DNA from: an uncultured Rickettsiales bacterium
Lineage (GTDB): Bacteria > Pseudomonadota > Alphaproteobacteria > Rickettsiales > UBA1997
Assembly: GCA_944392625.1 (NCBI GenBank)
Contig: CALXXG010000107.1
Location: 1-54,269, forward strand
Length of the DNA: 54,269 bases
Direction of reading: 5' to 3'
The translations under genes and the position numbers were made by a program. Each line of letters starts with the position of its first letter. Position 1 is the stretch's first letter. The notes beneath the pieces were generated by a model. The model did no database searches. It saw only the letters and a list, made by a program, of their open reading frames with translations, and had not been told where the DNA came from. Positions 1 to 54,269 of this stretch are shown here, piece by piece.

Positions 1-18
1 ACATTATGGTAGCTAAAA

Positions 19-336
19 TTAATTATTATTTTCCTCTTGCAAGCTATCAATAAAAGCTTTTAAATTTTGCATTTGTGTTTTATTAAGTTTAAGTTTTGGA
101 TTAACTTTAAAATCTTTATCCTTAAAAATTTTCGTTATATCTATGCCATAAAAATTACAAAGTTTTATAAATGTTGACATCTTAAAATCACATCCATTTT
201 CAATATTCCAGACAGAATTATAAGATATATTGGTACGATTTGATAAATCTTCCAAAGTTATATTGTGATATCGTCTTTCATGCTTTAAAAGTTCTGAAAT
301 TTCTTTTAGTACATTTACTTTCATGTTTTTGCTCAC
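19..336 (-). CDS. XRE-family (Cro/C1-type) helix-turn-helix transcriptional regulator
   Basis: 105-aa ORF with an HTH_3-like segment ITLEDLSNRTNISYNSVWNIENG. No partner gene is visible inside the window. Confidence 0.7.
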   Translation of the reverse strand: MSKNMKVNVLKEISELLKHERRYHNITLEDLSNRTNISYNSVWNIENGCDFKMSTFIKLCNFYGIDITKIFKDKDFKVNPKLKLNKTQMQNLKAFIDSLQEENNN

Positions 337-354
337 TTTATTATTAAATTTAAC

Positions 355-1020
355 TTAACGTTCGGCAGATGTTATAAATACTAGCGCTAATATTGAAAAT
401 ATATAAGCCTGAATTATGCCGCTAATAAAACTCAAAATATCCAAAAAAATTGGAAACCCAAAAGCCAGAAATGCTATTTGTGAAATTATTGCACCGATAA
501 GCATACCACTCATCATATTTCCATATAGCCTTATAGCTAATGCGCAATTTGTAGATATATCACTTATTATATTCATAAACAGCATAATTGGACTAGGTTT
601 AATATACTTTTTAATATAACCAAATATTCCAACCCTTTTTATTCCATAAAATAAACCTACAATAATAACAATTATTGCCAATGCGATTGTCGTTGAAAGC
701 GAAGCTGTTGGAGGATTAAAAAATGGTATTATTTGTAATAAATTTGAAAATAAGATAAATATAAATAAAGTTGCTATAAATGGAAAAATAAAATTCATAT
801 CAACCTTCCCCATCTTATTTATTTGATCTTCAATACCAGTTATCAAAATTTCAAAAAAATTTTGCAATTTGCCAATGTTTCTTTCATTTGTTAATATAAG
901 TCTTAAAATGAATACAGCAACTAAAATAACGAACATTACAAACCATGTAAATAATATAGTATGATTTATTTTAAACAAATCATTTTGCCAAACTATAAAT
1001 TGATCTGTAGAAATATTCAT
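355..1020 (-). CDS. atpB: F0F1 ATP synthase subunit a
   Basis: 221-aa polytopic membrane ORF. It carries the conserved C-terminal motif ALAIRLYGNMMSGMLI (essential Arg of subunit a). It overlaps the upstream small membrane ORF by 4 nt. Confidence 0.85.
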   Translation of the reverse strand: MNISTDQFIVWQNDLFKINHTILFTWFVMFVILVAVFILRLILTNERNIGKLQNFFEILITGIEDQINKMGKVDMNFIFPFIATLFIFILFSNLLQIIPFFNPPTASLSTTIALAIIVIIVGLFYGIKRVGIFGYIKKYIKPSPIMLFMNIISDISTNCALAIRLYGNMMSGMLIGAIISQIAFLAFGFPIFLDILSFISGIIQAYIFSILALVFITSAER

Positions 1021-1283
1021 TTTTCAACCTTTTTTGCTTTCTCATATATAATAAAAAATATTTTTGAAATAGTCAAGCCCAACAACATTAAAGCAGCATT
1101 TTTCCAGCTGTTATTTAAAAATATATAAAAAACTAAACAAACTATAAATATTCGTATAAAAAAACTTATAAATATAATTGATAAACTTTTCAAATTCAAA
1201 AATATTTTTATTGTATATTTTAATGCTATTGAGTTAAATATACCCAACATTATGCCAATAAATACTAATAAAGAAACGTTCAT
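1017..1283 (-). CDS. small hydrophobic protein, ATP synthase protein I-like
   Basis: 88-aa ORF with about 3 predicted TM segments, directly upstream of and overlapping atpB, which is the usual atpI position. There is no sequence motif beyond hydrophobicity. Confidence 0.4.
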   Translation of the reverse strand: MNVSLLVFIGIMLGIFNSIALKYTIKIFLNLKSLSIIFISFFIRIFIVCLVFYIFLNNSWKNAALMLLGLTISKIFFIIYEKAKKVEK

Positions 1284-1939
1284 TAATTATAGCCTATTTC
1301 ATCTCTAGATGTAATAATTTTATCAATTAATCCGAATTTTAAAGCTTCCTCCGGGCTCATAAAATTATCTCTTTCCATAGCTTTTTCAACAGCTGACAAT
1401 GTTTTGCCAGTATGATGAACATATATGTTATTCAACCTTTTTTTAATTGATAAAATTTCTTTAGCATGAATCTCAATATCTGTTGCCTGCCCTTTAAAAC
1501 CACCAGATGGTTGGTGTATCATAATTCTTGAATTTGGAAGAGATATCCTTTTACCAGGTTCACCAGCAGCTAATAATAGAGAAGCAGCAGAACAAGCCTG
1601 ACCCAAACAAATAGTTGATACTTTACATTTTATATATTGCATAGTATCATATATTGATAAACCAGATGTAACAACTCCACCTGGAGAATTTATATACATA
1701 GAAATATCTTTTTCAGGGTTTTCTGATTCAAGAAACAATAATTGCGCAACTATAAGCGACGCCATATTATCCTCAATTTCTCCTGTAACAAAAATAATTC
1801 TTTCTTTTAATAATCTAGAATAAATGTCATAACTTCTCTCACCTCTTCCAGTTTGTTCAATAACCATAGGAACAAGCTGATTTACAATTTTATCCATAGC
1901 ACTAAAACCATATAATTTTATCTTATTAGAGATTATCAT
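1283..1939 (-). CDS. clpP: ATP-dependent Clp protease proteolytic subunit
   Basis: Motifs [17 protein letters not shown] (catalytic Ser) and MIHQPSGG (catalytic His); strongly Rickettsia-like over the full length. The true start is probably Met15 (coordinate 1897). Its stop overlaps the downstream start as TAATG. Confidence 0.95.
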
Positions 1940-2010
1940 CTATTTTTTGATAATCAAGATTTTTATAAATAAAGTTTATAGAAAAAAATAAAAACATATA
2001 TTACATTATA

Positions 2011-2527
2011 TAGCAGTAACCCACCAGCCTAGCTGGTGGTTCTTTTTCCTTTAACAATGTTTTTTCAACCATTCATTGCACTCGTGGGGAAGGATATAAT
2101 TGACCATAAGTCGCCCAATTCAATCAAGCTTGATTATCTGACATTTATGGTTGTTTGACACTGCGCTTCGCTTGTACAAACTGCACCCATGAGTTGTCCA
2201 ATTGGAATACAAGCATTCCAATTGGACAACTCATGCTAGAGTGTAGTCTTACCCATAAATACAATGGGTAGTTAAAAACAAGCATTGCAGAATGAAATAG
2301 AGTATTTTTACAAGAATAAACCACACAATTATAAGAATAAATAACATAATAATAAAAACAAATAGAATGCAAAAAAATAATGTCATAGTGGAAATACAAG
2401 TTTACTCGCAATAGCAGCTTGCAACACATAGTAGTTTGCCATAGCAAAGCAAAGGACTATGTCGTGTTGTCTCATCGCTAAAGCTAAAGTAAACAAGTAG
2501 TATAACTTGGAGTTTTAGGGATATAAT
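2011..2527. repeat. mosaic GC-enriched intergenic element R1 (paralog of R2 and R3)
   Basis: Modules are shared with 39236-39910 and 48411-48876:
- Hairpin ccaccagc/gctggtgg (2021-2039).
- Inverted copies of module A (2043-2093 reverse complement, 2248-2298 forward).
- Box ctgacatttatgg (2138-2150).
- Perfect 21-bp stem hairpin (2188-2208 / 2215-2235).
- Module B gagtatttttacaagaataaacc (2300-2323).
- Module C ...tcatcgctaaagctaaag (2457-2500). Confidence 0.85.
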
Positions 2528-2551
2528 AATAGCAAGCTTATGCTTGCTATT
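2528..2551 (-). terminator. stem-loop downstream of 2587..3741
   Basis: aatagcaagc-ttat-gcttgctatt, a 10-bp stem with a 4-nt loop. The U-tract on the minus strand is weak. Confidence 0.4.
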
Positions 2552-2586
2552 TAATAAATGTTTTTTTGTTTCAATTTAACATCAGA

Positions 2587-3741
2587 TTATATAGTCATTC
2601 CCCCAGCACCTCTATTTTTCTTATTTTGTATGTCTTTAGCATTATACATTTGGTTACTATTTACAATTTTATTAGATAAGTCGTTGCAAACAATTTTTAA
2701 ATATTCTTCATTCTCTTTCACATTTTCTATAATCTTATCAGAAAGTTTTTTAGTTTCTGATAAATCAACATTTATTTCAGGCACCTTAGCAACAACTTCC
2801 TTAATTTCATTAAGCATTTTATTAGCTAAAGCTTTTTGTTCATCTCCTTCTAATTTATTTAAAGACTTTATTTCTTCTGATAAGTTAATATTTGTATTCT
2901 TAATAGCGTCAACAATTTTATTATCAGGTTTCTTAAAAATGTCTATAAGTTGTTGCTCAACATTTTCATTAGTTATAGCCGTTAATAAAGTGCTAAATAA
3001 ATTAATTTCACTAATTAATTTAGGATTCTCTTTATATAAATTAATATAGCTGTTTTCACTTGGTATCATTTTATTAAGGTCTTCCATATTTATTTCTTTT
3101 AAGTTTTCTAAAAGAAAATCTTTATTTGTTGAATTATTTACCAAAGCTTTATCAGGTATATTTTTACCATTTTCTGCCGATACAAGTTTGTCTCTTGGGT
3201 TACTTTTTCTATCTGCAACAAATACTTTTTTTGTACCACGTTTATAGAAAGGTATTAATAAAAAACTTGATAATTGGGCTGGAACAAAAAGAAAAGCGAG
3301 ACCACCACCAAGAGGTCCAGCTAAAATGCACATACATGCTATAAGGCCCCAAAGTATAAGCGGACCTTTTTTCTTTTCATAATGGCCACCGTTTTGTTCT
3401 TGCTGTTTTTGATCTGGACTAATGTCTTCTTTTTGATTATTTTGTTTTTTATCTGGGTTATGTTCAATATCAACGCTATCTAATATATGATTTAATTCTT
3501 CCTGTAAATCACTTTCATTAATGCTGTTTAATGATTTTATTTTAACATTATTGTCAATTATATTAGTAAGTGGATTCTGTTTATTGGATACATTGCTAAT
3601 TTTTAATGGTTTTTCTGTTTTATCGCTAACAGTATTAATTTGTTTAATTTTTGAAGTATTACTTTGATTATTATTTACTCTTGTAGTACTTTCTGTATTA
3701 TTCTTTAATATATCATTTTGATTTGATGTAGTTGTATCCAT
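2587..3741 (-). CDS. hypothetical membrane protein, Asn/Lys-rich, with a central bilobed hydrophobic domain
   Basis: 384-aa ORF. The N-terminus is low-complexity Asn/Ser/Thr-rich. The central segment PLILWGLIACMCILAGPLGGGLAFLFVPAQLSSFLLIPFY forms two adjacent TM lobes. The C-terminal half is charged and coiled-coil-like. No family recognised. Confidence 0.55.
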   Translation of the reverse strand: MDTTTSNQNDILKNNTESTTRVNNNQSNTSKIKQINTVSDKTEKPLKISNVSNKQNPLTNIIDNNVKIKSLNSINESDLQEELNHILDSVDIEHNPDKKQNNQKEDISPDQKQQEQNGGHYEKKKGPLILWGLIACMCILAGPLGGGLAFLFVPAQLSSFLLIPFYKRGTKKVFVADRKSNPRDKLVSAENGKNIPDKALVNNSTNKDFLLENLKEINMEDLNKMIPSENSYINLYKENPKLISEINLFSTLLTAITNENVEQQLIDIFKKPDNKIVDAIKNTNINLSEEIKSLNKLEGDEQKALANKMLNEIKEVVAKVPEINVDLSETKKLSDKIIENVKENEEYLKIVCNDLSNKIVNSNQMYNAKDIQNKKNRGAGGMTI

Positions 3742-3802
3742 ATTGTATATTTTATAATTTATACTAAGTATAGTATAACTTTATATTTTATAAAAGTCAA
3801 TA

Positions 3803-4714
3803 TTAATTATATATTGACATAATGCCGCTATTAATAAAATTTTCTTTAGAAGCAACATTAAATAAAAACTCACTTGCTAATTTTCCAATTATTCCAATTT
3901 TTTTATTTTTTTCTAAACTAACTTTAATAATTGGCAAACTTATATCAACACCTTTTGATTTTAAATATTTCAAGGCTGAATTTTTATCGCCAATCTCATC
4001 TATAAGCCCTATTTTAAAAGCTTGCCTTCCAGTAAAAGCCTGTCCATTTGTTGCGAGTTTAAAATTGGTGTCATTCATTTTTCTTCTTTCTTTAACAAGT
4101 CCAATAAAATAATCATATATATCGTCTATTGTGGACTGCAATGCAATATTTGAAGTCTCTGTGTTTCTTTCAAAAAACGAAGGCATTCCTTTTAATTCTG
4201 AACTTTTAAAAGTTTTTAATTCAACGCCTAATTTTTTTGCTAGTTCAACAATTTCATAACTCTGCATTAGAACGCCAATAGAACCTGTTAATGTTGTATT
4301 TCTTGCAATTAAATAATCCGATCCCAACGCTATCATATAGGCTCCAGAAGTTGCCATACTACCCATTAATACAACAACTGGTTTGGCTTGATTTAATCTA
4401 AATATTAAATCATAAAGAATTTCGCTTGGAGTTACCATGCCGCCAGGACTATCAATATTTAGTATAACCGCCTTAACATTATTGTTTAAAATTAAATCAG
4501 ATATTCGTTCATTTCTAAAATTATTTTCGTCTATAATACCATTAATTTCAATTTCCGCTATTACATTACCAGAAATATAACTTTTATTATTATTTTTCAA
4601 TTTAAACGATTTAAAAATAAACATAAGCAAAAAACAAACTAAAACTATAGATATGTTCCTCCATTTTTTAGTTTGTTTTTTAGATTCAATATTCATCAAT
4701 AAATTCTCGTTCAT
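3803..4714 (-). CDS. sppA: signal peptide peptidase SppA (36K type)
   Basis: N-terminal TM anchor, plus motifs NIDSPGGMV and GSMATSGAYMIALGSD (catalytic Ser region) typical of S49 peptidases. Confidence 0.85.
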   Translation of the reverse strand: MNENLLMNIESKKQTKKWRNISIVLVCFLLMFIFKSFKLKNNNKSYISGNVIAEIEINGIIDENNFRNERISDLILNNNVKAVILNIDSPGGMVTPSEILYDLIFRLNQAKPVVVLMGSMATSGAYMIALGSDYLIARNTTLTGSIGVLMQSYEIVELAKKLGVELKTFKSSELKGMPSFFERNTETSNIALQSTIDDIYDYFIGLVKERRKMNDTNFKLATNGQAFTGRQAFKIGLIDEIGDKNSALKYLKSKGVDISLPIIKVSLEKNKKIGIIGKLASEFLFNVASKENFINSGIMSIYN

Positions 4715-4726
4715 ATTAATAGAGAA

Positions 4727-5698
4727 TTATTTCAAATTTGTAGGCCATGGTGCATTTTTATCTAATTTAATATATCCATCCCCAGGCATACCAGGTTTAG
4801 CTTCTCTACTTGAATTATCATCTAAAGTAAGCTTAACTCTAAACACTAATTTTTGTCTTTCCTGTTGAGTTTCAACTTCTTTTGGGGTAAATTCTGCATT
4901 ATCAGCAACAAATGTAACCTTTGCATTAAAATTTTTATTTGGATAAGCGTCCAGTCTAATAATTGCAGGCTCTCCTAATTTAACTTGCCCAGCCTTTTCT
5001 GATGGCATATAAACTGTCATATATAAATCGTCAGGATTATACATTATAAATAACTTGCCATTATTTGCAAGCATTTCTCCATCCTCAACCAATTTATATA
5101 AAATAACGCCGTCAACAGGAGAATAAATTTTCATATCGCTTAAATCAACTTCTTGTGATTTTATTGAAGCTTGCAATGATTTATAAGAAGCTTGTAATGC
5201 TTTTTTTGAAGCCTCTAAATTAGTCAATTTAGCTTCAGCTTTTTCTAAATTATTAGTATTCGTATCTAATTCTAGCTGAGAAGAAAAACTTTGTTTCATA
5301 AGAGTTTTACTTCTTTCAACTTCTTTTTTAAAAAATTTTATATCACTTTTAGTACCTTTAATATCAGCCTCTGTAGCAATAATTTGCTTTTGTACTTCTT
5401 CTGCTTTAGCCTTTTGCGCTTCTATATCAGCCTCTAAAGATCTTGAATCTATTACAGCAAGCAAGTCACCCTTTTTAACATAATCACCTTCATCGGCATT
5501 TAATTCTACGATTCTTCCAGAAAATTTAGTCGCAACAGATACTTCTCTACCTTCAATTCTACCGTTTCCTTTTAAAATAACATCTGAACTTTTATTTGAT
5601 ATTTTTTTATAAGCAAAAAATGAAACTCCTGCTAATACTAAAATAACAACAACCCATAAAAGTTTTCTCTTTATTCCTCTATTTTTATCGTAATACAT
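4727..5698 (-). CDS. HlyD-family secretion/efflux periplasmic adaptor (YbhG-like)
   Basis: 323 aa with an N-terminal TM, a biotinyl-lipoyl-like hairpin (GRIVELNADEGDYVKKGDLLAVID), a long coiled coil, and a beta-barrel tail (SPVDGVI..., LDAYP). Confidence 0.8.
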   Translation of the reverse strand: MYYDKNRGIKRKLLWVVVILVLAGVSFFAYKKISNKSSDVILKGNGRIEGREVSVATKFSGRIVELNADEGDYVKKGDLLAVIDSRSLEADIEAQKAKAEEVQKQIIATEADIKGTKSDIKFFKKEVERSKTLMKQSFSSQLELDTNTNNLEKAEAKLTNLEASKKALQASYKSLQASIKSQEVDLSDMKIYSPVDGVILYKLVEDGEMLANNGKLFIMYNPDDLYMTVYMPSEKAGQVKLGEPAIIRLDAYPNKNFNAKVTFVADNAEFTPKEVETQQERQKLVFRVKLTLDDNSSREAKPGMPGDGYIKLDKNAPWPTNLK

Positions 5699-5828
5699 AT
5701 TTTAACATTTGTTTACTCATAATATTTATATATAAAACAATTTTTTTAAAAAACAATATAATTTTAAATATTGAATATTAATTACCAATAAGTTTTGTAT
5801 TTCGTACTTTATTATTAATTATAATATT

Positions 5829-6506
5829 CTATAGAGTTTTATTAGGCGTAATAGATTCATTATATCTTTTTATCTCATGCTTTTTTATTTCACTTCTTTC
5901 TTTTTCTAGTTTTTCAATCTCAGATTTTTTATATTTGTTATTTGCATCCAAAAAGACCATGTTTGAAAAAACAGCGCCTTTTTCGGCTTGTGATAATATC
6001 TTGCCAACAGATTCAACAAAATGTTTTGTTTTACTTTTAAAAATTCTATCTTTAGAATCAACTAAATCATTGACTTTATCTTTTAAAAAATATACTTTTT
6101 TATATATATTATCTCTTCTTTTTAAAATATTGTCTTCCTTATTATTAATGTCAGCACCGGTATAAAATGCAAAATCTTCCATTAAAGATTTAATTTCATC
6201 AATTTTTTCTCCTATTTCAATCATTTGCTGCAATTTTTGAGTTATATTTTTATTTTTAACTTTCTTTAAAAGTTTATTTAAAATATTATCCAAATTTTGT
6301 TTTTCTTCATTAATAGAATTAATAGAATTAAAAATTTTTTCTTGAACTGCAATTATTTGTTCATATTTTAATTTCATAATCTTTTCATCTATTCTGGATA
6401 TTCTTATCTGTATATTTTGTGGCGTATCTAATGGAAGATAATCTTTTATTGAAAGTGGCATAGAATTTTTTTTATTTGTACTATAATAATTATAGTAAAT
6501 TTTCAA
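5829..6506 (-). CDS. hypothetical coiled-coil protein
   Basis: 225-aa Lys/Glu/Ile-rich ORF that fills the gap between neighbouring genes. No recognisable motif. Confidence 0.4.
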   Translation of the reverse strand: MKIYYNYYSTNKKNSMPLSIKDYLPLDTPQNIQIRISRIDEKIMKLKYEQIIAVQEKIFNSINSINEEKQNLDNILNKLLKKVKNKNITQKLQQMIEIGEKIDEIKSLMEDFAFYTGADINNKEDNILKRRDNIYKKVYFLKDKVNDLVDSKDRIFKSKTKHFVESVGKILSQAEKGAVFSNMVFLDANNKYKKSEIEKLEKERSEIKKHEIKRYNESITPNKTL

Positions 6507-6552
6507 ACCACTTTCAATTAAGATTTTTTAAAATTCATTGAAAAATATGATA

Positions 6553-9215
6553 TTATTTTTTATTAGTATTTCTTAAAAGTTTCCTTATTATTTTTTCAAA
6601 TTCCATTACAACTATTATTAGTAATGCAATAGGTATTATAATTGATAATTCTTTCCAGTCCAATGGATCTATCTTTAAAAATAAATCAAAAGCAGGAATA
6701 TAGGAAGCTATTATATGCACTAAAGTTACAATACCAATTGATATAAATAAAAAAGGATTTTTAAAGAAACTTTGTTTAAATAATGATTGAGTTTCTGACC
6801 TTGCATTGAATATCTGCATATTTTGAAATAGAATCATTAAAAATATTGTTGTGCTTCTTGCCATAACAAGGTCATTTGTTGTTTCTAAAAAGTATTTATA
6901 TACGAAGAAACATCCAAAAATCATTACGAGGGATGTAATTATAATTCTTGTTAGCATTACATGGTTAAATATTGGCTCTTTCGGGTCTCTTGGAGGCAGT
7001 CTCATTTCATTTCCCTCCTCTTTCTCCATAGCTAAAGCTATACCTTGAATACCTTCTGTAATTAAATTGATCCACAATAGCTGCAATGCAATAAAAGGCA
7101 ATGGTAATTTAAATATCATAGACAAAATAAATATTCCTATTTCAGCAAAAGCTGTTGATGTTAAGAAAAATACTAATTTTCTTATATTTGAATAGGTCAG
7201 CCTTCCTTCTTTTATACCTTTTACAATAGATGCAAAATTATCATCTGTTAAAATGATATTTGCACTTTCTCTTGCAATATCTGTTCCTTTTTTGCCCATA
7301 GCTATGCCGACATTAGCATTTTTTAAGGCTGGTGCGTCATTAACACCATCACCTGTAACGGCCACAAAGTTTCCATTTCTTCTTAAGGATTCAACTATAT
7401 CAAGTTTTTGAGTAGGTTCAACACGGGCGTAAACTTTTGCAGTTTTTGTAATCTTATCAATAGCTTCTGGACCAATTTCACTGGCTTTTTTTAAATCGGT
7501 TCCAATAACGACTTCTTTTTGATTTTTTACAAATCCCAATTCACTGGCAATGGCAAAAGCTGTTTTAGGATTATCGCCTGTAATCATAACTACATTAATG
7601 CCCGCCTGTTGACACTTTTTAACTGCATGTTTAGCTTCTTTTCTCAATGGATCCAACATTGCAACTAAAGAAAGAAATTCTAAATTCTTTAGGCTGCTGT
7701 CAAGTTCTTCTTCATTATCAGGCAAACTATCATTAATTTCACCACAGGCAACAGCTAGAACTCTTAAACCTTTCTTTGCTAAATCATCAAGTTTAGTCTT
7801 TATTTCCTGCTGAGTTTCCAAATCCATTTTACACATGTTCATTAGCACTTCAGGAGCACCCTTAACAAAAGCATATATACTGCCATCACCATCAACAAGA
7901 TTAAAGCTTGCAGAAAATTTTGTCTCTGAAGTATATGGCAACAGCTGCAGTCTTTTATATTTTTTATGTATTTGTTTTATGCTATATCCTTTTTTAGAGG
8001 CAACTTTCAAAAATGCTACGTCTACTGGATCACCATAAAATTCTCCGTCTTTTTCACTAGCCTCATTTGGCAATACAAATGTCATCATTATTTTTTTCTC
8101 AAGACTCATATTTTCAAAGTCTGTCTCTTTCTCTAATGGTAAAAAATCTTTTACTTTTTCAATCAAAGATATTATTCCATTTTTGGAGTTATAATTTCAA
8201 CAACATTTAATTCATTGATTGTCAATGTTCCAGTTTTATCTGAGGCTATAACAGTGCAGGACCCTAAGGCTTCAACTGCCACTAAATTTTTAACAATAAC
8301 ATTCTTTTTTGCCATTCTGTTCATACCAATAGCAAGACAAATGGTTATAGCTATAGGCAAGCCTTCCGGAATAGCGGCAACACCAAGACTTGCTGCCATC
8401 AGGAATGTATCGCTCCAACTTGTCCCCATTCTAAAAGCTATTATGGATAGTATAATTATCAATATTCCCATAACCATTGTTAATTTAGCCGTAAAATTTT
8501 CCATTCTTTCTACAAGAGGAGATTTTACATCGCTTTTTTGAGTAATTTTATCTGCAATTTTACCGATTTCTGTATTAAGTGCTGTTGCTTTTACTACGCC
8601 ATATCCTTGTCCTTTAATTACTATTGTGCCAGCGAATACTTCATTTAGCTTATCTTGAATAGACGCTTCCGGACCTGGAACAAAATTATAATCTTTATTA
8701 ACAGGCAATGATTCACCTGTTAGCATTGATTCATCAACTTTAAAATTTTTTGAATGTATTAATAATATATCAGCGGGTACTTTGCTTCCTTCTTTTAGAA
8801 CAACAATATCGCCAATAACTAAATCTTTTGCAGGAATTTCTATTTCATTTCCATCTCTAATAACTGTTGCTTTAACTTCAACAATTTTTTTTAATGATGA
8901 TGCGGATTTATTTGCAGAATATTCTTGAATTGTTCCTATAATTGCATTAAATGTTACAACTGCTAAAATAAAATAGCTGTCTATTGCCTCACCAACAACA
9001 AAAGATATAATAGCGGCTGCTATCAAAATATAAATTAATGGATCCGCAAATTGTTTTATAAAAATCAGAGGCAATGGAGGAATTTTTTCTTCAGGCAAAA
9101 CATTTAGTCCATATTTTTTAAGTCTATTTTGTGCTTCTTCTGTTGTTAAGCCATTTTTTGTAGTATTATAAGTTGTATAAAATTTTTCTATATTTTGCTC
9201 AGCATTCCGATCCAT
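6553..9215 (-). pseudogene. cation-translocating P-type ATPase (Ca2+/Mg2+-type), split by a frameshift
   Basis: ORF 8172..9215 carries LTGESLPV (actuator TGES) and SDKTGTLT (phosphorylation site). ORF 6553..8166 carries MITGDN and TGDGVNDAPAL. The two frames overlap across an A5 run on the coding strand (T5 at 8180-8184). Adding one A gives ...TPKNGIISLIEKVKDF... and a single ORF of about 885 aa. Confidence 0.85.
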
Positions 9216-9356
9216 TTTAAAATATAATTTGTTAATAATAAAAGAATAATGACATAGATATTTAAAATTTCAATATAAATATAAAATTAATAAAACATTG
9301 ACTTATTATTTAATAGAAAATATTTTATAATTAATACTAATAATTGTACCAATAAT

Positions 9357-10076
9357 ATGAATACAAAAAATATTTTAATTGCTAGTTTAGCGATTATTAT
9401 TTCAACTTTAATATTTACTTTAGCTTTAACAAATAATTTTGGTAATAAAACCGGAGTTGTTACAGTTAAAGGCTCGGCAGAAAGATATGTTGTTGCTGAC
9501 AAGGCTTTATGGAATTTAAGCTTCGTATCAGCTGGCAATGATTTAAATTTAATAAACAATAAAATTCTTTTGGATACTGAAAAAGTTAAAGATTTTTTTA
9601 AAAAATTTGGCTTAACTGATGATGAAATTAGTTTAGGACAACTTGAATTCATTGATATGGATGCTAGAGAATATAAAGATCCAAATCAAAAAAATAGATT
9701 TATAATAACTCAAACAATTTTTGTAGAAACGAAGAATGTTGATGCTATTGAAAAGGCTAGTCAAAATCTATTGGATCTAATTCAAGAAAATGTTTATTTA
9801 AAAGCGTCTTATGGAACAATGAAACCCGTATATTTGTTTACGAAACTTGATGATATTAAAAATCAAATGATTGATGAAGCTACTCAAAAAGCAAAAAGTG
9901 CTGCACAACAATTTGCTGATAATTCTGGCACTAAGGTTGGTAAAATTAAGAGAGCTAATCAAGGCGTATTTGTAATTACTGCTAGAAATTCAATTTCTCA
10001 ATATGGTAATGATGAAGTGTATCAAAAGGACAAACAAGTAAGAGTTGTTTCAACAATTGAATATTATTTGAAATAA
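9357..10076 (+). CDS. SIMPL domain-containing protein (DUF541 / BP26-like periplasmic protein)
   Basis: 239 aa with an N-terminal signal/anchor, then GVVTVKGSAERYVVADKALWNLSF, which is typical of the SIMPL family start. A conserved C-terminal beta-rich region follows. Confidence 0.7.
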   Translation: MNTKNILIASLAIIISTLIFTLALTNNFGNKTGVVTVKGSAERYVVADKALWNLSFVSAGNDLNLINNKILLDTEKVKDFFKKFGLTDDEISLGQLEFIDMDAREYKDPNQKNRFIITQTIFVETKNVDAIEKASQNLLDLIQENVYLKASYGTMKPVYLFTKLDDIKNQMIDEATQKAKSAAQQFADNSGTKVGKIKRANQGVFVITARNSISQYGNDEVYQKDKQVRVVSTIEYYLK

Positions 10077-10097
10077 TCTTTATAATACATAAATATT

Positions 10098-10127
10098 AAT
10101 AGGCTTTGCAAAAATGCAAAGCCTATT
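10098..10127. terminator. bidirectional stem-loop between convergent genes
   Basis: aataggctttgca-aaaa-tgcaaagcctatt, a 13-bp perfect stem with a 4-nt loop, between the 10076 stop (+) and the 10130 stop (-). Confidence 0.55.
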
Positions 10128-10129
10128 AC

Positions 10130-11206
10130 TTATAATATAATATTCGTAACATCATGCATAATCTTTTTTACAGCAAGTACTGTATCCTTTTTTTCTTTTC
10201 CATTCAAATAATCTTGATAATATCTTATAAAACGGCGAGCAATTTCTGCGGCTGATTCTCTTTGCACTATATTATCATTTATTATTCCATCCTTTATACA
10301 ATTTATTCCCATACTTGTTGGAGAATTATAGACTCTAATATATTTTGATATTTTTTCATCAAATAATGTGGCTATAAATTGTAAAAGTTTAAAATTATCA
10401 ATATCCCTATTATATGATGTTGAGTTTAAACTATTTTTGTCTAACATTACTTTATCACCAGAGTCTGCAGTTGCAGCAGCATAAGCCTGATTTATTAAAT
10501 GATTTACCGGCAAATTATAAACTGGAAAAGTCTCTATTTTTATATATTGTGGTATTCTTCCATACTCCATTTCATGATATATTTGATTTAAACATGTTCC
10601 AAATTTTCCACTATTGGCACCAGGAGCCGTAATTATTATTTGTTTTGATTTAGATTTAATATATGGATTATTAACTAATCCAGGAATAACTTTTTTATTA
10701 GGTTTATAATTATCATTTTCATAAAACTTTACAACCTCAAAACCTAACTGTTTAGCATCTTTTTCAAATTTTATAACTTGTCTACTCTCATTTTCTTTAG
10801 AAATTCTTGTTATAGCTATTTTTTTTATCTCTTTTCCTCTTTCCTTTAACTCTTCAATAAGACGAAAAGCCTCTTTATCATATGCTATACTAAAATCGCC
10901 TCTTTGTCTTTGTCTATCTATATCTTTTGATGATATACAACATATAAACTCTGCATCAGGAAATAATTCATTTATAAATTCAAATTTTAAGTCAGGCCTA
11001 TAACCTGGAAGAACTCTGGCAGAGTGAAAATCATTTATAATTTTTCCACCAACTTCAATATATAAAATGCTATTGTCATCTTGTTTACATTTTTTTAATA
11101 TCATTTGTTTTTGTTTTTCTTTATACTTTTCGCAATCAAAAGCTACTTTTATGTTACCACAACTTATATTTTTTGCATTTGATAAAGTATCGTTTTTTGA
11201 GTCCAT
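10130..11206 (-). CDS. DUF1846 (UPF0371) family protein, shorter than I recall for the family
   Basis: The N-terminal region FDCEKYKEKQKQMILKK...LYIEVGGKIINDFHSARVLPGYRPDLK matches my recollection of the UPF0371 N-terminus (GGKL..D.HA.RVLPGF). It is 358 aa, versus roughly 500 aa as I recall for the family. Confidence 0.5.
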   Translation of the reverse strand: MDSKNDTLSNAKNISCGNIKVAFDCEKYKEKQKQMILKKCKQDDNSILYIEVGGKIINDFHSARVLPGYRPDLKFEFINELFPDAEFICCISSKDIDRQRQRGDFSIAYDKEAFRLIEELKERGKEIKKIAITRISKENESRQVIKFEKDAKQLGFEVVKFYENDNYKPNKKVIPGLVNNPYIKSKSKQIIITAPGANSGKFGTCLNQIYHEMEYGRIPQYIKIETFPVYNLPVNHLINQAYAAATADSGDKVMLDKNSLNSTSYNRDIDNFKLLQFIATLFDEKISKYIRVYNSPTSMGINCIKDGIINDNIVQRESAAEIARRFIRYYQDYLNGKEKKDTVLAVKKIMHDVTNIIL

Positions 11207-11398
11207 ATAAATAAAAAAATATTATAATATTAAAAAAAATAATATATAGTTTTTATTATTCAAGAATCTTTTAAAAAATAATTTATATACTTTATTAAAC
11301 TATTGTTATTATTATATCCATTTTAATTAAAAAATGGTTTACTTTTAATTATTTATCTTTAAAATGTTATTGGGAGAATTGTTAATATTTATATTTTT

Positions 11399-12823
11399 AT
11401 GAAGAATAGGTTTATTGGTATTTTTATTTGTCTTTGCTTAATTTGTTTTAACTCATTTGCGAAAGATCTAAAAAATAATGCAGATGAAGGAATAAAAAAT
11501 GAAAATGCATTTAAAGATAAAGAATTATCACTAATAGATGTTTTAGATATAGCTCTAAAAAACAATCCTCAAATAAAACAAGCATGGTTAAATATAGATG
11601 TTGGTAGTTATTCCTATAAAACGCAACTTTCAGAAGCTTTTCCAACTATTACTGGACAATTAGGCTATTCAAACAACAGAACAAAATATGATGAAACCTC
11701 TACATCATCAAGGACAGAGGGTCTTACACCATCAATTACATTAGACTATCTTTTATTTAATTTTGGTGGCAGAACTGCTGATATAATGAATTTCAAATAT
11801 AAATTGAATTCTATAAAGTTTGAAACCAATAGTTTTGTTCAAAACTTTATATACAATGTAATACAGGCATACTATGATTTATTTTCAACTTTAGCAAATG
11901 AAAATGCAGCTAAAGAAACTGAAAATTCAAGCTATGAAGCTTTTAAGGCCGCAAGTGTTAGATATGATATTGGACTTGTTCCTTTAACAGACAAATTACA
12001 GGCAGAAACTTCCTATACACAAAATAGACTTCTTAGGGAAAGAGCCGAAAATGAAGCAAAAATTAAAAGGGCTGAATTAAATTATTTGCTGAATATAAGT
12101 CCTGTTATTGAATTAAAATTGGCACCGCCTATGCTTGATGTATCAAAGGATGATTTTCAAGAAAATATAGTTAATTTAATTGAAAGGGCTCTAGAAAATC
12201 GTCCTGATTTAAAGGCCTATTATGAAACAAAAAAAGCTAAAAAGGCTGAAATTTACAGTGCTAAAACAGAATGGCTGCCATCTGTATCATTAACTGGAAC
12301 CTATGGCCATACAAATGATCTAAGAAAAGGAAGCAGAGATGATAGAGATAATTATAATATAGGAATTACAGCAAGAATGCAATTCTTTACAGGCGGCTAT
12401 ATTTATAACAATGTAGCAAAAGCAAAAAGTGAATTAAATATAATTGATGAGCAGATTAAAGATTTAGAAAAAAGTATAGAACTTGATGTTTGGACTGCAT
12501 ATCAAAACTTTATAACCGCCAAGAGGACCTATATAACAAGTCAAACGCTTTTAAAAAGTGCTACAGAAACCGAAAAAACTATGTTAGGCAGATATAAAAA
12601 TGGAAAATCATCAATATTGGATCTGCTTGATGCCCAATCAAATTTAGCTACCGCAAGATATGAATTAATAAGTTCTCAACACAATTGGTTTGTATCAAGA
12701 GCCAATCTAATAAGGGCACTTGGACAAATTAGCGTTGAGGAAATGGAAAAATTAACAGATGCTGCAAATCTTGATAATATAGTTAGTAGTAATAACAATG
12801 GTAATATAAATGAAAATAACTAA
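11399..12823 (+). CDS. tolC: TolC-family outer membrane efflux protein
   Basis: 474 aa with a signal peptide and two tandem OEP repeats (AQLGYSNNR..., LTGTYGHTND...). It ends with coiled alpha-helical segments. It overlaps the downstream adaptor gene. Confidence 0.85.
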   Translation: MKNRFIGIFICLCLICFNSFAKDLKNNADEGIKNENAFKDKELSLIDVLDIALKNNPQIKQAWLNIDVGSYSYKTQLSEAFPTITGQLGYSNNRTKYDETSTSSRTEGLTPSITLDYLLFNFGGRTADIMNFKYKLNSIKFETNSFVQNFIYNVIQAYYDLFSTLANENAAKETENSSYEAFKAASVRYDIGLVPLTDKLQAETSYTQNRLLRERAENEAKIKRAELNYLLNISPVIELKLAPPMLDVSKDDFQENIVNLIERALENRPDLKAYYETKKAKKAEIYSAKTEWLPSVSLTGTYGHTNDLRKGSRDDRDNYNIGITARMQFFTGGYIYNNVAKAKSELNIIDEQIKDLEKSIELDVWTAYQNFITAKRTYITSQTLLKSATETEKTMLGRYKNGKSSILDLLDAQSNLATARYELISSQHNWFVSRANLIRALGQISVEEMEKLTDAANLDNIVSSNNNGNINENN

Positions 12824-13940
12824 GAAAAAAATTGCTATAGTAATTGTAATCCTATTAATAATTGGATATTTCGTATTTAGGCCAGCAAAAAGCCAATTTA
12901 ATATAAAGGATTTTGATATTGATACAGTTCAAGTTGGCGATATTACAAAAACTATAACAGCTAATGGGACAATAAATCCTGTAAATGTTATTGAAGTTGG
13001 TGCACAGGTATCTGGAAGAATTGAAAAAATATTTGTTGATTATAATGATGTTGTTAAAAAAGGTCAAAGATTGGCAGAGTTGGATACTTCTATATTAAAA
13101 AAGGAAGTTGGGGAAGCTGAATCTGCCATGAAAAAGGCAAAATCAAACCTTGATTTAGTTGATCTAAACTATAGAAGAACAAAGGAATTATTTAAAAATA
13201 ATTATATAGCTAAAGTTGAATTAGACCAAGCAGAAACAGAACTAAAAAATGCAAAAGAAGAGTATAATATTACAAAATCTCAATATGATAGGGCGCAAAT
13301 TAATTTAGGATATGCTTTTATTAATTCTCCTGTGTCAGGTGTTGTTATATCAAGAGAAGTTGACATTGGACAAACTGTTGCATCTAGCTTTTCTGCACCT
13401 ATACTATTTCAAATAGCAGAAGATTTAACTAAAATGCAAATTGAAACTAGTATTTCTGAGGCCGATATTGGTTCTATAAAAGAAGGGCAAAAAGTAGAAT
13501 TTACTGTTGATTCCTACCCGTCAAAAGTATTTGATGGAGTTGTCAAACAGATAAGACTAAATCCTGCAACAGAATCAAACGTTGTAGTATATAATGTTAT
13601 TATAGAGATAGAAAATGAAAGCAAAGAATTATTACCTGGCATGACTGCTTATGTTACAATACCAATAGGTGAAGTTAAGGGTGTTAAAAAAATTAATACC
13701 GTATCACTAAGATTTAATCCAGACAATAGACTTTTGGAAATTATGGGAGTTGAAAAGCCTGAGAGACAAAAAGGTAAAGTTATTTTATACAAGTTAGAAA
13801 AAAATAATAAAATAGTTCCGGTATATGCAACGGTTGGATTGTCAGACTTAGCACAAATAGAAATAGAAAGCGACGATTTGCAAGAAGGAGATCAAATATT
13901 AAGCAATTCGGTATTAATTATTACAAAATCAAAAAGATAA
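12810..13940 (+). CDS. efflux transporter periplasmic adaptor subunit (MacA-like)
   Basis: 376 aa. Motifs: VGAQVSGRIEKIFVDYNDVVKKGQRLAELD lipoyl hairpin, coiled coil, SPVSGVVISREVDIGQTV, TVDSYPSKVFDGVVKQI. Confidence 0.85.
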   Translation: MKITKKKIAIVIVILLIIGYFVFRPAKSQFNIKDFDIDTVQVGDITKTITANGTINPVNVIEVGAQVSGRIEKIFVDYNDVVKKGQRLAELDTSILKKEVGEAESAMKKAKSNLDLVDLNYRRTKELFKNNYIAKVELDQAETELKNAKEEYNITKSQYDRAQINLGYAFINSPVSGVVISREVDIGQTVASSFSAPILFQIAEDLTKMQIETSISEADIGSIKEGQKVEFTVDSYPSKVFDGVVKQIRLNPATESNVVVYNVIIEIENESKELLPGMTAYVTIPIGEVKGVKKINTVSLRFNPDNRLLEIMGVEKPERQKGKVILYKLEKNNKIVPVYATVGLSDLAQIEIESDDLQEGDQILSNSVLIITKSKR

Positions 13941-14012
13941 CATTTGATTTTATAATTAAACTACTTGATAAATAAAAAAAATCATATACATTATAATTAA
14001 TTACTAATAACA

Positions 14013-14576
14013 TTGGGAGAAAATATGACAATTAATAAAATATTAACTGCAAGTTTTGTATTGGGAGCGTTAGCTTTTAGTAGCGTAAATGCTGAAGAAG
14101 TAAAAAGTAAACAAAATATAAAATCTCAAGAAAAAATAACTATAAAAAAAACTAATAAAGAAGACTGTATTTCTAAAATGTTCAAAGAAATGGACAAAGA
14201 CAATGATGGATTTGTTACTAAAAAAGAACATAAAAAGTATTTAGAAAAAAAATTTGAAGAGTTAGATACTAATAAAGATGGTGTTATTACTAAAGAAGAG
14301 TTTATAATAAAAGAAAAAATAAAAACAAATAAAAAAGGTACAAAAATAGAGTATAAGAGTGATTTAATATTCAAAGAAATTGATAAAAATGAAGATGGAA
14401 AAATTAAAAAGAAAGAATATATAAAATTTAAACAAAAAGAATTTGAAAAATTAGATAAAGACGGCGATAAAAAAGTATCTTTTGAAGAATTTAAAGCTAT
14501 AAAACAAAATAAAAGCATAAAGAATAAAGAGACATCAAAAGAAAAAGTTAAAATTAAAGAAGAGATTAAAAAATAA
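14013..14576 (+). CDS. secreted EF-hand calcium-binding protein
   Basis: Signal peptide ...AFSSVNA followed by four canonical EF loops: DKDNDGFVTKKE, DTNKDGVITKEE, DKNEDGKIKKKE, DKDGDKKVSFEE. Confidence 0.8.
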   Translation: MGENMTINKILTASFVLGALAFSSVNAEEVKSKQNIKSQEKITIKKTNKEDCISKMFKEMDKDNDGFVTKKEHKKYLEKKFEELDTNKDGVITKEEFIIKEKIKTNKKGTKIEYKSDLIFKEIDKNEDGKIKKKEYIKFKQKEFEKLDKDGDKKVSFEEFKAIKQNKSIKNKETSKEKVKIKEEIKK

Positions 14577-15214
14577 TGCAAACCTATGAATTAAATTTAT
14601 TAACAGATGAAGAATTAATTGATTTAATTCAAAAAGGTAAATATAATGCTTTGAAAAAATTGGTCGTTAGATATGCTGACGACCTTTTTAATTTTGCCTA
14701 TCATTTTAACTATGATAAAAATAAAACAAAATTAATAATTGAAAAACTATTTGTTGAAATATGGAGACAACCATATTTATATAAAAAATCATTTAAAATA
14801 ACCATTTATAAAAGATTAATAAATAAACTCATAAAACAAAAACTTAATAGCAACATTAAATTACAAAATAAAAATCTATTAAATTTTTTCAAGAAAAAAG
14901 ATATTTTAGTAATAAATCTATATTATTTTGGAACATTAAAAAGTGAAGAATTAAATAAAATTTATAAAAATATACAAATAGCAGTAAAAAAAATAGAAAA
15001 AAAATTTTTAAACAAAAATAATATTGAATTATTTGATTTTATTCATAAAATTAATTATGATATTCAAATACCTTTTAATTTTTATAAAGATATAATAGAC
15101 AAGGCAACAAAATATACAAAGAAAGATAGATACATGTCAATAATTATATTTTTTAGTCTGTTACCAATGATTATTCTTTTAGCAACTTTTATATATTCAA
15201 ATTTTTTTAATTAA
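14576..15214 (+). CDS. ECF-type sigma-70 family factor with C-terminal transmembrane segment
   Basis: Region-2-like LTDEELIDLIQKGKYNALKKLVVRYADDLFNFAYHF...LFVEIWRQ. Region-4-like ILVINLYYFGTLKSEELNKIYKNIQIAVKKIEKKF. C-terminal TM MSIIIFFSLLPMIILLATFIY. Its start overlaps the EF-hand gene stop (TAATG at 14574-14578). Confidence 0.6.
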   Translation: MQTYELNLLTDEELIDLIQKGKYNALKKLVVRYADDLFNFAYHFNYDKNKTKLIIEKLFVEIWRQPYLYKKSFKITIYKRLINKLIKQKLNSNIKLQNKNLLNFFKKKDILVINLYYFGTLKSEELNKIYKNIQIAVKKIEKKFLNKNNIELFDFIHKINYDIQIPFNFYKDIIDKATKYTKKDRYMSIIIFFSLLPMIILLATFIYSNFFN

Positions 15215-15215
15215 T

Positions 15216-15581
15216 TTATCTATCCATCCAAACGTTTTTTAAATGTTTTATAAATAAATTTTTATGCACTAGTACAATATCAGTTCTAATGGTAAAATTT
15301 GTATATCTATTTCCATATCTACCCAAAAAAACTCTTAAGGCATTATTTATTCTATATAATTGTTTTATACTTACAACTTCGCCAATTTGACAATTGTCAT
15401 TTCTTCTAGCTTTAACCTCAATTGCAATCAGATCTTTTCCACGGGTCATTATTAAATCTATTTCCCCAAGCTTTGTTTTATAGCGATGTTTTATAAGCCA
15501 ATAACATATAAAAAGCAGTATAAAAGCTACATAATATTCGGCTAACAATCCAAAAAAATAAGATATCTTTTTCTTTAACAT
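15216..15581 (-). CDS. YraN-family (UPF0102) endonuclease-like protein
   Basis: 121 aa with GEIDLIMTRGKDLIAIEVKARRN, a PD-(D/E)xK-like core typical of YraN. Its start overlaps the parB stop. Confidence 0.75.
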   Translation of the reverse strand: MLKKKISYFFGLLAEYYVAFILLFICYWLIKHRYKTKLGEIDLIMTRGKDLIAIEVKARRNDNCQIGEVVSIKQLYRINNALRVFLGRYGNRYTNFTIRTDIVLVHKNLFIKHLKNVWMDR

Positions 15582-16477
15582 TATTGTATTTTGTTAATAA
15601 AATTTTCTAGTTCTTCAACAGAATTGTAGCTAATGACTATTTTGCCTTTATTATTTTTAGTATTAAACTGTATTTTTGATTTTAATTTAAGCTTGTTTGA
15701 TAAATTATCCTCAATCTTTTTAAAATACTCCTTATTTATCATATCAATTTGAGCTTTTTTAATTTTATTTTTTAAGCTAGCTTTTTTATTATTATAGTCT
15801 CTAACTAATTGTTCTGTTTCACGAACGCTCAAATTATGATCTATAATCATGTGGGCTATTTCTACGGCTTTATCACAATTAATTAAAGCTCTTGCATGTC
15901 CCATATCAATTTCTTTTTTGTAAAGCATTTCCTTAACTTCATCAGGCAAATCAAGAAGTCTAACTATGTTTGCTACATGGCTTCTGCTTTTTCCAACAAA
16001 GTTTGCTACATCTTGTTGGGTATAATTAAAATCTTTAATTAATGAATAGTAAGCTTCTGCTTCTTCCATAACTGATAGATCGCTTCTTTGAATATTTTCA
16101 ATAATTGCTAAGCTTAATGCATCTTTATCGCTAAATTCTTTAATTATTGCTGGTACTACTTCTAATCCAATTAATTTTGCGGCTCTGTATCTTCTTTCTC
16201 CTGCAATAATTTCAAACATTGATAAGTCTTCAGCTAATTTTCTAACTACAATTGGTTGCAGAATTCCATATTCTTTTATAGATAAAGATAAATCTTTTAA
16301 TTCATCCTCATTAAAGTATTTTCTTGGTTGAAATCTATTTGGTTTTAGCAAATCTATTTTTAATTTTTGAACTTTATCAGCATTTAAATCAATAGCCATT
16401 AAATCGCTATTTAGATTTAATTTTTTTTCTCCTAATAGTGAACTTAATCCTCTTCCCAATTTATTTGTAGTGGTCAT
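15581..16477 (-). CDS. parB: chromosome partitioning protein ParB/Spo0J
   Basis: N-terminal KLGRGLSSLLG, ParB box IAGERRYRAAK, and an HTH QQDVANFVGKSRSHVANIVRLL. Confidence 0.92.
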   Translation of the reverse strand: MTTTNKLGRGLSSLLGEKKLNLNSDLMAIDLNADKVQKLKIDLLKPNRFQPRKYFNEDELKDLSLSIKEYGILQPIVVRKLAEDLSMFEIIAGERRYRAAKLIGLEVVPAIIKEFSDKDALSLAIIENIQRSDLSVMEEAEAYYSLIKDFNYTQQDVANFVGKSRSHVANIVRLLDLPDEVKEMLYKKEIDMGHARALINCDKAVEIAHMIIDHNLSVRETEQLVRDYNNKKASLKNKIKKAQIDMINKEYFKKIEDNLSNKLKLKSKIQFNTKNNKGKIVISYNSVEELENFINKIQ

Positions 16478-16530
16478 GTTTTACTAATAATTTAAGACTT
16501 AAATAGAGTATAAAATAAAAATATTATTTT

Positions 16531-17124
16531 TCAATTATTATTATATTTATAGTTTTTTAAAATTTTTTCTAGTTTGTTATTATCAAATGTTATATTGGCT
16601 ATTCTACAAAAATCTTCTTTAGATATTCCATATTGTTGTTTGTATAGAATATCAACACTTCCAAAATAGGCTTCTTTTTCAAAATTAAATCCTAATTTAT
16701 TTGCATAGTATTTTACTATATCTTCACTTAGAGCTTCAATTTCTATATAGCTTTGTAAAAACGGCCATGTATCTATTACAACTTCCGCATCTTTGTTTGA
16801 CCATATTTCTCTAAAATTCTCATGATAGGATCTTTCTTTAAAATTTGTTTGATTTAGCATCTCAGATGCTTTATCAAAGTCATTTACAATAATTTCTATT
16901 TCATTAACTCCATTAATTGATTTATCAACTATGTTCTTATAGGTCATGGTTATCTTATCACCTTCGTCTCTAACTCTAAACCATTTTCCATTTGCTTCAG
17001 AATCAAATGTTTTTCTTTTCATTAAAAATTCTTTTTTAATTAAATTAAAATTTAAAGATGATAATTTTTGTCTTATTTCTTCCTTACTATCTATAAAAAA
17101 TTTTGCTTCTATTTCTTTGTTCAT
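16531..17124 (-). CDS. CYTH domain protein (triphosphate tunnel metalloenzyme / class IV adenylate cyclase-like)
   Basis: 197 aa. N-terminal EIEAKF (ExExK signature), about 190 aa in size, with a beta-rich pattern. Confidence 0.7.
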   Translation of the reverse strand: MNKEIEAKFFIDSKEEIRQKLSSLNFNLIKKEFLMKRKTFDSEANGKWFRVRDEGDKITMTYKNIVDKSINGVNEIEIIVNDFDKASEMLNQTNFKERSYHENFREIWSNKDAEVVIDTWPFLQSYIEIEALSEDIVKYYANKLGFNFEKEAYFGSVDILYKQQYGISKEDFCRIANITFDNNKLEKILKNYKYNNN

Positions 17125-17330
17125 TTTTCTTAGATTTAATTGAATATTATTAGAATAAACTTTAACAATAAAAAATCAATAAATAACTTAATTAATTAAT
17201 AATTATAAATTAAATTACTGTTACTATCTATATCAAATATCTGTCTTTAAAGGCCCATTAAAAAACAAAAAGCTTGACTAATTAATTATATAATTTTAGA
17301 TTTATCTATATAAAAATAAAAATAAATACT

Positions 17331-18017
17331 ATGTCAGATTTAAAAGACGCATTAAACAGAGTTGTAGTTCCAATCAATAAAGAGGGATATTTTATTATAG
17401 CAGTTAGTTGTGTTATAACTCTTTTATTATTTATAATAAATTGCTTTTTAGGAGAAATTGGTATTATTCTAACGTTATTTATAGTTTATTTTTTTAGAGA
17501 TCCAGTCAGATATAGTCCAGATGATCCAAATGTTGTTTTAGCCGCTGCTGATGGCGTTGTTGATGTAATTGAAGACGTAGAAGCGCCAAAAGAACTAGGA
17601 TTAAATTCAAAAACAAAATATCAAAGAGTTAGTATATTTTTAAGCACATTTAATGTTCATGTTCAAAGAATACCAATGTCTGGCAAAATAGAAAAATTAG
17701 AATATATTCAGGGCAAGTTTTTAAATATTACTAATGATAAATATCATGAAGACAATGAAAGACAAATATGTTTAATGAAAACAAAACAAGGATTTAATAT
17801 AATATTTGTCCAAATAGCAGGTATGATCGCTAGAAGAATAGTTTGCAATCTAAAAGAAGGTCAAAATGTTAGTGCTGGTGAACAATTCGGTTGCATAAAA
17901 TTTGGCAGTAGAGTTGACATATACTTGCCAAAAGATATTGAATTAAAAGTTAAGGTTGGACAAACTATGATTGCTGGTGAAACAGTAATTGGTATTGTTA
18001 GTAATAAAAATAAATAA
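17331..18017 (+). CDS. psd: phosphatidylserine decarboxylase proenzyme
   Basis: 228 aa with two N-terminal TM segments, FLSTFNVHVQRIP, and the self-cleavage region GCIKFGSRVDIYLP (G-S motif). Confidence 0.85.
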   Translation: MSDLKDALNRVVVPINKEGYFIIAVSCVITLLLFIINCFLGEIGIILTLFIVYFFRDPVRYSPDDPNVVLAAADGVVDVIEDVEAPKELGLNSKTKYQRVSIFLSTFNVHVQRIPMSGKIEKLEYIQGKFLNITNDKYHEDNERQICLMKTKQGFNIIFVQIAGMIARRIVCNLKEGQNVSAGEQFGCIKFGSRVDIYLPKDIELKVKVGQTMIAGETVIGIVSNKNK

Positions 18018-18028
18018 TAGGTGGTACA

Positions 18029-18802
18029 ATGAAAATTAAAAAAAATAAAGATGGACAATTGGATTTTGTAAAGTTTGTTCCAACATTAATGTCATTATTG
18101 GCAATGTGTTGTGGTGTTTCTGCTATTAGATATGCCTATTCCGGATACTTTATGTTTGCGGTTTCACTACTTTTATTTGCATGTTTTTTAGATGGAATTG
18201 ATGGAAGAGTTGCAAGATTTTTAAATGTTTCAAGTGACTTTGGTGCTCAAATGGATTCTTTAGCTGATTTAGTTAATTTTGGTGTAGCTCCTGGTTTTGT
18301 TGTTTATTGTTGGAAAATGAACGAAATTGAATTTAATGGCATTGCTTGGTTTGCAGTTATGTTACTGGCTTGTTGCATGGCAATTAGACTTGCAAGATTT
18401 AATGTTGATCTAACCACAAAAGATCAAAATGATCCATTAGTAAAATATTTTTTCAAAGGTGTTCCGGCTCCTGCAGCTGCTGGTTTAGTAATATTTCCTT
18501 TAATATTAAGTTTTAAATTTGGTCACGGTTTTTGGGTTAGCCCTATTTTTGTAGTAATAAATACTTTAATTGTAGCTTTATTAGCTGGTGGAACATTACC
18601 AACACCTTGCTTTAAAAAAGTAAAAATAAAACCACAATATAAAAATTTTGTTTTGATTGTTGCTGCTATGTTTACTGTATTGCTAGTATCTAGCCCATGG
18701 TTAGCATTTTCAATAGTAGGATTTTTATATATAATAAGTATTATTATTGGTATTTTTGTTTATTTACATTTTAAAAAAGAAAAAAATAATCATGTCAAAT
18801 AG
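18029..18802 (+). CDS. pssA: CDP-diacylglycerol--serine O-phosphatidyltransferase
   Basis: CDP-alcohol phosphatidyltransferase motif DGIDGRVARFLNVSSDFGAQMDSLADLV in a polytopic membrane protein, adjacent to psd. Confidence 0.88.
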   Translation: MKIKKNKDGQLDFVKFVPTLMSLLAMCCGVSAIRYAYSGYFMFAVSLLLFACFLDGIDGRVARFLNVSSDFGAQMDSLADLVNFGVAPGFVVYCWKMNEIEFNGIAWFAVMLLACCMAIRLARFNVDLTTKDQNDPLVKYFFKGVPAPAAAGLVIFPLILSFKFGHGFWVSPIFVVINTLIVALLAGGTLPTPCFKKVKIKPQYKNFVLIVAAMFTVLLVSSPWLAFSIVGFLYIISIIIGIFVYLHFKKEKNNHVK

Positions 18803-19523
18803 TCCATTAAAAATTATAGATTTAAAAAAACATTTTGGAGATCATATTGTTCTTGATGGCATAAATTTTGAACTTAAACAGAATGAAATATTTGGCTTAA
18901 TAGGTTTAAATGGTGCCGGCAAAACAACATTAATAAAAATTATTCTTGATCTCTTAAACGCTGATAACGGTAATATTGAAATTTCTGGCATATCTTCAAC
19001 ATTAACAAAAAGTAGAGAAAGACTTAGATATTTACCGGAAAAATTTCAAGCATCTTCAATGCTCAAAGGATTAGAATTTTTAAAAATATTTAATGGTTTT
19101 GATAAATCTTATAAACCAACCAATCAGGACTTAGAAAAAGAAATATTTAGACTTGCTGATTTATTATCTTTAAATAGGGACGCCTTAAATCTTCGTGTTT
19201 CAAAGTATTCTAAAGGTATGACTCAAAAATTAGGCTTAATATCAACATTTTTAGGTAATTCAAACCTTGTCATATTGGACGAACCAATGAGTGGTTTAGA
19301 TCCAAAAGCTAGAATATATTTAAAAAATTTACTTTTAGAAAGTAAAAAACAAAATAAAAGCGTGTTTTTTAGCTCACATATTTTATCGGATATTGATGAA
19401 ATATGTGATAGAATTGGCATTTTATGTGGTGGTAAAATATGTTTTATTGGTACTCCTGAAGAATTAAAACAAAAACACTCTGAAACATCACTTGAAAAAG
19501 CTTTCTTAAAAGAAATAATGTAA
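18792..19523 (+). CDS. ABC transporter ATP-binding protein
   Basis: Walker A GLNGAGKTT, signature YSKGMTQKLGL, Walker B LVILDEPMSGLD, H-loop SSHIL. Start taken at the ATG at 18792 (Met16 of the track ORF), overlapping the pssA end. Confidence 0.88.
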   Translation: MSNSPLKIIDLKKHFGDHIVLDGINFELKQNEIFGLIGLNGAGKTTLIKIILDLLNADNGNIEISGISSTLTKSRERLRYLPEKFQASSMLKGLEFLKIFNGFDKSYKPTNQDLEKEIFRLADLLSLNRDALNLRVSKYSKGMTQKLGLISTFLGNSNLVILDEPMSGLDPKARIYLKNLLLESKKQNKSVFFSSHILSDIDEICDRIGILCGGKICFIGTPEELKQKHSETSLEKAFLKEIM

Positions 19524-19530
19524 ATAAATT

Positions 19531-19557
19531 AAGGTTATTATATTTAATAATAACCTT
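19531..19557 (+). terminator. stem-loop after the ABC ATPase gene
   Basis: aaggttatta-tatttaa-taataacctt, a 10-bp stem followed by tgtttc. Confidence 0.5.
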
Positions 19558-19558
19558 T

Positions 19559-19572
19559 GTTTCATGTGAAAC
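19559..19572. promoter_or_regulatory. palindrome GTTTCA-N2-TGAAAC (copy 1 of 2)
   Basis: gtttcatgtgaaac. A near-identical palindrome gtttcatatgaaac lies at 37837-37850. Both sit just downstream of a plus-strand transporter gene. Confidence 0.25.
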
Positions 19573-19616
19573 TTTATATATAAATATTAAAATTATTATT
19601 TAAATAATAATTAGAA

Positions 19617-20798
19617 GTGGATTATTGCTATATGGACTATAAAACTCAAATCTTTAATATTAATAGCTCAACAGTTATAAAAAATATTACAAAAGATAGT
19701 ATTAATTATATATTGTATAATATTTTTAATGAGACAAATTTTAATTTTATTGTTAAAATAGTTGATGACAACTTTGATTTAGAGTTAACAAAAAAAGAAA
19801 TAAATTTCTATGATAAAGAAATACAAATAATAAATTTTCCAGAGTGGAATACTATTCCATATGATGTTAATTCACCGCAGCTAAAAATACAATCTGATAG
19901 AGTTGAGGCTATTTATAAATTATTAAACTATCAGAATATTTTTAAAAATAAAAAAGTTTTATTGTTAATTTCAAAAAACGCTTTAGTGCAAAAGGTAATA
20001 AACAGAAATGACTTTACCTACATAAACTTGTCAAAAAATCAAAATATCTCATTGGAAGAATTAAAAAATTTATTAGAAAACAATTGCTATAATAATAAAG
20101 AAACAGCCATAAGTTTAGGTGACTATAGTATAAATAATGAAGTCGCTGATTTAATAACTTTCGATAATAAATCTTATAGAATAATATTAAAAAATAACAA
20201 AATAGAAACAATAAAATCATTTAATCCAGAAACACAAATAAGTTTTGGATCACATAATAAAATTTTTGTATTGTCTATAAGAGAAGTTCTATTTAATAAA
20301 AATAATATACAAAACTTCAAACAAAACTATAGAAATTTATTTGGTACTCCAACAGATAATGATTTTTTATATCAAAATATATCAAACGGTATAATTTATA
20401 ATGGATTTGAAAATTGGCTACCTTTATTTTATAATAATAATCTTGAATCTATTTTGAGTTATTTGCCAAAAAATTCTCTAATAACTTACAAATCAAATGT
20501 AAAAGAAGAAATTAATAAATATATTGATCAAATAAATAAGTATTATAATTTAAGACTATTAGATTTAGATCACAAAGAAAATAAAGAAATATATAATCCT
20601 ATAAAACCCAATTTATTATACTTAAATAAAGACTTTATAAAATCAATAAATGACAATTATATAAATATAATTTTTGATGTAAAAAATGTTTTAAAAAATG
20701 AAAGAGAGCTAAATCTTGAAATAAAAAATGTCCCCAATTTTTATAGAGATTCAAAAGAGGTATTTAAGAGTGTTAGCGAATTTTTATCAAAAGGATAA
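19617..20798 (+). pseudogene. mfd: transcription-repair coupling factor Mfd, N-terminal fragment only
   Basis: FPEWNTIPYDVNSPQLKIQSDRVEAIYKLL aligns by eye with E. coli Mfd ADWETLPYDSFSPHQDIISSRLSTLYQL. GFENWLPLFYNNNLESILSYLP aligns with GIEYWQPLFFSEPLPPLFSYFP. The ORF stops after 393 aa, before the RNAP-interaction and translocase domains (full Mfd is about 1150 aa). Confidence 0.75.
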
Positions 20799-20799
20799 A

Positions 20800-21042
20800 T
20801 TATTCTTTATCATTATTATCCATTGGCGTTATTATGAGCTCAGAAGATTGAATAATATTAGTAGTTTTTTTAGTTGTTATTTCATATTCAACCTTTTTTA
20901 ATTTTACTTTTAAAATATGTTCTATAGTATTAACAAAACTTAATAATTTATCAGGATTTTCATCATTAATTGAATTTTTTAATTGTATAGCTCTTTTTGT
21001 TAAACTAGATCTTTCTTCCTGTATTATAGTTTCTTTTGTCAT
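20800..21042 (-). CDS. hypothetical small protein
   Basis: 80-aa charged, non-hydrophobic ORF, the only sizeable ORF in a 440-bp gap. No motif recognised. Confidence 0.3.
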   Translation of the reverse strand: MTKETIIQEERSSLTKRAIQLKNSINDENPDKLLSFVNTIEHILKVKLKKVEYEITTKKTTNIIQSSELIITPMDNNDKE

Positions 21043-21250
21043 AACTAATTATTTTTCAATTTCTATTAAAAAAAATTATATTTATTATCAACAAAAAGTC
21101 AATATTTTTGTATTTAAAAAAAATATGTTTAAAGACACAAAATAAATCTTAAAATTTTCTTGAATAAATACAATGAATATTATAATTTTATTATAAATAT
21201 TGGTAAGAATAATGCTAATATTATAATTAAAAAGTTTGGATGGGATAGAT

Positions 21251-22336
21251 ATGATAGAAAAAAATAAAAAATTTAAAATTTTTTTAGCAACAGGCGGATC
21301 TGGAGGACATATTTTTCCAGCAATAGCAGTTGCAGAAAAATTGACTAGCAACAATAGTAATATTTGTATAATTGCTGATAAAATTTATGAGAAATATTCT
21401 TCATGCAATTTAAATTATAGAATAATAGATGCTGGTAAAACGATTAAATCTTTTTCAAATTTAAAAAATATTTTAAAAGGATTTTTGCAGGCAAAAAAAT
21501 TAATAAAACAAGAAAAACCGGATTTAGTTATAGGTTTTGGTAGTTATGCAACTCTTCCAACATTAATGGCTTGTTTATGGTACAAAGTTCCATTTATTCT
21601 TCATGAACAAAATGCTTATATAGGAAAAATAAATAAAATATTTGGAAAATATGCTAAAAAAATTATGACTACATATTATGAACTATATGGAGTCAAATTT
21701 GATGATATGAATAAAATCGTGTATACTGGAAGTCCAGTTAGAGAAAATATTAAAAAATTATATAAAAATGAATATAAATACCCAGAAAATAATGAAAAAT
21801 TTATAGTTTTAATAACTGGAGGAAGTGGTGGAGCAAAAATATTTAGTGAGTACTTACCTAAAATATTTGATGAAAAGCATAAACTTGAACAAAAAAATTT
21901 AAAAATATATCATCAAGTAAGGGAAGAATTTGTTGATAATGTTAGAGAATATTATAAAAAAATAAATCTTGATGCAACAGTAAAACCATTTTTTAACAAC
22001 ATGGACGAGCTGTTATCAAAGGCACACTTAGTAATTGGTAGAGCTGGTAGTGGAACATTATGTGAAACAGCAATAGCTGGTAAACCAAGCATTTTAATAC
22101 CGTTAACTAATAGAGGAAATAATAGGCAAGAAGTTAATGCTCAAAGTTTTGAAAAAAATAATGCTGGTATAATGGTTTTGGAAAAGGACTTTAATATAAA
22201 AGATTTTCAAGTAATGTTTTTTGATCTAATAAAGAATAAGCAAAAACTTGAAGAAATGTCAAAAAATGTTAAAAAACTTGCTGTCCCTAATGCTGATGAA
22301 AATATTTTAAAAATAATATATAATATTATACAATAA
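21251..22336 (+). CDS. murG: undecaprenyldiphospho-muramoylpentapeptide beta-N-acetylglucosaminyltransferase
   Basis: N-terminal ATGGSGGHIFPAIAVAEKL and C-terminal GRAGSGTLCETAIAGKPSILIP. Start taken at the ATG at 21251 (the track ORF begins at a TTG at 21236). Confidence 0.9.
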   Translation: MIEKNKKFKIFLATGGSGGHIFPAIAVAEKLTSNNSNICIIADKIYEKYSSCNLNYRIIDAGKTIKSFSNLKNILKGFLQAKKLIKQEKPDLVIGFGSYATLPTLMACLWYKVPFILHEQNAYIGKINKIFGKYAKKIMTTYYELYGVKFDDMNKIVYTGSPVRENIKKLYKNEYKYPENNEKFIVLITGGSGGAKIFSEYLPKIFDEKHKLEQKNLKIYHQVREEFVDNVREYYKKINLDATVKPFFNNMDELLSKAHLVIGRAGSGTLCETAIAGKPSILIPLTNRGNNRQEVNAQSFEKNNAGIMVLEKDFNIKDFQVMFFDLIKNKQKLEEMSKNVKKLAVPNADENILKIIYNIIQ

Positions 22337-22348
22337 AATTAAAATAAT

Positions 22349-25183
22349 ATGAAAAAAGAAAATAAGGATCCTTCTAATGAAATTAAACTTGATACAGGAA
22401 TCGGTATTTTTAAAAAAATATCTATTTCTATTTCGGTTATAGCATTAATTATATTATTTGGCTTACTTTCATTGCAGGCTATTATAAAACTTGATAAATA
22501 TAAAGAAACAATAAATAGCGAAATAGCAAGTTTAATGCAAACTGAACCAAATTCCAATATAGTTCCATCGGCATCAATTAACGGAAATATTTCATTTAAA
22601 TCATTCTTAGTACCGCATATAACTATAGATAATATAATTGGCAAAGATTTAAATGGACAAAATTATTTATTAAACTTTGATATACAAAAATTACGACTGT
22701 TTCTTTCACCAAAAGATTTAATAGCAAAAAAATTTATAATTACAAAAATTGAAATAATAAATGGTAATTTTAACTTTCAAGAATTTAATGAGTCGCAAAT
22801 AAACATAATAAAAAATATAATAGATAAACATTATGGAAAATTTATAAACAAAGATAGAAATATAGTAATAATTTTAAAAAATAATAGCATAAAAATAAAT
22901 GGAACAGATTATACTAGAGACTTTTCGCAAATAAATTTAACAGGAACATATAATAAAAATAAGCTATTGCTAAATGGTTCTACTCTATCAAATAAGCAAT
23001 CACTAAATATTGATATTTCTACAACTAAAAAACAAGAAAATTTTATTAATAAAATTTATTTAAATTCTCAAGCATTTAGAATCAATATGGATTTCAACTT
23101 TGATAGTTCTAATAAAAAAGCCTCTGGAAAAGCAACATTTAATATAATAAATCCGCAAATATTTGCCAGAACAATATTTAGTCCACAAAGTGTATTATTT
23201 AAAAGGATCATAGACAATTCAAATTTAGATATAGTATCAGAATTTAATTTTGAAAATAATATATTAAATATTTCTAAATTTAATATGAAAGGCAAAAATG
23301 TAATAGGAGATGCAACTGCTAAATTTGACTTTAATGATAATTCACAAAGCGATATTAAAATAAATATGGCATCTATAAATTTAGATAATTTATTTATCAA
23401 AAATATGTCTGGTAATATTGACAAAGAAATAAATGAAAGAAATATATCTATATTTTCAGGAGTTCAAAGACAAATAATTAAACAAAATAGAAATATTAGT
23501 TTTATTGAAAAAATTTTGGAAAAAAATCCAATAAACTTTGATATAAATATAAAAAAGTTAAAATTAAATCAAAGAGATGTTTCGAATACAATTATACAAT
23601 TTATATACTCAACAAAGGCTGAAAAAACGTTTGATTTTAAAAAAGTATCAAGCGAACTACCTGGAAAAACAAAGGTTTTAATTGAAGAAAATAATGAGAA
23701 TGACTTTCTTCAAATAAACGGTGAAAATCTACAAGAATTCTTTAATTTCATAAGAAATATTAATATTGAAAACAATAAATCAAATCAACAAGAAACAAAA
23801 GAAGAAAATTTTAAATTTAGTGGCAATATACAAATTAAAAATAATATGTTATTTATAAATAATGCATCATACGAAAGCCCAAAAATAACGACAAAAAATA
23901 AACTAGAAATTAAATTTGATTCTGGTATTTCTTATTTAGCTGTTGATACTATTATTGATAATTTAAACTTAGATAATTTTATAACTGACAATAGCAATAC
24001 TTCTACCCAAAATGTTTCCTATATAAAATCTTTTAAGACTCAAATGTTGTCTTTAAATAATTTTACATTAAATTCATATTTTAAATTTAAAATAAATAAT
24101 ATAAAGTATAAAGATTTTATAGATGACAACTATCAATTTATAATAAAAACATCGCAAGGACTTTTAGATATATATAATATAAATATAAACAACAAAATTA
24201 CTGGAAATATATCATTCAATATATCTGCATCAAAACCATTTATAAACGTCAATCTAAATCTATCTAATATTAGTTTAAATAAAAATATAGATATAAATAA
24301 AATACTGTTTAATTTACCAATGTTTGATGGAATTTTTGGCAGTATAAATATATTGGCTAATAACCTAGACTTTAAAAATTCTAAAATAGAAAATATTAAT
24401 TTTATGTCAAATATTAATAATGGTGCAATAAATATAAACCAATTTGATATAAAAGGATTTGGCGGACAATGTAAAATAAGTGGATTTTTAAATTTATTGT
24501 ATACTAAAAAATTAAATTTAACATTTAATGGATGTACAGCTAAAATTTCAGATATTTTGTATCCATTTTCTGGTTTAAAAAATATAAATGGTTTAATCGG
24601 ATTTAGTTCTGTACTATATGCAGAAGGTTTTAATTTAGAAAATTTTATAAATAGCTATTTGTTAAAAGCTAATATAATAGGCAGTGGAATAGTCATTGAC
24701 AATTTTGGATTGCAAACATTAAGCTCTAACCTATTTGAGATACATTCTAATACAGAATTATTAAATAGGTTAAATGCAGAAGATACATTATATAATTCTA
24801 ATGAGAAAACTTTTTTTGAACAAATAACAAAAGGAAATATACAATATTCTAAAAAAAGTGGTGGGCGGTTTGATTTTGATATTACAAGGCCATTAATAAA
24901 TGGAAAACTAACTGGTAATTTTAAGTTATTTTCCAACTATGTTGAATTAGACAAAGTGAATGCAAACTTTACATTATTAAGCGGTACATTACAAACAACA
25001 ATACCATTAACAATATTAATTGCAATGTCCGGTATAACTCCAAATAATATAGCAGTTGCATCAAATTTAAATCAAATAAATTCATATATACAATCAGTAA
25101 AAGAACAATATAAAGTTGCTACACAAAACAGCAATAATTTAAATAATACAGAACAATCTATACAAATAAATACAAATAATTAA
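22349..25183 (+). CDS. AsmA-family outer-membrane biogenesis protein (Asn-rich)
   Basis: 944 aa with a single N-terminal TM (ISISISVIALIILFGLLSLQAII), then a long beta-rich Asn/Ile/Lys repeat-like body, which is the AsmA-like architecture. The family call rests on architecture, not on a sharp motif. Confidence 0.5.
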   Translation: MKKENKDPSNEIKLDTGIGIFKKISISISVIALIILFGLLSLQAIIKLDKYKETINSEIASLMQTEPNSNIVPSASINGNISFKSFLVPHITIDNIIGKDLNGQNYLLNFDIQKLRLFLSPKDLIAKKFIITKIEIINGNFNFQEFNESQINIIKNIIDKHYGKFINKDRNIVIILKNNSIKINGTDYTRDFSQINLTGTYNKNKLLLNGSTLSNKQSLNIDISTTKKQENFINKIYLNSQAFRINMDFNFDSSNKKASGKATFNIINPQIFARTIFSPQSVLFKRIIDNSNLDIVSEFNFENNILNISKFNMKGKNVIGDATAKFDFNDNSQSDIKINMASINLDNLFIKNMSGNIDKEINERNISIFSGVQRQIIKQNRNISFIEKILEKNPINFDINIKKLKLNQRDVSNTIIQFIYSTKAEKTFDFKKVSSELPGKTKVLIEENNENDFLQINGENLQEFFNFIRNINIENNKSNQQETKEENFKFSGNIQIKNNMLFINNASYESPKITTKNKLEIKFDSGISYLAVDTIIDNLNLDNFITDNSNTSTQNVSYIKSFKTQMLSLNNFTLNSYFKFKINNIKYKDFIDDNYQFIIKTSQGLLDIYNININNKITGNISFNISASKPFINVNLNLSNISLNKNIDINKILFNLPMFDGIFGSINILANNLDFKNSKIENINFMSNINNGAININQFDIKGFGGQCKISGFLNLLYTKKLNLTFNGCTAKISDILYPFSGLKNINGLIGFSSVLYAEGFNLENFINSYLLKANIIGSGIVIDNFGLQTLSSNLFEIHSNTELLNRLNAEDTLYNSNEKTFFEQITKGNIQYSKKSGGRFDFDITRPLINGKLTGNFKLFSNYVELDKVNANFTLLSGTLQTTIPLTILIAMSGITPNNIAVASNLNQINSYIQSVKEQYKVATQNSNNLNNTEQSIQINTNN

Positions 25184-25185
25184 TT

Positions 25186-25230
25186 TATATAAATAATTTA
25201 TAGTATTAAATACTGTAAATTATTTATATA
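25186..25230 (+). terminator. long AT-rich inverted repeat after the AsmA-like gene
   Basis: tatataaataatttatagtatt / aatactgtaaattatttatata, 22-nt arms with one mismatch and 1 nt between them. Confidence 0.35.
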
Positions 25231-25644
25231 TACATTAAAAACCAAGTTGTAAATTATAAATTTATTTCGTATTTGTAATATTATTATCTATGTAAATATT
25301 TAATAGAAATAAATATTTATAAAGATATTTGATATAATTAACTATTCTTTTTAAACTAATAAAACCAAATTTTAATTCAGTTAATTTTTTATTTTTTAAG
25401 TCAATTATATAATTATACATTATTTGAGATAAAGTATTTTTTATATATTTATTATCATCAAACCTCCAGCTCAATTTGATTTTCTCAAATCTCAATAAAA
25501 GTGTCTTGCTTGAATTACTTTGCATATTAATAAGATTTGTTAATGATAATATTATACCATAATTTTTAATAATTATCAACAAAAAAATATTTGAATTTTT
25601 TATTTTTTTATTTATATTTTATAAAAAATATAAAATATTTTATA

Positions 25645-26037
25645 ATGAAAACTACAAAAAAAGGTATTATTAGAATACTTAATGCTTTTAAGTATTCCTA
25701 TGATGGATTTATTGCCACCTTTAAGTCAGAAGAGGCCTTTAGGCAAGATATTCTTGTATTTATAATATTAGCCCCAATAGCTATTTTGCTTCCGATAACA
25801 GTAATTGAAAAACTAATTTTATTAAGTTCATTATTTTTAGTTATAATAGCAGAACTAACTAATACAGCTATTGAAATGACAATAGATAGAATATCGGACG
25901 AAATTCACCCTCTTTCAAAAATTGCAAAAGATATTGGAAGCTGTATTGTATTAGTATCATTTATATATCTAATTACTGTTTGGGGAACTATATTATATAC
26001 AAACTATAATGATATTGTTTTGTTTTTAACAAAATAA
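25645..26037 (+). CDS. dgkA: diacylglycerol kinase
   Basis: AFKYSYDGFIATFKSEEAFRQD and ELTNTAIEMTIDRISDEIHPLSKIAKDIGS match the DgkA consensus (E.NTAIE..VD, KD.GSAAV). Start at the ATG at 25645 (Met19 of the track ORF). Confidence 0.85.
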   Translation: MKTTKKGIIRILNAFKYSYDGFIATFKSEEAFRQDILVFIILAPIAILLPITVIEKLILLSSLFLVIIAELTNTAIEMTIDRISDEIHPLSKIAKDIGSCIVLVSFIYLITVWGTILYTNYNDIVLFLTK

Positions 26038-26050
26038 AAATCATAAATAA

Positions 26051-26078
26051 AATAGTATTAGAACCATATAATACTATT
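26051..26078 (+). terminator. rho-independent terminator after dgkA
   Basis: aatagtatta-gaaccata-taatactatt followed by a T-run (tttttt). Confidence 0.6.
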
Positions 26079-26197
26079 TTTTAATTTGTCTAATAATAAT
26101 TGCTATTTGTTATATTTAAATATAAATTTTTCAGTTTAATGAAATTTAATATTTAAAATTTTGAACTGTTTTTGTAAGTTTTTTGAACTATTTTTGA

Positions 26198-27384
<1,187 letters not shown>

Positions 27385-27392
27385 AGGCCCTT

Positions 27393-28061
27393 ATGAAAAG
27401 AAGAGAATTTATAAAAAATAGTGCGATGGCAATGGCTGGTGTCGTTGGTGGAAGTATTTTTAAAAAGACTGTGTTTGCAGCAAATTCTAATGATAATATA
27501 AATAAAATAAAAAATGGGAGTAAAAAAATGAAAATATTAGTTTTGACTGGAAGTCCACGTAAAAATGGCAATTCAAATACCTTGGCTGAGTATTTTATTA
27601 AGGGAGCAGTAGAGTCTGGACACGAAGTTGTAAGGTTTGACTCCGCTTTTAAAAATGTTCATCCATGTATTGCCTGCAATAGTTGCGGTATGAATGGAGA
27701 ATGCGTTTTTCAAGATGATTTTAATGAGGTGATAGACAATATAGTTGATGCGGATATAGTTGTATTTGCTACACCAATGTATTATTTTGGATTTTCAACG
27801 CAGCTTAAAACGGTTATAGATCGTTTTTATTCAATTAATGGGAAAATTCATGTTTCTAAAAAATCTGTACTACTGATGACCTATGCAAATACAGCTTCAT
27901 CAGAGGCGGAACCTATAAAAAAACATTATGAAGTTTTGTTGAATTATCTTGGTTGGAGTGATGTTGGACAGATTATAGCCCCTGGCATGTGGCCTGCTGG
28001 TGCTATTAATGGCACAAAATATACAACTCAGGCCTACGAATTAGGCAAATCATTAGTGTAG
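27393..28061 (+). CDS. flavodoxin-like NAD(P)H-dependent FMN reductase / iron-sulfur flavoprotein-like, with Tat signal
   Basis: N-terminal MKRREFIKNSAMAMAGVVGG...VFA, then MKILVLTGSPRKNGNSNTLAEYF (flavodoxin_2/FMN_red P-loop-like), the Cys cluster HPCIACNSCGMNGEC, and FATPMYYFGFSTQLKTVIDR. Confidence 0.8.
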   Translation: MKRREFIKNSAMAMAGVVGGSIFKKTVFAANSNDNINKIKNGSKKMKILVLTGSPRKNGNSNTLAEYFIKGAVESGHEVVRFDSAFKNVHPCIACNSCGMNGECVFQDDFNEVIDNIVDADIVVFATPMYYFGFSTQLKTVIDRFYSINGKIHVSKKSVLLMTYANTASSEAEPIKKHYEVLLNYLGWSDVGQIIAPGMWPAGAINGTKYTTQAYELGKSLV

Positions 28062-28094
28062 TTATTATTTTATAAATAAATTATTGGTATTGCT

Positions 28095-29060
28095 ATGAAA
28101 AGAAGAGATTTTTTAAAGTTTTCAATTGGTGCTGCAGCCGTTGGATTAATTGGCAAAAATTTTAATATTAGCGATTCTTTTGCAGCTGCAAAAACAAATG
28201 ACAATGTAAAAGAAAAAGCAAAAGTTTATTTTATTAGAGATATTACGCCGGAAAATTTAGTAAAAATTTATGGTAAAGTTAATCAAAATATAAAGGGCAA
28301 AACTGCCATTAAACTGCATACAGGCGAACCGCATGGACCTAATATACTTCCACGCAATTTAGCCGAAGCATTACAAAAACAGATACCAAACAGCACTATA
28401 GTTGAGTGCAACGTCGCCTATTCAAGTCCGAGACAAAATACAGAAACCCATAGAGAAGTTTTAAAGACTAACGGCTGGACTTTTTGTCCTGTTGATATTA
28501 TGGATGCTGATGGAGATGTTAATCTTCCAATAAAAGATGGAAAACATCTAAAAGAAGTGGCTGTTGGAAAAAATATAAAGAACTATGATTCAATGGTTGT
28601 TTATACTCATTTTAAAGGACATGCTATGGGCGGTTTTGGTGGATCGCTAAAAAATATTTCAATAGGCTGCGCTTCTGGAAAAGTTGGCAAAATTCAATTG
28701 CATGGAAAAGGATTTCCAACGGGAAAACAGTTTTTAGAAAGAATGGTTGAAGGCGGAAAAGCTATTTGCGATAATTTCGGAAATCAAATTACCTATATTA
28801 ATGTATTAAAAAATATTTCTGTTGATTGCGATTGTGATGCACATGGAGCGAAACCAACATGTCCAGATATTGGCATTCTTGCCTCAACTGATATTTTAGC
28901 TATAGACCAAGCATCCATTGATTTAGTTTATAGTTTGCCAGAAAAAGATAAACATGATATAGTTGAAAGAATTGAATCAAGGGAAGGGTTGCATCAACTA
29001 GAATACATGGACGAATTGAAGATGGGCAATAGAAATTATGAATTAATAGAGATTTCTTAA
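28095..29060 (+). CDS. DUF362 domain protein with Tat signal
   Basis: N-terminal MKRRDFLKFSIGAAAVGLIG...SFA. IKLHTGEPHGPN and THFKGHAMGGFGGSLKNISIGCASGKVGK match my recollection of the DUF362 core (HFKGH...GFGGA.KN...G). There is also a Cys-rich SVDCDCDAHG. Confidence 0.7.
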   Translation: MKRRDFLKFSIGAAAVGLIGKNFNISDSFAAAKTNDNVKEKAKVYFIRDITPENLVKIYGKVNQNIKGKTAIKLHTGEPHGPNILPRNLAEALQKQIPNSTIVECNVAYSSPRQNTETHREVLKTNGWTFCPVDIMDADGDVNLPIKDGKHLKEVAVGKNIKNYDSMVVYTHFKGHAMGGFGGSLKNISIGCASGKVGKIQLHGKGFPTGKQFLERMVEGGKAICDNFGNQITYINVLKNISVDCDCDAHGAKPTCPDIGILASTDILAIDQASIDLVYSLPEKDKHDIVERIESREGLHQLEYMDELKMGNRNYELIEIS

Positions 29061-29068
29061 TAAGATAT

Positions 29069-29101
29069 ATAATACAATTAACACAAATTTAATTGTATTA
29101 T
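29069..29101. terminator. bidirectional stem-loop between convergent genes
   Basis: ataatacaattaa-cacaaat-ttaattgtattat, a 13-bp perfect stem. Confidence 0.45.
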
Positions 29102-29130
29102 ATTAACCATTTTAGTGAGAAAATTATATT

Positions 29131-29736
29131 CTAGTTTTTCCTCTGTGTAATTGAGGCCTCTTCAATGTATAGTGGTGTAATTTCTTGAGTAAAAATATTG
29201 TTTTTTGCCTTATAATTAATTAAATTGCCCCATTTTTCATTTGAAAATTCTGATAAAGTTATATTTTTGCCAAATAGCATTTTATCATTTGTTAAAAATC
29301 TTGCATCTTTGTTGTCGTTTAAAAATCTTTCAATATCATTTTTGTAAATTACAAAATAATTGCTATTATTGTCTTTAATATAATATTTAACTGTTGACAT
29401 ATCTAAAATTATAAAATCATAATTGTTAAAGCCATGAGATATAATTTCAAAAACATCTGTTGTTATTATTTTTTTATTAGTGGAAATTTCTAATGCTTTT
29501 AAAACAGCTAAACTTGTTTTAATACCTGTAAAATTTCCAGGTCCTGTAATTGAAGAAAATATATCTATATCATTATATTTTAAACCACTTTCTATAAGTG
29601 TTTTTTCAATTGATGAAATCAAAATTTCAGACTGTTTTTTGCTTTCAAATTGTTTAGTTATAAGTATATTATTATCGTTCTGTAAAATTAAATTTACACC
29701 AACAAAAATTGTATTGAAAGATAAAATTTTTTGCAT
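29131..29736 (-). CDS. tsaB: tRNA threonylcarbamoyladenosine biosynthesis protein TsaB
   Basis: 201 aa. ITGPGNFTGIKTSLAVLKAL matches the TsaB GPGSFTG(L/I)R motif. The size and N-terminal ASKHA-like fold pattern fit. Confidence 0.7.
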   Translation of the reverse strand: MQKILSFNTIFVGVNLILQNDNNILITKQFESKKQSEILISSIEKTLIESGLKYNDIDIFSSITGPGNFTGIKTSLAVLKALEISTNKKIITTDVFEIISHGFNNYDFIILDMSTVKYYIKDNNSNYFVIYKNDIERFLNDNKDARFLTNDKMLFGKNITLSEFSNEKWGNLINYKAKNNIFTQEITPLYIEEASITQRKN

Positions 29737-29835
29737 TATTTACTTGAAAATTATAATACCAATATTATAATCCTTAAGGTATTATATGTTTTATAATTAT
29801 TCAAGTTAATTTTTATTAAAAAATATTTTTAAAAA

Positions 29836-30399
29836 ATGGAAGAAAGAATACACCCAGCAAATAGAAAAACTATAATATTAATAGGTATGATGGGAGCTGG
29901 AAAAACAACAACTGGCTTTTCTCTTGCACAAAGATTAAATATAAAATTTATAGATTCTGATAGGGAAATAGAGAAAGCTGAAGGAATGAGTATTGTAGAT
30001 ATTTTTAATACTAAAGGTGAGGAATATTTTAAGAAAATAGAGAGAAAAACCATTGCAAAAATTTTAAACAACCATCAACCACAAGTATTGTCAATTGGCG
30101 GCAGCGCATTTGATGATAAAGATATTAGAGAATTAATTAAAGAAAAAGCAATTTCTGTATTTTTGGAAGTTGAATTTGACACACTACTTGAAAGGGTTAA
30201 AAGAAAAAATACAAGACCTATATTAGAACAGGGCAACAAGGAAGAAATTTTAAAGGAAATTTATGATAAAAAAATGCCTATTTATAGAGAGGCTGATATT
30301 ACAATTAATACAACATATCTAAACAGAGATACCGCAATTAATGTTATTATGGGCTCAATAGCTCAATATATTAGAGACTTTGATAAAGAGGAAGAATAA
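29836..30399 (+). CDS. aroK: shikimate kinase
   Basis: Walker A GMMGAGKTTTG, FIDSDREIE, GEEYFKKIERKTI, SIGGSAF. Confidence 0.9.
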   Translation: MEERIHPANRKTIILIGMMGAGKTTTGFSLAQRLNIKFIDSDREIEKAEGMSIVDIFNTKGEEYFKKIERKTIAKILNNHQPQVLSIGGSAFDDKDIRELIKEKAISVFLEVEFDTLLERVKRKNTRPILEQGNKEEILKEIYDKKMPIYREADITINTTYLNRDTAINVIMGSIAQYIRDFDKEEE

Positions 30400-30417
30400 A
30401 TTTTATTAGATTTTATT

Positions 30418-30451
30418 AAAAAATTATTGTACAAAAGTACAATAATTTTTT
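30418..30451. terminator. bidirectional stem-loop between convergent genes
   Basis: aaaaaattattgtac-aaaa-gtacaataatttttt, a stem of up to 15 bp with A/T-run flanks. Confidence 0.55.
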
Positions 30452-30456
30452 ATACG

Positions 30457-31488
30457 CTAGTTATTTAAAAATTGTTGTATATGCTTTTTATTTAGTGATA
30501 TGTCATCAAATTGCAAAAACGATGAAAGGCTAATTAGCTTTTCTTTCATTATCATTAATGAAATCTTTGTATTTTCTACATTATTTAAACAATATTCTTC
30601 AACAGCTTTCATATCATATTTTAAATAATCAAAATTTAAATATTTTAGATCTAAATAGTATTCAGAAGTATTATCAACAAAGCTCTTTATAAAAGTTTTT
30701 TCAAATAATATTTTTGATATTAAAACATCATCAACATCTTTATCAACAGTTTTTGATTGTTTTATAAAACCAATACTATTATTTTCTAAAAAATCTTTAA
30801 TATAAGAAATATTTTGTATATCTGGTATATTAGATATAAATAATCTAATTTTATCTAAAATATTTTTTTTATTTAATATTATATCATCAAAGAAAAAATT
30901 ATAATTATCATAATCGTCTTTTTTAGATATAAAATGATATGTAAGATTTTTAAATAGAGTATATTCAAACAAATATGGAATTTGATATAAATTACAAAAA
31001 ATCTCATCATTTTCTTTTGGATCTAAAACAGACGTCTTTAAACCAATTTCATGAAAAAAATTTGATGATTTTAAAATTACGTTCATTTTAGTATTTACAT
31101 CATAATTTAATACTACATTGTTTGGAAACAGTAAAAAATTACAAGGCATAAAGTTGTCTTCACGATTTTGCAGTAATGATTTAATTTTATTTGTGTTTTC
31201 CTTATACATATTAACATTTAAAATCAAACAATCACTTTTTGTAAAAGGTAAGAGTTTAAAAACATTTTTGTATTTTGAATACTCAATATTTAAAACTACA
31301 ATATCTGATTTTTTTAATAAATCATTTAATATAATGCTTGGTGAATTATCTATTAATTTTTTCTTGTTAAATAATTCAATTTTATCAACATCAAAATCAA
31401 ATCCAAAAGTATTATATTTTGCCTTTTTTAAACAATTTATTATCTTTTCTGATAAAAGATCTAAACCAATAATTAAAACGTTATACAT
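30457..31488 (-). CDS. hypothetical protein with degenerate Rossmann-like N-terminus (possible TyrA/prephenate dehydrogenase relic)
   Basis: 343 aa. The N-terminal MYNVLIIGLDLLSEKIINCLKKAKYNTFGFD resembles the IIGLGLIGGS...G.D start of prephenate dehydrogenases but lacks the Gly motif. The functional call is weak. Confidence 0.35.
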   Translation of the reverse strand: MYNVLIIGLDLLSEKIINCLKKAKYNTFGFDFDVDKIELFNKKKLIDNSPSIILNDLLKKSDIVVLNIEYSKYKNVFKLLPFTKSDCLILNVNMYKENTNKIKSLLQNREDNFMPCNFLLFPNNVVLNYDVNTKMNVILKSSNFFHEIGLKTSVLDPKENDEIFCNLYQIPYLFEYTLFKNLTYHFISKKDDYDNYNFFFDDIILNKKNILDKIRLFISNIPDIQNISYIKDFLENNSIGFIKQSKTVDKDVDDVLISKILFEKTFIKSFVDNTSEYYLDLKYLNFDYLKYDMKAVEEYCLNNVENTKISLMIMKEKLISLSSFLQFDDISLNKKHIQQFLNN

Positions 31489-31559
31489 TTTAAAAATTTA
31501 CTTGATAAATATTTTTCTAGTTATATTCTCTATATAGATTTATAAAAGTAAATAAAAAA

Positions 31560-32000
31560 ATGCTTACAAATATTAAACAATTTTTTGAAAAAACTAAAAA
31601 TCAAACAATTTCCTTATATCAAAAGCTCAAATTCTTTATAGAAGATAGCAAAAGAAAATTTCAAAATTTATATCAAACAAATTATGATACAGGAATATAT
31701 CATTTAGAACACAATCATTTATGGGATGCTTCTTTTAGATTTAAAATAATAAAAAGGTTTTGGCCAAATGAACTTAAGGCTCAATATATGTATGCCTATT
31801 GTTTAGTATTACAAAATTTTAATGGAGACGCAAAAAGACTATTAGAAGAAATGCTCCAGAAAGATCCAAACTATACAGAAGCCAAAGAACTTCTTGAAAG
31901 AATAAAAAACAATGACACAAAAGAATTAGTTGACAAATATAATGCAAAATTTAATAAGCCTGAACAAGTAGAACAAAAAAGCGATGAGAATAATAAATAA
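31560..32000 (+). CDS. tetratricopeptide-repeat-like protein
   Basis: 146 aa. TPR-like helices are WDASFRFKIIKRFWPNELKAQYMYAYCLVLQNFNGDAKRLLEEMLQKDPNYTEAKELLERI. It overlaps the mlaA start. Confidence 0.5.
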   Translation: MLTNIKQFFEKTKNQTISLYQKLKFFIEDSKRKFQNLYQTNYDTGIYHLEHNHLWDASFRFKIIKRFWPNELKAQYMYAYCLVLQNFNGDAKRLLEEMLQKDPNYTEAKELLERIKNNDTKELVDKYNAKFNKPEQVEQKSDENNK

Positions 32001-32817
32001 AATTTTTAAATTTTTATTGTTGTTCTTTTGTATATTTATTTACTCTAAACATTCATTTGCAAGACGAATTGATATAAATTCAACTATAAATATAACAAAG
32101 GAAGAAGAATACAATGATGCTGATGATTTTTACGATTTGGACTACGAACCAGAAAATATAAATGATAATATACAGGTATGGGATCCGTGGGAAAAAATGA
32201 ATAGAAAAATTTTTGAATTTAATTCTTTTATATTAAAATATCTTGCTAGACCATTATATTATAATGTGTACGAAAAAATTACAACACCTGGAATTAGAAA
32301 GTCTGTTCATAATATTGTTATGAACTTCAGATTACCAATAATTTTTATGAATTATGTATTACAGTTAGATTTTGATAATGCTGCAAGAGCATTTTATAGT
32401 TTTGGAATAAATACATTCTATGGAGTATTTGGTATTTTAGATGTATCTGGTTATCAAGGGACAACCCCTCCAACAACAGACTTAGGCATAACATTGGCAA
32501 AATATCATGTGCCGGCAGGCCCATATTTAATGTTGCCATTCTTTGGTCCTAATGATATCAGGGGAACATTAACATGGGGAACAGAAATGGCTATAGATCC
32601 TTTGGACTACAATTTATTTAAGATTGGTGGAAAAAGACCATTACTTGATAATTGGATAATATTTACTAGAGGCGGACTATATGTAGTTGATAACGCAAGT
32701 TATGCTGTAGTAAATTTTTATGATTTAATGGAATCATCTTTTGATCCATATATAATGATGAGAAATGCTTATGGACAATCACAAGCATATAAAATTAAAC
32801 AAGCACGGGGTAATTAA
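31984..32817 (+). CDS. mlaA: MlaA/VacJ-family outer membrane lipoprotein
   Basis: DPWEKMNRKIFEFNSFILKYLARPLYYNVY...GIRKSVHNIVMNFRLPIIFMNYVLQ matches the MlaA consensus (DP.E..NR..F.FN, NF..N...P....N..LQ). Confidence 0.85.
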   Translation: MRIINKIFKFLLLFFCIFIYSKHSFARRIDINSTINITKEEEYNDADDFYDLDYEPENINDNIQVWDPWEKMNRKIFEFNSFILKYLARPLYYNVYEKITTPGIRKSVHNIVMNFRLPIIFMNYVLQLDFDNAARAFYSFGINTFYGVFGILDVSGYQGTTPPTTDLGITLAKYHVPAGPYLMLPFFGPNDIRGTLTWGTEMAIDPLDYNLFKIGGKRPLLDNWIIFTRGGLYVVDNASYAVVNFYDLMESSFDPYIMMRNAYGQSQAYKIKQARGN

Positions 32818-32818
32818 T

Positions 32819-33406
32819 ATGAAAAAAACTTATATTGTCTTAGTATTGTTTTTTACATTTTTAACAACTGCTTTTGCGAAAAATATTGCAAATAAAGATG
32901 TTGAAAATTTTATAAAAAATATGAGTATTCAATCTCAAACAATTTTGAGTAATTCTAAATTGTCAGAAAAACAAAAAGAAGCAGAATATAAAAAATTTAC
33001 AGAAAATATAGTTGATTCTGATTGGGTTGCTAGATTTATTTTAGGAAATCAATGGAAAAATCTAACTCAAGATCAAAGAAAAGAATTTCAGATTTTATAT
33101 AAAGAATATCTTTTAGAAAATTATATGCCAAAATTGAAGGACTATAACAAAGATCTACAGATTAATAAAATAGTTAAGCAAAAAGACACCGTGTATATGG
33201 TGTACACAACAACAAAAGATATGAATAATAGAGATGTAAATGTTAACTTTAGAGTTATAGTTAAAGATAATGAGCTATATATAACCGATATCATTCCAGA
33301 AGGCATAAGTTTCATAAGCAGTCAAAGAAGCGATATAAATAGCGCAATCTCTCAAAGCGGCTATGATAATTTTATTAAGCAACTAAAAGAAAAAATAAAT
33401 AAATAA
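32819..33406 (+). CDS. mlaC: phospholipid-binding protein MlaC (Ttg2D family)
   Basis: Signal peptide MKKTYIVLVLFFTFLTTAFA, plus VDSDWVARFILGNQWKNLTQDQRKEFQILYKEYLLENY, typical of MlaC. Start at the ATG at 32819, just after the mlaA stop. Confidence 0.8.
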   Translation: MKKTYIVLVLFFTFLTTAFAKNIANKDVENFIKNMSIQSQTILSNSKLSEKQKEAEYKKFTENIVDSDWVARFILGNQWKNLTQDQRKEFQILYKEYLLENYMPKLKDYNKDLQINKIVKQKDTVYMVYTTTKDMNNRDVNVNFRVIVKDNELYITDIIPEGISFISSQRSDINSAISQSGYDNFIKQLKEKINK

Positions 33407-33410
33407 TATT

Positions 33411-33440
33411 ATATGTATCTATTATTTTATAGATACATAT
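33411..33440. terminator. bidirectional stem-loop between convergent mlaC and eptA-like genes
   Basis: atatgtatctat-tatttt-atagatacatat, a 12-bp perfect stem that overlaps the last codons of the minus-strand gene. Confidence 0.45.
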
Positions 33441-35061
33441 ATTTTATACAACTTTTAAATATATCCAAATTTTCCTCATAATACATTGATTTTACACCAA
33501 ATAATCCAAGCATTGAATGAAATATATTATCTTGCGAAAAATTTTCATTAGACTTTTTCTTTAGACAGTTCAAATCAAGATTAAATTCTTTTGTAAAACC
33601 ATCAGAAAACCACATAAAAAAAGCTGGATTTTTTTGATCTATGGGTGCACTATCAAATGGTGCGCTGTGCATAAATATCCCGTTTTCACCTAAAGACTGT
33701 CCATGATCAGACATAAAAATAAAAGCTACATTATACTTATCTTCATAACTTTTTAATATATCAATAATTTCTTTTATTAAATAACTTGTATAATAAATTG
33801 TATTATCATAGGCATTAACTATTTCTTCAATAGTGCAATTTTGCAATTCATCATTACATGCAGGTTTAAATTTTTCAAACTCTTTTGGATATCTATTAAA
33901 ATATAAAGGTCCATGACTTCCTCTTCCATGTAAAAATATTAAATTGTTTTCACCTTCCAATTGCTTTATATCACTTTTAAATACCCTTAATAATAAGTCA
34001 TCATATATATTTGTTCCAAAACTTTTAACTAATGAATTTTTAATTCTTTTACAAACATTTTTACATTTTCCATTGTTACTTTTCCAATATATATCAAAGC
34101 CAACCTTATCAAAAATATCTATCAATGATTCATATTTAAAACTCTGAGAATAATCAAATTTTTCTCTTGGCAAATGCGAAAAAGTGCATGTTAAACTAGC
34201 CGCAGTAAAAGTTGCACATGATTCAAAATTTTTAAAGCTGATTATTTCACCTTTATAATCATTTAAAAATTCGTTTGTTGGTCTTTCATATCCATTCAAC
34301 GAAAAATTTTTAGCTCTAGCAGATTCTCCAATCATAAAGATTAAAAGATTTCTCTTTTCACTTTTATTAACTCTTGTTAAAACTGCATCGTCGCTTATTC
34401 TTATCAAGTTTCTTGCGGTCCAATATATGTCAGCTTTAAAAGCTATAAATTCAAATATTGAACCAATATAATTTATTGGAATTATATAGCTGGTTATTCT
34501 CTGATTATCCTTTAAAAAAGTTTTACTTTTTTTAAACAAATAACAAGGAGATATCAATAATAATATAGCTATAACAAAACTACAAATAGCAAAAATTTTC
34601 TTTCTTTTATAGTTATCAAAATCAACTTCAATATTTCTTGATAAGAAATATATAGGCATACAGCCAAAGAAAAAAGTAAATATAAATGGATTTATACTAA
34701 AAAATTCAGATGCTTCATTATAGTTAGTTTCTGTAATATTAATCAACATATTAACATCAAATACTATTCCATAACTCAACATATAGTAATATACTATAGC
34801 ATTAAAAATTAATATTGTTCCTATAATATATTTAAAACCTTTTTTAAAAGTTATTAATGAATAAAATAAACAAAGCACAAAATATGTAAATATTGCTATT
34901 GGAAACAATAGCAATATACTATTGTAGGTTAAATAATATTTTTTAAAAAGTGGATATGAATATAGTATTAAGCTAAAAGCAGAAAAATAAAATATAAATT
35001 GCATAAAAGACAATTTAATTCTTTTATTTAATATCCCATGCATAAGATCAAAAATTTTCAT
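33427..35061 (-). CDS. phosphoethanolamine transferase (EptA/sulfatase family)
   Basis: 544 aa with five N-terminal TM helices, then a sulfatase domain: LLIFMIGESARAKNFSLNGYERPTNEFL, IFMSDHGQSLGENG. Confidence 0.85.
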   Translation of the reverse strand: MKIFDLMHGILNKRIKLSFMQFIFYFSAFSLILYSYPLFKKYYLTYNSILLLFPIAIFTYFVLCLFYSLITFKKGFKYIIGTILIFNAIVYYYMLSYGIVFDVNMLINITETNYNEASEFFSINPFIFTFFFGCMPIYFLSRNIEVDFDNYKRKKIFAICSFVIAILLLISPCYLFKKSKTFLKDNQRITSYIIPINYIGSIFEFIAFKADIYWTARNLIRISDDAVLTRVNKSEKRNLLIFMIGESARAKNFSLNGYERPTNEFLNDYKGEIISFKNFESCATFTAASLTCTFSHLPREKFDYSQSFKYESLIDIFDKVGFDIYWKSNNGKCKNVCKRIKNSLVKSFGTNIYDDLLLRVFKSDIKQLEGENNLIFLHGRGSHGPLYFNRYPKEFEKFKPACNDELQNCTIEEIVNAYDNTIYYTSYLIKEIIDILKSYEDKYNVAFIFMSDHGQSLGENGIFMHSAPFDSAPIDQKNPAFFMWFSDGFTKEFNLDLNCLKKKSNENFSQDNIFHSMLGLFGVKSMYYEENLDIFKSCIKYMYL

Positions 35062-35090
35062 TTTTTCTCTAAAGTTATTAATATCACATT

Positions 35091-36806
35091 CTATATTTTA
35101 CACATCTTAATTACCACATATGGTTTTTTTCCCATATCCAATTGAAAAATATGATTTATAGTTCTATTAACCTCTTTTTCTAAAAACAATTCTTTTTTTT
35201 CATTTGAATCAAACCTTGCAGCATCTTCTGGATTTGTCATTCTATTTAAAGCCGAATTATAACTTTTTGCTATATCTTCTTCAAGAATTTCTTTCATATC
35301 TTTTTCCTGATATAAATCATAATTTCCGGCTGTTGTTATAGATGGTATATTAGCTAGTTTATAATTTTTATCAACCATTAAAACAACAAAAATAATTCCA
35401 GATTCTGACATCTTTTTTCTTTCATTTATTATATGGCTTGTTAAAGGAATCATTCTTCTTCCGTCAATAGCTATATTTGTAAGGTCTAAATGTTCTATAA
35501 CCTTGCTTTGTTCCGGATGTTCAGAATCTATTTTTATTAAATCGCCATTTTTGCCTTTAATGACAGTTTTAATGCCACACGATTTTGCTATTCTTTTATG
35601 CTCTGACAAATGCATAGCTTCACCATGGGTGGCTATAACCATTTTTGGTTTTACAAGTTTATACATTTCAATTAATTCATCTCTTGTGTAATGGCCTGAT
35701 AAATGAACAAAACTATTTTCAGCTGTTATAATTTTAACATCTTTTTCAGAAAGTTTGTTATATAAATTATAAATATTTTTTTCGTTGCCAGGTATTACGC
35801 TTGCAGAGAATATTACCGTATCTCCGCTTGCTAAATGAATATTTTTATGAGTATCATTGGCAAGTTTATTTAAACCAGAAGTTAATTCACCCTGACATCC
35901 AGTTGAAATAATCATCAATTCTTTTTTATCATATTTTCCTAAGTCATCTTCAGCTATAAATTCTAAACCTTTAGGAATATAATTCATTTCATTCGCAACT
36001 TTTAAAATTCTATAGATTGATCTGCCTACTATGCCAATTTTTCTGCCAACAGATTTTGCTGCTAAAGACAAAGATATAATTCTTGCAATATTTGATGCAA
36101 AAATTGCACAGACTATTAGTCCATCTCTATGCTCTTTCATTATTGATTTTAAATTTTTCAATAATTCAGCTTCTGTTTTGCACTTTTCCGTTTTAAATAC
36201 ATTTGTAGACTCGCATACAGCTGCCAATACTTGGCCTTTATTGCCAAGCTCTTTAAGTCTTTTTTTATTTGAAATAGCACCAATAACAGGTTTTTCTTCA
36301 AACTTCCAATCTCCTGTATGCAGAATATTCCCTTTTTCTGTTTTAATCAAAATAGCTCTCATTTCAGGAGTAGAATGGGTTAAACCAATAAATTCAATCT
36401 CAAATGGTTTTAATTTTAATGGTTCTCCCTCCTTAATTTCAATAATCTTAACCTGATCAGCAAATTCATATTCGCTTAATCTTTCTCTTAAAAAAGTCGC
36501 TGTAAATTTTGATGTATAAATAGGCAATTTTAATTCTTCCCACAAATATTGTATCGCGCCAATGTGATCTTCATGAATATGGGTCAATAAAATGCCAACA
36601 CAATCTTTTATGTTCTTTTTTATAAAAGATATATCCGGAACCATTACATCAACACCTGGTATATCATTTGTAAAACCAACGCCCAAATCAACTATCAACC
36701 ACTTTCCATTATATTGATACAAATTGCAATTCAAACCAATCTCCCCACTTCCACCAAGCGGCAAGAATAAAATATCCTTTTTAAATTTACTTAAATTTAT
36801 TGTCAT
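35091..36806 (-). CDS. rnj: ribonuclease J
   Basis: Metallo-beta-lactamase motif LLTHIHEDHIGA, beta-CASP region, about 570 aa, N-terminal LPLGGSGEIGLNC. Confidence 0.9.
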   Translation of the reverse strand: MTINLSKFKKDILFLPLGGSGEIGLNCNLYQYNGKWLIVDLGVGFTNDIPGVDVMVPDISFIKKNIKDCVGILLTHIHEDHIGAIQYLWEELKLPIYTSKFTATFLRERLSEYEFADQVKIIEIKEGEPLKLKPFEIEFIGLTHSTPEMRAILIKTEKGNILHTGDWKFEEKPVIGAISNKKRLKELGNKGQVLAAVCESTNVFKTEKCKTEAELLKNLKSIMKEHRDGLIVCAIFASNIARIISLSLAAKSVGRKIGIVGRSIYRILKVANEMNYIPKGLEFIAEDDLGKYDKKELMIISTGCQGELTSGLNKLANDTHKNIHLASGDTVIFSASVIPGNEKNIYNLYNKLSEKDVKIITAENSFVHLSGHYTRDELIEMYKLVKPKMVIATHGEAMHLSEHKRIAKSCGIKTVIKGKNGDLIKIDSEHPEQSKVIEHLDLTNIAIDGRRMIPLTSHIINERKKMSESGIIFVVLMVDKNYKLANIPSITTAGNYDLYQEKDMKEILEEDIAKSYNSALNRMTNPEDAARFDSNEKKELFLEKEVNRTINHIFQLDMGKKPYVVIKMCKI

Positions 36807-37049
36807 ACATATAAAAATTATGGGCTTTTTTAAAGCTCTAAAATAATAAAATAAAGGCGTAATGCCCTAATAATGATTAATTAAATAATCAAATTGCTAC
36901 TTTCGGCAGCAAGAATCTCTTGAAATAAAACTTCTAAATATTATTATAGACAACTTTTTTTAAAAAACAATTGTTTTATATATTTTTATTTATTGATTTT
37001 TTATAAAAATAAAATATTGTTAGTTTATAAAACCTAAAACGAAAAAAAC

Positions 37050-37829
37050 ATGAAAATTATACAAATATTACAAGATATTGGTGAAAAAACATTAAAAAAT
37101 TTTAGATCTTTAGGAAAAGTATCAATATTTTTTTATAATACAGTAAAATATTCTATTACTCCAAAATGGCATTTTAATTTAATTATAAAACAATTATATA
37201 AAATAGGATTTTTATCGCTACCAGTTGTTGGTATGACTGCAATATTTACTGGTGGCGCTCTAGCTCTTCAAATATTTGTTGGATCATCAAGATGGTCTAT
37301 TACAGATACAGTTCCTTCAATAGTTGTATTAGGTATAACAAGAGAATTAGGTCCAGTTTTAACAGCATTAATGGTAGCCGGAAGAATTAGTTCAGCTATC
37401 GCAGCAGAAATTGGAACACTGAGAGTTACAGAACAAATAGATGCTCTAAAAACTCTATCAGTAAATCCATTTAGATATTTAATTGCCCCAAGGGTAATTG
37501 CCTCAATAATTTCTTTACCAATATTAACATTTATATTTGATATAATAGGTGTATTTGGAGGTTATTTAACAAGTGTATATAGTCTAGATTTCAATGCAGC
37601 AACCTATATAATTAAAACAGTAGACTTTATGAAACCTGAAGATGTTTATTCTGGATTAATAAAATCTATAGTCTTTGGGTTTATAATAGGATCAATGGGC
37701 TGCTATTATGGCTATAATTCAAACAAAGGAGCTGAAGGTGTTGGAAAAGCAACAACGAATGCGGTTGTTGTTGCTTCAATATTGATATTTATATTTAACT
37801 ATCTAATGACAGAAATATTTTTTGTATAG
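37050..37829 (+). CDS. mlaE: phospholipid ABC transporter permease MlaE
   Basis: GITRELGPVLTALMVAGRISSAIAAEIGTLRVTEQIDALKTLSVNP is the MlaE signature. Confidence 0.9.
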   Translation: MKIIQILQDIGEKTLKNFRSLGKVSIFFYNTVKYSITPKWHFNLIIKQLYKIGFLSLPVVGMTAIFTGGALALQIFVGSSRWSITDTVPSIVVLGITRELGPVLTALMVAGRISSAIAAEIGTLRVTEQIDALKTLSVNPFRYLIAPRVIASIISLPILTFIFDIIGVFGGYLTSVYSLDFNAATYIIKTVDFMKPEDVYSGLIKSIVFGFIIGSMGCYYGYNSNKGAEGVGKATTNAVVVASILIFIFNYLMTEIFFV

Positions 37830-37836
37830 TGATAAT

Positions 37837-37850
37837 GTTTCATATGAAAC
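37837..37850. promoter_or_regulatory. palindrome GTTTCA-N2-TGAAAC (copy 2 of 2)
   Basis: gtttcatatgaaac, which extends to the 16-bp palindrome tgtttcatatgaaaca at 37836-37851. It lies 8 nt after the mlaE stop. Confidence 0.25.
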
Positions 37851-37936
37851 AAAAAAATATTATAAATAATTAAAAAAGTATGGCATTTTAATATTTTATT
37901 TTTATAATAAATTTAAATCAATTTTTTTTGAAATAA

Positions 37937-38404
37937 ATGATAAAAAAAGACTTAAAAGATTATATAGTAAATCAACTAGATGAGCTAAAAATAAATGATA
38001 TTATCATTGCCGATACAAGCAAAACAAGTTCTATTGCAGATTTTGTTATTATTGGTAATGGAAGATCTGGAAAGCATATTGAGTCGTCTATGGAACTATT
38101 AAAAATTAAATTAAAAAACGAAAAATCCATAAATGGAATTATAAGCGGTGAAGCAAATGATGGATGGATTATTTTAGATTTAGGAAATATAATAGTTCAT
38201 CTTTTTGTTCCAGAAGTAAGAGATATATATAAATTAGAAGAATTATTTAATCCTAAAAAAATTACAAAAAATGAAAAAGTTAAAACAAAAAAAGAAACAT
38301 CAACAAAAATCAAAAAAACAGTTGTTGAAGAAGAAAAAACAGCAGTAAAAAAACCAACTACTAAAACAGTATCAAAAACAATTAAGAAAAAACAGGAGAA
38401 TTAA
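37937..38404 (+). CDS. rsfS: ribosome silencing factor RsfS with Lys-rich C-terminal tail
   Basis: DFVIIGNGRSGKHIES...DGWIILDLGNIIVHLF matches the RsfS core. An extra tail of about 45 aa is rich in KKxT. Confidence 0.8.
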   Translation: MIKKDLKDYIVNQLDELKINDIIIADTSKTSSIADFVIIGNGRSGKHIESSMELLKIKLKNEKSINGIISGEANDGWIILDLGNIIVHLFVPEVRDIYKLEELFNPKKITKNEKVKTKKETSTKIKKTVVEEEKTAVKKPTTKTVSKTIKKKQEN

Positions 38405-38405
38405 T

Positions 38406-38852
38406 ATGAGATGTCCTTTTTGTGGAAATGAAGAAACAGCTGTTAAAGACAGCAGAATTTGTGATGATGGAGAAACAATAAAAAGAAGAAGACTCTGTCC
38501 AAATTGTGATGCTAGATTTACAACGATTGAAAAAGTTTTAAGAAAAGAAATTTCTGTCACAAAAAAAGATGGAAGAAAAACTTTATTTGATAAAGACAAA
38601 TTATTTCGTTCAATTGCATCCAGCGCTGGTAAAAGACTTGATTACAAAAAAATAGAAGAAATAGTTAGTGATATTTCAAAAAGAATTGAAAGCAGTGGAA
38701 CAACAGAAATTAAAAGTTCCACAATAGGTGAAATGGTAATGGATACTCTTGAAAGAATTGACAAAGTTGCATTTATAAGATTTGCATCCGTTTATATGAG
38801 TTTTGAAACACCAGAAGATTTTAATAATTTTATTAAAAAAATTAATAGTTAA
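38406..38852 (+). CDS. nrdR: transcriptional repressor NrdR
   Basis: MRCPFCGNEETAVKDSR...RRRLCPNCDARFTTIE zinc ribbon plus an ATP-cone. Confidence 0.95.
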   Translation: MRCPFCGNEETAVKDSRICDDGETIKRRRLCPNCDARFTTIEKVLRKEISVTKKDGRKTLFDKDKLFRSIASSAGKRLDYKKIEEIVSDISKRIESSGTTEIKSSTIGEMVMDTLERIDKVAFIRFASVYMSFETPEDFNNFIKKINS

Positions 38853-38855
38853 TTA

Positions 38856-39155
38856 ATGAAAAAATTTAATAAAACTGTTGAAGACTTTATTTGCGAAAAT
38901 TGTGGTAAAAAAATAAAGGGTAATGGCTATACCAATCATTGTCCAAATTGTTTATATTCAAAACATGTAGATATAAATCCTGGAGATAGATCTTGTTCAT
39001 GTGGAGGCCTTATGAAACCAATTGAAATTTTACAAAAAAATGGAAATTTTATAATATTGCATAAATGTGAAAAATGTGGATTTGAAAGAAAAAATAAAAC
39101 TAGTGACAACGACAATTATAATAAAATAATTGAAATTGCCACAAATAAAAATTAG
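38856..39155 (+). CDS. RNHCP domain protein (zinc-ribbon)
   Basis: FICENCGKKIKGNGYTNHCPNCLYSKHVD contains the eponymous (T/R)NHCP motif, plus a second Cys pair HKCEKCG. Confidence 0.7.
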   Translation: MKKFNKTVEDFICENCGKKIKGNGYTNHCPNCLYSKHVDINPGDRSCSCGGLMKPIEILQKNGNFIILHKCEKCGFERKNKTSDNDNYNKIIEIATNKN

Positions 39156-39235
39156 ATTTATAATTTTATATATAAAATAAAAGATATATTTATTTGAAAA
39201 TTAAACTTATAAAATAATAACTTTAATATAAAAAA

Positions 39236-39910
39236 CTACACACCAGCCTATCTGACAGTTCTTTATTCTCCTTCAATAAAATCAATGCTTTCATTAAAGT
39301 TTAACAGCTCATGCCAGAGTGCAGTCTTCCCCACGAATGCAATGAGTATTTGAAAACAAGCATTACAGAATAAACAACACAAACTATATATTATCAAATA
39401 TAGTGTTTACACTAATATTTGACGGTTCATACCCGTAGCTTACCCAACTCAAAGGATGGAACAACAAGCCCTAAATATCGGAAAATATAAAAAATAATTT
39501 TATTTATTTTTTATTTGACGACTTATAGGTGATGTTTGTAGAATGAATAATGAGGGCTAGATGTTGGAAAATAAAAAGAGGTTTACTTATTTTTATTTAA
39601 CAACTCATGTCTGTAGCTTGATGAAAGAAATGGAGTATTTTTACAAGAATAAATCACACAATAATAAAAACAAAATGAACTGAGAAAATAAGATGGAAAA
39701 TAATGTGTTTGCATAATCATTTTAACTTGTTATTCCGCAAACTACGCCCATAAGTCGTCCAATTCAAGAAAGCTTGATTGTCAGACATTTATGGCTTGTT
39801 TTTGTCCCATCACATTTTGCCATAACAAAGTGTAAAACTACGCCGTATTGCCTCATTGCTAAAGTTAAACTTAACTACAAGTATAAGTGTGGGTTTCAAT
39901 GGATACAAAA
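39236..39910. repeat. mosaic GC-enriched intergenic element R2 (paralog of R1 and R3)
   Basis: Contents in order:
- Degenerate M1 (acaccagcctatctgacag, 39240-39258).
- Three forward module-A copies (about 39322-39370, 39434-39460, 39613-39640).
- Module B (39633-39675).
- Hairpin tcaag-aaag-cttga (39764-39777).
- Box cagacatttatgg (39782-39794).
- Module C (39811-39880).
The track ORFs 39774..39968 and 39856..40074 look spurious. Confidence 0.85.
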
Positions 39911-39913
39911 ATC

Positions 39914-39937
39914 GGAAGGCTTTTTCAGCAGCCTTCC
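39914..39937 (-). terminator. rho-independent terminator of the outer-membrane protein gene
   Basis: On the minus strand, ggaaggct-gctgaaaa-agccttcc is followed by gatttttgt. Confidence 0.65.
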
Positions 39938-39973
39938 TTGTAAAATTACAAAGGTATATAAAATTTAAAATAA

Positions 39974-40657
39974 TTAAAATCTATAACCCATGCCTACACC
40001 AAATTTATAAATATTGTTTTCTAAATCATCTACTACTGAAAAGAAAGTTCCAACATTTTTATTTGGTGTTTTAAAATCAAAATATGTACTGCTAAAATTT
40101 AAATTTAGACTTAAATAATCTGTTAAATTATATTCATAACTTAATGAAAACATAAAAGACATTTCATCATCTTTTTTGTTTGCATTATAATTTCTTAATG
40201 AATAATTATATTTATATGACATATTTTGAAAACCTATACCAACAGATAATGCATGCTTTTGTTTAAATTCATATCCTAGTGACAATCTAGCACCAAAATC
40301 CGGTCTAACCTCTAGACTATAGTGTCCATATCCCTTGTCATCATCGGCTTTAACTGATCCAAAATTATAAAATACTTCTGGAGTAACAAAAAAGCTATTG
40401 TCTTTAGTTTTATTAAAATATATTTTATATCTTGCATTAAGTTCAAAAGAAACATCATCATCAGATAATTCAATATTATTAATAAAACTACGTCCTTTTT
40501 CATCAAATTCAGAGTCTAATTTAAGATAATTTAAACCTCCACCTATTATAAATCTATTTTTATATTTATTAATTTCTTTAGCATATGTATTATTTATAAT
40601 ACATATACATATTATTAAGCATGCAACAAATGTTGACATACTTTTAATTGTTATCAT
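39974..40657 (-). CDS. outer membrane beta-barrel protein
   Basis: Signal peptide ...IINNTYA, alternating-hydrophobicity beta strands rich in Tyr/Gly/Asn, and a C-terminal aromatic ...GMGYRF. Confidence 0.7.
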   Translation of the reverse strand: MITIKSMSTFVACLIICICIINNTYAKEINKYKNRFIIGGGLNYLKLDSEFDEKGRSFINNIELSDDDVSFELNARYKIYFNKTKDNSFFVTPEVFYNFGSVKADDDKGYGHYSLEVRPDFGARLSLGYEFKQKHALSVGIGFQNMSYKYNYSLRNYNANKKDDEMSFMFSLSYEYNLTDYLSLNLNFSSTYFDFKTPNKNVGTFFSVVDDLENNIYKFGVGMGYRF

Positions 40658-40766
40658 TTTTATGCCTCTATTATTTAATTACACAAATATTATTAAAAAT
40701 ATTTTTTTATAAGTCAACAAAAATTATAATAAAAATGCGTATTTTTTATATTTTATGCAACTAAAA

Positions 40767-42272
40767 TTAGAAATTTAAATCAATAAATGTTGTTCTTCCA
40801 TTGATAATATTAATTGTTTTTTCAAAAATTTTTTTATTATCTGAAAAAATTTTTAATATATATTCACCATTTTTAAGACGTAAACCACCCATTTGTATAT
40901 CAGATGCTAAAGTTGTCCAATATCTTATATCAGCCCTTGAAGTTTCATTTATTGCTTTTGAAGAAGCCGCAAATGCTGCAATAGCCCCTAATTTAGCAAA
41001 AGTATTATCTTGAGAATATAAAGCATACGCACTTGAAATTGCTGCTATATATTTTGCAGTAATTCTAGATACTATAGCAGCTTGAATAATAGCTGCCTTA
41101 TCATCTAAAGTTTTTTTTGCTATATCAGATAATGGCTCTATTAATGTTAAATCAGTAGAAGCTATTTCTTCATTATTCTTATTATAGACAACTGCTGTAA
41201 ATTTTCTTATTTCATTTACATTTTTTATCTCTGGAATTTCTATTAAAATATATGGTATTCCATTTTTTGATGATAATATTGTAGTTGCAAATATAAACAT
41301 ATCTTCTCCACCAGTTCCAAACAATACTAAAGGTAATGGTATTTCTAGATTTTTTACACTTTTTGGGGCTATTAAATTATCTTTTAAAAGAATAACAACA
41401 TTATCTTTTTTATATCTTTTAAGATTTTTACTACTTCTTGCTATAAATTTTTGTAAATCTTTTGAATACTTAGTTTCAACTATATAATCCTTTTTTAATT
41501 GTTGTAGATTTAAATTTGGCAATTTTTTAAAATCTTCATTAAACTTTTTACTTTTAGCATTAAAAATAGGATACATGTTATAATTTTGTAATAACAATTT
41601 ATCTGCATCTTTATATAATTGTAACGATATTTGTCTATCAGTAGAATCGTTAAATTCACTATGAATAAATGCACCCCATATTTTAGCCATCATATCATTT
41701 TTATATATATTTTCTCCAGCAGTTTCATTTTGCATATTTTTTAAAAGAGAGTCCCATTCTATAACTGAAGATCTAGCATAATTTAAATGAAACAGTCTTT
41801 CTGAATTTGTTAACTCTTTTTTTTGAATTATATTTCCTTTTTTATCATTATATTCTTCATAAAATCCCTGTTGGAAAATATTATAATTAATTAATGATAT
41901 ATAAAACCTTATTAAAGATCTTTCATATAGTTCTCCATAATAATCATCTAAATTAGCATCCCATCCGCTTTTTATTTTATTTTTTATGCTAATAGTATAA
42001 AGGTCATCGCTAATTTTTTTTGCATTTTCAAAATACTGTAATGCTTGATAATAATCACCCCTTAAATAATATACTGTTCCTGTTTCAAGATTTTTTAATA
42101 GTTTAGAATTTTCTTGTGGATAAAAATCTTTATTTTGTGTATTTTTTAATGCTGCATCATAATTTTTATTTTTTATATTTTGAGCTAATACTCCTGATAT
42201 CTCTCTATTTTTCATTGCTCCACTACAAGATATTAGAGAAGTTAATAATATTATATATAAAAATTTTTTCAT
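40767..42272 (-). CDS. putative lipoprotein with TPR-like N-terminal region
   Basis: Lipobox LLTSLISCSG, then YYLRGDYYQALQYFENAKKI (TPR-like). 501 aa. No confident family assignment. Confidence 0.6.
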   Translation of the reverse strand: MKKFLYIILLTSLISCSGAMKNREISGVLAQNIKNKNYDAALKNTQNKDFYPQENSKLLKNLETGTVYYLRGDYYQALQYFENAKKISDDLYTISIKNKIKSGWDANLDDYYGELYERSLIRFYISLINYNIFQQGFYEEYNDKKGNIIQKKELTNSERLFHLNYARSSVIEWDSLLKNMQNETAGENIYKNDMMAKIWGAFIHSEFNDSTDRQISLQLYKDADKLLLQNYNMYPIFNAKSKKFNEDFKKLPNLNLQQLKKDYIVETKYSKDLQKFIARSSKNLKRYKKDNVVILLKDNLIAPKSVKNLEIPLPLVLFGTGGEDMFIFATTILSSKNGIPYILIEIPEIKNVNEIRKFTAVVYNKNNEEIASTDLTLIEPLSDIAKKTLDDKAAIIQAAIVSRITAKYIAAISSAYALYSQDNTFAKLGAIAAFAASSKAINETSRADIRYWTTLASDIQMGGLRLKNGEYILKIFSDNKKIFEKTINIINGRTTFIDLNF

Positions 42273-42356
42273 TATTTATTGAAAAATCATTTACTAAACA
42301 AAAATCTAAATAATATTAAAAAAATTTCAATACTTATTTAAATCTAAAATAATATT

Positions 42357-42587
42357 TTGTTAATAATATTGTTAATAACTATGTTAATATCTTGTTTATA
42401 ATTCTGTTAATAAAAAGTTATTAACAGATTATATAATTTATTAACAGAATTATAAACATATTTGTTAATGAGAAAAATTTTTATTTTTTTATTAACAACT
42501 TGTTAATAACTATATTAAGATATTATTTTTAATGGATAATTTAAAAAAATTTATGTTAATAAAACTGTTAATAAATTTTTATTAACA
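42357..42587. repeat. iteron-like array of the 9-mer TGTTAATAA / TTATTAACA
   Basis: Forward copies start at 42357, 42369, 42381, 42404, 42500, 42553 and 42565. Variants are at 42392 (tgtttataa) and 42462 (tgttaatga). Reverse copies are at 42417, 42437, 42488 and 42578. The first five are spaced 11-12 bp apart. Palindromes ctgttaataa-N4-ttattaacag lie at 42403-42426 and 42564-42587. Confidence 0.85.
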
Positions 42588-42637
42588 GTTTTACAATTAT
42601 AATAACAATAATAATAAATAATAAAATATTAAATATT

Positions 42638-43558
42638 TTATTTTGTACGAACTCTATAGTTTTCTTTTTTTATTTGATTATTTTTTTGATTTTCAAGTTT
42701 TTCAATTTCTTTTAACTTATTTTTGTTAAATAAAAACTTATTCATTTCTTGATTGTTATTTGAAACAGATATAGACGACAGTCCATCAAGTTTTAAATTA
42801 TTTATAGACTGTACTTTATTTTGTTTTAATAAGCTAAAAGAATTTATTTTGTTATTAAAATTTTCAATGTTTTTACCTTTTGAAAAAATTTTATTAAGTT
42901 CTAATTTTAAATTATTAATTGCAAAAACTTTTGTATTTTGTAATATTTTCTTATCATCATTTAAAATAACTTTTTCTTCAGTTTTTAATTTAAAATCATC
43001 TTTTTGTTTAATTTCTAGAGATCTCTTATCATCAATATAGTTTATTTTATCTTTTTTATTTTTTCTTATTTTAAAGAAAGATAAAAATTTTGACTTTTTA
43101 TTTTCTTTTTGCTTTGATTTTACAGGAAATAGATCTAGTAATGTCATTTGCAAAATACCTTTTAAAGTTTTATTGTTATCTTTCTTTTGTTTTAATTTTT
43201 TTTGATTTTTCTTTAAATTTTTTATAATAGATCTTTTAAATTCTTTAGATATTTGTGAATTGCATGGTAATTGGCCAGTTCTTTTTATTTTATCTTTAAT
43301 TGATAATGTTTTATCATTAACGATTGAAATCACATTTAGTATTTCTTTTGAAATTTCGTTTGATTGTTCTTTTTTATTTGCATTTATTATTTTTTTATCT
43401 TCTTTTTCCTTTCTTCTTGTAATTGTTTCATTTTTTAATGTATTTTCATTAAGCTTTATTGAAATTATATGCTCTAATATATTATTAGATTGCTGATCAT
43501 ATATTTTATTTTGCGTATTGTATCTTTCAATAGATTGAATTACTCTGAGATGTTCCAT
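42638..43558 (-). CDS. hypothetical Lys/Asn-rich protein
   Basis: 306-aa highly basic low-complexity ORF with no TM or signal peptide. An internal repeat INNLKL occurs twice. No family recognised. Confidence 0.45.
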   Translation of the reverse strand: MEHLRVIQSIERYNTQNKIYDQQSNNILEHIISIKLNENTLKNETITRRKEKEDKKIINANKKEQSNEISKEILNVISIVNDKTLSIKDKIKRTGQLPCNSQISKEFKRSIIKNLKKNQKKLKQKKDNNKTLKGILQMTLLDLFPVKSKQKENKKSKFLSFFKIRKNKKDKINYIDDKRSLEIKQKDDFKLKTEEKVILNDDKKILQNTKVFAINNLKLELNKIFSKGKNIENFNNKINSFSLLKQNKVQSINNLKLDGLSSISVSNNNQEMNKFLFNKNKLKEIEKLENQKNNQIKKENYRVRTK

Positions 43559-43560
43559 AG

Positions 43561-43597
43561 TATAATACTTATATAATTAAATTATATAAGTATTATA
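43561..43597 (-). terminator. AT-rich perfect palindrome between ssb and the Lys-rich ORF
   Basis: tataatacttatataatt-a-aattatataagtattata (18-nt arms). It could be the ssb terminator or an operator for the downstream ORF. Confidence 0.35.
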
Positions 43598-43649
43598 TGA
43601 CAATGTTTTAAAAAAACAAGTAAATAAATATTTATTAATAATGTATACA

Positions 43650-44132
43650 TTAAAATGGAATTGTATCATCTATTTTTTCGTCTATAAATTCACCGGCATC
43701 AACAATTTCTTTTTCCTCTTCTGGAAAATCTGATATTGGTTCGGTATCCATTGGTGAAGAATAACCGCTTGTAGATGATGATTTGCTATCTAATATTTGC
43801 AATGTAGCATTAAAACCTTGTAAAACTATTTCTGTAGTATATTTTTCTATACCATCATTTCCAACCCATTTTCTAGTTTGTAATGAACCTTCCAAATACA
43901 GCTTTGTACCTTTTTTTACATACATTTTTACTATATTTGCTAATCCTGGACTATAAACAACTATTCTATGCCATTCAGTTTTTTCTTTTCTTTCATGAGT
44001 TGTTTTATCTTTCCATGCGTCAGTAGTAGCTAAACTAAATGTTGCTATATCATTTCCATTGGTCATGGTTCTGATTTCTGGATCTCTTCCTACATTACCT
44101 ACTAAAATTACTTTATTAATTGCCATTTTCAT
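43650..44132 (-). CDS. ssb: single-stranded DNA-binding protein
   Basis: INKVILVGNVGRDPEIR, WHRIVVY, and an acidic C-terminal tail ending DDTIPF. An alternative start is Met3 at 44126. Confidence 0.95.
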   Translation of the reverse strand: MKMAINKVILVGNVGRDPEIRTMTNGNDIATFSLATTDAWKDKTTHERKEKTEWHRIVVYSPGLANIVKMYVKKGTKLYLEGSLQTRKWVGNDGIEKYTTEIVLQGFNATLQILDSKSSSTSGYSSPMDTEPISDFPEEEKEIVDAGEFIDEKIDDTIPF

Positions 44133-44339
44133 TTTTTAAATTAATTATATATACAACTTTTAAAGTTTAAAAAATAAAAATCAAGATAATTATAAAAAAT
44201 AAATTTTATAATTACTTTGCTAAAAATAATTAGTATTATTTTAATATTTTAAGGAATAAGTTGAAATCATTTAATTTTTTTATTGTAAATTAATAATATT
44301 AATTATAATGTAAAACAAGTATATATAATTCAAATACTT

Positions 44340-45668
44340 ATGATTGAATTTAAAAAACAAAAAAAATCTTTAAATGGAGAAATTGTTGTTCAAGGAGATA
44401 AAGAAATTTCTATTTTTTCTGTTATTTTATCAAGTATTGCTAATGGGAAAAGTAAGTTATATGGGCTTTTAGAATCGCAACAAATTTTAAATTTAATAGA
44501 TATCATGAAACAGCTTGGTATAGATATATATAAAGAAAATAATTATTGGGTTGTTAATGGTCAAGGAATTAATGGTTTAAAAGAACCAATAAATACTATA
44601 GATGTTAAAAAATATATAGATACATTATATTTATTAATTGGACTTTTGTCGTCTTATGAATTTAAATTATTTTTTAAAGGTGATGACTGTTTGTCTAATA
44701 TTGATTTAAATAATATTTTAGATATTTTTAAATCTTTAAATGTTAGTTTTTGTTGTAGAAATGATAATAATTTACCATTTTTAATGATTGGCAATAATGA
44801 AGAACAATTAAAATATGATGTTTTAGAGTATAATTCTATATTAAAGAATGTTTTATTACTTTCATGTTTAAATATAGAAAAAAACAATATAATAAAAGAA
44901 AAAGAAAAATCAAGAAATCATTTAGAAATTTTAATGAAATACTTTGGTATTATATTTGAGGAACATGATATAGGAAATAAAGAAAATTTATCTACAAAAA
45001 TTGGAAGAGAAATTTCAATTAAAGGGTATCAAAACTTTGGAGCTAAAGATATAAGTATTCCATCGGATATTTCATTTTCATCGTTTATTGCAATTTTAGC
45101 TATATTGATTTCTTCATCTGATATAATTTTAAGAAATGTTTTAATGAATAGATATAGAGATGCTTTTTATAGAACATTAATTGATATGGGAGCAAATATT
45201 ACATTTATTAATCAAAAAATTATATGTGGTGAAAAAGTTGCTGATATTAATGTAAAATTTGGAAAATTAAAAGATACAATAATTCCGGCAAATAGATTAA
45301 ATAAAATGTTATTTGAGTTTCCAATGTTGATTTTAATATCTGCTCTTTCAAGAAAGAATATAGAAATTCAAGGAATAGATATAGTAAAAAATAAAAATAT
45401 AAATGATTATAATTTTATATTAAATACATTAAAAGAGTTAAATGTAAATTGTGAAGAATATAATAACTCTTTAAAAATAAATGGTAAATCAATTGATTTA
45501 AGTAAAGAAATTAAAATAAATGATGATGTTAAAAATCCTAATATAATATTATCTTTTGGATTGTTTGGATTATTTTTAAGTAAAAGTATAAAAATTAATA
45601 AAAGTATTGAGGATTATTTTCCTAATTTATTACAATTTTTACAAAGTATTAATATTAATGTAAAATAG
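44340..45668 (+). CDS. aroA: 3-phosphoshikimate 1-carboxyvinyltransferase homolog, highly divergent (possibly non-catalytic)
   Basis: 442 aa. The N-terminal GEIVVQGDKEISIFSVILSSIANGKSKLYGLLESQQILNLIDIMKQLGIDI follows the EPSP synthase pattern (PGDKSISHR...L..G.....G.L..eD). The LGNAGTA, KETDR and DHR motif positions are substituted. Confidence 0.65.
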   Translation: MIEFKKQKKSLNGEIVVQGDKEISIFSVILSSIANGKSKLYGLLESQQILNLIDIMKQLGIDIYKENNYWVVNGQGINGLKEPINTIDVKKYIDTLYLLIGLLSSYEFKLFFKGDDCLSNIDLNNILDIFKSLNVSFCCRNDNNLPFLMIGNNEEQLKYDVLEYNSILKNVLLLSCLNIEKNNIIKEKEKSRNHLEILMKYFGIIFEEHDIGNKENLSTKIGREISIKGYQNFGAKDISIPSDISFSSFIAILAILISSSDIILRNVLMNRYRDAFYRTLIDMGANITFINQKIICGEKVADINVKFGKLKDTIIPANRLNKMLFEFPMLILISALSRKNIEIQGIDIVKNKNINDYNFILNTLKELNVNCEEYNNSLKINGKSIDLSKEIKINDDVKNPNIILSFGLFGLFLSKSIKINKSIEDYFPNLLQFLQSININVK

Positions 45669-45671
45669 TTT

Positions 45672-46190
45672 ATGACTGAAAATGTTATTCTTGTTGATAT
45701 AAATGATAATAAAATTGGGTTAATGGAAAAAATTGAAGCCCATAAAAAAGGGTTGCTTCACAGAGCATTTTCTGGCTTTGTTTTTAATAATAATCATGAA
45801 CTATTATTACAGAGAAGAGATTTTAAAAAATATCATAATGGCGGATTATGGTCAAATACTGTTTGTAGTCATCCACGAGAAAATGAAAGTACAAAAAATG
45901 CTGTTGAAAGAAGAATTTTTGAAGAATTGGGGTTTCATGCAAATTTTGAAGAAATTGGGTCATTTGTATATAAAATTTCTTTTTCAAACGGTTTAACAGA
46001 ATATGAATATGACCACATTTTTGTTTCACAATTTAAAGATCAAAAAATAATACCAAATAGAAAAGAAGTATGCGATTATAAATGGATCAAGAGAGAAGAA
46101 TTGATAAAAGAAATTAACCAAAATGCAGATAATTTTACATTTTGGTTAAAAAAGATATTAGAGTTAGACCTATTTAACAATTATTTTTAG
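45672..46190 (+). CDS. idi: isopentenyl-diphosphate delta-isomerase, type 1
   Basis: GLLHRAFSGFVFN...LLLQRR...KYHNGGLWSNTVCSHP (catalytic Cys), Nudix-like RRIFEELG, TEYEYDHIF (catalytic Glu region). Confidence 0.85.
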   Translation: MTENVILVDINDNKIGLMEKIEAHKKGLLHRAFSGFVFNNNHELLLQRRDFKKYHNGGLWSNTVCSHPRENESTKNAVERRIFEELGFHANFEEIGSFVYKISFSNGLTEYEYDHIFVSQFKDQKIIPNRKEVCDYKWIKREELIKEINQNADNFTFWLKKILELDLFNNYF

Positions 46191-46708
46191 TTTAATTTTT
46201 TTAAATCTTCAACTAAGAAATATTCTGAAATTTCCATCAAACCATATATAACCATATAAGTTCCAATAATTATAGCTATAGTTAATACGCCAGCTGATGG
46301 GTTTATTAATATTATTGCAGAGAATATTAAACCTAAAATACCGGATATTAATGGATAAATCCAGAAGGAAATATTCATTTGTTTAAATCTAATAGATGTA
46401 ATAATTTGAATAATACTGCTAAATAATATCCATAATCCTAAAATAATAGCTAAAGTAGTTGCAACAAATGCACCATGACTTACTAATATAATTCCAATTA
46501 TTAAATTAATAGCACCATAGGTTATATATTTTATATCTCTAACTCTAAAAAATTCAATTATATAAGCACCACCAACTAAAATAAATAAAATTCCTAAATA
46601 CAAAGAAACAAGAATTAATGTATCAAGTGGATGAAACCAAATATAAAATCCTGTTAATGTTATTAATGCTCCGATTATTAAATCTAAGATATTACTTTTT
46701 TTCAACAT
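46187..46708 (-). CDS. HdeD-family (DUF308) membrane protein
   Basis: 173 aa with six short TM helices showing the repeated DUF308 pattern (...GILFILVGGAYII..., ...GLWILFSSIIQI..., ...GTYMVIYGLMEI...). Confidence 0.65.
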   Translation of the reverse strand: MLKKSNILDLIIGALITLTGFYIWFHPLDTLILVSLYLGILFILVGGAYIIEFFRVRDIKYITYGAINLIIGIILVSHGAFVATTLAIILGLWILFSSIIQIITSIRFKQMNISFWIYPLISGILGLIFSAIILINPSAGVLTIAIIIGTYMVIYGLMEISEYFLVEDLKKLN

Positions 46709-46894
46709 AATAAACTCCTTTATAATTATAAGTTGTGTTTATAGAATAAGTTTTTATTTTTAATATGTAAAGAAATATTTTATATAAATTGATATTTAAT
46801 ATAAAAAATACTTGAAATTATATATTTCAAGTTATAAACCTAAAATATATATTTAGTATTTTATATATTTTTTATTAAATTTTTTTAAAATCAC

Positions 46895-48367
46895 ATGTTA
46901 AATATTTTATTATTTATTTCTAATGTTTTTGATACAATTTTTTCATATGAAATTTTTGGTTTTCCTCTTTTAGTTATTTGGTTGTTAAGTGCTGCTTTAT
47001 TTTTATCATTTAAATTGGGATTTCCAAATATAAAATATTTTAAACATGGTTTAGACGTTGCTTTGCATAATAAATATTATTCTCCAGACGATCGTGGAGA
47101 AATTACGCCAAGACAAGCTTTATTTACTTCTATCTCTGGTTCAATAGGATTAGGTAGTATAGCCGGTATTGCAGTTGCAATAGCTACTGGAGGTCCTGGT
47201 TCTTTAGTTTGGATGATTATAATGGCTTTTTTTAGTATGAATACAGTTTTTGCAGAAACAACTTTGTCTCAAACTTATAAAAAAGTTGAAGCGGATGGAA
47301 AAATAAATGGTGGTCCTTTTAGATATTTAAGATATGGACTTGAGGATATTGGTTATAGAAGATTTGGTACAATACTATCCAAGTTTTTTAGTTTTATGTT
47401 AGTTTTTGGATCTTTAGGTAGTGGTATGTTTCAAGTTAATCAGGCCATAAACACTATTACTGATTATCAAGTATTCTCAAGTTTAAAAATTATTCTTGGT
47501 GGTGCTTTTGCATTACTTGCATTTTATATGCTGTTTAGTGGTGTTAAAGCAATTTCTAAAATAATTGAAAAATTAGTACCTATTATGGCTATTTTATATA
47601 CAATATGTGCAATAGCTATTTTAAGCGTAAACTTTAAAAATTTTTTACCATCTATAAAACTTATATTTAATAGTGCTTTTAATTTTAAAGCTTTTTCTGG
47701 TGCGTTGATTGGAACTATGGTAGTTGGTATAAAAAGATTTGCTTTTTCAAGTGAGGCGGGATTGGGTACAACTTCTATTGCGCATGCAGTTGCAAAAACA
47801 AAAGAACCTGTTAGACAGGCTTCAATTGCTAGTTTAACACCAATGATTACTATGTTTTTTTGCTTTTTAACAGGACTAATAATTATTATAACAGGGGCAT
47901 TTAATACTGGTACAGAAGGCGTTATAATGACAAAGATGGCATTTTTAAGCGTATCATCATGGTTTCCTGTTTTGTTATCAATTACTATTGTTTTATTTGC
48001 ATTATCAAATATGTTAAGCTATTCATTTTATGGACAGTCTGCTTGGAGAAGTTTTTTTAAAAATAAATGGACTATATTATTTAATTTAATATATGCTGGT
48101 GCAATGTTTGCTTCATCTGTAGCTGATTTAAATACAATAGTAAAAATTGCCGATACATTTGTATTGAGCATGGCGATACCTAACCTAATAGGTGTATTTA
48201 TGTTGAGTAGCTTAGTAAAAAGAAAGATAAAACATTATGACGATAGATTAAAAGCTGGTGTATTTGATAGAAGAGAAAATATATTTAAAAAGATATGGAT
48301 TAAATTAATTCATTATATTGAAAGAATTAAGGCAAGATTTGATAAAAAATCAAATGATGAATTTTAA
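46895..48367 (+). CDS. alanine/glycine:cation symporter (AGCS) family transporter
   Basis: ITPRQALFTSISGSIGLGSIAGIAVAIATGGPGSLVWMIIMAFF and AFSSEAGLGTTSIAHA are AGCS signatures. Confidence 0.9.
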   Translation: MLNILLFISNVFDTIFSYEIFGFPLLVIWLLSAALFLSFKLGFPNIKYFKHGLDVALHNKYYSPDDRGEITPRQALFTSISGSIGLGSIAGIAVAIATGGPGSLVWMIIMAFFSMNTVFAETTLSQTYKKVEADGKINGGPFRYLRYGLEDIGYRRFGTILSKFFSFMLVFGSLGSGMFQVNQAINTITDYQVFSSLKIILGGAFALLAFYMLFSGVKAISKIIEKLVPIMAILYTICAIAILSVNFKNFLPSIKLIFNSAFNFKAFSGALIGTMVVGIKRFAFSSEAGLGTTSIAHAVAKTKEPVRQASIASLTPMITMFFCFLTGLIIIITGAFNTGTEGVIMTKMAFLSVSSWFPVLLSITIVLFALSNMLSYSFYGQSAWRSFFKNKWTILFNLIYAGAMFASSVADLNTIVKIADTFVLSMAIPNLIGVFMLSSLVKRKIKHYDDRLKAGVFDRRENIFKKIWIKLIHYIERIKARFDKKSNDEF

Positions 48368-48380
48368 AATTAAAATAAAA

Positions 48381-48408
48381 AATTAAGTAGAAAAAATCCT
48401 ACTTAATT
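48381..48408 (+). terminator. rho-independent terminator of the AGCS transporter gene
   Basis: aattaagtag-aaaaaatc-ctacttaatt followed by ttttt. Confidence 0.65.
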
Positions 48409-48410
48409 TT

Positions 48411-48876
48411 TATATCCATAAATCCCTCCTATACTTATTTATTATTCACTTTAGCTTTAGTGATAAAATAATACGACGTAGTTGCATTCCATTTTGTTTT
48501 TATTATTATTGTATGGTTTATTCTTGTAAAAATACTCAATTTCATTTTGCAAACATCACCCATAACTCATCCAATTGGAATGCAAGCATTCCATTGTCTG
48601 ACATTTATGGTTTGTTGTTCCTTTAGCAAACTGTGGGCATGAGTTGTTAAACTCTCAAACAAGCTTGGACTTTAGCAACTCATGTCTGTGATTTACCCGA
48701 CTAAAAGGATGAAAAACAGAGCTAGATGTTATGTTTCTGACTAAAAAAATGTAATATTTATATCAAAATTTAACAACTTACGGGCTAGGTACTCTTATCC
48801 ACAAATGCAATGAGTGGTTGGAAACAAGTATTGCTGAATGAAAAAGAAGAACCACCAGCTTAGCTGGTGGGTTACT
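48411..48876. repeat. mosaic GC-enriched intergenic element R3 (paralog of R1 and R2)
   Basis: Contents in order:
- Reverse-complement modules C and B (48436-48550).
- Core in forward orientation: hairpin ggaatg-caag-cattcc (48577-48592), box ctgacatttatgg (48598-48610), stem catgagttg/caactcatg (48638-48646 / 48676-48684).
- Two forward A-like copies (48689-48712, 48794-48843).
- M1 hairpin (48852-48870). Confidence 0.85.
48852..48870 (-). terminator. rho-independent terminator of the EF-hand gene (also module M1 of R3)
   Basis: On the minus strand, ccaccagc-taa-gctggtgg is followed by ttcttctttttc, 26 nt after the 48896 stop. Confidence 0.7.
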
Positions 48877-48895
48877 ATTTTAATAAATCAAAATA

Positions 48896-49396
48896 TTATT
48901 TAACTTTGTATTTATATTTTCCTTTAATTCTTCCATCTGGAGTTTTTTCATTAAATTTATATTTGTATTGAAATTTATCCATGGCTTCATTATATTGATT
49001 CTCACTAACTTTTCCAGTTCCGTTTTTATCCATTTGTGCAAACTCTAATTTTCTTTTTAATTTATATTCTTTCTTTGTAACTTTTCCATCTTTATTTAAA
49101 TCCCATTGTTCAAAAATTGTCTCTTTGTATTTAGGATCGCAATTTTCTTCTTTTTTACATTTTCCAACAAAGTTATCTTTTGAAACAAAATCTTCATCCA
49201 TTTCATCTATTAACTTCCATTGTCTATCGTGATATTTAACATAAACTTTTTCTGTTATATATCCTTTTCCATCTTTATCTAGTTCTTTAAATTTTACTCT
49301 ATATGCTTCTGGCATTTGTTTTTTAGCTTCTTTTGCATTTACATTAAATGCCATGAGTAGAGATAAAATACCAAATATAAAAAATTTTCTTTTCAT
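48896..49396 (-). CDS. secreted EF-hand calcium-binding protein (second paralog)
   Basis: Signal peptide MKRKFFIFGILSLLMAFNVNA. EF loops are DKDGKGYITEKV, DLNKDGKVTKKE and DKNGTGKVSENQ. Start taken at the ATG at 49396 (the track ORF starts at a TTG at 49411). Confidence 0.8.
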   Translation of the reverse strand: MKRKFFIFGILSLLMAFNVNAKEAKKQMPEAYRVKFKELDKDGKGYITEKVYVKYHDRQWKLIDEMDEDFVSKDNFVGKCKKEENCDPKYKETIFEQWDLNKDGKVTKKEYKLKRKLEFAQMDKNGTGKVSENQYNEAMDKFQYKYKFNEKTPDGRIKGKYKYKVK

Positions 49397-49660
49397 GTTT
49401 CTACCATTCAAAATTAATATTAAATAATTGTAATTAATTCCTTACGGAAAATATTTACAGTTTAAATATTATTTTATTATATCTTAAAAGTAAAGAAATA
49501 AATTAATTTTCTATTTTAAGTTGTAAAATTATGAGATTAACTTTATTTTCAATAAGCAATTTAGTATTTTAAAAAATTATCTTTAATATATTTTATTATT
49601 AATGTATTGATTTTTTCAAAATAAATGTTAATATTTTTAATGATAAAATTAATGCATTGT

Positions 49661-50230
49661 ATGAGAAAAGAGTTTTTATTTTTAATGTTTTTATCATTAA
49701 GCGCATGTGGTACTTTTGTTAACAATAAAAAAGATATTTCTATGTGTCCAGTACCTAATGATACACCTGAAACCTTGCAAAACGCTTCAAGAAATCTTTT
49801 AAAAAATAAGGTTTATTACTCTTTAGGAATTATTGGTCAAGTTGAACCTGTTTATTTAAAAGATATGATTTCTGTTTTTCCTGCTAGAATAGATACAGGC
49901 GCTGAAACTTCATCTATAGATGCACAAAATATCAAGGAATTTGAAAGAGATGGTGAACCTTGGGTTTCATTTGAGATTAAAAATAGAGATACAAGAGAAA
50001 CAAAAATTTTTGAGAAAAAAATTTCCAGAAAAACAACTATAAAAAGACAAAAAGGTGGAAATGAAAGAAGAATTACTGTTGAAATGGAAATAAGAATGGG
50101 TAATCAGTACTTTACAAAAGAATTTACTTTAGCAAACCGTGAAAAGTTTGAATATCAAGTGCTTATAGGTAGGAACATTTTAAATGGATTAGCTGTTGTT
50201 GATGTTGGTATTGAAAACACTCTAAAATAA
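49661..50230 (+). CDS. RimK-associated retropepsin-like / putative ATP-dependent zinc protease family lipoprotein (DUF785)
   Basis: Lipobox FLSLSACG. FPARIDTGAETSSIDAQNI and YQVLIGRNILNG match the family core (K.DTGA.TSS). Start at the ATG at 49661. Confidence 0.72.
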   Translation: MRKEFLFLMFLSLSACGTFVNNKKDISMCPVPNDTPETLQNASRNLLKNKVYYSLGIIGQVEPVYLKDMISVFPARIDTGAETSSIDAQNIKEFERDGEPWVSFEIKNRDTRETKIFEKKISRKTTIKRQKGGNERRITVEMEIRMGNQYFTKEFTLANREKFEYQVLIGRNILNGLAVVDVGIENTLK

Positions 50231-50252
50231 AATTATGAAATAAAGGGAGAAA

Positions 50253-51809
50253 ATGAAGATAAAAAAACTATCTGTTAGTTGGATTTTGTTTTTATGTTTT
50301 ATAGCTTCTGTAATTTTTGCTATATTTTCAATATCTTATAAAATGAAAAATTTTGGTTTTTCTATAAATCCAAGTCAAAATGTTGACGTATGGTTAGTTG
50401 AGGCTAAAATATCCTATACAGCAACAGATAAAAATGCAAAAATTACGCTTACAGCACCAAATAATGATACAATAATTGGCGATATTGCAAATTCCGATGG
50501 ATATACTATATACAAACAAGAAATGAAAGATAAAAAAAAGATTTTCTTCATAAAAAAAGATAATAAATTAAATAGCAAAGAAACATTGTATTATAGAACT
50601 TTACTGCTGCAGGATAATGATTTAAAATATAATTTTGATTATAGTGATGATAAAATTAACAATGTAGAAAAGCCTTATTTAAGCAACAGTCAGCTTGAGT
50701 CTGCAAAAAAATTGTTGGATCTTTCTAAACAAATTCAAAACGATAGAGATTTTGTTTCAAACCTTATTGCTATTTTAAATAGAAAACCAGCAATTCCAGA
50801 AGTAAATACTTTTATTCCATTAAAAGTTAATCAAAGAGAAATATATAATGTTGTAAAAACATTATTGGCTCTTGAAAATATACCTGTTAGAATGATAAGA
50901 GGTGTAAAGTTGATTGAAGGAAAAACTTTTCAGAGGCCGGATTTGCTATTAGAAGCTTATGTTAATGGAAAATGGGTGGTATATAATTTAGATAATGGCA
51001 ATATCGGCATTCCAAATGATTTTTTAATATTTCAACATGGCGGCGATTCTCTCCTTGATGTTGAAGGCGGAAAAGACTCTGATATTCTATTTTCTGTATT
51101 AAAAAACAGATATAATGCTTTATTTTTATCAAAGTATAAAGCTGAATTAAATTCAACAAATGCATCTTTTAAATATTCAATATATAATCTGCCAATTAGA
51201 GAACAGAATATATTTAAATTTATGACTGTTTTCCCGTTGGCTATTTTAGCAATGGTAATTTTAAGAAATATAGTAGGCATTAAAACGCTTGGCACATTTA
51301 CTCCAATGCTAATAGCTATGTCGTTTATTGAAACTGGCATTCTATATGGACTAATAGCATTTATATTTTTAATAGCTATAGGATTATTGATAAGAAGATT
51401 ATTTTCAAAACTAAATTTACTTTTAGTTCCAAGAATTTCTGCTGTTGTAATTTTAGTTATATTTATGATACAGGCATTAACTGTTGCCAGCTATAATTTA
51501 AATATCAGACTAGGACTCTCTTTAATATTCTTTCCTTTAATTATTACGGCATGGATTATAGAAAGATCTTCAATCTTAATGGAGGAAAGTGGTGAAAAAG
51601 AAGCTGTAAAACAGAATATAGCAACTCTATTAGTTTCAGTATTGACATATTTAGTTATAAGCAGCGAAACTATGAGATATATTATGTATGTATTTAATGA
51701 ATTAAATATATGCATTTTATTTTTAGTCATGTTAATTGGAACCTATACAGGCTATAGATTAACGGAATTAACAAGGTTTGTTCCATTAGTTGGTAAAAAA
51801 GATAAATAA
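50253..51809 (+). CDS. inactive transglutaminase-like domain fused to 7TM module
   Basis: 518 aa with an N-terminal TM and a periplasmic domain of about 290 aa, then about 7 TM helices beginning FKFMTVFPLAILAMVILRNIVGIKTLGTFTPMLIAMSF. It sits between the protease and the ATP-grasp gene. Confidence 0.65.
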   Translation: MKIKKLSVSWILFLCFIASVIFAIFSISYKMKNFGFSINPSQNVDVWLVEAKISYTATDKNAKITLTAPNNDTIIGDIANSDGYTIYKQEMKDKKKIFFIKKDNKLNSKETLYYRTLLLQDNDLKYNFDYSDDKINNVEKPYLSNSQLESAKKLLDLSKQIQNDRDFVSNLIAILNRKPAIPEVNTFIPLKVNQREIYNVVKTLLALENIPVRMIRGVKLIEGKTFQRPDLLLEAYVNGKWVVYNLDNGNIGIPNDFLIFQHGGDSLLDVEGGKDSDILFSVLKNRYNALFLSKYKAELNSTNASFKYSIYNLPIREQNIFKFMTVFPLAILAMVILRNIVGIKTLGTFTPMLIAMSFIETGILYGLIAFIFLIAIGLLIRRLFSKLNLLLVPRISAVVILVIFMIQALTVASYNLNIRLGLSLIFFPLIITAWIIERSSILMEESGEKEAVKQNIATLLVSVLTYLVISSETMRYIMYVFNELNICILFLVMLIGTYTGYRLTELTRFVPLVGKKDK

Positions 51810-51811
51810 AT

Positions 51812-52762
51812 ATGTTTAATATATTTAAAAGATATAGAGATTTAAAAAGAAATGGCGTATTGGGAATAAACGCCAGAAATTACGACTATATCTTAAAATA
51901 TAATGATAGACGCTATTTTCCATTGGTTGACAATAAATTAAAAACTAAAGAAGTAGCATTAAACAATGGAATAAATACAACAAAGGTTATAGGTGTTATT
52001 AACTATTGCCATGAAATTAAAAATCTATTAAATATGGTTAGAGGCTATAGAGAATTTGTTATAAAGCCTACACAAGGCAGCGGTGGCAAGGGTATTTTAG
52101 TAATAAAAAGCTTCACGGATGATAACTTTATAACAGCATCAAACGCTTCTTTAACTTTAAAAGATGTTAGCGAACATTGTTTTAACATCTTAAGCGGATT
52201 ATATAGCTTGGGCGGTCAAAATGATTCCATAATAATAGAAGAGATGATACAATTCACTGATGCATTTAAAAATTATAGTTTTCAAGGTGTGCCAGATTCA
52301 AGAATTATTGTATATAAAGGCATACCCGTCATGGCAATGATGAGGCTTTCAACATCAATGTCCAATGGAAAAGCAAATTTACATCAAGGTGCTATAGGAG
52401 TTGGAATAGACTTAAAAAATGGTCATGCTTCCCATGCAGTTATGAAAGATAAGCCTATAGAAAAACATCCAGATACAGGTGCAGATCTATCAAGCTTAGT
52501 AATACCACAATGGCAAGATCATCTAAAAATAGCCTATGAATCTTGTAGAATAACACATTTAAATTATATTGGTGCCGATATAGTTCTTGATAAATATAGA
52601 GGTGCATTGCTTTTGGAATTAAACGCAAGACCGGGACTCGCTATACAAATAGCAAACAAAATAGGCTTAAGAAAAAGACTTGAGCTTGTTGATAAATATT
52701 TTGATAAAGCACCAGAATTAACTCCGGAACAAATATATATATTTATTTGTGAAAATTTTTAG
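51812..52762 (+). CDS. alpha-L-glutamate ligase-like (RimK-related) ATP-grasp protein
   Basis: GVLGINARNYDYILKYNDRRYFPLVDNKLKTKEVA, VIKPTQGSGGKGILV, GADIVLD...LLLELNARPGLAIQ. These form an ATP-grasp fold of the RimK-related ligase type. Confidence 0.8.
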   Translation: MFNIFKRYRDLKRNGVLGINARNYDYILKYNDRRYFPLVDNKLKTKEVALNNGINTTKVIGVINYCHEIKNLLNMVRGYREFVIKPTQGSGGKGILVIKSFTDDNFITASNASLTLKDVSEHCFNILSGLYSLGGQNDSIIIEEMIQFTDAFKNYSFQGVPDSRIIVYKGIPVMAMMRLSTSMSNGKANLHQGAIGVGIDLKNGHASHAVMKDKPIEKHPDTGADLSSLVIPQWQDHLKIAYESCRITHLNYIGADIVLDKYRGALLLELNARPGLAIQIANKIGLRKRLELVDKYFDKAPELTPEQIYIFICENF

Positions 52763-52784
52763 GGAAAATTTATTTATTTTCCCT
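52761..52784. terminator. bidirectional stem-loop between convergent ATP-grasp gene and metK
   Basis: agggaaaat-ttattt-attttccct, a 9-bp stem. Confidence 0.45.
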
Positions 52785-52791
52785 AATTATG

Positions 52792-53970
52792 CTAATCCAT
52801 TAGCTTTTTTAACATATCAACTAAATCAAGTTTTTCCCAGCTAAAACCACCATCATTTTCTGGCTTTCTGCCGAAATGTCCATAGGCAGCACTTCTTTTA
52901 TAGATTGGTTTTGCAAGCCCTAGTCTCTCTCTGATTTTTTTAGGTCTTAAATCAACTAATTCTCTTAATTTTTCTGCAATTTTTTCTTCATCCACTTTGT
53001 TTGTGCCATAACAATTTACATAAAATGATAAAGGCTCAGCTACACCAATTGCATAAGATACTTGAATTAAACATTGGTCTGCAAGTCCGCTTGCAACAAC
53101 ATTTTTTGCTAAATATCTTGTAATATAGGCACCGCTTCTATCAACTTTGCTTGGATCTTTGCCCGAGAATGCACCGCCGCCATGAGGCGCATATCCGCCA
53201 TAGGTATCAACTATAATTTTTCTGCCAGTCAAACCAGTATCGCCGTCTGGACCGCCTATCACAAATCTTCCAGTTGGATTAATTAAAATATTTTTATTAT
53301 CTTTTGGCATCCAACCTTTTGGCAATGTTTTTTCAATATATGGAACTATTAATTTTCTAACATCATCCACTGTTAAATTTTCTCTATGCTGTATTGAAAC
53401 TAAAACTTTTTCTGCTCCAACAGGTTTACCATCAACATACTTCAAAGTTATTTGTGCTTTTGCATCTGGTCCTAAATCTTTTAATTCACCTTTTTTAATA
53501 GCTTGCATTATGTTATACAAAATCTTATGAGAATAGTATATTGCACTAGGCATATAGTCTTCTGTTTCATTGCAGGCATATCCGAACATAAGTCCTTGAT
53601 CTCCAGCACCTTCATTTTCTTCATCTCTTCCAACATCAACACCCATAGCTATATCAGCCGATTGACAGTGAATAAAGTTATCAATTTTTACAGTTTTCCA
53701 ATCAAACCCTTCCTGTTCATAGCCAATTTCCTTAATAGTTTCTCTAATAATTTTTTCAATTTCTTCATTAGAAAGACACGTTCCATTAGATGTTCTTACC
53801 TCTCCGCCCACTATAACTCTATTTGTAGTCGCAAATGTTTCACATGCAACTTTTGACTTTGGATCATATTTTAAATAGGCATCAAGTATTGCATCTGATA
53901 TTTGATCACACACCTTATCCGGATGTCCTTCAGATACAGACTCACTTGTAAAAAAATAAGTATTTTTCAT
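52792..53970 (-). CDS. metK: S-adenosylmethionine synthetase
   Basis: [53 protein letters not shown]; full length, 392 aa. Confidence 0.97.
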
Positions 53971-54100
53971 ATTGTACTCAATTTATTAATAAATAATTGC
54001 ATTGAGCTAAAAGGATTAATATAAATGATTGTTTATCAGTAGTCCGCTTTAGCTGTTTGTTTAAAGTGTTCGCAATTTGTAAATCAACACTATTGTTAAT
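53971..54100 (-). promoter_or_regulatory. metK 5' leader with conserved-looking pairing segments (possible riboswitch/attenuator, unverified)
   Basis: The minus-strand leader reads guguugauuuacaaauugcgaacac (5-bp stem guguu/aacac), then ...cagcuaaagcgg..., which can pair with the downstream ccuuuuagcu. GAUUU / AUUGC / AAAGC elements recall my memory of the SAM-II/SAM-V cores, but the spacing to the AUG is long. Confidence 0.2.
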
Positions 54101-54175
54101 AATAAAATAATTTTTTTAATATTCAAGCAATAATTAATATTTTAGAGATTGTCAAAAAAAGATAGCTTTTTAAAA

Positions 54176-54225
54176 ATATTAATATACCATTGAATTGTGT
54201 TAACAATTCAATGGTATATTAATAT
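54176..54225. repeat. perfect 22-bp-stem hairpin
   Basis: atattaatataccattgaattg-tgttaa-caattcaatggtatattaatat. It lies in the spacer upstream of metK, near the window edge. Confidence 0.7.
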
Positions 54226-54269
54226 GTATATAAATGCCAATCATTTGATTAAAAAAAATAATAATAATG

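What the first reader, a model, noticed from the sequence alone, without database searches (positions are those of the whole stretch)
2011..2527. R1: first of three paralogous, GC-enriched, ORF-free mosaic loci built from shared sequence modules
R1 is a stretch of about 520 bp between the clpP start (1939) and the 3' end of 2587..3741. It is visibly richer in G+C than ordinary spacers in this window and is assembled from blocks that recur at 39236-39910 (R2) and 48411-48876 (R3).

Order on the + strand:
- M1 hairpin ccaccagc-cta-gctggtgg plus T-run (2021-2050).
- Module A in reverse complement (2043-2093, caaccattcattgcactcgtggggaagg).
- Core (2105-2247): cataagtcgcccaatt, hairpin aatca-agct-tgatt, box ctgacatttatgg (2138-2150), and a perfect 21-bp stem with 6-nt loop, catgagttgtccaattggaat-acaagc-attccaattggacaactcatg (2188-2235).
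- Module A forward (2248-2298, cttacccataaatacaatgggtagttaaaaacaagcattgcagaatgaaat).
- Module B (2299-2372, gagtatttttacaagaataaaccacaca...ataataaaaacaaa).
- Module C (2453-2527, actatgtcgtgttgtctcatcgctaaagctaaagtaaac).

The only ORF here (2145..2447, minus) runs across module borders and translates to Cys/Tyr/Phe-rich junk.

Inverted A copies bracketing a hairpin-rich core, an extragenic position and terminator-like ends resemble mosaic extragenic repeats (enterobacterial BIME/REP, Rickettsia palindromic elements). A family of large structured ncRNAs is also possible. I do not see the conserved cores of RNase P RNA, tmRNA, SRP RNA or any riboswitch I know, so this may be an undescribed element class.
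Basis: partly seen in the sequence, partly recalled or inferred. Interest (0 to 1): 0.8.

Follow-up and report, generated by a model that had tools for sequence, protein, structure and literature searches.

The report
Decayed IS200-type insertion sequence relic
R1 and its two paralogues are old, transposase-less remains of an IS200-family insertion sequence, now filled with small hairpin repeats; this is ordinary mobile-DNA debris, not a new RNA or element class.

Summary
R1 (2016-2522), R2 (39236-39902) and R3 (48414-48875) share sequence modules. They are 32-36% G+C against 13% for other spacers, have no credible ORF and are rich in hairpins.

The "undescribed element class" reading does not hold. 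Related uncultured "Rickettsiales" MAGs and coral metagenome contigs carry near-full-length copies. These show that:
- modules C+B are the reverse complement of the left end of a ~746-bp IS200-like insertion sequence, with its subterminal hairpin and tnpA leader;
- modules A+T are its right end, with a hairpin of nearly the same sequence;
- between the ends lies a 154-aa Y1/HUH transposase (NCBIfam transpos_IS200, 140 bits).

R1-R3 are collinear with that element but keep no trace of tnpA.

The "core" hairpins are separate 69-84-bp palindromic units with conserved flanks and covarying stems. Filled-versus-empty comparisons show seven distinct insertion sites inside IS copies, each with a 0-3-bp junction duplication. 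In the DNA I examined, units occur only inside IS copies.

No Rfam family reaches threshold.

Verdict: a non-autonomous, decaying IS200/IS605 derivative carrying nested RPE/MITE-like hairpin repeats. It is a new member of a known kind. The IS-restricted hairpin units are the only mildly novel part.

The parts
2016..2522 (-). R1: whole IS200-family relic (left end at 2522, right end at 2016); no transposase gene left
   Evidence: Collinear blastn matches to the 746-bp reference IS rebuilt from L009. IS nt 3-66 match at 80%, nt 84-110 at 96% and nt 718-746 at 97%. tblastn with the relatives' TnpA finds nothing in the window.
2016..2046 (-).
   Evidence: Same sequence and end (GGTGGGTTAC|) as the right end of the copies in L001, L009, L011-L013 and L015; the L004 copy ends GGTGGGTTAA. 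DNA fold -8.7 kcal/mol, z -4.5. It is the only terminator-like site in the scan of 1900-2650.
2047..2100 (-).
   Evidence: 78% identical over 82 nt to the right end of R3. 90% identical over the last 39 nt to the right end in L011.
2099..2156 (-). Hairpin unit H1 (CCATAAGTCG...GACATTTATGG type)
   Evidence: nhmmer with the unit profile, E 5.9e-7. The same unit type is inserted in tnpA in L012 and in the left end of L015.
2169..2236 (-). Hairpin unit H2 (CATGAGTTG...CAACTCATG type) with a perfect 21-bp stem at 2188-2235
   Evidence: nhmmer E 3e-4. Fold -24.7 kcal/mol, z -8.6. The H2-then-H1 order is the same as units 1 and 2 in L011/L001.
2236..2298 (+). Inverted, diverged second copy of the right-end segment A, abutting the left end
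   Evidence: 81% identical to the right end of R3 and 83% to R2 39316-39374. 68% identical over 53 nt to the other R1 copy in inverted orientation, above all 500 shuffles.
2295..2369 (-).
   Evidence: 96% identical to IS nt 84-110. The 21-mer is identical in all copies. Direct repeat D3.
2370..2446 (+). Decayed hairpin unit inserted in the left end, at the same site as the 81-nt unit in L001/L004/L011
   Evidence: nhmmer E 8.6e-6. Filled-versus-empty comparison of this site in relatives (site e). The fold is no longer better than shuffles.
2455..2522 (-).
   Evidence: 80% identical to IS nt 3-66. The hairpin is reduced to 5 bp, -3.3 kcal/mol, z -1.45. The relatives have 10 bp at -10.9 kcal/mol.
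2528..2551 (-). Flank, not part of the element: terminator hairpin of gene 2587..3741, immediately outside the left end
   Evidence: Inverted repeat AGCAAGC-ttat-GCTTGCT. In relatives the left end also sits just after a terminator hairpin and T-run.
39236..39902 (-). R2: second relic. It holds the left-end outer part (39837-39896), a unit (39724-39801), the left-end inner part (39624-39653), two weak units (39462-39628), segment A (39319-39374) and a degenerate right-end hairpin (39238-39270). TACAA (= TTGTA) lies just outside the left end.
48414..48875 (+). R3: third relic, on the opposite strand. It holds the left end (48414-48542), units (48542-48688) inverted relative to the IS ends when compared with R1, a decayed unit, segment A and an intact right-end hairpin ending at 48875.

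Best explanation
R1, like R2 and R3, is the decayed, non-autonomous remnant of an IS200-group (IS200/IS605 family) insertion sequence lying on the minus strand.

Shown:
- Its two ends survive. Modules C+B are the left end, which in relatives comprises the subterminal hairpin, the tnpA leader and the antisense-facing terminator. Modules A+T are the right end, with a near-identical subterminal hairpin.
- The tnpA gene is gone.
- The interior is occupied by three 60-80-bp palindromic units, a decayed one (2370-2446) inside the left end and H1 and H2 in the interior, plus an inverted duplicate of a right-end segment.

Inferred from the known biology of the family:
- The ancestral element moved by the single-strand 'peel-and-paste' route of Y1/HUH transposases, which recognise the two subterminal hairpins.
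- It inserted without a duplication 3' of a short target. That target is TTGTA in most relatives and in R2, usually just after a gene's terminator.

Inferred from the comparison of copies:
- Small hairpin units later inserted into IS copies, with 0-3-bp junction duplications.
- Recombination between units deleted tnpA and inverted the core.
- The tnpA-less form was copied to several sites, because the same unit order recurs in other species.
- In this genome the copies are now old and inert. They differ from each other by roughly 10-27%, and the left-end hairpin is eroded.

Any present-day effect is incidental and untested, for example hairpins acting as transcription or RNA-stability barriers between the upstream gene and clpP.
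For: Full-length relatives:
- L009, L012, L013 and L015 read left end - tnpA - right end. The left end is the exact reverse complement of modules C+B, and the right end ends in module T.

Transposase:
- The rebuilt 154-aa TnpA matches Pfam Y1_Tnp at 126 bits.
- It matches NCBIfam transpos_IS200 at 140 bits against a cut-off of 55.
- It matches PDB IS608/Sulfolobus TnpA, E 1e-19 to 1e-21, with the HUH motif (DHVHIL) and the C-terminal Tyr aligned.

Architecture:
- The reference is 746 bp: left end 180, tnpA 465, right end 100.
- Salmonella IS200 is 707 bp, with a terminator hairpin at nt 12-34 and a leader stem-loop (PMC4513863).

Window copies:
- R1, R2 and R3 are each collinear with this reference at both ends.
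- No TnpA remnant is present in the window.

Ends and target:
- The left- and right-end hairpins resemble each other (CCCCCAGTtagACTGGGGG and CCACCAGCtaaGCTGGTGG) and are stable, z -5.0 and -4.7.
- The left end is flanked by TTGTA in 5 of 8 distinct contexts and in R2. The right end finishes GGTGGGTTAC in all but one copy.

Hairpin units:
- Seven filled-versus-empty sites, with inserts of 69-84 nt or 148 nt.
- A profile search finds units only inside IS copies.
- Stems covary: 85.6% paired against 71.5% in shuffles, and 11 of 14 pairs carry double changes.
- The tnpA-less layout left end - unit(H2) - unit(H1) - ... - right end recurs in L001, L004 and L011 and in R1.
Against: - No transposase remnant survives in the window, so assignment rests on end homology to relatives. 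That homology is 80-97% over only 27-69-nt blocks.
- The R1 left-end hairpin is nearly gone, and its outside flank is TTAT rather than TTGTA.
- All tnpA copies I could read in full in relatives are interrupted by units, so I saw no demonstrably active master copy. Short contigs encode uninterrupted N-terminal parts (P0005, P0007).
- No presence/absence polymorphism could be tested. The only other contigs for this locus are identical.
- The perfectly conserved 21-mer within otherwise diverged copies is not explained by neutral decay.
Confidence: 0.9

Rival explanations
1. The loci are, or have become, genes for non-coding RNAs. One form is an IS-derived antisense sRNA like Salmonella art200/STnc490, transcribed from module B towards the module C hairpin, which with its T-run would be the terminator. 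The other form is one large structured RNA spanning T to C.
For: - In relatives the left-end hairpin is followed by TTTTAGAT in the antisense direction, which is a canonical intrinsic terminator shape.
- Rfam STnc490 gives sub-threshold hits on the hairpins: 30.4 bits, E 0.004 on L009, and 20.6 bits on window 1960-2041.
- IS200 is known to encode such an sRNA (PMC4513863).
- The 21-mer in module B is invariant in all copies.
Against: - No Rfam family reaches its gathering score anywhere in the window.
- The STnc490 hits are far below its threshold of 56 bits and cover little more than a hairpin.
- In R1 the would-be terminator is eroded (5 bp, z -1.45).
- Module order and orientation differ between R1, R2 and R3, which is incompatible with one large conserved fold.
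- No convincing promoter stands out. The scan found 6 promoter-like sites against 4.7 expected.
Confidence: 0.06
2. The loci are BIME-like clusters of REP sequences, mobilised by a REP-associated tyrosine transposase (RAYT). On this view they are not IS200 relics.
For: - They are extragenic mosaic arrays of hairpins in alternating orientation, separated by conserved linkers.
- RAYTs are relatives of IS200 TnpA.
Against: - The associated transposase scores 140 bits on the IS200 model. It scores only 27.8 bits on the RAYT model, whose cut-off is 80.
- Units are 69-84 nt and lack the REP 5' GTAG.
- They are not dispersed. None lies outside the three loci in 54 kb, or in the flanks of the 18 related loci.
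- The ends of the loci are IS ends with a defined target.
Confidence: 0.03
3. The loci are neutral duplicated spacer, or the relic of some other decayed protein gene, for example the small Cys-rich reading frame MEYFYKNK...DYVIMFHR seen across modules B-C in relatives.
For: - In L001, L004 and L006 modules B-C read as an open frame of 22-49 codons. An 81-nt unit is inserted in frame.
Against: - In L008 the two conserved ends of that frame are out of frame with each other. In R1 the ATGs are ATA and stops interrupt the frame.
- Conservation is at nucleotide level, including third positions.
- The segment is the tnpA-upstream left end in full-length copies.
- ORFs in R1 have no Pfam match.
Confidence: 0.01

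Closest known systems
IS200 of Salmonella/E. coli and IS1541 of Yersinia (IS200 group of the IS200/IS605 family)
   Same: - About 0.7 kb, with a single Y1/HUH tnpA in full-length relatives.
- No terminal inverted repeats.
- A terminator-like subterminal hairpin a few nt from the left end, a leader stem-loop sequestering the start region, and a similar hairpin at the right end.
- Insertion next to a short conserved target without duplication.
   Different: - R1-R3 have lost tnpA entirely and are filled with unrelated hairpin units.
- There is no detectable nucleotide similarity to enterobacterial IS200 beyond sub-threshold hairpin hits.
- The host is an AT-rich uncultured bacterium labelled Rickettsiales.
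PATEs (palindrome-associated transposable elements) and other MITE-like non-autonomous IS200/IS605 derivatives, e.g. in Haloquadratum (PMC3119063) and Halanaerobium (PMC7290912)
   Same: - Both IS ends with their hairpins are retained and the transposase is missing.
- Several copies with the same internal layout lie in different genomic contexts.
   Different: - The interior is not a simple deletion. It is built of nested palindromic units and an inverted duplication.
- The copies here are old and diverged, with one end eroded, so they are probably no longer mobilisable.
Rickettsia palindromic elements (RPEs)
   Same: - Small palindromic insertions in a lineage labelled Rickettsiales.
- They can land inside coding sequence. 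Four of five single-unit inserts are multiples of 3 nt, and one (84 nt, L012) leaves the tnpA frame open.
   Different: - Units are about half the size: 69-84 nt against ~100-150 bp.
- They were seen only inside IS copies, not in housekeeping genes.
- Most introduce stops.
- Sequence relationship to RPE families could not be tested.
REP/BIME elements of enterobacteria and pseudomonads
   Same: Hairpin repeats in both orientations joined by conserved linkers, lying next to gene ends and associated with a Y1-type transposase family.
   Different: - There is no GTAG motif and the hairpins are longer.
- They are not dispersed.
- The transposase is of the IS200 class, not the RAYT class.

Membership tests
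IS200/IS605 family (IS200 group) | Encodes a Y1 (HUH, single catalytic Tyr) transposase TnpA | tested here: not met
   In the window, tblastn with the relatives' TnpA finds no remnant in R1-R3. In homologous full-length copies of relatives the feature is met: Pfam Y1_Tnp 126 bits, NCBIfam transpos_IS200 140 bits against a cut-off of 55, and PDB IS608 TnpA at E 6e-20. R1 is therefore a derivative, not an autonomous member.
IS200/IS605 family (IS200 group) | Subterminal imperfect palindromes at both ends, similar to each other; no terminal inverted repeats | tested here: met
   The right-end hairpin is intact in R1 and R3 (z -4.5). The left-end hairpin is intact in relatives (z -5.0) but eroded in R1 to 5 bp. 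The outermost bases of the two ends, ATCTAAAAC and GGGTTAC, are not inverted repeats of each other.
IS200/IS605 family (IS200 group) | Insertion 3' of a conserved tetra/pentanucleotide at the left end, without target-site duplication | tested here: inconclusive
   TTGTA directly abuts the left end in 5 of 8 distinct contexts in relatives and in R2. Variants TTGTC and TTGCG occur elsewhere, and TTAT in R1 and R3. No empty site was available to prove the absence of a duplication.
IS200/IS605 family (IS200 group) | Size and layout: ~0.7 kb, left end ~160 nt with terminator hairpin and leader stem-loop, right end ~100-140 nt | tested here: met
   The reference rebuilt from L009 is 746 bp with segments of 180 / 465 / 100 nt. 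IS200 is 707 bp with left end 1-163 and right end 566-707 (PMC4513863). R1-R3 are collinear with it at both ends.
PATE / MITE-like non-autonomous IS200/IS605 derivative | Both IS ends retained, transposase absent, several copies with the same internal architecture at unrelated sites | tested here: met
   There are three copies in the window, plus tnpA-truncated copies in L001/L011 and L004 with the same unit order H2-type then H1-type.
PATE / MITE-like non-autonomous IS200/IS605 derivative | Evidence of recent mobility (near-identical copies, presence/absence polymorphism) | tested here: not met
   Window copies share only 73-89% identity in homologous blocks. The only other contigs covering the clpP locus are identical, so no polymorphism could be seen.
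REP/BIME with RAYT | 20-40-nt REP hairpins with 5' GTAG, dispersed extragenic at high copy, RAYT-class transposase | tested here: not met
   Units are 69-84 nt without GTAG. None lies outside IS copies. The REP_Tyr_transpos model scores 27.8 bits against a cut-off of 80.
Rickettsia palindromic elements | Membership of one of the described RPE sequence families; ~100-150 bp; frequent in-frame insertion in housekeeping genes | not testable with these tools
   No RPE consensus library was available. Size (69-84 nt) and location (only in IS copies) differ. The description of RPEs is taken from PMC10969869.
Known structured RNA families (Rfam 15) | Covariance-model score at or above the family's gathering threshold | tested here: not met
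   There are 0 hits in the whole window at gathering thresholds. The permissive scan of R1 gives only miRNA-type hits on the 21-bp hairpin and STnc490 at 20.6 bits against 56.

The most novel reading that the evidence does not exclude
The 69-84-bp hairpin units form an undescribed class of miniature elements. They have conserved flanks AAACAAG...GCAGTTTGCYGAARGA, covarying stems and 0-3-bp junction duplications. On this reading they specifically colonise and inactivate IS200-family copies, acting as a parasite of a parasite. They might use the ssDNA-hairpin machinery of the Y1 transposase or a host hairpin-processing activity. They would then drive the conversion of ISs into transposase-less mosaics such as R1.
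Probability: 0.15. Interest if true: 0.55.

Novelty: new member of a known kind. Interest (0 to 1): 0.25.

Why it matters
The main value is in annotation. Three GC-rich, ORF-free, hairpin-rich spacers in a very AT-rich genome look like candidate novel RNAs, but they are IS200-family debris. This prevents a false "new ncRNA/element class" call. It also gives a recognisable signature for the same relics in related coral-associated MAGs: the left end ATCTAAAAC-hairpin...TTTATTCTTGTAAAAATACTC and the right end ...GAACCACCAGCtaaGCTGGTGGGTTAC.

A secondary point is of modest interest to mobile-DNA specialists. The relatives show a family of small covarying hairpin units that, in all the DNA examined, sit only inside IS copies and interrupt tnpA at several sites. 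If that restriction holds genome-wide, it would be a neat case of nested parasitism and of how insertion sequences are degraded in reduced genomes.

Tried and rejected
- Rfam, whole window at gathering thresholds: nothing.
- Rfam, permissive scan of R1: only spurious miRNA or snoRNA hits on the long hairpin, plus sub-threshold STnc490.
- ARAGORN: no tRNA or tmRNA. I considered a two-piece alphaproteobacterial tmRNA because of the ...GCTAAAGCTAAA + hairpin motif. I dropped it once module C turned out to be an IS end.
- blastn of R1 against phage and plasmid collections: no match.
- Small Cys-rich peptide gene across modules B-C (MEYFYKNK...DYVIMFHR): rejected, because the frame is not conserved in L008 or R1 and the segment is the tnpA leader.
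- CRISPR-like or integron attC-like array: considered because of the 25-nt conserved linkers between hairpins. Rejected because the 'spacers' are homologous hairpins, the flanks do not fit the attC R-box consensus (from memory), and I saw no cas or integrase gene in the ORFs I scanned with Pfam.
- Invertible promoter or shufflon: the core is inverted between R1 and R3. These are diverged paralogues rather than alternative states of one locus, and no recombinase gene was seen in the flanking ORFs I scanned.
- JGI metagenome scan with the 21-mer: 0 hits.
- JGI metagenome scan with the unit-flank 16-mer: 120 loci, all chance matches by the unit profile.
- Homologue search with the neighbouring 384-aa protein, aimed at finding orthologous loci with or without R1: it returned only itself.
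- RNAalifold on the units gave no consensus because of the heterogeneous alignment. A hand-specified structure was therefore tested instead.

Full report
**Observation.** The spacer between clpP (1283..1939, minus; Pfam CLP_protease) and the stop of ORF 2587..3741 is 647 nt.
- Its central 507 nt (2016-2522) are 35.5% G+C. R2 is 31.5% and R3 32.6%. The window as a whole is 25.6%, coding sequence 26.4% and the other 22 spacers 13.4%.
- The repeat finder and blastn confirm that blocks of R1 recur in R2 and R3, in both orientations, at 73-89% identity.
- A 21-mer, GAGTATTTTTACAAGAATAAA, occurs exactly once in each locus, against 0.08 expected.
M1 is an 8-bp stem (z -4.5). The 21-bp perfect stem at 2188-2235 folds at -24.7 kcal/mol (z -8.6).
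- The ORFs in R1 have no Pfam match even at E<=1.
- There is no tRNA or tmRNA and no Rfam family at gathering thresholds in the whole window. The permissive Rfam scan of R1 gives only artefactual miRNA-type hits on the long hairpin and a weak STnc490 hit.

**Finding relatives.** An exact scan of one genome per species with the 21-mer returned eight loci. Seven come from uncultured MAGs, six of them labelled Rickettsiales by their submitters. In those seven, modules B and C are always adjacent in the same order. In the two loci that extend far enough (L001, L004), module T lies 350-460 nt upstream of B. The flanking genes are too diverged to match at the DNA level, so the modules are unusually conserved.

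Reading those loci showed a 46-codon reading frame on the opposite strand next to module B: METIIMINNNDIKSLAHTKWNCKYHIVFAPKFRRKVFY.... This is the N-terminus of an IS200-type transposase, and a protein search returned Y1_Tnp (PF01797) fragments.

Fetching the contigs that encode the longest of these gave near-full-length elements (L009, L012, L013, L015). They read as follows:
- the outside flank ...TTGTA;
- tnpA;
- the right end ...GAAAATGAAGAACCACCAGCtaaGCTGGTGGGTTAC, which is the reverse complement of modules A and T.

**Identity of the scaffold.**
- The 154-aa TnpA rebuilt from L015/L009 scores 126 bits on Pfam Y1_Tnp.
- It scores 140 bits on NCBIfam transpos_IS200 (cut-off 55) but only 27.8 bits on the REP-associated transposase model (cut-off 80).
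- It aligns to the solved TnpA structures of Sulfolobus IS200-like elements and Helicobacter IS608, with the HUH motif and the C-terminal tyrosine in place.
- With its one inserted unit removed, the L009 element is 746 bp: left end 180, tnpA 465, right end 100.
- This matches the classical IS200 plan: 707 bp, a terminator hairpin at nt 12-34, a leader stem-loop, left end 1-163 and right end 566-707 (PMC4513863).
- The left- and right-end hairpins resemble each other and are stable (z -5.0 and -4.7).
- The left end abuts TTGTA in 5 of 8 distinct contexts and in R2, usually right after a gene's terminator hairpin and T-run. The right end finishes at GGTGGGTTAC in all but one copy (L004: GGTGGGTTAA).
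- R1, R2 and R3 are each collinear with this reference. For R1, IS nt 3-66 match at 80%, nt 84-110 at 96% and nt 718-746 at 97%.
- tblastn finds no trace of TnpA anywhere in the window.

R1 and R2 lie on the minus strand and R3 on the plus strand.

**The 'core' hairpins are a second, nested kind of repeat.** Comparing filled and empty sites among IS copies shows discrete insertions of 76, 69, 84, 72 and 81 nt (single units) and 148 nt (two units). They occupy seven different positions: four in tnpA, two in the left end and one next to the right end. The six sites compared base by base have 0-3 bp of junction duplication.
- Units share the flanks AAACAAG ... GCAGTTTGCYGAARGA and a central AAGCTTG-like loop.
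- Their stems differ and covary. On a hand-specified 14-pair structure, 85.6% of cells pair against 71.5% in shuffles and 26-49% when the partners are slid. Eleven of 14 pairs show double changes.
- A profile built from the units finds every significant hit inside an IS copy. There are none elsewhere in the 54-kb window, in the flanks of loci L001-L018, or in 120 loci pulled from JGI metagenomes with the flank 16-mer.
- In R1 the units are H1 (2099-2156), H2 (2169-2236) and a decayed one inside the left end (2370-2446).
- The tnpA-truncated copies L001, L004 and L011 have the layout left end - tnpA codons 1-39 - H2-type unit - H1-type unit - third unit - right end. R1 has the same H2-then-H1 order. 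This suggests that a deletion derivative arose by recombination between units and was then propagated.
- R1 also carries an inverted, diverged copy of the right-end segment A next to its left end (68% over 53 nt, above all shuffles).
- In R3 the H1-H2 block is inverted relative to the IS ends. Both features are the expected outcome of recombination between inverted repeats (inference).

**Mechanism.**
- Shown: homology of the ends to an IS200-type element, loss of tnpA, and nested hairpin insertions.
- Inferred from established knowledge of IS200/IS605: the ancestor moved as single-stranded DNA through a Y1/HUH transposase that recognises the two subterminal hairpins, and it integrated 3' of a short target without duplication.
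- Inferred from divergence: the window's copies are old and inert. Homologous blocks are 73-89% identical, and the R1 left-end hairpin is reduced to 5 bp (z -1.45).
- Not tested: any present role, such as hairpins acting as transcription or RNA-stability barriers between the upstream gene and clpP, or an art200-like antisense RNA ending at the left-end hairpin.

**Rivals.**
- A structured or exapted ncRNA is the most serious alternative. It is suggested by the invariant 21-mer, the terminator geometry of the left-end hairpin in the antisense direction, and sub-threshold STnc490 hits. Against it, the terminator is eroded in R1, module order differs among the three loci, and no family passes threshold.
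- A REP/BIME-RAYT system fails on unit size, motif, dispersion and transposase class.
- A small Cys-rich peptide gene across modules B-C fails on frame conservation.

**Comparison and novelty.** R1-R3 are non-autonomous IS200/IS605 derivatives, comparable to PATEs/MITEs (PMC3119063, PMC7290912; listed). They carry nested palindromic units reminiscent of, but smaller than, Rickettsia palindromic elements (PMC10969869). This is a new member of a known kind. The one feature that might interest specialists is the apparent restriction of the hairpin units to IS copies, where they interrupt tnpA. I cannot tell whether that reflects targeting, a safe-haven filter in a compact genome, or spread by recombination.

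**Limits.**
- I could not scan whole genomes.
- I saw no empty site for any of the three window loci. The other contigs for the clpP locus are identical, and the neighbouring 384-aa protein has no homologues in the protein database other than itself.
- I saw no uninterrupted full-length tnpA.

Noticed in passing
window 26258-27384 (and 26400-28800): An aldo/keto-reductase-like reading frame stops at about 26728 and resumes in another frame about 12 nt later (...[19 protein letters not shown]...). The surrounding 2.4 kb is 30-40% G+C (mostly 35-40%) against 25.6% for the window. This could be a frameshifted gene or pseudogene, an assembly error, or foreign DNA.
   Followed up: partly
window 42340-42610: The 365-nt spacer between 40767..42272(-) and 42638..43558(-) holds a dozen or more copies of TGTTAATAA / TTATTAACA in both orientations. 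This looks like an array of binding sites for a regulator, or an origin-like region.
   Followed up: no
window 14013-14576 (+) and 48896-49411 (-): Two paralogous EF-hand repeat proteins, which are unusual in bacteria. They show up as a 111-nt inverted repeat at 70% identity. The second gene's stop lies 20 nt from the right end of R3.
   Followed up: partly
L003 5865-6025, L006 1-700, L014: In relatives, an IS200-like copy sits about 110 nt beyond the 3' end of the 16S rRNA gene, convergent with it and just after a terminator hairpin.
   Followed up: no
L012 and L013, nt 100-1230: The IS is inserted directly after a tRNA gene and its terminator. The two contigs share the left flank but differ beyond the right end, and they differ by an 84-nt in-frame unit in tnpA. 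This indicates a rearrangement at the IS between strains.
   Followed up: partly
window 2300-2320, 39633-39653, 48517-48537; L001-L008: The 21-mer GAGTATTTTTACAAGAATAAA is 100% identical in every IS copy seen. This includes the decayed window copies, whose neighbouring sequence has diverged 20-27%. The reason is unknown.
   Followed up: partly

What the first reader, a model, noticed from the sequence alone, without database searches (positions are those of the whole stretch)
42357..42587. Dense iteron-like array: at least 13 copies of TGTTAATAA/TTATTAACA in 231 bp, with two 24-bp palindromes
The 365-bp spacer lies between the Lys-rich ORF (stop 42638) and the lipoprotein gene (start 42272).

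- It holds ten perfect 9-mers. Forward copies start at 42357, 42369, 42404, 42500, 42553 and 42565. Reverse copies start at 42417, 42437, 42488 and 42578.
- There are three one-off variants, at 42381, 42392 and 42462.
- The first five units form a head-to-tail series with an 11-12 bp period.
- Two sites are the same palindrome CTGTTAATAA-N4-TTATTAACAG (42403-42426 and 42564-42587). One is tail-to-tail: TTATTAACA-act-TGTTAATAA (42488-42508).
- Single copies also occur in other 5' regions: 9230-9238 upstream of the P-type ATPase, 54094-54102 upstream of metK, and the variant tgttaatat at 11380 upstream of tolC.

My rough composition-based expectation is only a handful of copies in the entire 54 kb, so ten in 231 bp is a strong signal.

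Possible interpretations:
- An operator cluster for a dimeric regulator or nucleoid protein controlling the lipoprotein gene.
- Iterons of a replication or partition site. The motif is a 7/9 match to the DnaA box (TTATTAACA versus TTATCCACA), and ssb lies 1 kb away.
- A binding platform for the adjacent, very basic Lys-rich protein.
Basis: partly seen in the sequence, partly recalled or inferred. Interest (0 to 1): 0.65.

Follow-up and report, generated by a model that had tools for sequence, protein, structure and literature searches.

The report
Chromosome replication origin of gut Rickettsiales
The dense 9-mer array is most likely the chromosome replication origin (oriC) of an uncultured, very AT-rich Rickettsiales-like gut bacterium: a cluster of variant DnaA boxes (TTATTAACA) ending in a conserved unwinding module, so it is an ordinary kind of element that had not been marked in this lineage.

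Summary
There are 10 perfect and 4 one-mismatch TTATTAACA/TGTTAATAA 9-mers in 42358-42587. Simulations with the spacer's own composition give about 0.1. Independent assemblies reproduce the array unchanged.

The best explanation is a DnaA-box cluster forming oriC.
- The same arrays occur once per MAG in at least 11 Rickettsiales species. In five they lie between bolA and hemE, the classical alphaproteobacterial origin position.
- The tandem pair TTATTAACA-N3-TTATTAACA lies 65-141 bp from dnaA in 12 unrelated AT-rich genomes. TTATTAACA is already published as a putative Mycoplasma DnaA box.
- Box variants change mainly at positions 3 and 5, the degenerate positions of TT(A/T)TNCACA.
- All Rickettsiales arrays share an end module laid out like the Bacillus subtilis basal unwinding system. 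In the window it is 42566-42616.
- parB and parS-like sites lie nearby.

The array does not follow the lipoprotein gene: five of seven orthologues lack it. CtrA spacing does not fit. GC skew is uninformative, and DnaA binding and the rest of the genome were not tested. Verdict: a new member of a known kind, of modest interest.

The parts
42358..42587 (.). DnaA-box cluster, the core of the proposed oriC. It holds 14 boxes within one mismatch of TTATTAACA. Boxes that read TGTTAATAA on the + strand start at 42358, 42370, 42382*, 42393*, 42405, 42463*, 42501, 42554 and 42566. Boxes that read TTATTAACA on the + strand start at 42418, 42438, 42450*, 42489 and 42579. An asterisk marks one mismatch.
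   Evidence: Searches give the boxes. One search gives local significance. One search shows the same box, spacing and variant spectrum in 12 Rickettsiales arrays. One search shows the array unchanged in independent assemblies.
42566..42595 (+). End module, the proposed platform for the unwinding system. It consists of an inverted box (42566-42574), 4 nt, a perfect box (42579-42587), and a degenerate second box, AGTTTTACA (42587-42595, 5 of 9 matches), with its ACA 8 bp after the first.
   Evidence: Eleven Rickettsiales loci share TGTTAATAA-N4-(T/A)(T/A)ATTAACA-N1-ATTAACAG. The layout matches B. subtilis DnaA-box 6/7, TTATCCACA-A-ATCCACAGG (PMC8287927 supplement).
42599..42637 (+). Candidate DnaA-trio and AT-rich unwinding region. 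It reads ATA ATA ACA ATA ATA ATA (42599-42616), with a middle T on this strand and so a middle A on the complement, followed by pure A/T sequence up to the stop codon of the Lys-rich ORF.
   Evidence: The block (C)TAATAATAACAATAAT is conserved at the same place in L005, L034, L056 and L130, although the flanking gene differs. The window copy lacks the G/C-rich spacer and the first CTA trio that relatives have.
42273..42357 (.). AT-rich left flank between the lipoprotein start codon and the first box. It presumably holds the lipoprotein promoter. It has no unwinding-type module.
   Evidence: Promoter-like sites are not enriched, 11 found against 9.5 expected.
40767..42272 (-). Flanking gene for a lipoprotein-like protein of 501 aa with a weak TPR match, transcribed away from the array. 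It is a neighbour, not a functional part of the element.
   Evidence: Five of seven orthologues have no array.
42638..43558 (-). Flanking gene X, a Lys-rich, fast-evolving ORF of 306 aa whose stop codon abuts the candidate unwinding region. Whether it belongs to the element is unknown.
   Evidence: No Pfam or NCBIfam family. The word-indexed search found no homologue. BLASTP shows weak similarity to the array neighbours in L005 (1e-15) and L034 (2e-6); L056 links only through L034.
37836..37851 (.). parS-like palindrome TGTTTCATATGAAACA, intergenic between mlaE and rsfS, 4.5 kb from the array. It is a marker of the origin-proximal region.
19558..19573 (.). parS-like site TGTTTCATGTGAAACT, intergenic, 23 kb from the array.
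15581..16477 (-). parB, the chromosome partition protein that binds parS. It is a marker of the origin-proximal region.
   Evidence: ParB_N 8e-36, HTH_ParB 3e-34, ParB_C 1e-9.

Best explanation
The array is the chromosomal replication origin (oriC) of an uncultured, roughly 25% GC Rickettsiales-like bacterium from animal guts. The 9-mers are DnaA boxes whose consensus in this lineage is TTATTAACA(G), two positions away from TTATCCACA.

**Inferred mechanism**
1. DnaA-ATP occupies the 14 boxes. These are mostly 12 bp apart as direct repeats, or arranged as head-to-head pairs with a 4-bp gap.
2. At the right-hand end, an inverted box, a perfect box and an overlapping weak box (42566-42595) orient a DnaA filament onto the adjacent trinucleotide-repeat, pure A/T stretch (42599-42637).
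3. That stretch opens, and the helicase is loaded there.

**Shown here:** the sequence architecture, its conservation, its single occurrence per MAG among the recorded hits, and its positions next to hemE or dnaA in other genomes.

**Inferred only:** DnaA binding, the site of unwinding, and origin firing.

In this genome and its close relatives the origin has been separated from hemE by rearrangement.
For: 1. **Density.** There are 14 boxes in 230 bp against about 0.1 expected locally.

2. **Distribution in genomes.** A GTDB-wide scan for TGTTAATAA-N3-TGTTAATAA returned 119 loci.
   - Arrays of at least 4 perfect boxes per 400 bp occur in 11 Rickettsiales-type MAGs. Each MAG appears once.

3. 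**Position next to hemE.** In L061, L064, L082, L087 and L125 the array fills the bolA-hemE spacer (Pfam URO-D 1e-110 and BolA).
   - hemE is the conserved boundary gene of oriC in Caulobacter, Rickettsia, Wolbachia, Ehrlichia and Anaplasma (PMC1914354).

4. **Position next to dnaA.** Thirteen of the 119 loci carry dnaA. In 12 of them the box pair lies 65-141 bp from the start or end of dnaA.
   - These include Metamycoplasma orale, Mycoplasma anseris, Bacilli and Clostridia MAGs, Saccharibacteria and Moraniibacteriota.
   - TTATTAACA has been reported as a putative DnaA box upstream of dnaA in M. hominis, M. mobile and M. arthritidis (PMC2751442).

5. **Enrichment and variant spectrum.** Across 12 Rickettsiales arrays there are 95 perfect boxes in 3.2 kb, against 12 in the 145 kb outside them.
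   - One-mismatch variants inside arrays change mainly at positions 3 and 5, the degenerate positions of TT(A/T)TNCACA. Position 7 never changes.
   - Variants include TTATCAACA and TTATTCACA. A canonical TTATCCACA lies inside the L061 array.
   - Chance look-alikes outside arrays differ mostly at position 8.

6. **Shared end module.** All arrays share TGTTAATAA-N4-box-N1-ATTAACAG, then a spacer of 3-4 nt, often G/C-rich, then CTA/ATA trinucleotides.
   - This is the layout of the B. subtilis basal unwinding system (definition).
   - The module is kept whether the next gene is hemE, gene X or aroK.

7. **Origin-proximal markers.** parB and three parS-like sites lie in the window. Similar sites lie 1.7-7 kb from the arrays in L005, L034, L056 and L130. 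Only 1 was found in 303 kb of unrelated AT-rich loci.
Against: - GC skew gives no clear switch at the array. In the window it follows gene orientation, and G/C counts at four-fold degenerate sites are too small. Across seven loci the right-minus-left difference is positive in four and near zero in three.
- hemE and dnaA are not in the window. The dnaA gene of this lineage was never seen.
- Only 54 kb of this genome is available, so a second cluster elsewhere cannot be excluded.
- The window's own end module is the most degenerate of the set. Its second box matches 5 of 9, and it has no G/C-rich spacer and no CTA trio.
- In DNA that is about 90% A/T, a run of NTN triplets is easy to find by chance.
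- TTATTAACA changes position 6 of the box, which is fixed as C in the TT(A/T)TNCACA consensus quoted in 10.1101/866236. That preprint classes it as non-consensus, with binding strength unknown.
Confidence: 0.84

Rival explanations
1. The array is a DnaA-box cluster that is not the origin. It would be a DnaA-titrating or DnaA-inactivating locus, like E. coli datA or the B. subtilis DnaA-box clusters, with the true oriC elsewhere in the genome.
For: - The boxes look like DnaA boxes.
- The window has no hemE, no dnaA and no GC-skew switch at the array.
- Only 54 kb of the genome was seen.
Against: - The window's array aligns by its end module with the arrays that occupy the bolA-hemE origin position in related MAGs. 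They are therefore the same element.
- Each MAG yielded one array only.
- The array has a module of tandem boxes plus trinucleotide repeats plus an A/T stretch, which titration sites do not need.
- parB and parS-like sites lie nearby.
Confidence: 0.07
2. The 9-mers are half-sites for the alphaproteobacterial cell-cycle regulator CtrA, or another OmpR/PhoB-type response regulator, which binds direct repeats about one helical turn apart. The array would then be a regulatory platform, at the origin or at a promoter.
For: - The box contains TTAAC.
- Where boxes are 11 bp apart they spell TTAA-N7-TTAAC, for example in L087.
- CtrA sites occur in Caulobacter and Rickettsiales origins (PMC1914354).
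Against: - The dominant spacing is 12 bp (42 pairs) against 11 bp (10 pairs), which gives N8 rather than N7.
- The window's array holds a single TTAA-N7-TTAA, and the pattern is not enriched in the window: 7 found against 24.7 expected.
- Thirteen variants change position 5 and five change position 6, which breaks the TTAA core but keeps likeness to a DnaA box.
- The same tandem pair flanks dnaA in Firmicutes, Mollicutes and candidate-phyla bacteria. I take these groups to lack CtrA from general knowledge; this was not tested.
Confidence: 0.04
3. The array is an operator array for a dimeric transcription factor or a nucleoid protein that controls the adjacent lipoprotein gene. One candidate for the binding protein is the product of the adjacent Lys-rich gene X.
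For: - The array lies 85-315 bp upstream of the lipoprotein start codon.
- The same arrangement occurs in L005 and L007.
- Weak homologues of X flank the array in L005, L034 and L056.
Against: - Five of seven lipoprotein orthologues have no box upstream.
- Arrays sit next to unrelated genes: hemE and bolA, an hflK-like gene, aroK and priA, typA, galU and infC.
- Arrays next to hemE, and the L130 array, have no X neighbour.
- Promoter-like sites are not enriched.
- Copies outside the array are at chance level, so there is no regulon.
Confidence: 0.03
4. The array is iterons or a centromere of a plasmid, phage or other mobile replicon integrated in the chromosome.
For: - The element is a dense array of short repeats in both orientations.
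- Assemblies break there.
Against: - No rep, partition or integrase gene lies next to the array.
- Flanking genes are chromosomal housekeeping genes.
- The units are 9-mers of DnaA-box type, not 17-22-bp iterons.
- The array is present once in every related MAG, in five of them in the classical position next to hemE.
- The true parS-like sites in the window have a different sequence.
Confidence: 0.02

Closest known systems
Alphaproteobacterial oriC next to hemE (Caulobacter Cori; predicted origins of Rickettsia, Wolbachia, Ehrlichia and Anaplasma; PMC1914354)
   Same: - An intergenic, AT-rich region of 250-400 bp with clustered DnaA boxes.
- In related MAGs (L061, L064, L082, L087, L125) the array lies directly upstream of hemE, as in those genera.
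- Origins in that group are also known to have changed their second boundary gene through rearrangement.
   Different: - In the window and its close relatives hemE is no longer adjacent.
- The box consensus is TTATTAACA.
- Copy number is much higher: 14 boxes, against the 3-5 reported for those origins.
- There is no enrichment of TTAA-N7-TTAA CtrA sites.
- The other boundary gene in relatives is bolA, not COG1806 or COG1253.
Basal unwinding system of Bacillus subtilis oriC (DnaA-box 6/7 plus DnaA-trios; PMC6669920, PMC8287927)
   Same: - Two same-direction boxes with their ACA ends 8 bp apart.
- Then a short spacer, G/C-rich in several relatives.
- Then trinucleotide repeats with a fixed middle base. 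In relatives the first is usually CTA, which is 3'-GAT-5' on the complement.
- Then A/T-rich DNA.
   Different: - The boxes are TTATTAACA-type.
- An inverted box 4 bp upstream is also conserved.
- In the window the spacer is ATTA and the first trios are ATA, so the match is loose.
- No functional test exists.
Putative Mycoplasma oriC boxes (M. hominis, M. mobile and M. arthritidis; TTATTAACA upstream of dnaA; PMC2751442)
   Same: - The 9-mer is identical, in very AT-rich genomes.
- The GTDB scan confirms tandem pairs beside dnaA in Metamycoplasma orale and Mycoplasma anseris.
   Different: - Those genomes have one or two boxes next to dnaA.
- Here there are 14, in an alphaproteobacterial lineage and not next to dnaA.
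E. coli datA and B. subtilis DnaA-box clusters (DnaA-titrating sites outside the origin)
   Same: A cluster of DnaA boxes away from dnaA.
   Different: Those sites lack an unwinding module and coexist with a separate oriC. Here the array shares its end module with the arrays that lie next to hemE in relatives, which marks it as the same element, and it is the only array found per MAG.

Membership tests
Bacterial DnaA-dependent chromosomal origin (oriC) | A cluster of several DnaA boxes in one intergenic region | tested here: met
   There are 14 boxes within one mismatch of TTATTAACA in 230 bp. Each is 2 mismatches from TTATCCACA, which is within the limit used by the published origin-search program.
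Bacterial DnaA-dependent chromosomal origin (oriC) | The repeated 9-mer behaves as a DnaA box: it lies beside dnaA or at known origin positions elsewhere, and it tolerates change at the known degenerate positions | tested here: met
   In 12 of 13 loci that carry dnaA, the box pair lies 65-141 bp from dnaA. Variants concentrate at positions 3 and 5, and position 7 never changes. The box is published for Mycoplasma. Binding itself was not tested.
Bacterial DnaA-dependent chromosomal origin (oriC) | An adjacent AT-rich unwinding element with tandem boxes and DnaA-trios (basal unwinding system) | tested here: inconclusive
   The module is clear and conserved in relatives. The window's copy keeps the box layout and the ATA-repeat block, but it lacks the G/C-rich spacer and the CTA trio. 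In DNA that is about 90% A/T, trinucleotide patterns are weak evidence.
Bacterial DnaA-dependent chromosomal origin (oriC) | Position at the GC-skew switch or the replication-associated depth peak | tested here: inconclusive
   Skew follows gene orientation. There are too few G/C at four-fold sites, and flank comparisons across seven loci are mixed. A depth gradient cannot be measured over 54 kb.
Bacterial DnaA-dependent chromosomal origin (oriC) | One copy per chromosome | tested here: inconclusive
   There is one array in the window and one locus per MAG among the 119 hits.
Bacterial DnaA-dependent chromosomal origin (oriC) | DnaA binding and origin activity | not testable with these tools
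   This needs EMSA or DAP-seq, an unwinding assay, or marker-frequency analysis.
Alphaproteobacterial origin next to hemE | hemE as a boundary gene | tested here: not met
   The window has no hemE (tblastn). The feature is met in related MAGs L061, L064, L082, L087 and L125.
Alphaproteobacterial origin next to hemE | CtrA sites (TTAA-N7-TTAA) within the origin | tested here: not met
   There is one site in the array and no enrichment in the window. The dominant box spacing gives N8.
Plasmid-type iteron origin | Direct repeats of 17-22 bp beside a rep gene | tested here: not met
   The units are 9-mers in both orientations, and no rep gene lies within the annotated neighbourhood.
parS centromere | The 16-bp palindrome TGTTNCACGTGAAACA | tested here: not met
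   The array does not match it. Separate parS-like sites exist at 19558, 37836 and 53836.

The most novel reading that the evidence does not exclude
The origin of this gut clade may have acquired a lineage-specific partner. Gene X is a fast-evolving, Lys-rich protein with no known family. Its 3' end runs into the candidate unwinding region in the window, L005, L034 and L056.

X could be an origin-binding or initiation-regulating protein. Alternatively, its transcription into the A/T stretch could help open the origin. That would replace the role ascribed, from memory and not checked here, to the hemE promoter in Caulobacter after hemE was separated from the origin.

A related possibility is that DnaA of this lineage has shifted its specificity to TTATTAACAG and assembles on unusually regular arrays with 12-bp spacing.
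Probability: 0.12. Interest if true: 0.55.

Novelty: new member of a known kind. Interest (0 to 1): 0.33.

Why it matters
- **An anchor for these genomes.** It marks the replication origin for a group of uncultured, gut-associated Rickettsiales-like bacteria known only from fragmented MAGs. This helps with orienting assemblies, estimating growth rate from read depth, and explaining why assemblies break at this locus.
- **A wider DnaA-box variant.** TTATTAACA, previously noted only as a putative Mycoplasma box, recurs at dnaA-linked or hemE-linked origins in several phyla of AT-rich bacteria.
- **A conserved unwinding layout.** An end module resembling the Bacillus basal unwinding system is conserved in an alphaproteobacterial lineage.
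- **No new kind of element.** None of this changes the textbook picture of oriC.

Tried and rejected
- **GC skew.** I tried a sliding window, four-fold degenerate sites per gene, and left-versus-right flanks in seven array loci. All were dominated by gene orientation or small counts. The apparent local sign change at 37-49 kb was chosen after seeing the data and does not persist further out.
- **Lipoprotein operator.** Rejected after fetching seven orthologous loci.
- **PhoB/PhoP-type Pho boxes** (TTAACA direct repeats). I considered these from memory and dropped them, because the arrays track origin positions rather than phosphate genes, and because 12-bp spacing and inverted pairs dominate.
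- **CtrA sites.** The pattern count is not enriched.
- **Structured RNA or terminator in the spacer.** There was no Rfam match even at E = 1 and no terminator-like site.
- **Gene X.** No Pfam or NCBIfam family, and the word-indexed search found no homologue.
- **Literature search for the 9-mer alone.** This returned mostly primers and barcodes. Adding 'DnaA' found the Mycoplasma and phage T5 mentions.
- **Arrays that are not origins.** Not every array found by the scan is an origin. L115 looks like an in-frame coding repeat. L069 and L076 (Bacteroidales-labelled contigs) were not resolved.
- **dnaA of this lineage.** It was not found in any locus held.

Full report
**1. The observation**

The region 42273-42637 is a 365-bp spacer with 10.7% GC. 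It lies between a lipoprotein-like gene (40767-42272, minus strand) and a Lys-rich ORF, here called X (42638-43558, minus strand).

Box counts:
- A pattern search finds 15 perfect TGTTAATAA/TTATTAACA in the window, against 4.3 expected. Ten of them lie in 42358-42587.
- With one mismatch allowed there are 14 boxes in 230 bp. No other 300-bp stretch of the window has more than five.
- Simulations with the spacer's own composition give 0.1 perfect copies on average and never more than 3.

The array is not an assembly artefact. A 49-kb contig from an independent chicken-gut run spans it without change. That contig does carry SNPs in the neighbouring gene. A second run gives an exact 472-bp contig across the array.

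**2. The organism**

- Homologues of the lipoprotein are named only 'Rickettsiales bacterium' MAG proteins.
- The contigs that carry them come from human and animal gut metagenomes, and the runs that hold the window itself are chicken-gut metagenomes.
- They encode a VirB4-type secretion ATPase, among other genes.
- The window has about 25% GC.

**3. The array does not belong to the lipoprotein gene**

I examined seven lipoprotein orthologues, counting the window, with 57-100% identity to it.
- Only the window and L005/L007 have the array upstream.
- L002, L008, L130, L131 and L132 have none within 400 bp.
- In L130, a full array with 12 perfect boxes lies 5 kb away, between aroK and priA.

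**4. Where else the motif occurs**

A scan of one genome per GTDB species for TGTTAATAA-N3-TGTTAATAA returned 119 loci.

*Rickettsiales-type MAGs.* Eleven of them carry arrays with at least four perfect boxes per 400 bp: L013, L034, L036, L056, L061, L064, L082, L087, L121, L122 and L125. Each MAG appears once.
- In L061, L064, L082, L087 and L125 the array fills the spacer between bolA and hemE. In L121 it starts at bolA and runs off the end of the held locus (Pfam).
- hemE is the conserved boundary gene of the origin in Caulobacter, Rickettsia, Wolbachia, Ehrlichia and Anaplasma (PMC1914354).

*Other phyla.* Thirteen of the 119 loci contain dnaA. In 12 of them the box pair lies 65-141 bp from the start or end of dnaA.
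- These include Metamycoplasma orale, Mycoplasma anseris, several Bacilli and Clostridia MAGs, a Saccharibacteria MAG and a Moraniibacteriota MAG.
- A random site would fall that close to dnaA only a few times in ten thousand. This estimate is mine and was not computed with a tool.
- TTATTAACA has been described as a putative DnaA box upstream of dnaA in M. hominis, M. mobile and M. arthritidis (PMC2751442).
- It is listed as a non-consensus DnaA-type box in T5-like phages (10.1101/866236).

**5. Properties of the boxes**

Pooling 12 Rickettsiales arrays gives 95 perfect and 65 one-mismatch boxes in 3.2 kb. The 145 kb outside the arrays holds 12 perfect boxes.

| Feature | Inside arrays | Outside arrays |
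|---|---|---|
| One-mismatch variants, most frequent positions | 3 and 5 (13 each), then 1 (9), 2 and 8 (8 each) | 8 (92 of 252), as expected when a C must arise by chance in AT-rich DNA |
| Position 7 | never changes | changes in 28 of 252 |

- Positions 3 and 5 are the degenerate positions of the classical consensus TT(A/T)TNCACA.
- Variants include TTATCAACA and TTATTCACA, and a canonical TTATCCACA lies within the L061 array.
- Spacing between neighbouring boxes is mostly 12 bp for direct repeats (42 pairs). Head-to-head pairs at 13 bp start-to-start account for 15 pairs, and direct repeats at 11 bp for 10 pairs.
- This spacing gives TTAA-N8-TTAA, not the CtrA pattern TTAA-N7-TTAA. The CtrA pattern occurs once in the window's array and is not enriched in the window.

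**6. A conserved end module**

All Rickettsiales arrays end on one side with the same arrangement (anchored listing, alignment, L130):
1. an inverted box;
2. 4 nt;
3. a good box;
4. an overlapping second box whose ACA lies 8 bp (sometimes 9) after the first;
5. a G;
6. 2-4 nt, G/C-rich in several relatives;
7. A/T trinucleotides that begin with CTA in most relatives.

This is the layout of the B. subtilis basal unwinding system, TTATCCACA-A-ATCCACAGG-CC-CTA CTA TTA CTT CTA CTA (oligonucleotides in the PMC8287927 supplement; definition).

In the gut clade, the block (C)TAATAATAACAATAAT is kept in the window, L005, L034, L056 and L130. The next gene is X in four of these and aroK in L130. In the hemE-linked arrays, the module faces hemE. 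It is therefore part of the array and not a feature of a neighbouring gene.

In the window the module is 42566-42595, followed by ATA ATA ACA ATA ATA ATA (42599-42616) and pure A/T sequence up to the stop codon of X. This is the most degenerate copy in the set.

**7. Origin-proximal markers**

- The window encodes ParB (15581-16477).
- It holds three parS-like sites at 19558, 37836 and 53836. Against the parS pattern there were 9 matches where 0.95 were expected.
- Similar sites lie 1.7-7 kb from the arrays in L005, L034, L056 and L130. Only one was found in 303 kb of unrelated AT-rich loci.
- From general knowledge, parS sites cluster near origins in most bacteria.

**8. What remains open**

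- GC skew is uninformative here.
- dnaA of this lineage was not seen.
- The rest of the genome is unknown.
- Binding and unwinding are inferred, not shown.
- A role like that of datA, as a DnaA-box cluster outside the origin, is the main rival. It is disfavoured because the window's array shares its end module with the hemE-linked arrays, and because one array was found per MAG.

**9. Verdict**

The array is best read as oriC, built from TTATTAACA-type DnaA boxes and displaced from hemE by rearrangement. This is a new member of a known kind.

The least ordinary points are:
- the very regular, high-copy array;
- the recurrence of this box variant at origins in several AT-rich phyla;
- the unexplained linkage of the fast-evolving gene X to the unwinding side of the origin in the gut clade.

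Noticed in passing
window 15581-16477 (parB); 19558-19573, 37836-37851, 53836-53851 (parS-like sites): A chromosomal parB gene and three parS-like palindromes (TGTTTCAYRTGAAACA type) lie in the window. No parA gene is adjacent to parB. Similar sites lie near the arrays in L005, L034, L056 and L130.
   Followed up: partly
window 54028-54100 (minus strand), upstream of metK (52792-53970): This is a probable SAM-II (alpha) riboswitch, RF00521. It scores 33.5 bits, just under the gathering score of 36, with E = 4.6e-6. The 185-bp leader is about 99% identical to that of L002, although the neighbouring lipoprotein in these two genomes is only 85% identical.
   Followed up: partly
window 6553-8166 and 8172-9215 (minus strand): A P-type cation ATPase is split into two adjacent ORFs of 537 and 347 aa. 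The relative L008 has one gene of 891 aa. This is a likely frameshift or stop codon, meaning a pseudogene or a sequencing error.
   Followed up: no
window 26258-26728 and 26821-27384 (plus strand): An aldo/keto reductase is split into two ORFs that match the N- and C-terminal parts of the Pfam model. It is probably a disrupted gene.
   Followed up: no
window 14013-14576 (plus strand) and 48896-49411 (minus strand): Two small proteins have strong matches to the EF-hand calcium-binding domain. From general knowledge, such matches are unusual for bacteria and may point to a lifestyle associated with a eukaryotic host.
   Followed up: no
window 39156-39973: This stretch of about 820 bp has no ORF of 50 aa or more that looks like a gene and no Rfam match at gathering thresholds. 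Its function is unknown.
   Followed up: no
window 42638-43558 (gene X); L005 8780-9481; L034 4804-5559; L056 5386-6141: This is a fast-evolving Lys-rich protein with no family. Its only conserved patch reads roughly I-x-x-I-x-D-x-x-L-S-I-K-D-K-I-K-R. In all four genomes its 3' end faces the unwinding side of the array.
   Followed up: partly
L001 (starts inside the array), L006, and contigs of run X2 ending at window 42404 and 42620: Short-read assemblies often break inside the array. This may explain why the origin is missing from some MAGs of this clade, for example the genome behind L002.
   Followed up: partly
L069 3887-4045, L076 10-260, L115 2033-2160: The scan also found TTATTAACA arrays in contigs labelled Bacteroidales, Rikenella and Methanovirga. 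L115 looks like an in-frame coding repeat. L069 and L076 may be origins or misbinned contigs.
   Followed up: no
window, whole: TTAA-N7-TTAA occurs 7 times, against 24.7 expected from dinucleotide shuffles. This depletion may simply reflect avoidance of in-frame TAA in coding DNA.
   Followed up: no
window 22349-25183 (plus strand): A 944-aa ORF has no Pfam or NCBIfam match.
   Followed up: no
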